From Ostrea edulis (Eukaryota), in the NCBI RefSeq assembly GCF_947568905.1, contig NC_079167.1:32550001-32614000 (forward strand): 64,000 nt of DNA, read 5' to 3'. A program made the position numbers and the translations under genes. Below are positions 1 through 64,000 of the stretch, piece after piece. Numbering within the stretch: the stretch's first letter is position 1; each line of letters starts with the position of its first letter. The notes beneath the pieces are model-generated. The model made no database searches. It was not told where the DNA came from and was given only the letters and a program-made list of their open reading frames with translations.

Positions 1-12299: not shown

Positions 12300-13268
12300 A
12301 TGGCGGTGTTGCAAAAATGGCAGAATACAACACGCATTCCTTATGATTCTTTGATCGGAACTTTCTTTGTCGTGGAGTGTGTAATCGTCGGTCCCATCAT
12401 CCTTGGAAATCTCCTCATCATCATCAGCTTGCTAAGATTTCATCGTCTTCGTAAACGCATTTACATTCTGATTGGAAACCTTGCGGTGTCGGATCTCCTC
12501 ATTGGTCTCGTTTTCATTCCGTATGACCTCGTGTTTCTTTCAAATTTAGAACTTGCTCGTCAGAAGTATTTTTGCTTGATTCGCCACTCTTTGTCCGATA
12601 TGCTTCTCGGGGCATCCGTTATGAATCTTTTTGCTATTTCGTTCGAGCGGTATATGGCTGTCGTGCATCCTCTTAAGCACACCGTGATATGTTCCTGGCA
12701 GGCTATATCGATAATTGTCGTAGCTTCTTGGCTCTTGTCGATACTTCTAGCCTCGCTTCCAATTCTCGGCTGGAACCAATGGGAAGATAACATTCCATGT
12801 GATATTGAATTGATCTGGACTAAAGCATACAAGAGTATAATGTTCATATACTTTGCTTCATCTTTGATTGTGAACTTTTTTATGTATGTCAAAGTTGTGC
12901 GAACTGCTTGGAGACAGTTCAAAACCTGCGACAAGCCGACCCGGGGACCCAGTGACCGCACTAGAATAACCAACCGGTCCTACAGAAAGACCAAGATCAT
13001 GATTCTGCTGCTCGGGGCCTTCGCTATCTGTTGGGGTCCCTATCTGCTCCTCGTTATATTCGATGCATTATTCCTGGAAGACAGTAACACAGTGGCAACC
13101 GTCCGGAAATTTCTGTCAGTGATGGGTTTGGTAAACTCGGGACTCAATTGGATAATTTTTGGACTGAAAAACAAAGATTTCCGGAAAGCCTTCGCTTATC
13201 TGCTACGATGTGGAATTGGTGTGAGCGAAGACAGTCTGGCGGTATCTAGTTCAAACACACCAGTTTAA
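12300..13268 (+). CDS. Intronless class A (rhodopsin-like) GPCR, 322 aa, adenosine/melanocortin-like group
   Basis: Seven hydrophobic segments with GN (TM1), NLAVSDLL (TM2), FERY (TM3), SW..LP (TM4), CWGPY (TM6) and NSGLNWIIF (TM7), a helix-8-like KDFRKAF, an N-terminal NTT sequon and an in-frame stop just upstream of the ATG. Confidence 0.93.
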   Translation: MAVLQKWQNTTRIPYDSLIGTFFVVECVIVGPIILGNLLIIISLLRFHRLRKRIYILIGNLAVSDLLIGLVFIPYDLVFLSNLELARQKYFCLIRHSLSDMLLGASVMNLFAISFERYMAVVHPLKHTVICSWQAISIIVVASWLLSILLASLPILGWNQWEDNIPCDIELIWTKAYKSIMFIYFASSLIVNFFMYVKVVRTAWRQFKTCDKPTRGPSDRTRITNRSYRKTKIMILLLGAFAICWGPYLLLVIFDALFLEDSNTVATVRKFLSVMGLVNSGLNWIIFGLKNKDFRKAFAYLLRCGIGVSEDSLAVSSSNTPV

Positions 13269-14796
13269 TCCTGTTTAAACATTTCAATTTATAGACGGCT
13301 CGTATTTTGGTATGGTGCAGTGCGATTTGGATGTGAATTCCTTCTTTGATTACAACTGCAATACTGAAAATACTGGACAGGTGTATTTTGCAACTTGACT
13401 GAGTGTAGCTCGCGTTAAGATGTCTGTCCGTTGTACGTCATCATACAACGTCAGTTCCTTGTACAGTTCCACCATATACGTGAGGAAAAGGGTCATATAT
13501 GGCGCCCATTTTGAGAAGTCCTCGTGGACAATTTAATGTAGGTCATTATCTAATAACCCAGATCATGTCCATCTCAAAAGAAGTGCCAATTTTAACACGT
13601 GACATAGTCGAAGGTCACTGGAAGGTCGCAAAGTAGAATAAAAGTTTTAAAATGTCACTTTTGACCAAAAATTTGAAACATTTATTGCTTCTGAAAATAC
13701 AGAACACACGCTTGCCTACCTCTCAAACTACATGTAATATACACCAACATCAACTGCAGCTTAGGTGTAATAAAGTTAATAGGCAAACTATGAAAGCAAA
13801 ATATATGTGAAATTGTAAACAACATATACTAATATGCCGTTTTCTTCTGAAACCATAAATGTGCTAAAATCTATGACAATCTAGTGACTTTAAACGCTTA
13901 ACATTCATGATCACGATTATATATTTTTACTATTATATTGACATTAAAAGCTTTTACGGTTTTAGGTCCGTTTTGAGATTTAAGTGAAAGTGGGGGCCGC
14001 ATAGGGCCCTTATCCTACCTTACCCTTTGTTGGACAATGATTTCAACCTTTGAACTGAACTTCAGAACTTCTACGCGATGGTTGCGAGATGCGACGATGT
14101 TCTATAATGATGTCGTTAAAATATGTGTAACTTTGAGAAAAATAAATAAGGTAATTATGTTTATTTTAATGAATTAGAGAGAATGGTCTTTTGTCACTGT
14201 TTAGTAAATTGTTTAGCTTACTCTTCGCCATTGAATTAGCAATTGCATTAGAAGTAAGTATCTGAGAGATCCGTCCTTAATAAAGGTTCGGCATTATTGT
14301 ATGCACACAATATGTTTTAGTATATGACAGGATTTCGTAGTTTTCTGTCTGTAGGTGACTGCCATCATTGAAGTAATTAGCCTTTTCAGCAACAAATAGC
14401 GGCAAATAAATACTAATACTGGTCTGTATTGTTGCTGTTCGCTTACTGACAGAAGCATGCTTTTAATTGGACTGGTCGTCTAACAGATGTGGAGCTCCCA
14501 GTAAGGAGAATCACAGCACCGCCAGGCTTATTACTCAGGGGGATCATCACGGGCCTAAAATATGAAAATATCGATAGAATGAAACTCATTAGAAAAAATT
14601 CCCGACAAAGGAGCCTCTAAAGAGAACGTGAATTTCAGAGGCCTGATTGGACGGAAATATTATTCAAATTGTCAGGAACAGACCCCAAATCAAAATTACA
14701 ATACTGAGGTCTTCTTCTCTATCTGTCATTAGCCTTGAGCTTTCCTGATTCTGATAGAACACCAAAATTCGGACGTCGGAGTGATGTCGTAAAACA

Positions 14797-16730
14797 ATGG
14801 CTTATGTGACGACATGGCTGAGCATCACGGTCTTAATGTGGGGCACTATCTGGGACGCAGCAGGTATGATCATTTCTGTCGTCTTTTTATTATTATTATT
14901 ATTATTATTTTATTCTGTCACCATAGTTTTCCCCAATCTTGTTAAATTCTAAATTCGTCCAATGAAAATTCTTATCTTGTGCGGTGTTCCAAGTTCGAAG
15001 TATTCCATTTATACCAAGGAAATTGTTCAGTCTTGTTTGCATATATGATATTATATATTGTATGCATGGAGTTTTATGTTTGAAATTCAAACTTTACAAC
15101 AATTTGTACCCACCCGATAACGATATGCATCCTGATACTTCAAAAACAGTTGTGTTTTCACGTTTTTGAAAATATTAGCAGCAAAATCATTTGTACTTTT
15201 TTTAAATTGGATAGACACTCTTGTCATTTTGAAAAGTTTAGGTAAATTGTTACTTCTTTTTACTTAATTTGGGTTTATTAATCAAATCTGAAGAATTTTA
15301 TTCAAATGACGTTCAATCTAAGTTATTTATTTACGTATCGTATTCTTAAGAAATAAATTTTTGAAAATACCAGAGAGTCTGAACTGTAAAGCTTTCAAAA
15401 ACTGAAATTCATTTTGTATATTCTAATTTCATTTCTGTCGGAATTCCCAGTCATTAAAATAGACGTACTATATTTATCAATATTCATACGCACATTGTGC
15501 ACATCTACATCGCATTCATGAGGAAATGACCGTCATTACGGTAATGAAAACACATTGGCAATGTAAATATTAGCGTGTGAACTCTGTGTCCGGAGAGAAC
15601 ACGTCATCTATCGTAGCTTTCCTTAACAGACTACTCTAGAATATCAATTGTGCTGAAGGTAAATGTTTTCATTAATGTTTAAGGAGAATGATTAACAATA
15701 TCAATTGTACCTACTAGTATTTAAAAATGTTGAGCACAATTTGTTATAGTACATGGATTCTTGTTGTTCGATTTGTCTGGGGTTGTTTTGTCGCGTTTGT
15801 GTGTTAATATTTTGCATTTTTGCAATACATCAACCTCAAGACAATCAAAAGGCATACTTGTACTTGAATTTAAACCATTATCCTGTGAACACTATGTATT
15901 AAAATATTTGCAATTCACTTTTTTTAACAAAACATTCTCGATAACAACATTTTACAAGAAATTAAGACAGTGTGGCCGACTGGCGTGGAAACATCACGAC
16001 TCCATTGAATTTGAGATGGTCATATTTACTACATTAAAGTTAACTCTTTCTTTACCGTGTCTGTCAATTCCAGGGATGCATATCTTTCAGAGTTTTTACA
16101 AATGAAGTACTTATGATATCCATCACTGTTTAGGGAATTCTGTGTAATTTCTCTTAAAATTGAATTACTTTGTTCAATTAAGTATATTGCATTTTTGATG
16201 ATTACACACAGATCCGCGACATGGCGTTAATTTGATATATGAATATTTCAATTTAGTATTTCAAATAAATTGTCAAATACTGTCAAATTCGAAATCAGCA
16301 AATCGCAATATATTGCGTTCAGCTCTCAAAACAATACACAGTTACTGAAATAGTGATAACATTCACTATTCAAGAAACAATGGGCGCCTTATCCTTCGAA
16401 GATTTTTTTTTTTACCTATCTTTTACAGCCATTCCTTGCATCTCAGTGTATCTCCGTGTTTTTGTAAAGTCGTTGTTAACAGTTTATTTGTTCTAATGAT
16501 GCTTGGACATGACGGATCCAATTAAAACAAATATATGACTTCCTACGATAGGAAACCGCTCGTCAATAAAACGAAAATCACCTTTCTAGGCGATTTTCCG
16601 CCTTAGTACTCTCGACCATCATTTGTCGTGATTAAATCGGACCATTTCCCTGTTCTAAATATGAGCAGACTAGCTGTAAATTAAAAGGTAGAAGTGGTAA
16701 TTTGTATTGATTTGAATTATTCCCTTTGAG

Positions 16731-16782
<52 letters not shown>

Positions 16783-19700
16783 AATATACATTCCAGGGGC
16801 AGGAATTGTTTTGAAGTAGGATTGCTAACATTCTTTCAATTTTGAAAATGAACTGCGTCGTTTAATACGCCGGCACACTCTATGGGCGCTTCATGAAAAG
16901 AATGCTAGCGTGGAGTGTTGCTGTTCATACCATCAAGTATTTTCAAATATGAAATTTATTTTTTATATTTATACATTTTACTTTTATTCCTGTCAGAATT
17001 CCTAGCCGTTCAAATAGTCATACTATATTAATCAAGATTCATGCGAACACTGTTCACATTCATCAGGAAATGACTACCATTTCAATTTGTAGAGATATCG
17101 ACGGCAAAAATATAAAGGATTATAAATCTTAAATTATTCATAATCAAAAATGAAACAAATAAAAACAGAAAGGTTTCCATATCTGTACAATGAGAGGAAA
17201 CAAGCACATCACGTAACGAAAGTGACTTCCGGAGGACCATTTTCCATGTATATTTTAAACAAAACATCCCCCCCCCCAAAAAAAAAATCATCACATGATT
17301 ATAATTTTCCTTCAATGTTGATGAAATAAACAACATTAATTTTAGAGGTATCGGTTGTTGATGTCATCATTCTAATCTTATGACGAGCTATTTCAGATAA
17401 ACGAAAATTTTATCTCAAAATAAAATAAAAATTTTCGAAAATTATGTATTTTTATATAAAGGATACTAGTCTTGTCTAAAGATTGTCATATCTCTGTAAA
17501 ACATGATCAAAGAATTATTCTAAATTTATAAGAAGACAGTGTGCACATTTCTGAGATTGAATTGAATTCAGGGGATATTTTTTTTTAATTAATGAAGTAT
17601 ATAAGGAAAATGTTCTTTGGGGGAATCATTTGTGTCCAAGTAATGTACAATCTAATTACGATATAGTAGTGTAGCGATCGTAGGTGAGCAGACCAAAGGA
17701 TCTAATTTTAAGGTGTATGTTCTGAGTGATCCTGACCTTTACAAAATGACTTTGAGTGACCTGTGTCTGAAAGCCATTTACCTATTACTTATTTGTGTGA
17801 ATACCTGTTCAAAAATTGTTGAAATAAAACACTTCTTACTTATATAAGTTATATGTTCTGAGTGACCTTGACTTTTCCAAAATGACCTTGGTCCAAAAGT
17901 CTCTGCCTCAAGGAATATTTGTGTTAAATTATTATCAATGTCTGATGAAAGGTTTAGGAGATGGGAACTTTATATTAAAAACTGTTGAAATAAAGAACTT
18001 TTATATGTTTTGAATGACCTTGATTTTTCCAAAATGACCTTGAAAGGCCTTGGTCCCAAAGTCCTTGTCTCAATTTGTGATCAATTAAATCAAATTTGAT
18101 GATAGGCTTAGAAGATGTGAGCACGGACGGACGGACAGACTGCAACTATATGCTCCTCCGATCTTTTCGAGGAGCATAAAAAACGTAAAAGGAAACAGTC
18201 TTCCAATGGGATTTCCCCTTATAATAATAATATCTATACGGGGCCAAACTTTCTCACAAATCCACACTTACTTTTTGTACCAAGAGTGTCATTGTCTGTC
18301 CGCAGAATCTACAACACTATGCGCACAGTGCAACTCCAAACACGACAAGGATTGTGAGAGCGACCCGCCCAGCGCTTCCGACTGTCTGGAAAGGACGAGT
18401 AAAAGAAATGGCTGTCTGATTACCAGAATATACAGCGACGGTAAGAACATGAAAAAATAAAACGGTGTAACTTAGAGTGCATCGCGGACAGTAGATTGGG
18501 CACTTCTGCTGCCTTGCTTATGAACTAGCTTTACATGTACTAGTGACATGGTAGTTTCTATCTTAACGCAAGCAACGGCAAGTGTTTTCAGACCGCTGCA
18601 CGGTACATCTTGAGTTTAATAAAAACGAAACATGACACTACGATACAATAGATATAGGCCGTCTCCACATATTAATTAACAAAATTCTGTTTAATTATCG
18701 CTAGTTTTGTTTTGAACATCAAAAAAGAGGTGGTGGATCAGGCGTCTGTGTAAAAAAATAAAATAATTCTGTCCATTTCTCTGGAGTAAAATTTTGAAAG
18801 TTTCTCTGGCTTACAATTAAGTCAAGTTGTAGAATGAAATCTGTTAATCTGAATTCCAGCAAAACCAGTTATCGACTGAAAATTCCATAAACCATCGTTG
18901 CAAACCACGGCTGAAATGGAGAGGAGCGTACATTTCAGCCGTAGCTTGCGACGATGTCCATATACTAGCATAGTAGCAAATGACATCACTGAGAAACGTG
19001 CAGCAATCGTAACTACTCGGCTATTTCCGTAACCGCAAATGAACGGAAATTACCGGTTACGGAAAAGGACGAGCACGTGATCCGATTGAAACGTGCAACT
19101 GTGCAAAAGTTCTTCAGAATAGATTCCACTGTCTTTCTCTTTAAAATTTAGGCCACACCATTGTGACATCAATGTCACCCAAATGCCAGTTGTGGTCGAA
19201 ATAATTACAATTTTTCTATTAATATGATTAAATAATCTCACTGATTTGAAGAGAAAATGAGCTTTTAAGCTTATGAATTTTAAGATAATCTTAAAACATT
19301 ATCCAGATCCTTTAGGTCTAGATCATATGAAAATTTCAACATGGTTACTCTTGCTGATTAAGAAACGTGAAACGGCCAAATGGCCCTTGTACACTTGTGT
19401 TGGTAAATTAGGGTGATGCAAGGACTTCGAGAGGGACGATATACTAAGTTCTTAGAGTTCCGTGTATTTACATCTAAATTTCAGCAAACATGCAAGCTAG
19501 TTAAGGAGCACCACTCCGAGATAAAAAAAACGTTATTGTGTATGGAACTTGTCTTTAGGGACATAAATCTCCATTTTACGATTCACATAGATAGACTCGG
19601 AGACGAATTGATATGGAACCAGCACGAAAAACGTAGCTCACATAAAAACATTTAGCATATTGGTGACGAAACAAAATTTCTCCTCGCAAATGCAAATAGT

Positions 19701-20502
19701 CTTTTGTGCGTGTTATCACTGTGGACAATGCTTGAGAGAAAAAAAGTCCCCAATCTTTGGATCTACCATGACAGGTTCGTAACAGTAATTACCCGTGCAC
19801 GTAGCTACAATGTAGATGTAAACTTTTATTTCATTGGTGTTTTAAAAACTTTCATTCACTCAATCATCAGCGGATTGATACGAGTGTGCAGTGGACATGT
19901 TTTAGGAGCACTCGATCATTAGCGGAGTGATACGAGTGTGCGGTGGTCATTCGGTAGGTGCACTCAATCATTAGCGGAGTCCACAAGTGTGCAGGGGCCA
20001 TTAAATCCCAGGTCATCGAATTCACAACGAAGCAACAATTATGCCTTTAACGCTGCTAGATTGAACTTGTATAAATGTGGAAGGATACATCAAACTAATT
20101 GAATTTAATAATCTCATTCATTTGCCGAAGACGAAGTAAAAGCAGGAGTCATTTAGTTAGTGCACTCGGTCAGTAAACAGTCACATTTCATTTTCTGATG
20201 ATAATAACTTCTGGGTCCACGAGATAAACGTACGAAACAGTATTCTGAATCCAATATTTCTTTATGATTACATATTTATTGAACATATTCCAGGACAACA
20301 GAAGGCGTTCATTCGAAGCTGTTCCACTCTTGACCAAAATGTTCCAAGAGAAGGTTGTGTCAACGACACCTTGACGGGCAACAAGCAGAGAAAATGTTAC
20401 GTCTTGTGTTTTGAGGACGGCTGTAACAAATCTGACGTCATTTCCGGATATTCGTTACTTGTAATTGTAATGGTAGTGCTGTTATCTTTATTTGTATCGT
20501 GA
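14797..20502 (+). CDS. Ly6/uPAR (three-finger, quiver/sleepless-like) GPI-anchored protein, 143 aa, 3 exons
   Basis: Exons 14797-14863, 18285-18440 and 20294-20502, joined by GT-AG phase-1 introns that keep frame. Protein: signal peptide MAYVTTWLSITVLMWGTIWDAA, then LCAQCNSKHDKDC...SDC...NGC...RSC...EGC...RKCYVLCFEDGCN (10 Cys in the LU domain, terminal CN), then the hydrophobic tail YSLLVIVMVVLLSLFVS. AATAAA near 20637. Confidence 0.88.
15430..15560. repeat. Interspersed repeat family, copy 1 of 3 in window
   Basis: TTTCTGTCGGAATTCC(C/T)AG(T/C)C(A/G)TT(A/C)AAATA... recurs at ~16985-17070 and ~36515-36680. Confidence 0.7.
17630..18182 (+). mobile_element. Helentron/Pearl-like element in intron 1 of the Ly6 gene
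   Basis: Internal TGACCTTG-rich repeats, ACGGACGGACGGACAGAC microsatellite and 3' hairpin ATGCTCCTC...GAGGAGCATAAAAA. The 5' boundary is approximate. Confidence 0.65.
19857..20002. repeat. Three-copy 52-bp tandem repeat
   Basis: CACTC(A/G)ATCAT(C/T)AGCGGA... units start at 19857, 19909 and 19961. Confidence 0.85.
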
Positions 20503-21694
20503 CTAATCAGTGGACATGATTTATTGGGGGATATATGTTAACCGATAAGGGTGAAGACAAAAATTTGTTTCATATTTGATTTTCTTAGCCACAATTAACC
20601 AAAGTTAACTATACCATATTCAAAAATTCATAATGCAATAAAAAGTGTTTTGTGTACATGCTATTGCGCGGAGTATTTTGACTGGGTTTAAGCATTTGTC
20701 TTGCCAAGTTACAAGTCTTTCAGGCAATGTCGACATTATTTGATAGGTCGTGTAGATCTCTTTTGCCTCATGGTTCAGACCGACGGTCTGGCCCCGCCCC
20801 CGCCACTCCTTGACTACTCGATTAGGTTCAGACGTTGTTGGCGCAGAGAAATTTCTTTCAAAAAAGCTACATCGGTGTTAATTTGTAGAGATATCAAGAA
20901 ATTAAGGTATGCTGCAACTTTTCATTAATCCGGTATCATCAGTACTTACCGGTATCGCCTACAAGGGAACTCGCGTTACCTCCTGTCGATTTTTATAATA
21001 AGCGTTTTCAGGTTTGTCAAGGAAACGTTGATGGTTAACGCCCAATGACTTCAGGTACTGCAGTATTACAGTTCTGAGATCACGTGATTCATTTATTAAT
21101 ATACCAGACATCACAGTCATGTTTGTATCGTCACAGTCACTAATGTTGAGTCTACAATAATCCTTAGCTTAGTTTTCATTTTCATAAATGTCTAGGTTGC
21201 TTAAATTACTGGGGACCAAAAAAAATGAAAACGGAGTATTTCTGCAAAACCAATTGATTATACCGATTATGCAAATTACCCCCATGCTTCCATCATTTTT
21301 ATGCCACCGTAATGCAGACAAACTAGACATTTATTCCTTAAATTATATCAGTTCACTTAATCGTCCCTGTGTGGGAGATAAATATAAGTGAAAACGATTT
21401 TTAGTCACATAATTACTTCCTCTTTGTTTCTTGACGAGTTACAATAATTGCGTTTGGCAAATTTAGGATATTACGTTTTGAGAGGAAAGTAAACATTGGT
21501 GGTTTTGACTGGAAGCTACAAAGGATTTAGCTGAAATGAAAAATTTGCATGTAAAAATGAGTCTGGAAACTCATATATTATGCATATATGAACATATTTA
21601 CAACCACACTAGGAATATGAATCAATGTAAATGGACCGAGGTACGCGGCGGAGGAACAAGCTGTCTTATCGGACTTGGGACTAAGAAAACATGA

Positions 21695-22445
21695 ACTAGG
21701 AAGAATTACTTTAGCATGCTAACACTGATGTCTCCCCTTCCATTTTCCATAGTTTTTAAATGCATTTTTATAGTTCATCTTTAAATTGGAAAATTAAGAC
21801 ATGTGGTACATAACAGTCACCAAAATGTATATGTGCTTCGACCATATAGTAAATTAAACTTACCAACATACCAAATATCAAAGGCCTGTATCAAAAGACA
21901 AAAGGTTATGGTTTGGACAAAACAGTTTCCCAAAATTCTATTATTTGATCTTTACATAATAGGTCAAGGTCATAGATAAATGGCACGCAACACTGTCTTG
22001 TTATGGTATACCCACATACCAAATATCAAAGGCCTAGATGTAAAAAGATATAACAAAGTTATGGTCCAGACAACGAAAATGTCCGAAAAAGCTATTATTT
22101 GACCTTTACATAAAACGTCAAGGTCAAAGGCCATACAAATTGCACGCAATACACTGTCTTATCATGGTATACCAACATACCAAATGCCTATGTCAAAAGA
22201 CAATAAAGGTATGGTCCAGAAAAAAAATGCCCAAAATATTCTACCATTTAACCTTTACATAAAAGGTCATAAAAATGGCACACGACACACTGTCTTATCA
22301 TGGTATACCCACATACCAAATATCGAAGGCCTATGTCAAAAAGACAAAAAAGTTATAATCCGGACAAACTTTGTACGAGAAGCAGAAAAAGAAGAATTCA
22401 CACTAAAACAAAATGACCCCCTTCTGGGAAGGGGAGACATAATTA
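21695..22445 (+). mobile_element. Helentron-like element with internal ~150-170 bp repeats
   Basis: AACTAGGAAG start, subterminal GATGTCTCCCC pairing with distal GGGGAGACAT, and repeated TGGTATACCCACATACCAAATATC...GGCCTATGTCAAAAGAC units. Confidence 0.65.
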
Positions 22446-23916
22446 ACAAACACCAAAGGATTTCTCTTGCTGTGGTTTCCAAATTGAGGAAAGTGATGCC
22501 ATTTGTCAATAACTTTACAATATAATTTCACATTTACGATTTATTTATATCTAACATGGATTAAGTCGTTTGTGTGATCTGTCTCCGATTTTTCCTTCGT
22601 AATATGGGTCATACCTATACGGACAAGAAAGTGTATATGAAGTATTGCATTCTGCTTGAACATTTTAGCAAGGAAAATAATTCCATACGTTCTGTATATA
22701 CTGATTTTGACTACGGATAACTCCGTTAACCTGATCAAGATAAAGGGCTCACGGCGGGTGTGACCGGTTGACATGGAATGCTTACTCCTCCTATAAGCAC
22801 GTGACCTCACCTGTGGTGTTTCCACGGATCCGTGTTTGCCTTACTCTTAATTTTGTATTCTTTCTAGGGTTTATGAGACTGGTCACTGTTTGTTATCTTT
22901 ACCTTTTCACATAACGTAAATATGAATTCTTGCATGAGGACTACTTTTTCCTTCCATCGATTTGCATGCGCAATAGATGATGTGATCAGTTAGACCAAAC
23001 GACCAATCAAAAAAAGCGATAGCAATCCGCTAAGAAAAGCAACCTTGTTTTTATTGTTAACCGCCAGGTCTACTGGTTCATCTTCATCGCATATCATGAC
23101 GTCATGTCTACAATGTTGTTTAGTGCTGCATGCATTTTCTAAGATCCTATCGTCGATGGAGGATAAATGTGGACTCGAGACTCTAGTAAGCAAAATTGTG
23201 CCAAGCATTCAATAGAAACAAAGTTGAGCAACGAAAATCATCGAATAAATGTATCGCGTGATATTACTCGCCTTCGTGAACATTGAGAGGAATGCTCTAA
23301 AGGTTAGGTGAGTAGAAATGGACCAAGATTCGGGTATATGAGATGGTAAAAAGCAGTCTGGGAATGTAGGTAACATCTAGTACAATAGACTCTTCAAGTG
23401 GACACCAGGTTTAACTGGTCCAGGACTGCTTTTACTGAGATTTACAAAGCGAAAATATCTTCGTACTTTCATTTTCAGTTAGCTTGACCGTGTGAGCAAC
23501 ATGGCTCCCGATTTTGCAGCATGAAACTTCATTTGATTAACCTATATTTTCTATACACTACATATGTCAATTTGAAAGTTTCGGTGGAGGGTAAGCTTAG
23601 ACCTAGACTTTGATATATGCGATAATTATGACTTGAACGGGGCATTAAAAAAGAAGTATTTGTTTCACATTTAATTTGAACAATGATCTTCACTCCTGAT
23701 TTGCAACTACATGTATACAGAGTCCAAATAAATGTGAAGATAGCGATATGTTTAATACTATATATAGTAATCTAACAACAATGGTATAACACGTTTACAA
23801 TGCGTATACGGACCAGGCTGTTCTTGGATTCCTGTGACTGGTAGTAAGATTTAGAACACCCGACATTCTCTCTCTCACTCACTCCACAATTTCTCAGACT
23901 AAAGTCAGGTCCTGAA

Positions 23917-25903
23917 TCAGTACTTGTCCGGGTATGCCTTCTCTGGATTACGACTCAGTCCGTAGTTCAGAGTGTCGCCGGCGAAACGTGCATATAGTCT
24001 TTCACGCTTCTCGATTTCGGCTTTTATCTTTTCATCCTCGTAATTAAAATAGTCTCCAGCATCTGGATTTGGGTATTCTGTGAGAGATTTTTCCTGAAAT
24101 TTGCAGAATGTTGAGATAATTCTTGTGATCTCTGTAAAATCGTAAACAAATAATGATGAAGAAGAATAATGGTGAAGTTCCGGCATATGGAGTGCCAAAC
24201 TAACGTAAACTCAAATAATTGAACATATCTTTAATTATTTGAAGATATTATCAATTCATTTAATGCGTCCAACAATTCAATTAAAGATATATTCAAACAA
24301 TTAATGGTATCTACAATTCTGAATTATTGTGCGCATCGATTGAATTATTGATAGCAGTGGTTATTCTGCTGAATTTAGGAGCGCTTTAATTGAATTGTTT
24401 CTCTTTTCAATACAGTTGTAGCGCGCATCAATTGAATTGATGCGCGCATTAATTGAATTAATGATATCATTAATTCAATTGATGTGCGCAATAAGTCTTT
24501 TAAAGAGAGCAACTATATGATATTGGAGATATCTTCAATTCAACATATCCACAATTGAATTAATGATCTCTTTGCCATTTTTTAAATAATTGATGCGCGC
24601 ATTAATTTCTCATACGGACGCGTTGTATAAAATTAGAAGATATCTTCAATGGAATTAAAGAGATCATTAAATCATTATACCGAGTCCCAAATCATATTTT
24701 GCGAGCAATACTTCCACCACATTGATGCAGTGTTCTCATCAATTGAATTGATGAGAGCAATAATTGAATTGATTGATTGATTCTATATTGTTTAACGTCC
24801 TTCTCGAGAATCTTTCACTGATATGAAGACGTCGCCATTGCCGGCGAAGGGCTGCACAATTTAGGCCTATGCTCGGAGCTTACGGCCTTTGAGCAAGGAC
24901 GGATCTTTCTCGTGCCACACCTTCTGTGACACAGGACCTCGGTTTTTGCGGTCTCATCCGAAGGACCGCCCCATTTAGTCGCTTCTTACGATAGGCAAGG
25001 GGTACTGAAGACCTATTTTAACACGAATCCCCGGGACTCATTGAATTGATGGACGCATTAAATCAATTATTGCTCTCATCAATTGAAATAATGCGCCCGC
25101 CAAAGCAAATATTGTGCGCAATAATTGAATTGGTGATATCTTCAAATAATTAAAGATATCTTCAATTATTTGACTTTATGCTAATTTAGCGCTCCATACT
25201 GGCGGAAACCGTAACCGGAAGTACGTGTTTACACATACCAGTGATGTTGCCAGGTTAGCTATCTGGTTCTGAACATCCATTTTCCAGTTCTGTAAAAGAG
25301 AAACAAATTAGGTAGACCTTATTTTCATTTATATAAGTGCAAAGTCAGATAAGAGTTCCTAACCTAACATGTTCAATGTTGCATAATTGTACACATGACG
25401 CCAGCAATGCATTATTTATGTCTCTAGACAAAACTTTCTATGTAACTAAGCAGAACAAAACATAAAAGAGTGAAAGGGTAATAAAATACTGAAGAAAATC
25501 AATATCATACATGTACTAGCTGCTAATATCTTGCTATATGTGCGTATACACAGCAAATTGAGGGCAACTATATACTGTGTTTAGACTTTTTTTTCTACAC
25601 GTGAAACCTACTAATACCCTGTACGTAATAAAGCTTTTCTTTTAAACATATACTTTACAGTTTAGTTTTTAAATGAATGGGAAAAAATCAAACTCTTTGT
25701 AACATGGCAGAATGATAGATTTGATATGACGTCAGATGTAGGTGCCCTTAACTGACCTCAAACAACTCTCTCTTTTCCATACTCCACTCGTGGGGGAGCG
25801 TCCATTCCTCGGGGTGTGAGCTGTTCTTATTCAGTCCACTGATAGCGGGAAGGTCTACGCTACTGGCACTGTCCGAAATATCCGAATGGTCTTTGTTGGC
25901 CAT
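23917..25903 (-). CDS. Hypothetical 124-aa protein, 3 exons
   Basis: Exons 25903-25757 (147 nt), 25289-25239 (51 nt) and 24093-23917 (177 nt), all phase 0 with GT-AG sites (GAG|gtcagt, ttttacag|AAC, CTG|gtatgt, atttcag|GAA). Protein: MANKDHSDISDSASSVDLPAISGLNKNSSHPEEWTLPHEWSMEKRELFE-NWKMDVQNQIANLATSL-EKSLTEYPNPDAGDYFNYEDEKIKAEIEKRERLYARFAGDTLNYGLSRNPEKAYPDKY. No family recognised. Confidence 0.75.
24186..25198. mobile_element. MITE with long imperfect TIRs in intron 2 of the 124-aa gene
   Basis: ~65-bp imperfect TIRs (TATGGAGTGCCAAACTAACGTAAACTCAAATAATTGAA... versus reverse complement of ...TTCAATTATTTGACTTTATGCTAATTTAGCGCTCCATA) and internal AATTGAATTGATGCGCGCAT subrepeats; interrupted by a SINE. 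Confidence 0.75.
24768..25038 (-). mobile_element. Deu/Nin-type SINE, nested in the MITE
   Basis: Minus strand contains GGATGAGACCGCAAAAACCGAGGTCC...GGTGTGGCACGAGAAAGATCC (Deu/Nin-like core) and ends in an (AATC)n tail; clearly homologous to the copies at 31205-31725 and 33005-33278. Confidence 0.75.
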
Positions 25904-27619
25904 ACTATTTCACAATGTAAGTAACGTTGGACACGATACACTTCTCTTTTCCGATTTGTATCCCGGAATGCGGTCCACGATCGCTTGTTGTAAGAGGAGC
26001 CGACAGACTAACAGACAAACTGCTACAAGTCTCGACACCTTAAACTGACAATGCACTGGTGCAGTGGCGATCCTTCTGTTAATCAGTTTTCATTTTATCT
26101 CCAAACAAGGCGTTTAATAGGTATAAGAATTAAGTTGTTAAGAGACTACCTCCACCACGATAAGCCGGGGTTATCGGATTTATGAATTACGGTTCGGGTC
26201 CAATAAATACTTATTGACAGGGGGTTTTAAATTATGCATGTGCACTGGGGCCGAACACAGAGAACCTAGCAACTTGTCTTTGAATTGGTCTCAGACTTTC
26301 GATATTCTGCATACATACGTACAGCTTATCCAAGTCTTCATACCTTATCTAATCATCCATTTAAAAAAAACACAATGTAAAATATAAATGAGCTAGCTAT
26401 TTGGGTGCTCACGTCAGCGATACGTGGTACCTAGTAAACGTTACTAATATATCTACCTCTACAAAGCGCCAAACTTCACTGACTTGCAAGGCTTATCCTT
26501 GGATTGTCCCCAAAAGATTTTGTTTTTTGTAATAAATTTACACTTGATCATATTACCTTTAATTGGGTATATAGGCATTACTATGTAAGGACACCTGAAA
26601 TAAAATGTGTGTGGACACCTGCTGATTAAGTAAAATATGAGAAGGTCCTTGTGAGCTGCTGGACTTCACTTAGAGCTGTGCAAAGCTTTATCGCTGTACT
26701 ACTTTCCCAGTTTTTGCTTTCGTGTGATTGCATAAAACTGAATTACATTTTTGACACTTAATGTATGTATGAATTTGACAGTACGTCTAATATGCATTCT
26801 TACTTGAATCAAAATTGTATAACTTGTATGTATACTCCTTAATTAGATTTCAGTGTTTTTTTGGCACTGTCACAACTCTATCTACTTAAGTCGAATGCTG
26901 CTTGAGATAAGGGATCATTGCTCCGTTGATTAGCTCTTAAAATGTAAATCCAGTTTTTAACTCTGTCCGCGATTCACGAGTTGGTCCCTTGTCGTGTAGC
27001 TGTCTGCCGTCATTAACTTTTCACATCTGTGTCTTCTTGAGAAATGCAAAACTAAATGTAACCAAGAGAACGAGAGAGATGTGAAAGGTCGGAGAAAAGG
27101 TATTGATCCGGACGCACAATATTGTAGGTGTCCCAAGAATTTTAGAAAACTCTCTCAAAAACAGCAAGGCCATATATATTTTTTTTTCAAAATTAATGAT
27201 AGTTTGCAGACATCCTATTGCAGTGTGGATTCCGATTTGTCCAGAGAGTGGACCGGGGAGGCCTCAATCAGAGCCGAAGTCATATATATATGTGTATAAT
27301 TTAGGTAAAATCTAACATTGAATCAGGTTCAGACCAATACGTTTTTAAGACATTGAAAATTAGCTGAAAATGAAGTTTTTAAAGACATTCTCATAACTCA
27401 TTTGTAGAACATCATTTAAACGTGATATATATTCTAACATAATTCGATTTATTCTAACATAATTCGGACTTTTAGTCAAATGTATGATAATCATTTTATA
27501 TATTAAAATTCGTGAACTTTTAAAGAGGAATGATAAAACAGCGTCATAATATATGGTTTCCTTTTGAAATTTGAATAAAAATAAAGACACCAGCAATACA
27601 TGTATATTCCTTTTAATTG

Positions 27620-27870
27620 CCTAGCTGGGTAGCTCAGTAGGTTAACATGTCAACTGCTGATCCGTAGTTCATGTGTTCAAATCTAGCAGGGGTTTTAATT
27701 TTTCCAGATTATTTCTACTACTTAAAACTGCATATTTTAAATAAATAAGGTAAATTTGAAACTTTTCAATTTCAAATATTATCTCTTTCGCTTTCCGTCC
27801 ATATTAGATCCCTATGGTGTGTTCTTCCTTAAGCATATTCTCAATGATTAGTTTCGGATAATGATTTCCT
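27620..27870 (+). mobile_element. Probable tRNA-derived SINE/MITE fragment
   Basis: A-box-like TAGCTCAGTAGG and B-box-like GTTCAAATC with a degenerate tRNA body. The 3' extent is uncertain. Confidence 0.45.
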
Positions 27871-29633
27871 ACATTACTAGCACGTGGTCCCCTGACATCG
27901 GAAGTTCGAACTTTTGGTTATAGCGTTTCACACACTGGACGATGTTGGTACCAGAGTCAACACGACAAAGGGTTTCTGATACACCACAGTAAACATAATT
28001 ACACATCATTGAATTTTCTAATAAGAAGATATCGATGCGTCAAAATATTATTAAGCATTGGTGCCCTTGCGATAATGCTACTTGGAAAATTTTGTCTCAC
28101 GAAGATGGGATCCCCTGAAGTGTTTTATTCAGTTTTTGGTCCCTTGGGTTCCGGATAATGGAAATAACAGAGGTTAAAAAAAATTCCATGGGAAGAAAAC
28201 AAGAGGGAAGTCTCGATTTGTTTTGAATGATTATCATGTAATACGTATTGATGTGGTAAAATCTTTCATGATGTAGGATAATATGTATTGATTGATGTGG
28301 TCAAATCTCTTATTATCATCATATTATGACATATATATGTATTGATGCGGTTAAATCTCTTATCAATTTAGATCTGAAATGATGTTCTATGACGAAGATG
28401 AAGGTAGCCTGGTTTCTTCTCTCGGAAACTTGCCAAACATGGATGACCTCACACAAGGCTTTCAAACCTTCCACAGCATGTAAAATTAGCAAATAAACTT
28501 AAAATTACCATATTACCCGCCAGAAAATAGCCAAAAATATTTACATTTACGGTACTCCATTTTCCCCTTAGCATTATAAATTTTCAACTTTTGACATTGA
28601 CTAATCACTGCGTATCAATACACTTGACATAATCACATGTAGACTTCCGTTTGAGAGCATAATACGAGTTTATTGTTAAAATCAAAACTATCATCTAATT
28701 TTTTTTTTAATTGTCTATCGGTTTTGAAAATATAAAAGGTGATATGCTTCGTACCTCTTCATATAGGCATATATTACCTCAGATATTTTCAGTTATTTTT
28801 TAATTAAACATTCAATATTTTTATTATAATTATAATATTCATTTAAAAAAAAGCATTTGGTCTTAAAGCGACTGTCTTTTATAACATCCATTTAAAGTTT
28901 ACACTGACTGGCACAGGACAGAGTGCACATGATATTCACTTAACGACCCGTCGAGGTGTACATCAATATTATGCCAAGTTTCAATAAATATTTATTTAGA
29001 ATCTTATCAATATAACACTTGCTTAAATCATTGATAGTTCGCCCATCAATATTGTTTATTAAAATTGCGGTAATTATTACCAGAAATTTTCGGTATATTT
29101 GACGGATGCGGCTTAATGCATTTCACATTGAACTTCTATAATCGTGGAGCCTCTGGTTGGGCCCGGTTTGTACAACCACGCCAGTTCTTTGTCTTTGTCA
29201 TTCAGGATTAAATGAACTATCAAATTCATTGTGATCCACTAGTAGAGATAAATGTAATATTTGATTAAGTCGATGATATCGGGTCAATAATTCATTCCCA
29301 ATTAAAATTTAAATTTTGAATTCAATGTTTTTGATGAGATAGATCCAGTCTGTCATTTGTGATGGGAAAATATTGCCAGATGGATTGTTTTTCTAAATAT
29401 TAGGGTACAACAAGTAATACTCGGGACTCTGCTGTGTTCCGTCTCTACATTTACTTTGGAATGAATTACTTTTAATTAAGAATCATGGATGGTAATTTAT
29501 GCAGAGTTTTTAAAATGATACAAGTTTAAAGGCGTCGAACCCCGAACATAATAACGATTTAATGGAATTAATTTATATGGAATCTACTTAATGGACATAA
29601 ATTTTAATGAGGTGGTAGGATTTCCTCTATAAA

Positions 29634-30545
29634 ATGCATCCCCCAAAGCCAGCTAGTTCCGCTTCGCGACTGAAGGCGAAGAAGAAGCACGTCATGAAAG
29701 ACATTGAGGAATGGATGGTGAAGGATCTCACACTGGATCTCAATCAGGGAAATACCCGGATGTCGGGCAAAAATGACGACACGGTGACGGAGGTCCGGAT
29801 GCTGAAAGCACGGCTGATAGACTTAGGAGTGGAACGCTACAAGTTTCTTTCTCAATTCTCCCATGAAAAACAAAAGTTTCTGGAAAACCGAAAACGCAAA
29901 GATGCAAGTGCTAAAAATCTGCGTTCCTACTCCACCATGAGTGAGCCCATCATGACCTACGTCCGACCGGGTACCACATCCTCCCGTCAGTCGGGAAACG
30001 AACGCAGCGACGCCGCAAGTACGGTCTCCAGAAAAACCGACTTCATAAGTCCCAAGGAGTACGTCCAAAACAACACTCAACCAAACACACGCCGACCGAT
30101 GCCACCCCACAGAGCCAAAACTGTCCAGTTTATCCCCCAGACCCTCCAGAACAAACACAGAAGCAGAGACAGTCGAACCGTGGTCAGCGAGCCCGCGAGA
30201 CTCGGGATTAGTCGGGAGAACACCATAGCGTCCAGCGTGTACAGTACCACAAACTCTGTGTCCTCCTTCAGACGGGACGAAGACGCACCTTGGTCACGGC
30301 GGAACAGACTCAGTAAATATGGCGGGAAATGTCCCAGCGTCACGGGCGATCCGCGATACGCCTTGCTGGAGGGAGCGCTGTCCTCTACGTATGACAAGCA
30401 CATCAAAACGAATGTGACAGACATTGTGGACAGAATTGAATCGCTTCGTAAACCTCCTAAAAATGCCAAAGAGGCCAAGCCGAAATGGGAGGAGAAGATT
30501 TTTGCCTTTATGAAGGAAGTCGGTATCGATTGGTCCGAGGATTAA
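29634..30545 (+). CDS. Intronless basic, largely disordered hypothetical protein (303 aa), paralog A
   Basis: Long GC-elevated ORF in AT-rich surroundings; aligns with the 37.6-kb ORF in three blocks (N-terminal coiled coil, KxVQF, C-terminal TxDPRYxxLExxL...PPK). Confidence 0.85.
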   Translation: MHPPKPASSASRLKAKKKHVMKDIEEWMVKDLTLDLNQGNTRMSGKNDDTVTEVRMLKARLIDLGVERYKFLSQFSHEKQKFLENRKRKDASAKNLRSYSTMSEPIMTYVRPGTTSSRQSGNERSDAASTVSRKTDFISPKEYVQNNTQPNTRRPMPPHRAKTVQFIPQTLQNKHRSRDSRTVVSEPARLGISRENTIASSVYSTTNSVSSFRRDEDAPWSRRNRLSKYGGKCPSVTGDPRYALLEGALSSTYDKHIKTNVTDIVDRIESLRKPPKNAKEAKPKWEEKIFAFMKEVGIDWSED

Positions 30546-31204
30546 GTGAATTTCATTTTACGGGTGTGCTGGATATTACGTTCAAATTGTGAGGGGGGAA
30601 AACGCAAAATGTCTTTCTTGAATGAACATCCTCAATGGGTATAACATACAACTCTGTATATTAACAATTTTTTTTTTTAAATAGCCATGTATGCAAAGTT
30701 TTAATCTACTAAGTTCGGTGTGAAATCATCCGACAACATTAAAGATGTTGATAGAAACTTTTCATTAATTTCGATTGTATGTCGTCTGAAAGCCAACCAG
30801 TATCACCGAAAAAATTAGTATTGTCGTGTTGCGAGATGAATCTACCCCTTAAAGGGATCATTTTGTTAAAATAATCTTTTAAAGAATTAAAATGAATCCA
30901 AATGACTCGTACAAGTCATTTCCTAAAATTAATAACAATTTTGTGCATTTCTTTCCGAGTTTAAAACGATTATAATCTTCACATTGCTTCACTTAAATTT
31001 TTGTTTCCTGGACTTTTGGCTCTTGTGTAACTTTTGATCAGCCTGCAATTTTTTCAAAGTTGATAAATATCATTCATTTATCTTTTTTCACAATTTAAAG
31101 AAGAATAAGATGATTTGGGATGTGAATAAAAATCACAAAAATGAGCTTTACTATCTCTTTATCTCGCATTATTGAAATAATCTCGAATTTAAGTTGGTTG
31201 TGTG

Positions 31205-31725
31205 TTGTTTAACGTTCCTCTCCAGAATCTTTCACTCCTATGGAGACGTCGTCATTGCTGGTGAATGGCAGCAAAATTTAGGACTCTGCTCGGCGCTTAC
31301 AGCCTTTGAGCAGCAGGGCCGTAAGTAGGGTTCTAAATCAGGGGAGGCAGGGGATTGGGGGCCGCCGATTGACTTTACGACTGAAAATGACACTTTTTAA
31401 ATCCCAATTTATCATGTTTGTGTTTCATTTGTACTATGTAAAGAATCGTAATATGGTGTCAAAGACAAAGGTGCTTGTCTTCATTTTAAACATATATCCT
31501 ATAATATAACATTTATATAATTTTATTTTCTTTTTTGCCAAAAAATCAGACGAGGCAGTTGCCTCGTCTGCCTCATCGGCAGTTACGGCCCTGAGCAGGG
31601 AGGGGTCTTTATCGTGCCACACCTGCCTCGGTTTTTGTGGTCTCATCCGAAGGACAGCCCCCATTTAGTCGCCTCTTACGACAAGCAAGGGTTACTGAGG
31701 ACTTATTCTAACCCGGATACCCACG
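31205..31725 (-). mobile_element. Deu/Nin-type SINE split by a MITE insertion
   Basis: Same family as 24768-25038; removing 31314-31598 restores GCCTTTGAGCAGGGAGG. Confidence 0.8.
31314..31593. mobile_element. 280-bp MITE with 11-bp TIR and 5-bp TSD
   Basis: TIR CAGGGCCGTAA / TTACGGCCCTG; AGCAG duplicated at 31309-31313 and 31594-31598. Confidence 0.85.
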
Positions 31726-33004
31726 GGATCTTCATTTTAAAAGAATGCAAATATCTTTCTGTTGAGACGCCTGGTTAGTATTACATAGAGGAAATGGGGT
31801 TTGTGTTAAATACTGAGAGAAAAATATCAGTTACCCGTCTGTGTCGGTCGGAGAAATAAATCTCAGCATGAATATCAATATGAAGTGAAATAAATAATGT
31901 TCTGACAATCGTACTGTAAATTTTAAGCACTCTACATTGATTTACTATCATAGAACCAAATGTTATCGTCCATTGAGACACTTTCATCTCGTACATTGGG
32001 GTGGGTTTCCCCCCAATAATACTCCATACTTCAATGTAAACTTAGTCTGATAGCCATATTAGCCCACACAATAATATTCAGGAAAATGTTATATCTGAAA
32101 GTATTTTCAATTTCCAGTAATCTTGATATGTTGAGGTTGGTATTAATAGGAATTCAAACAACAGATATACTTAAGGCGATATACATGTAGTTGTTTTCTC
32201 ATTGATTGCGTAATCAAGCGGTAATAATGTTATACTTTTTTCTAGTGGTGCTAAAAGGCTTTCAAGTTTGGTAAATGGAGAGACCATCAAAAGTGCAACA
32301 CAACGTAGAACTTCTAGCAAACTGTCTCAACCTCTCTAACGCTGGCGACTTTCGGTTATGTAAATTGGGCTCTTGGGAATGGGCAAGGGCAAAGGTTGGG
32401 GCACGTTTTCTAAAACTAACTATGTCAAATTCATGACGTATGTACTGAATAAATTTTGTATTGGGTCTGTAGTTCTAAGCAGTGGGTCGCAGCATCGCGT
32501 TTTAACAGAGGTTTACCTGTGTCCCTCACCGTGCGTACCTGCTATCGGTGTCAATGTCAGCAATGTATAATAATCCTCCAACACCTTTTTCTCATCTTCA
32601 GTCCTTTTTTATTGAGAGTTTTAAAAAATCGGGTTTCTTTTTTTTTTTTTTTTAAATTATATCACTTTTCTGTTTTGATCTAATCAATTTATCAAATGCC
32701 CCCATCTAGACAATGACATATCATTTCAACTTCTCCTCGGATCTCAGTTGGATCTCCTTAAAGATGGCATCAAATTTAAATATCTTCCTGTTCATGACGT
32801 TTGCTGTTTGATTCATTAAATGTCGGGCACTTTATTGTACATACGAGTACAGTATCCGGTTTCCACCATTTAGAAACAATGGCGTCAGCTTAGAATAAGC
32901 AAATTCATGACAGTCGATATGTATAATAGTACACAGCTGGCACCTAAAACGGAGCACAGCATTGTCTAGTTTCAACTATGAAATACTCAAGGCTCTTCGC
33001 ATAG

Positions 33005-33278
33005 TCCCGTGAGGATCTGGGTTGAAATAGGTCCTCAGTACCCCCTTGCTTGTCGTAAGAGGCGACTTTATAAATGAGGCTGTCCAACGGATGAGACAGC
33101 AAAAACCGAGGCCCCTTGTCACAACAGGTGTGACACGATAAAGAACCCTCCCTGCTCAAAGGCCGTAAGCGCCGAGCATAGGCTTAAATTTTGCAACCCT
33201 TCACCGGCAATGGTAACGTTCCATATGAGAGGAAAATTATCAAGAGTGACGTTAAACAATATACAATCAATCATACAA
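33005..33278 (+). mobile_element. Deu/Nin-type SINE
   Basis: GTCCCGTGAGGATCTGGGTTGAAATAGGTCCTCAGTACCCCC...GGATGAGACAGCAAAAACCGAGG...GACACGATAAAGAACCCTCC...GACGTTAAACAATATACAATCAATC; a short 3' fragment of the same family lies at ~56515-56570. Confidence 0.8.
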
Positions 33279-34865
33279 TCGCATAGCACGTCGACAATAT
33301 TTTCCCGTTAAAACAAGTCTAAGTATGCTGCATTACGTTTTAAGACAATACCAATGTATACGATGTGGATAGACTGGATTTTGAGGAGGGTTTTTTATTT
33401 TTATTTTGGCAAAACGTTTTAAGATTGTGTGTATTAGATAATTTTTTAGCGTGGTCTAACGTTTGCATGTATAATCATCAACACCATCGATTACAGCATT
33501 ATCTCACAAGACCATTGGTACGGTTCAGAAATATCAAATACGGTGATTTGGAGGTAATAGATGGTTTTCCATCGAAGCGATTAAGCAAGAGTTATTTCCC
33601 ATTGACCGCCATATTGTAGGTTAACATGCCCGGATTCCTTCATTATTCAACCAAAATCAGCCTTGTTATTCTGGTCACTGAGGTGGAGATAAACTGTTTT
33701 TCTTATTAATATACATTTGTTAATGCATCTTTTACTTCATAATTGCAATATTGCGAAGATTTCCCCCCATATATTTCTGTCTTACATGTTTGAAATTGGT
33801 TGCCCAAAGAGGAAAATCCACCAGTTTGACCTACAAGATGGCGGCCAAGGGGAATAACTCTGGGTCAAAATACGTCATATGAAAACCATCTATTGTGTTA
33901 AATATACTAGTGTAATATACTGGACTGATTTTGGGTATCTCTGTGATCTTATCTTGACCACAATCTACTGTCTGTTTAACACGACTGATAGCCCTGGGTA
34001 ACCATCACATGATCTAGATCGGAAACATGTATTTAAATTACTTTGGTCTAGTAAACAATTCCTGTACATAATGACTAAAATCTAAATAGCAAATAGATAT
34101 TATCGTGGATTCTATCGACTGTGCCCATTGTAAGCTCCCCCGATGAACAGAACAGTAAAATTTTATAAATATCGCGACGCATAATTTAAACGAGCAGGTG
34201 CGTTTTACGGATTTTACTTAATAACACGAGATAGATACCGGGAATTTTAACAGAGACTTTCGTCATCTTCCTGCTCTTATCTGGACAACCTGTAGTTATA
34301 CTTCCTTGTTATTGTGACCAGTGTATAAATATTTATTATGATTGTTGTAAGATAAAGCCGGGGATGCACGAACCCTGAATCCGTCACTTCCGTATCAAAC
34401 GAACTATATTTATATATAGCGCCTTATAGACTACAAATAACCACTCTAAAGCGTTACTCACACACACACACACACACACACACAGCATGTTATAACAGTA
34501 GTAAAAGGTAATTACGGTAGCATTAAGACAGGTAATATCAAAACAATGCTAGCAGAACATCAATAATGTGAAGTAAAATTACTAAAATTTAAAACATGCG
34601 GTGCATTAAGGAAGTTCCACGGCGTACAATCAAATAATATAAAATACAATAGTTGAAATAAATATACACTTGAATAGCTATAAATGTAGTGTGTTGAGGG
34701 TGCATTGATGCATTGATTCTCTACGATCAGAAATGATGATCGTTAGTTTTTATATTTCTCCCATCGATCTCTGATTTCTTCATTGGCGATTTCAAATGAT
34801 CCAGGCCAGATTACCCTGGTTTAGGTTATTGGAACACCTTCTGGTTACTGCTAAGTCAATTAGGA

Positions 34866-35115
34866 GTCCTGTACTAAGATGTGTTTATCTGACTGGTTAC
34901 CACTAAGTCCTGTACTAAGATGTGTTTATCTGTCTGGTTACCGCTAAGTCCTGTACTAAGATGTGTTTATCTGTCTGGTTACCACTAAGTCCTGTACTAA
35001 GATGTGTTTATCTGTCTGGTTACCGCTAAGTCCTGTACTAAGATGTGTTTATCTGACATTCGTCCGGCATCTGTCTGGTTACCGCTAAGTCCTGTACTAA
35101 GATGTGTTTATCTGA
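34866..35115. repeat. 41-bp minisatellite, ~6 copies
   Basis: GTCCTGTACTAAGATGTGTTTATCTG(T/A)CTGGTTACC(G/A)CTAA units at 34866, 34907, 34948, 34989, 35030 and ~35089. Confidence 0.9.
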
Positions 35116-37606
35116 CTGACCGTCCGTCATCTGTCCGGCATTGGGCTGTGTTAATCTGTTAATTTTTCACATTTCGACTTCTTAAGAACCATGTCATTTT
35201 CAAACAAATTTGGCACAATTATTCTACAGTCAAGTGGATTCAAACGATCAGACGCTGGGATCACGCAAGCTCACTTTTGATGTACATGTACAGCGTACAA
35301 TGTAAGCCTCACTTTCTCACTATATGTTCCTTTCATAAAAGTGAAACTGGGATCAAAAGTGAGCCCGTTTGAGTTTGAAGGCCCCGAATGGGAAATAATT
35401 CAGTACCTACGGTAAAAATCTAAATCCACGAAAACCACATCGTCGCAAACCACGGGTTATTGTTTCATTCTATTTCACAAATAGAATGAAACAATAACCC
35501 GTGGTTTTCGACGATGCGAAAACCAGTGAACCAGAGAAATGAAATCGTGCATGACAACTTCCTTATAGGTTTACATTTTATAATGAATTTTCAAGTGTGT
35601 CCAATACAAGGACGGGATCACGACAGAGGGTTTATAATCTTTCCTATACAGGTAGACAGAAAAATTCCTAATCTTCTGTAGAACCACCGAACGGAAAAAT
35701 CAAAACTTGCACGATCGCTTCCATACATTGTGGGGATCTAAGTTTGATCAAACAATGGCCTCCGGGGGGACAATATAGAGTTAAAAAGTTACATACAGGA
35801 AAATGGATGATTTTTTTTTACTTCTTCAAGGTCACAAGTAACCCCTGTACTAAGTATGAGCTTTTTACAGTTCCTCATTGAGAAATTGTGATATATAGAT
35901 CTTCCTACCTTTTTAATGTGACCTTGACCTTGGTTAATTAACTTTCTACATTGTACATTACCTAAATTTGAACCAAATACGAGTTCTTAATGTTTTCCCC
36001 CATTATAAAGTAAAGCTCGGACAAATACATTTAACTCTCTTTTACAACTGGCCCTGACCTTAGTCAGATGACTTGGTTTGGGGGTCATAGCACACTGTTT
36101 GGTCATAGGCAACATTTGTGTCAGTCATCGTCTACTCATTGTCTTTCCGTTACAAGTTGTTGTCAAGGTAAATATTACTTGTATTACCAGCGACTCGGGG
36201 CCACATGACCTTGGATGGGTCATGACACATGACTGATAATGATCTACCTTTGAGCCAAGTATGATTTTTAATAGTTCCACCACCAAGTTATGGCTCGGAC
36301 AAGGTGATTCATGTGATAGACCTAAACTTGGGGGGGGGGGGCTATCTAAAAGGTCAATTTCATATTTAAAATACATGAGGATATAAACTGTGAATCTTTA
36401 CGCCAACACACAATTATGAAGCGCGTTTGGGCTTCAAGAAAAGTATTCAGGCGTGAAGTGTTGCAGTTCATACCCTCATGTATTTTCATCTTATATTTAC
36501 ATTTTAGACGCACTTTTTAAAATTTCTGTCGGAATTCCTAGTCGTTAAAATATACGTATTATATTTATCAAGACTCGTATATGCATTGCCTAACAACTGC
36601 AGTGCGTTCATGATAAAATGGCTATCGTTACAATTTGTTATATATCAAAGGCAAAAACATTGGAAAAGTAAATATATAGTCATATTCCCAGTTTGTTTGT
36701 TAGATGCTATAGAGTAACGAATATTGACACAGATGTCATGCATTTCAGTATGAGCCATATAGCACCTGTCGTGGGTTTGAATTCGGACAGGAGTCATGAT
36801 TTCACAATTTTTGTTGAGACTTCTGTACTCATGATATAGACGGACCCAGTATATATGCTAGGTATTCAGGTAAAAACGAGAAGATTCCTAAAAGATTTCC
36901 CACATTTTCACCTTCTAACAAATTTAGCCCTGTCCTTGAGCCAGAACCCCTGACCAAGGGAAAATGAGTTTTCTTATTTGGTAGAGGGCCTTGACGTCTT
37001 TCTTAATATATGGCCAGTTTTTCTGATACCGGTATATAATTAAGAGTAAAGACTATACCATTTTTAAGGTCCATGGCCCATTCCTGGGGTCTCGAAGGGA
37101 TGGGGGTCATTAAAATGACAAGTCTTGTTCCCTTATCCCAGTGATGCTTCATTACAAGTTTGGTCAAAATTGGCAGGAGAAGAAATTAAACGACATAAGC
37201 ATGTGAACGGATCGCAAAAGGTGACTCGGGTGAACCCAACATACATTGTTCTGGGTACATGTATAACTTCAATGGTCTTGATAAAGCCGAAGTATTCCTA
37301 TGGACAAAACAGACATCTGTGTCGCATTGCTATAAAGTTCCAACACACAAGTGCCGTTTAGTCCGTATACAATCACTAAATCTGGTGTCCAATTGTTGCT
37401 GCCACTTTAATGCCTCCAAAGTGATGTATCGACGTGTCAACCCTCTGTCTTTTAACACGCCTGATATGTGTCCATTGAGCAAACCATATCAGATGAAGTG
37501 TCTGCATAAATAAAACACAAAGCAATTAAATCGCCTCTGCTGCATGTATGGAAACCCTAGAATACGTCAACAGATTTATACATATTTTCTCACTGCTGAG
37601 CTGCTA

Positions 37607-38593
37607 ATGACGCACCATGAAGCGGTATGTACAATGGAATTAACAGATACCCATATAAAGATGAAGGGCGAGGAGAGGAGACGAAGAGAGCGGATCAATA
37701 ATGCCGTGGCCAGGAGGAAGAAACGCGCTCATCAAATAAAGGAATGGATGCACGGAGGGAACCTTTACAACATCAGTAACACCCGACCCCCGGGGTTTCC
37801 TCCGCGACACTTCGTGGAAGAGAGAAAGTTGGAGGACGAGCTCTATAATTTGGGCAGGAAGCGACTCACGTATCAGTCTAGGTACGACAATGAGCGGATC
37901 ATGTTTATCGAGAACCAGAAGCGGAAATCTAGTGCAATACGACGACGGCTAGCGGACAGGAGTGTGGTGTCGCGGGGGTGGACGGTCAACGAACGCTCAC
38001 TTCTAACAAGGGAGGATTCCTCCAGAAACGAATTCACGGCCATGGGGCTGACATCCAAGGTTGAAACAAAAGAGGAACACGACAGACTCGAGACTCTTGT
38101 AGCGAAGTTGGAAGATGAGACTGTACAGCCAAAATTATCAAAAGAAAATACTGGTCAGCCATCATCTCGAGGAAAGGTGGTTCAGTTTAATCAAGTCTTC
38201 CAAACGGAAGTCCATTTAAGTAGAGAGCAAACCAAGGCCACGAACCGACAGATCAGTAGAACTCCAACGTTAGACCGTCTACCCAGCATTCACCGCGAGA
38301 GATCGAAGTCGAGAAGTCTCCCGATGGCATCACTGATTCCATGGTCCAAACTGAAATCGACCTCCATCCACCCCGGCAATCGTCTGCCACCGTTGACCTC
38401 TGATCCTAGATACAATCGACTTGAAAAACTGTTGTGTCCTGTGTATGTCTCTAAGAAATATCAGGATGTGTCAAGTGTTGTGGAGAAACTCGAGGCGCTA
38501 CACGCCCCGCCAAAACAGGTCCGCGTGAGTCGAATACAACGCGAGACGCGGATCCGAAACTTTCTCAGGGAAAAGGGGTTTCTGGTGACATGA
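37607..38593 (+). CDS. Intronless basic, largely disordered hypothetical protein (~320-350 aa), paralog B
   Basis: ORF 37544-38593; the true start is uncertain (Met at 37544, 37607 or 37634). Homologous to 29634-30545. Confidence 0.85.
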   Translation: MTHHEAVCTMELTDTHIKMKGEERRRRERINNAVARRKKRAHQIKEWMHGGNLYNISNTRPPGFPPRHFVEERKLEDELYNLGRKRLTYQSRYDNERIMFIENQKRKSSAIRRRLADRSVVSRGWTVNERSLLTREDSSRNEFTAMGLTSKVETKEEHDRLETLVAKLEDETVQPKLSKENTGQPSSRGKVVQFNQVFQTEVHLSREQTKATNRQISRTPTLDRLPSIHRERSKSRSLPMASLIPWSKLKSTSIHPGNRLPPLTSDPRYNRLEKLLCPVYVSKKYQDVSSVVEKLEALHAPPKQVRVSRIQRETRIRNFLREKGFLVT

Positions 38594-39284
38594 AGAATTT
38601 CAAAGGGACGTAGAGCAATTAACCCATAAGAAGAGATTTGTTATACAGTAAGCAGAAGAGCTATTTATATGCATGTATCTTAAAAATCTCAGGGTGTACT
38701 AGTATGTGGAAACAAGTATGACTGCATCTGTCAAAATAATCTGCATGTATCCTCTTGTGCTGTGTCTGTTGTTTATTTTTCTTGAGAAGTACCTATATGG
38801 TGTCAATTTTAATTAGATTTGCATGTATGTATGTACGGGATAACTTCTTCGTTAAGTCTTCTGGTCTTATAGGATTTGATCACGTGATCAACAGCAATAA
38901 AGTTTTAACATCCTCGACATCTTGCTTTCTGCTGTCGTCGACAAGAAACGTGTTTAATTAATTCATGTGTTGAACTGAAAAACACAAAATTTCACAAAGT
39001 TAACTTTGCCGTTTATATATATGCCAAAAGTTTTTGGAAAGCTATCTATACCATGAAAAAACATAATAAATTATGAGAAAGTTGTCACCATATAAAACTG
39101 TTAAAATCATTATTCTTAAAAGTGCACACACTTTCCTAATCCGAGATTCCTCTGACTCTTAACCCCGCTTTTATATTGTGACATGTGCCCCCGCATATGT
39201 CACAATATAAAAGCGGAGGTAAGAGTCAGAGGAATCTCGGATTAGTTAAGTACGTGCAACTCGTAATCTCTAGCTCTCAGTAAA

Positions 39285-39922
39285 ATTCAAGCTGGGGAAC
39301 GGGAGAGCTACACTCTCAGTATATCTCAGGCTGGGAACAGGAGAGCTACACTCTTAGTAAATCTCAGGCTGGGGAACGGGTGAGCTACTTTCACAGTATA
39401 TCTCAGGCTGGGGAACGGGTGAGCTACTTTCACAGTATATCTCAGACTGGGGAACGGGTGAGCTACATTCTCAGTATATCTCAGACTGGGGAACGCGAGA
39501 GCTACATTCTCAGTCAATTTCAGGCTGGGAACGGGAGAGCTACACTCTTAGTAAATCTCAGGCTGGGGAACGGGTGAGCTACTTTCACAGTATATCTCAG
39601 GCTGGGGAAGGGGTGAGCTACATTCTCAGTATATCTCAGGCTGGGGAACGGGGGAGCTACACTCTCAGTCAATCTCAGGCTGGGGAACGGGAGAGCAACA
39701 CTTTCAGTATTTTTCTCAGGCTGGGGAACGGGTGAGCTACATTCTCAGTCAATTTCAGGCTGGGGAACGGGAGAGCTACACTCTCAGTAAATCTCAGGCT
39801 GAGGAACGGGAGAGCTACACTCTAAGTAAAATTCAGGCTGGGGAACGGGAGAGCTACACTCTCAGTAAATCTCAGGCTGGGGAACGAGAGAGCTACTCCT
39901 TCAGTAAAATTCAGGCTGGGAT
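39285..39922. repeat. 39-bp minisatellite, ~16 copies
   Basis: CTCAGGCTGGGGAACGGGAGAGCTACACTCTCAGTA(A/T)AT units (e.g. 39363, 39402). Confidence 0.93.
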
Positions 39923-41212
39923 ACACTGGTAAAATTGCAACATATGTTGCAATTTTACCTGTGTATGGGAGAGCTACAGACCCTCATGTTAACTTTATAC
40001 CTATATAGCGCAGTGGTGTTTTTTTTTTTTTTCTGAACCTTGCAGTGTATGTTAAAAACTTGAATATGTCATGTTTTGCTATGTGCTACTACTGCTGTTT
40101 ACGTATCTACAGCTTTCCCCGGTCTCTCGTCCGGACAGGAGCCGAGAGCTTCCGGACCGCAGTTACGGCCAGACTAGAGTATGTGTGTCACAATCGTCAA
40201 CTATGGATATATTTATCACAGGATGTAACATTGTCTTCTAAAGGGTCGTTATGACCTTCACCACAGGGATTCGTACTGCAAAAAAAAAAAAAGATAGTTC
40301 AATTTTTGTATTCCCGGAATAAGATTGTCAGCAGGGGCGGATCCAGGAGTTGCGGTTATTGGCGCAACTTTATGAGGCAGGGGGTCTGGGGGCCGCCTTG
40401 AGGCCCCCAGTGGGTCCAGGATGAAGCCCCCGGATTTTACAGATTTTATAGGGCTTGAAATATGTCTCCTATGTAGTCATTTTCACTATTTTCTTTCATT
40501 TTCATTAAGGTGAAATTAATGAAATGACGCAAATTTTAAGGGTTTTTAGAAAAAAATGTAAGATATCTCAATAAAAATCATTCAATAATTCAAAATATTT
40601 TGTCATTTATTCCTCCGAGAGTGGAAGAAATTGTTGCTTCTTTTATCGTTTACATTTTTCTAAACAAGAGACCACATTTTACCTTATCAGAATCTTGCTG
40701 TACATCACGTGACATACCTCCTCCAATAAAGACGACTTATCTCTAGTTACGGATTAATGTCAGTCTGTAAATTCGGCGTCATTGTGCACTGTGACCCGAG
40801 GGTCGCGGATATTTTTTTGGGAATATACATAACTCTTGTTTTTGTTTTAACTGAATAGCAATGGGACAAAAAGTAACCTGGGAAACAATAAAGATGGCAA
40901 AATAATCAATAAATAAATTAGATTAATTAAACTAACTGCTATCATTATAATGTAATATCTACATCATGTATCAAGGCCGCATTCAACTGATCAGACTTGA
41001 ATGAAGTATGATATTTGAAATTCATCTTTCCAAATCCTTTTCAAGTGAACATTTTAAATGCTACAGTAAGCCACACCTCTGCCCTAGATTGACAGTAAAC
41101 TAGGATCAAGAACACTGACGCAGAATGTTCTGTAACTATAGATAGGTTCAATCTAATCAAAATTATATCCTTCCATCCCTTAAACTTTGATTCCTACACT
41201 AAGGATGGTCAT

Positions 41213-42520
41213 CATAGAGAAGTGTATCATATAGGAGTGTATCATAGAGAAGTGTATCATAGAGGAGTGTATCACAAAGAAGTGTACTGTAGAGAAGTGT
41301 ACAATAGAGAAGTGTATCATAGAGATGTGTATCATACAGAAGTGTATCACATAGAAGTGTACAACAGAGAAGTGTATCATAGAGAAGTGTATCACAGAGA
41401 AATGTACTGTAGAGAAGTGTATCACAGAGAGGTGTATCATAGAGACGTGTACAATAGAGAAGTGTATCACAGAGATGTGTATCATAGAGACGTGTATCAC
41501 AAAGAAATGGACCATAGAGGAGTGTATCATAAAGAAGTGTATCATAGAGAAGTGTACTGTAGAGAAATGCATCACAGAGAAGTGTACTGTAGAGAAATGT
41601 ATCACAGAGAAGTGTATCATAGAGACGTGTACAATAGAGAAGTGTATCACAGAGATGTGTATCATAGAGACGTGTATCACAAAGAAATGGACCATAGAGG
41701 AGTGTATCATAAAGGAGTGTATCATACAGAAGTGTATCACATAGAAGTGTACTGTAGAAAAGTGTATTATAGAGATGTGTACCATACAGAAGTGTACAAT
41801 AGAGAAGTGTATCATAGAGGAGTGTATCATAGAGAAGTGTACTGTAGAGAAGTGTATCATAGAGAAGTGTACTGTAGAGCAGTGTATCATAGAAAAGTGT
41901 ATCGTAGAGAAGTGTATTGTAGAGAAGTGTATCATGCAGAAGTGTACTGTAGAGAAATGTATCATAGAGAAGTTTACTGTAGAGAAGTGTGTCATAGAGA
42001 CGTGTATCATAGAGAAGTGTACTGTAGAGAAGTGTATCATAGAGACATGTATCATAGAGAAGTGTATCACAGAGACATGTATCATAGAGATGTGTATCAC
42101 AGAGAGGTGTATCATAGAGAAGTGTATCTTGGAGAAGTGTACAGTAGAGAAGTGTATCTTGGAGAAGTTACTGTAGAGAAGTGTATCACAGAGACGTGTA
42201 TCATAGAGAAGTGTATCTTGGAGAAGTGTACAGTAGAGAAGTGTATCTTGGAGAAGTTACTGTAGAGAAGTGTATCACAGAGACGTGTATCATAGAGAAG
42301 TGTATCTTGGAGAAGTTACTGTAGAGAAGTGTATCATAAAGATGTGTATCATACAGAAGTGTATCACATAGAAGTGTACTGAAGAGAAATGTATCACACA
42401 GAAGTGTATCATAGAGAAGTGTACCATAGGAGTGTACCACAGAGAAGTGTATCATAGAGAAGTGTATCATACAGAAGTGAACCATAGAGAAGTGTACCAT
42501 CAAGGAGTGTATCATAGAGT
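41213..42520. repeat. 15-bp minisatellite (AGAGAAGTGTATCAT), ~85 copies
   Basis: Direct periodicity, with a higher-order ~180-bp duplication (41425-41535 versus 41605-41715). It generates the long repeat ORFs on both strands. Confidence 0.95.
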
Positions 42521-44310
42521 TTTGGTTGCTTAAATCTTATATCACTTCTCACAAAATTCATACTTATATTATGATTAAAACATCTGTGTTCAATGCTTAA
42601 AATAGCTAACAAACCAAAGGCCTCAGAGTCAACTTGCCTACGATTTCCACCTAGGGGTGGTGGTATATAGCACTGTCTTATAAGCTTTAATTCTGAATGT
42701 TTAGTATGGTAAAACATGCATATTATGCTTAACTAGATATCTATGGAAATGCAGCATCACAAACTAGAAACATGACACATTGGCTTGAGGAATTTACCCA
42801 TAAAAGCTTCAAAAGTTGTGTGAACATAAAAGTTCAAGATCAAAAGTCACTATCCATGGTACCCAGCACATTTGCATGGGATGATCATTTATCGGTACTT
42901 GTATGTCAAATATCAAAAGCCTACTGCAAAAGACAAAACAGTAACAGCCTGGACACAATTTGTAGCATGCATCAATACAAATTATTCTCTTGAAGTCTTC
43001 AAATATTGTGATCGCCTCTTCCTCCGTTCTGTTTACATGAAGTATTCCCACAAAAATGGACCACATGTGTATGTAAATGATGTTCACTCACTTGTTGTTT
43101 ATTTAAACAAATATAGAATTCGTTAATTCATTTCACTGACAGATATATTTTCGTCAGAATTCTGTTAAAATAATGGATAATTTATATGTGGAATAACACT
43201 GCTAATGTGAGTGTAAGGAACGATAACTCTGGGTAGACATGCGTGTTCATGTTGTCTCCAAACCAAATGATAAAGAAAATATCATTGCAATTAGGTAGCA
43301 CTGCTTTTAATTGCAAGAACACAATAACCAATACTTTGTTTAAACCAACCCCTTTGACATGCACAATATTATCCATATTTTGCCAAAATTTCAATGAGAA
43401 GAGATTAAGAACTATTTGCATTACCTCACGTATGTATCAACAAAGGTTTGTACTCAAAATCCGAAGTGCAGTGCCGGTGATAACAAGGTTTTACTTGCTA
43501 TCGCGAGCCGACTCGAGAAAAACAACAAAACATCAACACAGGCCTATCACCAATAATTTCAAGTTTTAATATGGAGTTGTTTAAGAGCATGTGAAATCAA
43601 CAATGAATAACTATATACACAAAATGCAAACTATTTTATTAGTATGTGAAAGAAAAGATAGGGAAAAAAGATTTCTCCACCACACCATGTACAGTTACTA
43701 GCATATGTTTTTATTAATATGAAGATCTTTGCCCTCTGCTGTCATTTTGTTTGGTTTGGTAAATAGGTAACTTTACTTATTTCTGGAAGATCTAAATAAC
43801 AAAGACAAGCTGTTTAACTAAAGGGAGGGAACTACGCAGCAGAGATACATAGATACCCACAAAATTCAGAATAAAATCTACCAAGAAATCTCTGGATCAA
43901 AACATGTAAATACACTTTGAATCTGGGAGTTTCATTTCAGTCTCTCAGGTAAGGGCAAACAACTACTCAAATATAGCCTGATAAAGAATTTTTATAAAGA
44001 CAAATTCAGAATTCACAGAACTTATATACAATGAGGTGCTACAGAATTTTTCGTAAATATTTTCTGCATAAATTTATGAGAACTATTACTCGTCATAAAA
44101 CTAGAACTATTCTTATTCTTGACGTTTGGTAAACGGGAGTACATGTCCTATATATGTTATGTGTATACATTACAAATAAAAATGTGTTGTGAATTGCAGG
44201 CATTGGTTGCTAAATAAATAAACTTTTAAGAACAATACAACATCAAATACATTTGTATTCAAAAATTGGAGACATGGCACAACACTATTATATGGGACCA
44301 CAATACTTAA

Positions 44311-44828
44311 AGGGACTGGTTCACGATTTTTGATAAAAATATTTTTCATTTTTTATGTTAAACATTGAAAATATAACTCATTTAATGTTGACAGCCAAAA
44401 TTTTGACCTTCTGAATAGAACGATAAAAGCAATATTTTAGCCTTAAATCTGTGTTATGTAAACAAAGACTCGAGTCATTTTATTTTTACAAACAAACAAG
44501 TGAAATATTGATTTTGTAATATAAAGCATCTGAATTTTGCACAATCACAAATTTTGACTTTTAGATAACACGTTTTACCCCAAAATTGCTTGAAATGTGA
44601 AAGATATAATAAATTTAGATAGAAATCCATTTCTTTCGAAAATTTCGTAAACAATAGTATACCACAATCTTTGTTTACAAAAACAAATAATAAACTCTCT
44701 AAATTGAGCTTTTGTGATAAATGTATAACCTTAATTTTTATGTGAAATCTTTTAAACACATTAGACAATACATTTTGATCATTAAAAGTGAAAAAGAAAA
44801 TTTTGAGGAAAATCGTGAATCAGTCCCT
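44311..44828. mobile_element. Kolobok-like MITE, 518 bp
   Basis: 20-bp TIR AGGGACTG(G/A)TTCACGATTTT with one mismatch; TTAA at 44307-44310 and 44829-44832. Confidence 0.85.
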
Positions 44829-46554
44829 TTAAAAAGGTGTGTATGCCTGTTTGAAAACAATGAAACACTCCTAAAAGATTGCATTCCTGCAAACTGAAAT
44901 GTATAAAAACAGTATTATGTGTATCTCTTGTGAAGATTGAGAGTCAAATTTACTTCTTTTCCTCTGTTACAAACGAGATGTTTGCATTTAGACATCATTT
45001 TCCATACTGATATACATTTACAAGGTCAATCTGTGACTTTTTCTGTTTTTGTCATCATCTTTTCCACCGTACATATGAAGACAGTGCCACATGCCCAGTG
45101 ATGGGTTTCCGTCCCACGCGATCCTTACACCTCTCATGATCCGAATGTTACAACAGGAATTTCTCACATCACGTCAATTTCGTCCTATCCATTTTCCTTT
45201 CTATGTCTAAATATTACACTAGCAGTTTCTCACATCTCGCCATGTTATCCATTTGTCTGCCGTGGTCTGAAAGTTATACAAACAATTTCCAACAATTTCT
45301 CTTAACTCTGAGTCCATGGTGGTCTCCTCTCTGTACAATAACATATCCAAACGTGATCTTCAGACAGAAATCATAAACTGCCACAGACACCCATAATCAC
45401 TATACCTCCATCATGCCGAATGGGCCAAAATAGAAAGTTCAAATATTTGGGGTAATATTTGATTGGAGTTTTTTTTTAATCTCAGTGATTTTGGAAGTAC
45501 AAAATATTTCAATGGCAAGCTTTTTGAGCTTGACATTGAAATATTTGGTACTTCCAAAACATACTGAGATTAAAGTGTTGGTTATTTGGAGTGACTGGTG
45601 TTAGTCTCTTCACAGATGGAGGAACAGCAGAAGACACTCAACTGTCATTTGTATTGTCAAACTGGCTGTATGTAATAATTTGAAGAATCTGCAACAAAGA
45701 AAATTTCAAAGTGAGGTCAATCTTTTACCGAAACACAACGCACACTTTTATGACTGGGTAATATGCTGTAATTTCATTGGCTGTACCCAAGAAATTTATA
45801 TTCACAAATTCCCATAATACCTGTGCAATCCCATGTGATCAGCCCAAATTTTGTTTTGTTTACATCTTTGGATTGTTATATCACCCTCACATGTTCCTAC
45901 GAACTAAACATGACTGCTTTCTTGTTCGTAACTGGTTTGAATGGTGTTGTGACATTGATATTATTGCACATTGGGATAGCTGCTTCGTGGCATTGGGATA
46001 TCATGGGATAACATGAAGAAGCAAGTGCTTCAAGTAATGCTTTAATTTAGACTTTCTTATAATATCATCATACAACAAAATACTGTACAAAATTACATTT
46101 GTTTTGGTTAAACATAAGGATTTACTGTAAAAGTGGTTATTGACACTGGGGGTTAAGTACACGTTTTTCCACATCCAACATTTCGTGTGGGGGGGAAATA
46201 TGCGGCAACTGAATATAATAGATATTATATCAAATATATATAACTATACATGTGACCATGTAATTAATGTAAAATTACCCCACCTGTAAATAAACACTTT
46301 TACAGTATCAATCCAAGAAACATGATATTGACAGAAGTGAAACTGACATCATTATCACATTTCTTGGATTGAGAAATTCTTGTGCAGGTATTAACCCAAA
46401 CAAAAGCCACAGAGCGGGTTCGCGTCATGGTATTTTTTGTGTAACAACTGCACGACAGACTATTGTTCAGTTTCAAAACAGACTGAGGCATGACCCTGTC
46501 TTGCCACTATGTGGGGTTAGTTCTACGTGGACTATTGATAATTAATGGCTTACA

Positions 46555-49500
46555 CTAATGACAGTTGACTGGCTTCAGTCCGGAGTCAGTACAGAGATCT
46601 GGTGGATCCTCTCCCACGGGCGTCATCGTGTCTCCTCGCGCCATCAAGTGCTGCAAACAAAATAATACATATCAGCAACAGAATAATATACTGGTACTAC
46701 GCCGTCATAGAATTAAAAGAGCCCAAACCCACACTAAAAACATATTCTGAATAACAAGAAAGTTTCTAAATTGAAAACTATAAACTATTCATTTTGGGCT
46801 TTGTATCATTTTGAAAACATAGAGTGTGCATTACACTGATGAATATTCATACCTGGGATTGATTTGCATTCTGCTGGTAGAAGTTCTGAAGTTGTTCTGA
46901 AAAAAAGTCACAAATGGTTTTACAGGTATACACATTCCCACTTCTATCTGCAGGATTTACAGACATGTGAACAGAAATACAAAAAGACAAGTAGTGACAG
47001 CATCTCCTGTGTGATAAGTATAATACCTACCTCTGGTGAACACACTGCCACAAATTTCACAGACAGTCCGAGAGGGATGGTTTGTGTAAGTACAATTTGG
47101 ACAGTTCCAGGCCCCGGGAAGCTGCTCCGGACACAGCTGGGCTTTGTTTGTCATTTGGGGTCGTGAGTACTCAGTCGATGCGTCTAAACAGGAAATACTG
47201 ATCATAAAATGATGTACATATGAGATTCTCAGAACATTCACACTGCTGGAAGAACCATTTTCAGCCTGTGAATTCTTTTATCAACTTTATCCAATACAAA
47301 TTCTATTCCAATTATATAAGGGTCAACAAATTTTGATGGGAATTTTAAAACAAATAATTTTGAATACCCTTTGATATAAATTTGTCAAGTACAGTTGTGC
47401 AGTTCATGTGGAATTTCACAGCAGATAAAAGATTTACAAATCACGTAACCTAAATAAATTCAACAAAGGCACAATATAATTTTCAACAAGATATTCTCTG
47501 CATCGGTTTCCTTACTCTGATGTCGTCCTGTTTGGAACAAGTATGGGGCTACAGGCTGTGCCATTGGGTCCGACTCTGGCTGACCTCTATAGGGGTTGAG
47601 ATACTCCCCCATGGGCGGGCGACTGGTCATCTGGTGGTAGTACTGCTGCTGGCTGTTGACCTCCTTCTCACGCTGAAGCTAGGAATGACCAGAATCATTT
47701 ACATAATTTGCATTACAACTGAAATTGTGATTAAGAAAAAATAATGGCCATGTTTACAGGATTTGATAATGAATGACTTCAGAGGTTAAGAAATTTTGTT
47801 TGTTGATATAAACTGTGAGGCAAAATTGAACTTTGTGATACTTTTTTTTTTCAAGCAAAATTTTAAGTTATTCCTCATTAAATACGATAATCTGGCCACA
47901 CCAAATACATGTATATTTCATTGTCTCTATAAAAGAGAAATAAACATGGTTGTACTATGGCCTGAGATGATTGAACTTGTCAAGATATTGACAGCTTTTA
48001 GAGTTATATTGCAAACATTCTATAAATGTTGGACAGTTCTGAGATTGAAGTGATTCGTGTTCATAAACCATTCCAACCTCTGTAGTTTATTGAGGAATAC
48101 TTGAACTTTGACTTTTATAAAGATAACTATAGCAGAAAGCACTTGTAACAGTCATAAATATGTCAAGTCTACCTCTTTCTTAAGCTTTTGATTTTCTGAA
48201 TGCAGTTGTACATTTTCTGTCATGGTTTGTTTCACATTTTTTTCTGCACTGCGAAGCTGTAAAAACAAGTACAGTTAATTTGTACAATTATATACACTCA
48301 TAAATCCATCAAAAATAAATTCTTGGCATTCCTGAACAAAACACACACATCTTCCTCCCGAAATCCTTTGTGAATATCTAAACAAACACTGACCTGTCTC
48401 TCAAACCCCTTCAGCTGATCTTGTAGAGTCCTAACTTTCCTTTGGTCAGCTTCCATTTGTTTCCTGAGATCGTCCTTAACAGACTGAGCATGAGCACGAT
48501 CACTTCTTTCTCTATCAAAGTCTTCTTTAAAAACTGTCAACTAAATGCAAATAAGCACATTGATCAGACCTTTGTATGGGATTGCCAATATGAATGTTGA
48601 GCTCCTTGACTCTTGTGTGACAGAGAGACAACAAGGACATATGTACCTGTTCCCTGAGGACTGCGTTTTCCTGTTTCAGGTCTTCTCTACTGGGGCCCTC
48701 AGTTAGACCAATCAATCCACTGGTACTTCCCGTCCCCTACCAAAAACATAACAGGCAATAATGTAGGGGATAAGAATGTTTATCGCATTTCATCCAATCA
48801 CGATACTGTAAACCAACTTTTATTCGCGTGCGAGAAATTTTTGCGAGGTTCATGAGAACCTCTTCATTGTGAATATTTTTCGCCACGAACTAGACCTTTC
48901 ATCTTTTGTGTATGTTTAAGATTATCTTGGTAGCGAAAATCAGTTACTGTGAACCAGTTCCTCACTGCTAATTCGCAAATAGAGTCATCGCGAATAAATG
49001 TCGGTTTACAGATAACATGACAAAATCTCTTGACCTTTGACCGGAACTTACCCTTAGGACAGTGACCTCAGCTTCTAGAGCACTTTTTTCCCTGTTGAGT
49101 CTGGTGATGACTTCCTTGTCTTGATAAATCTCTGCCTCTAAAGCCTCCACTCTTATGACCTGTCTGTCTAGTCTTTGCTGTAAATCTTCTCGTCTAGCCT
49201 AAAAATAAACATGACAGAACTTTAACTCTTACAAAAGCACCCTTCTCACAATCCTTGTTAGACATTTTGTAAATCTTCTTTTCTGTATATCATTGAATCC
49301 TTTTGTAAGCGTCTCTCCAAAATCTGGAATCTGCAGTTGTCGTCATACCTCTGCTTCTGTAGTTCTTTCTTTTGCGTTCAAAAGGATCTTGTCGAATTCC
49401 TCCTGTCGTTTCTGGTCCTGAGACTTATAGCTTGTGATCTCCTCCTTCAGTTGGTCAGTCTCTGCCTTCAACTTTTCTTTGTCCCTCGTCCACTGGCTGA

Positions 49501-52243
49501 ATAAGTCTCGCCATTTCTGGATCTCTTTCTGATACTGACAAAAAAATTCATACATTCAAATATGCAATCCTGTTTTACAGACAAGTTTTGACTTTTTTTG
49601 GTTCAGTGGAGATTTTCTTCACACACCTCATCTTAATTTCACTATTTCTAAATTATCTCTCCTTGAAAGGCAACATGAACCTTGATTCAATAAACTTGAT
49701 TCTTCTTAGTACACTGTTTGGTAAGTTTAGTTGAATTGACCCTGTGGTTGTTGAGATGAAGGTGAAGATGCGAAATATTTATACCAGACAAACATAATGA
49801 CAGACAACAGTTGATAAAACAAGCTCACTCGAGCCTTTGGTGAAATAAACAAAAATCTTCTCAAAATATTTACAGACTTTGCCTGATACATGTACTTACT
49901 TTTTCAATAGTTTCCTGTTCTCTTCCACTGACTCTTCCATTTTCTATTTTCTGATTTATAAAAATAAAAATATATCATATAGAAATCACAATTCTTTGTC
50001 CAAAACCGGGAAGAATTTGGTTATTTTGATATTCTAATAATTTTGTTATTCAAATAAATCCAGGAAAAAGATTATCTGTGCATTAGTTGGTCTATTCATC
50101 TTCTAGTCTAAATTTTGATTATCGTCCATGCTCCACATATCGCATTACACCACACAACATATGCAGTACCTGTGTCTCTGTATGTCTGTGCTGTTCCCAG
50201 TCCAGAACCTGTGTCTGTGAGGACAGAGAGGAGGAGGGACTCAGGTTGTTGACCTGATGCTCCAGTTGTTGGATTTTTTGCAGCAGACGACGATTCTGAG
50301 ACCTGAAAGTCACATAGACACTCATTCAAGTTCTCTAGCTAGCTGAACATACTGTGGCAAATTCATGTCAGGATACACAATTTTTTTCTTTTATTTCTAT
50401 TAAATGTTATTTGCATCATTGTATTTCATTTTAAGCCTATTTCTATTCCAAGAGATGCATTAATCGAGACTCATACTTATAGGAGCATCATTCAGTATAT
50501 CGATCATCAGAGTAAAGCAATCAGGAGTCTCTCAAGGTATTGTTTATTTTGGTAATCAAAACTTTAACCTAGCAATGATAATGTGCTTACTTTTGCAGTT
50601 CCAATTCCTCTTTCAGAGCTAAATTGCATGTCTGTAAAAAAGACAGTTATTGCTATCAATTTCCTTCATTCTGTTTAGCAGTTAACAAAACTGGTGCAAA
50701 GTCCATCAAAAGTTCAGAACAATATAGAACTGCACCCAAATGTGGGTTGTTGGGGTTTTTTTCATCAAAAATACAATAAGTACATAAAGGCCTGAGAAGC
50801 AGATAATGAACTTTTTGAGGCCTACTGGAAATACTAAAATCTTATCAATTTTTGATTCACTCATTTTGCTCCACACACCAATGTGAAGTTTCTAATGCTG
50901 ACAAACCTTGAACTTTTTGGTATCCTCTTCTTGTTTTTCTATTTCTGGTACAAGCTCCTCCAAAAATTTTCTCATCTTCTCGGCGGGGCCATCTGTGGTC
51001 AGATCCATGGCAACCGCTACCTGGCTTACCTTGATACTCAGAATGGTTTCTTCTTCTTTTGGGGCTTCATTTGACTGTAAACAACACAAATGTAAACATG
51101 ATAATATTGTGTTCAGCAGAATGGGGCAACATTGCAGTTAGTGTAAAATTTGATTTCACTCTTTATCAAATTACATAATTTGACAAGGATTACCTTCTCT
51201 ATTAATCATTTCTTCATTATCAGATAAATAAAAGAAATAATAGGCATTTCTGGTTTAAAACTCAGTTACCAGATTCTGACTTTAAGTTAAGATATTTGAA
51301 ATGACTTACGTTTTGAACGATCAGTGGATCAAAAAGTTCTTCCTGGGGGCTGCTAATGACCTGATTTGCCTCAGTTACTGATGGAAACTCCATCAAATTG
51401 AAGCTATTACTGGAACTATAGTTGACCTTCGTTGAGAGCTGGCGGTTTAAGTTGTCTGACATTTGGGCCTGATTGGGAATGATTTCGAAAAGTGATCCTG
51501 AAGGGGTAGGGTCTATCCTCTCAAAACTGGAAGCTGATTCCGAGGTGCGTGTACTTCGATTTTTTGTCGAATGGTTCTCGAATTCTAGCGACTCTTGTGT
51601 TGGCATCTTGTCATCCAGAACGGGCTTAGCTTGTGTGGGATCATCTTCTGGGAGTGAGGCGAGTGTTGCTGTCTGATTGTGAATGTAGCTGGGGAAATGT
51701 TCCGTAACGCGGTTGTGTTGGATGACGTTACCTGGGGTGGCGGTTTGGTTTTTGTCCTTTGTAGAAACCGTCTGCTGCTTCTGAAGAATCAATTACGTCA
51801 AATATCACAATACAATTACATATTGCTGTAGCCATCCTATTAGACATATCAATATAGTTGCAAGGGAACTAATCAAAACTGTTTCATTCCTTATTGTTTT
51901 AAAGGGCGTGTCAATTACATTATTAACAAATTAAGCGAGCCAAGACAAAAAATATCATTCAAATGAACTGGTTATTGACAAGGAAGCAATTAACATGTAC
52001 TGAGGATAATAACAAGTGCTCTTTATAACCTCTATTTCGTTTTCCATTACGTCAGATGATGATTGGCTGGTTTTTTGTATCGATTCTAACTTCTCACGGA
52101 GAGCTTTATTTTCCTCCTGAAGTGTTTGACACTCTTCTTTTTTCTCAAGTAGCAAATTTCCTGTGATAAGAAGCCATTACATTTTAATTATCAAAAAAGA
52201 CCTTCATATTTTGTTAATTTCTCTGGACAAAATAGATTGTGAC

Positions 52244-52277
<34 letters not shown>

Positions 52278-52456
52278 ATGACAAAAACAATGAGTTTCAA
52301 ATTTGACCATATTGCATGTAAACAGACTGCATAACAACCTAAAGTTACATATCCTCGAATTTTTCCGTGTAACAGCTGGTTTTCCTCTTGGAGTTGCCGG
52401 AGTTCGTGAACATTATTAGAGAGGGGTAGGGAGGTTTGAGTGGCATGATGGGACAT
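46555..52456 (-). CDS. TNIP1/ABIN-like polyubiquitin-binding protein with UBAN and C-terminal NZF (RanBP2-type) zinc finger, ~740 aa, 16 coding exons
   Basis: Exons (-): 52456-52339, 52160-52030 (alternative donor 52051), 51780-51310, 51074-50907, 50631-50591, 50302-50170, 49950-49900, 49534-49349, 49198-49052, 48736-48647, 48540-48394, 48256-48173, 47678-47516, 47183-47031, 46896-46853, 46650-46555. All are GT-AG with compatible phases (2223 nt). Motifs: LQEENQLLHGKIRGYVTLGNLL (TNIP1 N-terminal-like), QKRQEEFDKILLNAK (TNIP AHD-like), LREQLTVFKEDFDRERSDR (UBAN) and WNCPNCTYTNHPSRTVCEICG (NZF). Confidence 0.85.
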
Positions 52457-54253
52457 TCTCGCTGCTTGATATCCCTGGAACAAGCATGGTGTCTAGCACA
52501 TCATTATCAGTCTGTAAAAAATAATATTTCCATTATCATTTCATATTTGTTTGTTTTTTTCTTCTTTACTCACTGCTTACATCTTTTCATTCTGTTATAC
52601 TTCTCTAAACTGTAATCCAGTTTAAGAGAATAAAAATATTGTCATATTGAAAAAAAAAAAAAACAACCAGAAAAATTGACTTGAAAATGTAAACACATAA
52701 TTAGGCCTGTGTTAGATCTAATTATGTCTAACACTTGTCTGTTCCAGGTTTCCCATTATTCATTATTGGGTCACCTAGCCATTTCCAATTTACTTATTTA
52801 TTGTAACAGCTTATATAATTACTCTTACAGTAATTAATGTCACAATTAATTATACATCTGACTGAGCTTCATAGGTATATCATTATGTCAATATGATGGT
52901 GTCTGCTCCAAGATAGCTAGGGGATCAAATTCTGAAATTAACTAATTACTGAAGGAAGTTAGGGGGGGGGACTTCGGTCATTTAGTAATTTCATCATGAT
53001 TTTGATTATTGATACCTTTACACAAACACATAAGGAAAAAGTATTCAAAAATAATATATAATAATCCAGTATCTTGTTTACTGAATCCTTTCAATCTTGT
53101 TTCTACAAAAGAAATGTGTTTATATACGATCTATAAAACTCTTCAAACCTTAGAAACAAAGGCTTGTTACAACTATAAACATATAAAACAATGCACATGT
53201 ATTTTCGTATCACATGGCTAACAACACTTATATATGTGCTTTAGGGCAAATAAAGAACTTTTAAGTTTGAAGTTTAAAAACTGATATCAGCTGACTATAG
53301 TAACCTAGTTCTGTATCATACACTAACCTATGATTATATTGGACACAGCTAGGAACCATGAACTTTCTCTCTTTCTCTAAATGACTACAGTTGTTATTTC
53401 TCTGCTTTGTGATTTTTATCTACATCTAGCCATGATATAAGGTTTTCAGAAAACTTAACCAGTACATCTAACATGATATACAATTAACTGTACCACTAAA
53501 TCAGACACTGATGTCAGCTCTGTATTAAGAGTTATCAGCTAGATTTTCAGGGGAGTTCATAGAACTTTTGTCATTTCCTGTAAACTGAAAATTCCTCCTT
53601 CCAATGTGTTATTTCTATGAACATATCTATAAATATTGATCAATATCAGACCCTACATTAGGGGTGGGTGAACAATACACTTAAAAGATTATGATGAAGC
53701 ACTGTCAAAATAGTAACAAAAAATCCACACAAGACTATTTCGTTGTAGGCTTAATATAGTCACAGGGTGGGACACACGGTAACGTACAGTGCAGTATTAC
53801 TCACACGTAAAATCAGAAACTGAAAATAGACATATGTGCAACTATTGCCAAAAGAACAGGCCTTGGAAATTATTATCTAGCACAATATGGTCTCGTTGGA
53901 CCTTGACTTTAATCCCCCTTTTCAAAGAAAACTGCTAATATTAAAAGAACTAAAAATGGTTACTTACGTTGTATATAAACTATTGAAGAAATGTAAACAG
54001 GTCGTAATTTTACGGTTTTCCATTCAAATTTTTATTGGACAAACGAGTTATTTCCTCAAACGACGTAATAAAAAATGTGCGAAAACGAAAATAGTTACAT
54101 TTTATTGAAAACTCATCGGGAATAAAACTGAAGGTTAAAATAAGATATATTTTTCTAAAAAGATGTAACAAAACAGGTTTACTTACTATGTTAGAAGATA
54201 GACATGTAGAAAGAAGAAATAAGAATACGAACGATCTAAAATGCGGAATAATA

Positions 54254-54264
54254 GGGAAATCCCC
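54254..54264 (-). promoter_or_regulatory. Canonical NF-kB (kB) site upstream of the TNIP-like gene
   Basis: GGGAAATCCCC on + (GGGGATTTCCC on the gene strand), close to candidate non-coding-exon donors at ~54186 and ~53967. Function untested. Confidence 0.5.
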
Positions 54265-55489
54265 TTATAAGATATATATAGAACAAAGCACAATGATTTA
54301 TGACCTCATGAAAATCATTATTTGACTACTGTTAACGAGAGGAAATTCACCACATTTTTCTCTGAGTAATATAAGTCTCATTATAAAAACGAGTTACTAT
54401 TTTGAATGCTATATAAAATCTCATCCCGCATATTTAAAACGAATATTTTATTGTAAGGCATCCTTAAAATATTGAAACCAATTTGACCGTAATAGGGTCT
54501 GTAAGTCTCGTCATGTGATTGCCGAGATTTAGCGAGATTATTAACTTCCGGGTACATCAACATCTCAGATTGCACTATGTAGAGAGTGGTATACATAGAT
54601 ATAGCGTTATCAATCGATTATGTGGAGGTTTTAACGAGATAAACATGGGAATTGAAGCATTAGTGGAGTGGTCGAGGATTCTTCGCTTCGTGTTTGACGA
54701 ATTACGTGTAATAACCGCCAGTGTACAAGCATCGACGAGGGTACGTCTTCCAGATAAAGAGCAGGTTGGTAAAAGCATAATCTATGAACTAGAGAGATGT
54801 ACGATACGTTTTTATATCTCAAATCATTCCAATTGAAAGTATATTAATACTTGAAAATAAAAACGGATTATGCATAAAACTTGCTTTGTATTTATACGAA
54901 CGTACTGGGGAGATCGGAAGGGGGTGGGTGGGTGGGTGAACAACGATACTACATTTACGCACCTGCAGTGTACAGTTGTTTATTCAATAAACAAAGCGCA
55001 TTAAATATGCCTATCTATATCAGTTACATCACAGATGGGTTAAGATTGTTTAATATTTTATAGATATGCCTTGAATCTGAGGATAAAGGTGTTGTGCATT
55101 GTGCAGTCATCATTAATGTGGATGTCTGATGCCAGTATGCCCATAATGGGGCAGTATAAGTGTCGATCTTCATATGACAGCAAATTTTCAAAGGCAGGTA
55201 CACAATCTAAAGATAAAATAATGTCAATACATGTTTGGATCTATATCGTATGATTATAATAATTATAAGTTTATATGTTGTAAACTTTCTTTCTTTTTAG
55301 AAATTTCTTTCTTTATAAACTGTCTTGCTGTTATGCCCTCTGGGCCCAAAATTGGAATAAACTTATCTTATCTATACCCAAAGTAGGTAATAAATGGGTT
55401 CGAACTGTGAAGATAAAATTTTTACATGTAGATATATTGGAATTTTTCAGATATAAGAAGGCAAATAAAACTGTTCAATGTAAAGTACG

Positions 55490-56210
55490 TCAGTAGTTGG
55501 ATAAAACATCCAAAGTCGGCACAGTCAAAGTGGAGGAATTAACTGCATCCTCATTCCGCAGGGCAACAGGCCATTTTCAGCAACCCCTGAAATTCTTAAT
55601 TGAGGCTAAGTGCCCATTTTCAGCTCGAACAATGACAATTAAAGAGGCCTGTGCAAATGTTGGGATTTCCCTCTTGGTAAGTCAGCTTTATAGATTGAAC
55701 AATTATGTGTATGTGTACCTAATACATGTACATTAGCTGTACATATATGTATTCATATATATCATTATGGATGTATCCAAGTTTATTATAACTTTAAAGT
55801 AACATTTTATGAATGAAATACATATACTACTTAGGCTTCATTGTGATATTGAACTGCTAATGTTCTTTATAAACTTTACTTGCATCAAGTTTTGAATACT
55901 GCAGTACATCTATGTCAAAATAAGTATGCATATTGCAGTATAATACTTTCACCACTCTTCAGAGCACTTGTAAATCAGGTATATTTTATCAATACATGTA
56001 ATGACATTTGCCATTTTAGAATGTGATGCAAGGGATGATTCGCTGCACCTCAAAACAAAATCTGAATATTGGCATCAGATTCAAGGACAACACCACCTGA
56101 AAGACACCCAATGCTGTGATTTGCTAGTGTGGATTCCTAGTGACACTCAAATAATTCACATTGACAAAGATGTATTATGTCAACCTTTTAAGCGTGATAG
56201 AGTTTAATTA
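55490..56210 (+). pseudogene. YqaJ/lambda-exonuclease-like gene remnant of the ISL2EU element
   Basis: LIEAKCPFSARTMTIKEA (PD-(D/E)xK EIKCP-type motif) and LHLKTKSEYWHQIQGQ...CCDLLVWIPSDTQIIHIDKD. Confidence 0.75.
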
Positions 56211-56799
56211 TAATAATGAAGTATTTTTGCAGTCTAAAACACACACACATAACCACATGTACATATACTTTATTATGATATCAGTGGTGCATCTATCAAA
56301 GTTATGTAATTACATGTATATTTATTGAATAAACATTATAGACAAGCGTTTTTCTTATTTTAGATGAACCAAAATACATGTATGTATAGACACAGTGTCC
56401 AGCTTTACAAAAATCATCCAATTACATGCATTTACTCAAACAATGGATTTTACTTCTTTTTTAATAATGCAGATTTGAAAACCTTCAGAATGAGAACAAA
56501 AGGCTTTATATTTGATTGTATATTGTTTAACGTTCCTCTCGAGAATATTTCATTCTGATGGAGACGTTCCAAAGGGCTTTATATTCATATGAATATAAAA
56601 GGCTTTATATTTAAATAAATATGTAGTAAAGTTATATTGCATATATGGTATTCATTACTTTTAACTTTAAAAATTCAATGTGGCAGGTATGTGCAGATTT
56701 AAGGTATATATATATACATGCAATTAATCTAATAAGTTTGTAGGATTTATCTGCAATCTCCTTCAAAAGGGGAACCTGCAAATTCACATGATCCACACA

Positions 56800-58640
56800 A
56801 ATCTGAAATATTTTGTCAGATCAATATCTATAATGGCTAAGGAATTAAAAAAAAAAAGATCTCTCATTTTCCCATCCAACATGGATTCTGCATCTGGAAA
56901 TTTTATAGCAAAGTTGTGCATCCTCTTTTGAGAAGTGGGATTTATTTGTAAGAAAGAATGGGATATTAAGTGTCATGTCATTTGGAAGTTTGTCAAAAAA
57001 ACAAAATCCTTTGTCCGCCAGGAATATATCACCAACTTGCAACTTCTCTAAAATGTCACAATGGTTCACAATTGCCAAATTAGATTTGTATCCAGCATAC
57101 AGATTGGAAATAAGCTGCATTAGGTGTAATACACATTAAGGTCTTTTCTTTGTGGCGACTCTTGTCATTACTGCAAGCGAAAAACTGGCTATTCATATCA
57201 ATTTGGTCATATTAGGTCACTTCTGTTGCATCCATTGCAATCTTCAATTCTTCTTACTTTTATATTTCAGTTGAATGGACACTCCCAACAGTGTTCATGA
57301 TCCCTTCAAACAAAATTTCATGAATATATGAAAAATATCCACAGAAAATGGTGTATACAGCAACATTTATACCCCCCTAAAATTACTAGGTAATTGAATA
57401 TTGTGAAATCTGCGCTGACCTGTGAAATTGATAACTAGTCAGTGTATAGAAAGTGCATTGTTCATTTTTCCTTAACGAACCGCTAAAACATACCTTTCCA
57501 GGGTCTTTCAATTATGATGTTCCCAATTGTCATGGATGGTTTCCTTTAATTAAGCAGGTATATTTCTCACTGCAAGTTTACAACATCATAGTCTTCAAGG
57601 GAAGCTGTAAGAACAAAAGCAATACCATTATAGTATTTGGTGTGCATATAAATTTAGATAACACTGAAATGAGAATGAAGAAAATACAGAAAAACCACCT
57701 GACACAAAACTTAACAACCGTTGTAACTTCCTGGTTTGATGTACTAGAATACTTGTATCGTACACTGTACCTTTTTAAATGTTGAGGGTTTGGTGCTGTT
57801 AATACTCGTGATCATGTAGATGCACTTCATTGTTGTCTGGTACAGATATATTGGTAGCAGTATCAATTTCGGTTCCTACATGTACATTTGAAGCAGATGC
57901 TTCTGCTTCAGCAGGTTTCGTAACTTTGTGTCTATGAAAAAAAGTAATATACCATAAGTTGCTGTTTTTATTGACTTAAAGTGGCTCACTACACAACAAA
58001 GTTGTAGTTTCTGAAATAAGCACAGAATATGAGTGTTACAATCATTCTTTTCAAGGCCATGTGTCACTTTTACATAATTATACAATAAAGATATATGCCA
58101 GTTCTCTTGAAACACAATACAAAATTTAATCATGCAGGACCCTATATAAAGGCAAGTAGTATCAAGAGTGTCCTGTCAACCCTTTCCCCTTTTCCTAACA
58201 AGGTTATTTTTTCTATATTGATACAATAAATAAGTGTTCCTCCCCCCTTTCAGACAGAAGGGAATTATATAGTAAAAGATGTTAATAAATGTTGAAATCA
58301 ATAACGAAGAAAAACTTACCCCCCCCCCCCCCATTTATGAAATTGTAGTACATGTAATTTTTTGCTCTTATTATTTTATTTTTATCAGTTCGTCTGTCAA
58401 AATCTTTTGTAGGCCTACCCCCTCTGAAATATCTAAACAACACATCCAGTATATTCTGTCAGTTTATACCCACGTGTGTTAATTTGACATGATTATTCGT
58501 TGAATTGTGATAATATTACGTACCTACATCTTTGTATCCACCGCTTCCTTACTGTAGCATCGACTAGGAACCTAAATAAACTACATGGCAGGGTTTTCCC
58601 CGTCTCATGTATGCAGCCGATCGCTTAACAATACACCAAA
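56800..58640 (-). pseudogene. THAP-domain DDE transposase remnant (Harbinger/ISL2EU)
   Basis: VYC*AIGC...SLFRFLVDATVRKRWIQRC (~58510-58640), frameshifted LCSEHF (~57990), a DHEY HCF-binding-like motif (~57805), MDATEV...ITPNAA (~57120-57245) and GDIFLADKGF...TLNIPFFL...RIHV (56845-57120); multiple stops and frameshifts. Confidence 0.8.
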
Positions 58641-61419
58641 TTACAAATTAGCGCCGATTCTCTGTTACGACTTTATATATTCCACATGTTGTTGTACCCG
58701 GAAGTAGTAAAACCGAAAATGAAAGCAAACGAGACTTACAGACCCTATTTGATGATAAATTTTAGTCTATTACGCCCTAGTACGTCAGATAGAAATTGTA
58801 TTTAATTAAAGTAATCATCAAGTTGATTTCAAGTACAAGCTAAAGTGATGTTCATAACGTTAGTACAAGTTTTTGTGAAATTTTGATAATTCATATGATT
58901 GCAATTTTCGGACGTTGTACCGTTAAAAAATTCCATTCATGTAGCATATATAGCTCTCTTTTTTTTTATATTATAGATCTACATGTATATATATTATGTG
59001 TGATCTGCTTATTCTAGATGAGTTTTGTTTTATATCCTTTAGCACCGACTCTTGCTGCCTCCATTCTCTTGCTGGTGCATCAGGCATACTGTATATTGCA
59101 TTAGGGATAATACACATGTATACGTATTAACTGGGTACTAATGTTTACATATGAAACTTGAAATACCACCAATGAGTATAAACTCCAAGAATTGCTCCTC
59201 GCTGTGTGTTGTCTGTACTTGAATCAACAATTATATATGTTACATGTTTATATATGCTCATTTGGGCCCTGATTTAGTAATAAAAAATATACTATTTTAT
59301 TCTATTCTATATTGCATCTTAAAAAGTGCTGTGACATATATTTTATTATTGATTTTAAATGGAAATAAGTACACTTTCTAAACTTTTAGCAGATAATAAT
59401 GCGAGTATGGAGTTCCCTTAAAATTCGGTCAAACTGAGATGTCTGAAAATGAAATTAGTCAGTCATTCCATGCCCTCGTTACAAACACTTACTAACCTTG
59501 AAGCAGGCACATGAATGTGTAATTTTGACTATTAAATAACCATTGACTTGCAAGACAAAAGTGTTCCTTATCACGTATTTCTCTACACTAAAAGCGATTA
59601 TCTAACGTAGTTTTATTGGGTTTTCTTGTTTTTATTAGGTTTTTCTTGTTATTGTACACAGTAAATGTTTTTATTAGTCATTGATATATGTTCCAATTAC
59701 ATTGAGAAATTTCGAGGGGGAAAATGGATGCCATCGATCGCTTTCACAGCTAAGCCCCAAAACATTACATTAAAATGAAGAGAGAGAAAACGCGACTATC
59801 TATACTAGTCTTTTTTTTTTTTTTTAATCTTTTAATTTTTTAATGAAATGTTTGTTTTAATTTTCGGAGTTATGGCATTGGATGGACTAATTGTCATAAA
59901 GGAGTGATTGACCAAAACAGTGACAAGAGGCCCGGGGTACCGTAATATTCGAAGGAGGGGGGTGGGTGTAGTTTCTGTTTCTTGTCCTCAAGCACCTACG
60001 CCTGAACAGTGTTTAAAATCCATCTATGACGTCATTCTTTTGTTCGAACACTCCATTATTTTTCAGGAATGGAGTGTTCGGAAAGTAGGTCAACCTTTGT
60101 ACAAGTAGATATAAATGCATGCAACAAAAGAATAAAAAACGTAAGACATGATTAAAATGCACAAAGTTTAGTTTTTATTTGGGCCCAGCAAAGGTGGATT
60201 TTAAGTGGGTCAATGTACGTGTATAACTCCATTCCTAAAAAGCAATGGACCTCGGCCCCTTTGGGGCCTCGGTCCATTACTTTTAAGGAATGGAGCGATA
60301 CTCGTACATTAACCCTTACGTAATGTCGGCCATCCGAATCACAACACTAACCTAGCTGTCGAAATAATCCCTCTGTACGATGATCCGGGAACTCGCTGCC
60401 GCTATCCATGACTAATACAGAGAAAATATAGAGTTTCTCACGATAAAATGGGAGCCCCCCCCCCCCCCCCCAAGATAGAGTAACATATAGCATTCATTCA
60501 TTTTTATTCGATGGAAATGGTACATGAGGTACAATACAAAAATTTCCACAAGCACCTGAAGTATGGACACTACTACCCCCCCCCCCCCCCTTCTGATTCT
60601 TTTTATGCGACGGTAATTTCTCCGGAATGGGTGGTTCCCCTCTCTATCCCATCCAATTTACGTAGGTCTAATTGTTTCACGCTTATTGCAAGCTTTAGAG
60701 GTTGGCCTTCTACCGATATAATCTCTAAAGCTTATAAAACAGCGTGAAACGATTACATGTATATAAATCAAGATTGGAATGGGATAGATAGGGGATCCAC
60801 CCATTTGGGAGAAATTATCGCCGCCAAAAAAAAAATCAGAAAGGAGGGGTAGTAGTAGTAGTAGTAGTGTCCATACTTCAGGTGCAATTTTCTTTCATTA
60901 CCTATGTACATATATAATCTTTCGTAATATGATATACATACTAAACTATCGGCTATTCTCTACTGGGAGGCGATCGTGGTACGAGATTTCAAAAAGATGC
61001 TACTGAGTTTCTTAATTAATTATAGGTAGATATTCAAGATTTCAGATCAAAATTTGATTTTAAAATTCTGTGCATACAAAAACATCGTACAGTATGACCG
61101 ACTTTTCCAGTTAACTTACGGTCTGTCCCAGAGTGGGGGTGGAGAGGTGTTGAAATAATTAAGGACTGAGTATTCTGGTACAAAATATGGTATTCAAATA
61201 TACATATTGTGACTGGCCAATTTTGTTTGAGTATATTAACTTTACTCAAATTCTGTCTCTTTTTGTCGGAAGTAGGGTGTTTAAATTCAAATAAATATAA
61301 GGGAAAGAAAACCCAACAATTAAATTACAAATGTCCGTCTCCGATCGGGCAAAGGTTGTTGATTGTATTTATAAATGTACATAGTACAATTAAATGTGGA
61401 AGCAACACTGTGTACATCA

Positions 61420-63270
61420 CAATATCAATACAATACACGTTATAATATCGATACAATACATGTTACGATATCGATACAATACATGATGTAATATCGATAC
61501 AATACATGTTATAATATCGATATAATACGTGTTATAATATCGATACAATACATGTTGTAATATCGATACAATTAATGTTATAATATCGATACAATACACG
61601 TTATTATACCGATACAATACACGTTACAATACCGATACAATACACGTTACAATATCGATACAATTAATGTTACAATATCGATACAATACACGTTACAATA
61701 TCGATACAATTAATGTTACAATATCGATACAATACACGTTACAATATCGATACAATTAATGTTACAATATCGATACAATACACGTTATAATACACATTAC
61801 AATATCGATACAATTAATGTTACAAGATCGATACAATACATGTTATAATATCAATACAATACAAGTTGCAATATCGATACAATACACGTTATAATACCGA
61901 TACAATACACGTTACAATATCGATACAATTAATGTTACAATATCGATACAATACACGTTATAATACCGAAACAATACACGTTACAATATCGATACAATAC
62001 ACGTTATAATACCGAAACAATACACGTTATAATATCGATACAATACACGTTATAATATCGATACAATACATGTTACAATATCAGTACAATACATGTTATA
62101 ATATCGATACAATACATGTTATAATATCGATATAATACGTGTTATAATATCGATACAATACATGTTGTAATATCGATACAATACACGTTATAATACCGAT
62201 ACAATACACGTTACAATATCGATACAATACATGTTACAATATCGATACAATACATGTTACGATATCAATACAATACATGTTACGATATCGATACAATACA
62301 CGTTATAATACCAAAACAATACACATTATAATATCGATATGATACGTGTTACGATATCGATACAATACACGGTATAATACCAAAACAATACACATTATAA
62401 TATCGATATGATACGTGTTATGATATCGATACAATACATGTTACAATATCGATACAATACACGTTATAATATCGATGCAATACACGTTATAATACTGATA
62501 CAATACACGTTATAATATCGATACAATACACGTTACAATATCAATACAATACATGTTACAATATCGATACAATACGTGTTACAACATCGATACAATACAC
62601 GTTATAATACCGAAACAATACACGTTACAATATCGATACAATACATGTTACAATAACAGTACAATACAAGTTATAATATCGATACAATTAATGTTACAAT
62701 ATCGATACAATACAAGTTATAATATCGATACAATACACGTTATAATATCGATACAATTAATGTTACAATATCGATACAATACATGTTATAATATCGATAC
62801 AATACACGTTATAATATCGATACAATACATGTTATGATATCAATACAATACATGTTATAATATCGATACAATACACGTTATAATATCGATACAATACATG
62901 TTATGATATCAATACAATACATGTTATGATATCAATACAATACACGTTATAATATCGATACAATACATGTTATGATATCAATACAATACATGTTATAATA
63001 TCGATACAATACATGTTATGATATCAATACAATACACGTTATAATATCGATACAATACATGTTATGATATCAATACAATACATGTTATAATATCGATACA
63101 ATACATGTTATGATATCAATACAATACACGTTATAATATCAATACAATACATGTTATAATATCAATACAATACATGTTATGATATCAATACAATACACGT
63201 TATAATATCAATACAATACATGTTATAATATCAATACAATACATGTTATAATATCAATACAATACATGTT
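61420..63270. repeat. 23-bp minisatellite (TATAATATCGATACAATACA(T/C)GT), ~80 copies
   Basis: 23-bp periodicity (ATCGATAC at 61447, 61470, ...). Confidence 0.95.
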
Positions 63271-63683
63271 ACTCATGGAGTTTACATGTAGTGATTCTCA
63301 GAATTTGCCTTTTAGTTTAAAACTCTATTAGATCGAGCTGTCGAGAAAGCGGGTTTTCCGAATATTTTCTCTTAAATCAAGCATACCTAGTTTGTGTAAA
63401 CTAGCAATTTTCTGCTCTCAGAATGTGCCATTTTGCGGTTTATAAAAAAAATGTCGGGGATACCCCTATCCTCCCTGAGCGTGCCCCTCCCGCACGTGCC
63501 GCTTTATGACGCTAACCCGCATGGCCGCACCTTGAGCAATAAAACCTTTGGTTTCCAGCTCTTGTCTACTCAGATAATTTTCGCGATACTGAAAAAAATC
63601 ATATCAGAGGGGGTAGGTAGGGTAAACAGGAGGGGAGGGGCAGGGTCAAGAGGAAAGAAGAAGGGAGAGAAGAGGGGAGAGGG

Positions 63684-63741
<58 letters not shown>

Positions 63742-63770
63742 AACAGTTTGATAGATACGGTGGTCGCAGT

Positions 63771-63970
63771 NNNNNNNNNNNNNNNNNNNNNNNNNNNNNN
63801 NNNNNNNNNNNNNNNNNNNNNNNNNNNNNNNNNNNNNNNNNNNNNNNNNNNNNNNNNNNNNNNNNNNNNNNNNNNNNNNNNNNNNNNNNNNNNNNNNNNN
63901 NNNNNNNNNNNNNNNNNNNNNNNNNNNNNNNNNNNNNNNNNNNNNNNNNNNNNNNNNNNNNNNNNNNNNN
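63771..63970. other. Assembly gap (200 N)
   Basis: Run of N. Confidence 1.
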
Positions 63971-64000
63971 AGATGAAATAACAGACAAACTACAGATTAT

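What the first reader, a model, noticed from the sequence alone, without database searches (positions are those of the whole stretch)
29634..38593. Tandem pair of divergent intronless paralogs defining an unrecognised family: coiled coil + RVxF-type PP1 motif + DPRY domain
Seen: the two ORFs, about 7 kb apart and in the same orientation, align ungapped over 40 aa with 15 identities (TVTEVRMLKARLIDLGVERYKFLSQFSHEKQKFLENRKRK / HFVEERKLEDELYNLGRKRLTYQSRYDNERIMFIENQKRK). They share IxEWM upstream and a C-terminal block (PSVTGDPRYALLEGAL...VDRIESLRKPPK / PPLTSDPRYNRLEKLL...VEKLEALHAPPK) ending ExxIxxFxxExG. In the otherwise unalignable basic S/T/R-rich linker both keep KxVQF (KTVQF 30117-30131; KVVQF 38174-38188). 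Established: [RK]x[VI]x[FW] is the PP1 docking motif. Inference: this is an undescribed family of disordered PP1-targeting proteins, plausibly sperm/cilia-associated, arising by old retroposition or duplication.
Basis: partly seen in the sequence, partly recalled or inferred. Interest (0 to 1): 0.72.

Follow-up and report, generated by a model that had tools for sequence, protein, structure and literature searches.

The report
Unnamed oyster gene pair, likely PP1-docking
Two neighbouring single-exon oyster genes are real, strongly conserved members of an unnamed protein family found across many invertebrate phyla, and in molluscs they keep a short motif that probably docks protein phosphatase 1, though that binding was not shown.

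Summary
ORF1 (29634-30545) and ORF2 (37544-38593; likely true start 37661) are paralogs (BLASTP E 2e-22, 27% identity). They are the only two copies in this genome and are under strong purifying selection (dN/dS about 0.05).

No Pfam, PDB or fold match was found, and every named relative is "uncharacterized". An exhaustive profile search gave 120 cluster representatives, from molluscs, a brachiopod, a flatworm, a rotifer, echinoderms and tunicates. No vertebrate appeared among the 41 hits whose names were available.

K-x-V-x-F sits in a disordered linker. Within that linker in 58 mollusc representatives, its R-x-K-x-V-x-F positions are four of only seven that are at least 60% conserved. A stringent RVxF pattern occurs in 38 of 42 bivalve and non-heterobranch gastropod representatives, against about 0.8 expected. 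It is absent from all echinoderms, heterobranch gastropods and one bivalve paralog clade. PP1 docking is therefore a plausible mollusc-centred trait (about 55-60%), not a family-wide one, and binding itself is untested: the complex prediction gave no verdict.

The pair comes from an old tandem duplication within bivalves; nothing supports retroposition. A sperm or cilia role is untested. The family is genuinely undescribed, and I rate interest as moderate.

The parts
29634..30545 (+). Gene 1 coding sequence, one exon, 303 aa (slow-evolving 'ORF1-like' paralog)
   Evidence: ORF. Whole profile matched with no stops. 86% identical to a 303-aa annotated Saccostrea echinata protein. dN/dS 0.049 against another oyster genus.
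29658..29939 (+). Gene 1 N-terminal helical module (residues 9-102), holding I-x-x-W and the NVTEERML...ERYKF-type long helix; the best conserved part of the family
   Evidence: AF2 helices 9-36 and 49-102, pLDDT 89-97 over residues 51-100. Conserved columns W27, R55, L57, R68, F82, K89.
30117..30131 (+). Gene 1 KTVQF (residues 162-166), an RVxF-type motif preceded by conserved R160
   Evidence: R160, K162, V164 and F166 are invariant in 12 pteriomorph sequences and are four of only seven linker positions at least 60% conserved in 58 mollusc representatives. Lies in a low-confidence (disordered) stretch.
30333..30524 (+). Gene 1 C-terminal 'DPRY' module (residues 234-297): D-x-R-Y-x2-L-E-x2-L, then two short helices ending E-x-G
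   Evidence: D239, R241, L245 and L249 are nearly invariant in 87 sequences. AF2 helices 240-249, 261-272, 283-296.
29189..29633 (+). Conserved non-coding region upstream of gene 1 (promoter or 5' UTR candidate)
   Evidence: Aligns at 74% with the flank of the ortholog in another oyster genus although synonymous sites are saturated, dS about 2.
37661..38593 (+). Gene 2 coding sequence, one exon, 310 aa from the probable start (the open frame reaches back to 37544); fast-evolving paralog
   Evidence: Profile match 37661-38587. Ortholog P0009 starts at the same Met. The upstream ATG is not conserved as an ORF start. dN/dS 0.053. Transcript-like contigs of a sister species lie only on 37672-38755.
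38174..38188 (+). Gene 2 KVVQF, an RVxF-type motif
   Evidence: K-[VMAST]-V-[QK]-F is present in 9 of 10 representatives of this paralog clade.
38195..38209 (+). Gene 2 VFQTE, a copy of the hydrophobic-[FY]-x-T-[EQ] linker motif, which is more widespread than the RVxF motif
   Evidence: The same motif occurs in echinoderm, tunicate and many unnamed non-mollusc members.
38402..38413 (+). Gene 2 DPRY core of the C-terminal module
37367..37660 (+). Conserved non-coding region upstream of gene 2 (promoter or 5' UTR candidate; includes the non-conserved ATG at 37544)
   Evidence: Aligns at 71-73% with the flanks of two orthologs.
30546..37366 (.). Spacer between the paralogs, about 7 kb from stop codon to gene 2 and inflated by high-copy repeats (34394-34781, 35364-35557, 36334-36721)
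   Evidence: Very high depth at those bins in the DNA run X4. The same gene pair lies only about 950 bp apart in another pteriomorph contig, L001.

Best explanation
These are two functional single-exon genes, tandem paralogs from an old duplication within bivalves. They belong to an unnamed protein family that is at least bilaterian-wide. Each protein has four parts: an N-terminal two-helix module (a short helix with an invariant Trp, then a helix of about 55 residues); a long basic, Ser/Thr-rich disordered linker; short linear motifs within that linker; and a small C-terminal helical module around D-x-R-Y-x2-L-x3-L. In molluscs the linker carries a strongly constrained R-x-K-x-V-x-F island. 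Its most likely job (inferred, not shown) is to insert Val and Phe into the RVxF groove of the PP1 catalytic subunit, so that the protein acts as a PP1-interacting or targeting subunit. The helical modules would supply localisation or substrate binding. Shown: paralogy, family breadth, purifying selection, disorder around the motif, and the conservation pattern of the motif. Inferred: PP1 binding and any cellular role.
For: Paralogy: E 2e-22, and only two copies in the genome. Family breadth: 120 cluster representatives at E<=1e-3, 89 at <=1e-10. Named members come from Pecten, Mya, Pinctada, Haliotis, Patella, Babylonia, Lymnaea, Aplysia, Lingula, Macrostomum, Adineta, eleven named echinoderm species (nine genera), Styela and Clavelina. 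Selection: dN/dS about 0.05 in both genes, including the linker. Structure: AF2 gives confident helices 9-36 and 49-102 and C-terminal helices, with a low-confidence linker. Motif: the stringent RVxF pattern [HKR][ACHKMNQRSTV]V[CHKNQRST][FW] is in the linker of 19/21 ORF1-like bivalve, 9/10 ORF2-clade and 10/11 non-heterobranch gastropod representatives, against 0.44, 0.17 and 0.18 expected from shuffled linkers. K, V and F are fixed, while the two x positions vary only within the residues PP1 tolerates (T, M, A, S, V, H, N, C and Q, K, H, S, T, N). In the linker, only R124, R160, K162, V164, F166, P187 and W220 are at least 60% conserved. Tandem order is conserved in another pteriomorph. The tree puts both paralogs inside a bivalve clade.
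Against: No binding evidence: the predicted complex of ORF1 residues 145-200 with a PP1-type catalytic subunit scored 0.32 against a mark of 0.34, and a control with an unrelated protein in place of the phosphatase scored 0.55 (no verdict). The motif is absent from 14/14 representatives of the echinoderm clade (one unnamed sister row included), 8/8 heterobranch and 8/8 'Mya-418' clade representatives (two of the last have a 4-residue RVAF or RVVF instead), so the family's core function does not need it. No conserved secondary PP1 motif accompanies it: SILK is absent in molluscs, and a MyPhoNE-like match occurs only in this ORF2 and one ortholog. Expression evidence is thin: contigs of runs only guessed to be RNA, from a sister species.
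Confidence: 0.55

Rival explanations
1. The conserved K-x-V-x-F island is a short linear motif for a partner other than PP1, or a mollusc elaboration of the older hydrophobic-[FY]-x-T-[EQ] linker motif. The match to the RVxF consensus would then be coincidental.
For: The [FY]-x-T-[EQ] motif is more widespread than RVxF and lies 2-3 residues downstream of it in ORF2, Haliotis and other gastropods. In Styela and heterodont bivalves the two overlap (KTVTFVTE, KTVQFQTD). The complex prediction gave no support. Lineages without RVxF keep the rest of the protein.
Against: The fixed and variable positions follow the PP1 RVxF rules exactly across about 40 representatives that are under 50% identical. 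No motif has Pro, an acidic residue or a bulky hydrophobic residue at the fourth position. Where both motifs occur they are separable elements (ORF2, Haliotis, P0021, P0040).
Confidence: 0.28
2. The family is a structural cytoskeletal or ciliary/flagellar protein whose function lies in the N-terminal helices and the DxRY module. PP1 docking, if any, is a secondary add-on in molluscs.
For: The N-terminal helical module and the DxRY block are the family-wide conserved parts. Members occur in ciliated marine invertebrates and in a bdelloid rotifer, a group known (from general knowledge) to lack males, which speaks against a strictly sperm-specific role. The protein-atlas feature search gave only weak leads to testis or cilia DUFs (score 0.79, below the useful range).
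Against: No sequence hit to any chain in the PDB, which includes axoneme structures. No tissue or proteome data were reachable. The atlas scores are at the level that shuffled sequences reach.
Confidence: 0.15
3. One or both copies arose by retroposition of a spliced mRNA from an intron-containing parent gene.
For: Both coding sequences are uninterrupted.
Against: There is no third, intron-containing copy in the genome. The copies lie head-to-tail in tandem here and only 950 bp apart in another pteriomorph. Each has a long conserved upstream region. Full-length single ORFs for relatives sit on long genomic contigs in other groups, for example a 530-kb contig (P0198) and a 20-kb echinoid-like contig (P0183). 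An intronless coding sequence therefore looks ancestral to the family.
Confidence: 0.05
4. The ORFs are chance open frames or decaying pseudogenes.
For: None beyond the absence of annotation for some oyster orthologs.
Against: dN/dS about 0.05 with saturated dS. Orthologs occur across phyla. There are no stops.
Confidence: 0.01

Closest known systems
RVxF-type PP1-interacting proteins (PIPs): intrinsically disordered regulators such as inhibitor-1/DARPP-32 (KIQF), NIPP1 (RVTF) and spinophilin (KIHF); motif examples recalled from established literature, not checked here
   Same: A basic-x-Val-x-Phe motif that meets both published consensus definitions, lies in a predicted disordered, basic region, has upstream basic residues, and is conserved while the surrounding linker is not.
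   Different: No sequence homology to any known PIP or Pfam family. No conserved second PP1 motif (SILK, MyPhoNE, or a hydrophobic pair at the canonical +5 to +8 spacing; and inspection). The motif is not universal in the family. Binding is undemonstrated.
MYPT-type PP1 regulators (MyPhoNE R-x2-Q-[VIL]-[KR]-x-[YW] plus RVxF)
   Same: Window ORF2 has RAHQIKEW on the conserved I-x-x-W helix, an exact MyPhoNE pattern match, plus an RVxF motif.
   Different: The match occurs only in this ORF2 and one ortholog among 110 sequences. The family consensus at that site does not fit MyPhoNE. It lies about 140 residues upstream of the RVxF rather than about 20 (the MYPT spacing is recalled from literature), and there are no ankyrin repeats. 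I treat it as lineage-specific or chance.
Testis/cilia DUF families suggested by the atlas feature search (DUF5520/C10orf120, TEX33/CIMIP4, DUF5528)
   Same: Similar size, largely disordered and basic.
   Different: Feature scores of 0.76-0.79 are in the range reached by shuffled proteins. hmmscan against Pfam found none of these families in the two ORFs or in ten distant members at E<=10, or in 87 members at E<=0.01. Not related on present evidence.

Membership tests
RVxF-type PP1-interacting protein | Sequence matches the RVxF consensus ([RK]-x(0,1)-[VI]-{P}-[FW]; stringent form [HKR][ACHKMNQRSTV]V[CHKNQRST][FW]) | tested here: met
   KTVQF (30117-30131) and KVVQF (38174-38188) match both forms.
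RVxF-type PP1-interacting protein | The motif lies in an accessible, disordered segment | tested here: met
   AF2 pLDDT below 50 for residues 101-234 with 12 sequences, and 41-63 with 87 sequences, with no secondary structure there. This is a prediction only.
RVxF-type PP1-interacting protein | The motif is evolutionarily conserved among orthologs | tested here: met
   38 of 42 bivalve and non-heterobranch gastropod representatives against about 0.8 expected. It forms the main conserved island of the linker. Not met family-wide: 0/14 in the echinoderm clade, 0/8 heterobranch, 0/8 Mya-418 clade.
RVxF-type PP1-interacting protein | Physical, motif-dependent binding to the PP1 catalytic subunit | tested here: inconclusive
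   The complex prediction with a PP1-type subunit (L018 ORF, 426 bits to human PP1-alpha) returned 'no answer'. This needs a bench assay.
Any Pfam-A family | Hit above the gathering threshold | tested here: not met
   No hit for either ORF at E<=10. Among 87 members, one stray sub-threshold hit. Ten distant members gave only chance-level hits.
Retrogene (processed copy) | An intron-bearing parent gene elsewhere, a dispersed location, and poly(A) or target-site-duplication remnants | tested here: not met
   Only two copies, both intronless and adjacent. Tandem order is conserved in L001. Upstream regions are conserved. Poly(A) and target-site-duplication remnants were not specifically searched for.
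Coiled-coil protein | A long amphipathic helix that oligomerises | tested here: inconclusive
   A helix of about 55 residues (49-102) is predicted with high confidence. Heptad register and self-association were not tested.
MYPT-like (MyPhoNE + RVxF) | A conserved MyPhoNE motif N-terminal to the RVxF | tested here: not met
   The pattern is present in only 2 of 110 sequences.

The most novel reading that the evidence does not exclude
An ancient bilaterian protein family has so far escaped description. It is present in spiralians, echinoderms and tunicates and has not been detected in vertebrates or ecdysozoans. It is built from a helical hairpin, an [FY]-x-T-E linker motif and a DxRY module. 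In molluscs it acquired a high-fidelity RVxF site and became a lineage-specific PP1 regulatory subunit, then duplicated in tandem early in bivalve evolution into a slow and a fast copy with divided roles.
Probability: 0.3. Interest if true: 0.6.

Novelty: new member of a known kind. Interest (0 to 1): 0.45.

Why it matters
PP1 gets its specificity from hundreds of docking subunits, and almost all known ones come from vertebrates, yeast and flies. A conserved, unannotated candidate subunit in molluscs, with relatives in at least six phyla, would add a new PP1 holoenzyme. It would also offer a clean natural experiment in the gain and loss of a short linear motif: kept in most bivalves and basal gastropods, lost in heterobranchs and in one bivalve paralog, and absent in echinoderms. 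Apart from PP1, the family is a well-defined "dark" family that Pfam lacks and that some oyster annotations seem to miss. The conserved modules defined here would allow a family model to be built.

Tried and rejected
1. Complex prediction. I paired ORF1 residues 145-200 with an intronless PP1-type catalytic subunit taken by reference from a giant-virus MAG contig (L018:2336-3289; RVxF-groove residues conserved). The result was 'no answer': 0.32 against a mark of 0.34, and one control scored higher. It counts neither for nor against binding.

2. The oyster's own PP1c is split over several exons (L006, L013, L008).

3. Fold searches of the AF2 model against the PDB (Foldseek) and the ESM Atlas found nothing meaningful. 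This is expected for helices plus disorder.

4. PDB sequence searches with the family profile and with the ORF2 motif segment found nothing relevant.

5. Protein-atlas feature searches gave only sub-threshold leads or none.

6. Literature searches for locus names, run accessions, the motif string, and RVxF with oyster and sperm returned nothing useful. I recalled from memory that the PP1-binding segment of KNL1 resembles the ORF2 arrangement of RVxF followed by VFQTE. I could not verify this, so I dropped it.

7. LC8 (TQT), calcineurin (PxIxIT) and basophilic-kinase readings of the motif region were rejected by inspection. The Gln of FQTE and the Thr of KTVQF are not conserved, whereas K, V and F are.

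8. The AU test on the full 110-row tree did not finish in three runs. A reduced 63-row set was used instead.

9. The read-laying run covered gene 2 only because of the 6-kb limit. The expression of gene 1 was not examined.
Full report
**Observation.** The window is AT-rich animal DNA.
- BLASTP aligns them over about 300 residues at 27% identity, E 2e-22.
- The quoted 40-residue block has 15 identities.
- I-x-E-W-M, KTVQF (30117-30131), KVVQF (38174-38188), the DPRY block and the C-terminal E-x2-I-x2-F-x2-E-x-G are all present.
- A profile of the family finds only these two copies in the 895-Mb genome, both without stops.

**The genes are real.**
- Orthologs of ORF1 at 78-86% identity exist in other oysters, including an annotated 303-aa Saccostrea echinata protein. 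Pinctada has one at about 50%.
- ORF2 has its own set of orthologs.
- Against orthologs from other oyster genera, dN is 0.10-0.13 while dS is saturated at about 2, so dN/dS is about 0.05. The linker is constrained too, at 0.05-0.11.
- About 445 bp upstream of gene 1 and about 290 bp upstream of gene 2 are still 70-74% identical between genera despite that saturation. This points to conserved promoter or 5' UTR sequence.

**Start of ORF2.** ORF2 probably starts at 37661, not 37544.
- The profile match begins at 37661.
- Ortholog P0009 starts at the equivalent Met.
- In two other genera the counterpart of ATG 37544 runs straight into a stop.

**Expression.** The evidence is only suggestive. Two runs of a closely related species, guessed to be RNA, hold contigs on 37672-38755 and nothing on the unique flanks. 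A DNA run of the window's own species covers everything evenly. Gene 1 was not examined because of the 6-kb limit.

**Origin of the pair.**
- On another pteriomorph contig (L001) the two paralogs lie in the same order and orientation, only about 950 bp apart. The 7-kb spacer here is inflated by high-copy repeats.
- In the tree both paralogs fall inside a bivalve clade (SH-aLRT 87-92), which sits inside a mollusc clade (99).
- ORF2 belongs to a long-stemmed, fast-evolving clade. A second long-stemmed clade contains a 418-aa Mya protein.
- Forcing those two clades together is not rejected and is slightly better (lnL +2.0, p-AU 0.62; long-branch caveat). The duplication therefore predates the oyster/pearl-oyster split and may predate the pteriomorph/heterodont split.
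- Nothing points to retroposition. There is no intron-bearing parent. Relatives in other groups are also complete single ORFs on long genomic contigs. An intronless coding sequence thus looks ancestral, and the pair looks like a tandem duplication.

**The family.**
- Pfam gives nothing for the two ORFs at E<=10, nothing for 87 members at E<=0.01, and nothing above chance level for ten distant members at E<=10.
- The PDB gives no sequence hit, and fold searches give nothing.
- The exhaustive profile search over 1.84 billion representatives returns 120 clusters at E<=1e-3, 89 at <=1e-10 and 23 at <=1e-30.
- Every named member is "uncharacterized" or "hypothetical". Named members are:
  - bivalves: Pecten, Mya, Pinctada, Saccostrea;
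  - gastropods: Patella, Haliotis, Babylonia, Lymnaea, Aplysia, Plakobranchus;
  - other spiralians: Lingula, Macrostomum, Adineta;
  - echinoderms: Asterias (two species), Acanthaster, Patiria, Strongylocentrotus, Lytechinus, Diadema, Apostichopus, Antedon, Anneissia;
  - tunicates: Styela, Clavelina.
- No vertebrate or ecdysozoan was seen, but names were available for only 41 of the roughly 130 distinct proteins recovered, so absence is not proven.
- Family-wide modules are:
  - an N-terminal helix with an invariant Trp;
  - a helix of about 55 residues (consensus NVTEERML...L.ELSKERYKF);
  - a linker motif, hydrophobic-[FY]-x-T-[EQ];
  - a C-terminal D-x-R-[YF]-x2-L-x3-L block.
- The last two C-terminal helices are missing in echinoderm and tunicate members.

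**The PP1 motif.** AF2 places K-x-V-x-F in the low-confidence linker.
- In 58 mollusc representatives, each under 50% identical to the others, the only linker positions at least 60% conserved are R124, R160, K162, V164, F166, P187 and W220.
- Counts for the stringent pattern [HKR][ACHKMNQRSTV]V[CHKNQRST][FW] in the linker, against shuffled-linker expectation:

| Group | With motif | Expected |
|---|---|---|
| ORF1-like bivalves | 19/21 | 0.44 |
| ORF2 clade | 9/10 | 0.17 |
| Non-heterobranch gastropods | 10/11 | 0.18 |
| Other non-mollusc | 5/35 | 0.57 |
| Echinoderm clade | 0/14 | 0.27 |
| Heterobranch gastropods | 0/8 | 0.16 |
| Mya-418 clade | 0/8 | 0.18 |

- Two members of the Mya-418 clade have a four-residue RVAF or RVVF instead.
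- The anchor residues K/R, V and F are fixed. The two x positions vary only within the set PP1 tolerates. That is what selection for PP1 docking predicts.
- It argues against a phosphosite reading, because the Thr of KTVQF is V, M, A or S in the ORF2 clade.
- It also argues against LC8-type readings of the neighbouring FQTE, whose Gln is not conserved.
- The motif is clearly not a family-defining feature.

**Direct test of binding.** The oyster PP1c gene is split into exons. Instead I used by reference an intronless PP1-type ORF from a giant-virus MAG contig. It scores 426 bits to human PP1-alpha against 293 to PP2A, and the C-terminal groove segment (LMCSF) is conserved. The complex test with ORF1 residues 145-200 returned no verdict. 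It is not used as evidence either way.

**Verdict.** PP1 docking is the best single explanation for the mollusc-conserved motif, at about 55-60%, but it is unproven and not universal in the family. Retroposition is unsupported, and a sperm or cilia role is untested.

Noticed in passing
window 12300-13268 (+): An uninterrupted 322-aa ORF encoding a rhodopsin-family GPCR (7tm_1, E 1.2e-41); apparently another single-exon gene upstream of the pair.
   Followed up: partly
window 9871-10464 (-): A 197-aa ORF with a reverse-transcriptase fragment (RVT_1, E 1.9e-07); a retroelement remnant.
   Followed up: partly
window 41180-42265, both strands: Long overlapping ORFs on both strands (311 aa on -, 347 aa on +) in a stretch with strong GC skew (0.18). 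There is only a weak sub-threshold pentapeptide-repeat hit. It looks like low-complexity or repeat DNA rather than a gene.
   Followed up: partly
window 29189-29633 and 37367-37660: The non-coding regions upstream of both paralogs are 70-74% identical to those of other oyster genera although synonymous sites are saturated. Both genes have TATAAA directly abutting the start codon (tataaaATG at 29626-29636; tataaagATG at 37654-37663). Candidate conserved regulatory elements; no motif was identified.
   Followed up: partly
window 37724-37747 (+): ORF2 residues RAHQIKEW match the MyPhoNE PP1-binding pattern exactly. Only one ortholog (P0010) shares the match, so it may be chance.
   Followed up: yes
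window 34394-34781, 35364-35557, 36334-36721, 39050-39243: Very high-copy repeats (depth in the thousands to tens of thousands against about 36 for unique DNA in the DNA run) fill the spacer between the paralogs and the 3' flank of gene 2.
   Followed up: no
L018:2336-3292 and L019:2222-3265 (IMG/VR giant-virus MAG contigs): Contigs binned as giant viruses carry intronless PP1-type catalytic subunit genes. L018 scores 426 bits to human PP1-alpha with the RVxF groove conserved. Whether they are viral or eukaryotic contamination was not examined.
   Followed up: partly
Mya arenaria proteins P0083 (LOC128221868) and P0093 (LOC128221875): The slow and fast family members of Mya have locus numbers only seven apart and lie on the same 71.6-Mb scaffold. 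This hints that the tandem arrangement also exists in heterodont bivalves.
   Followed up: no
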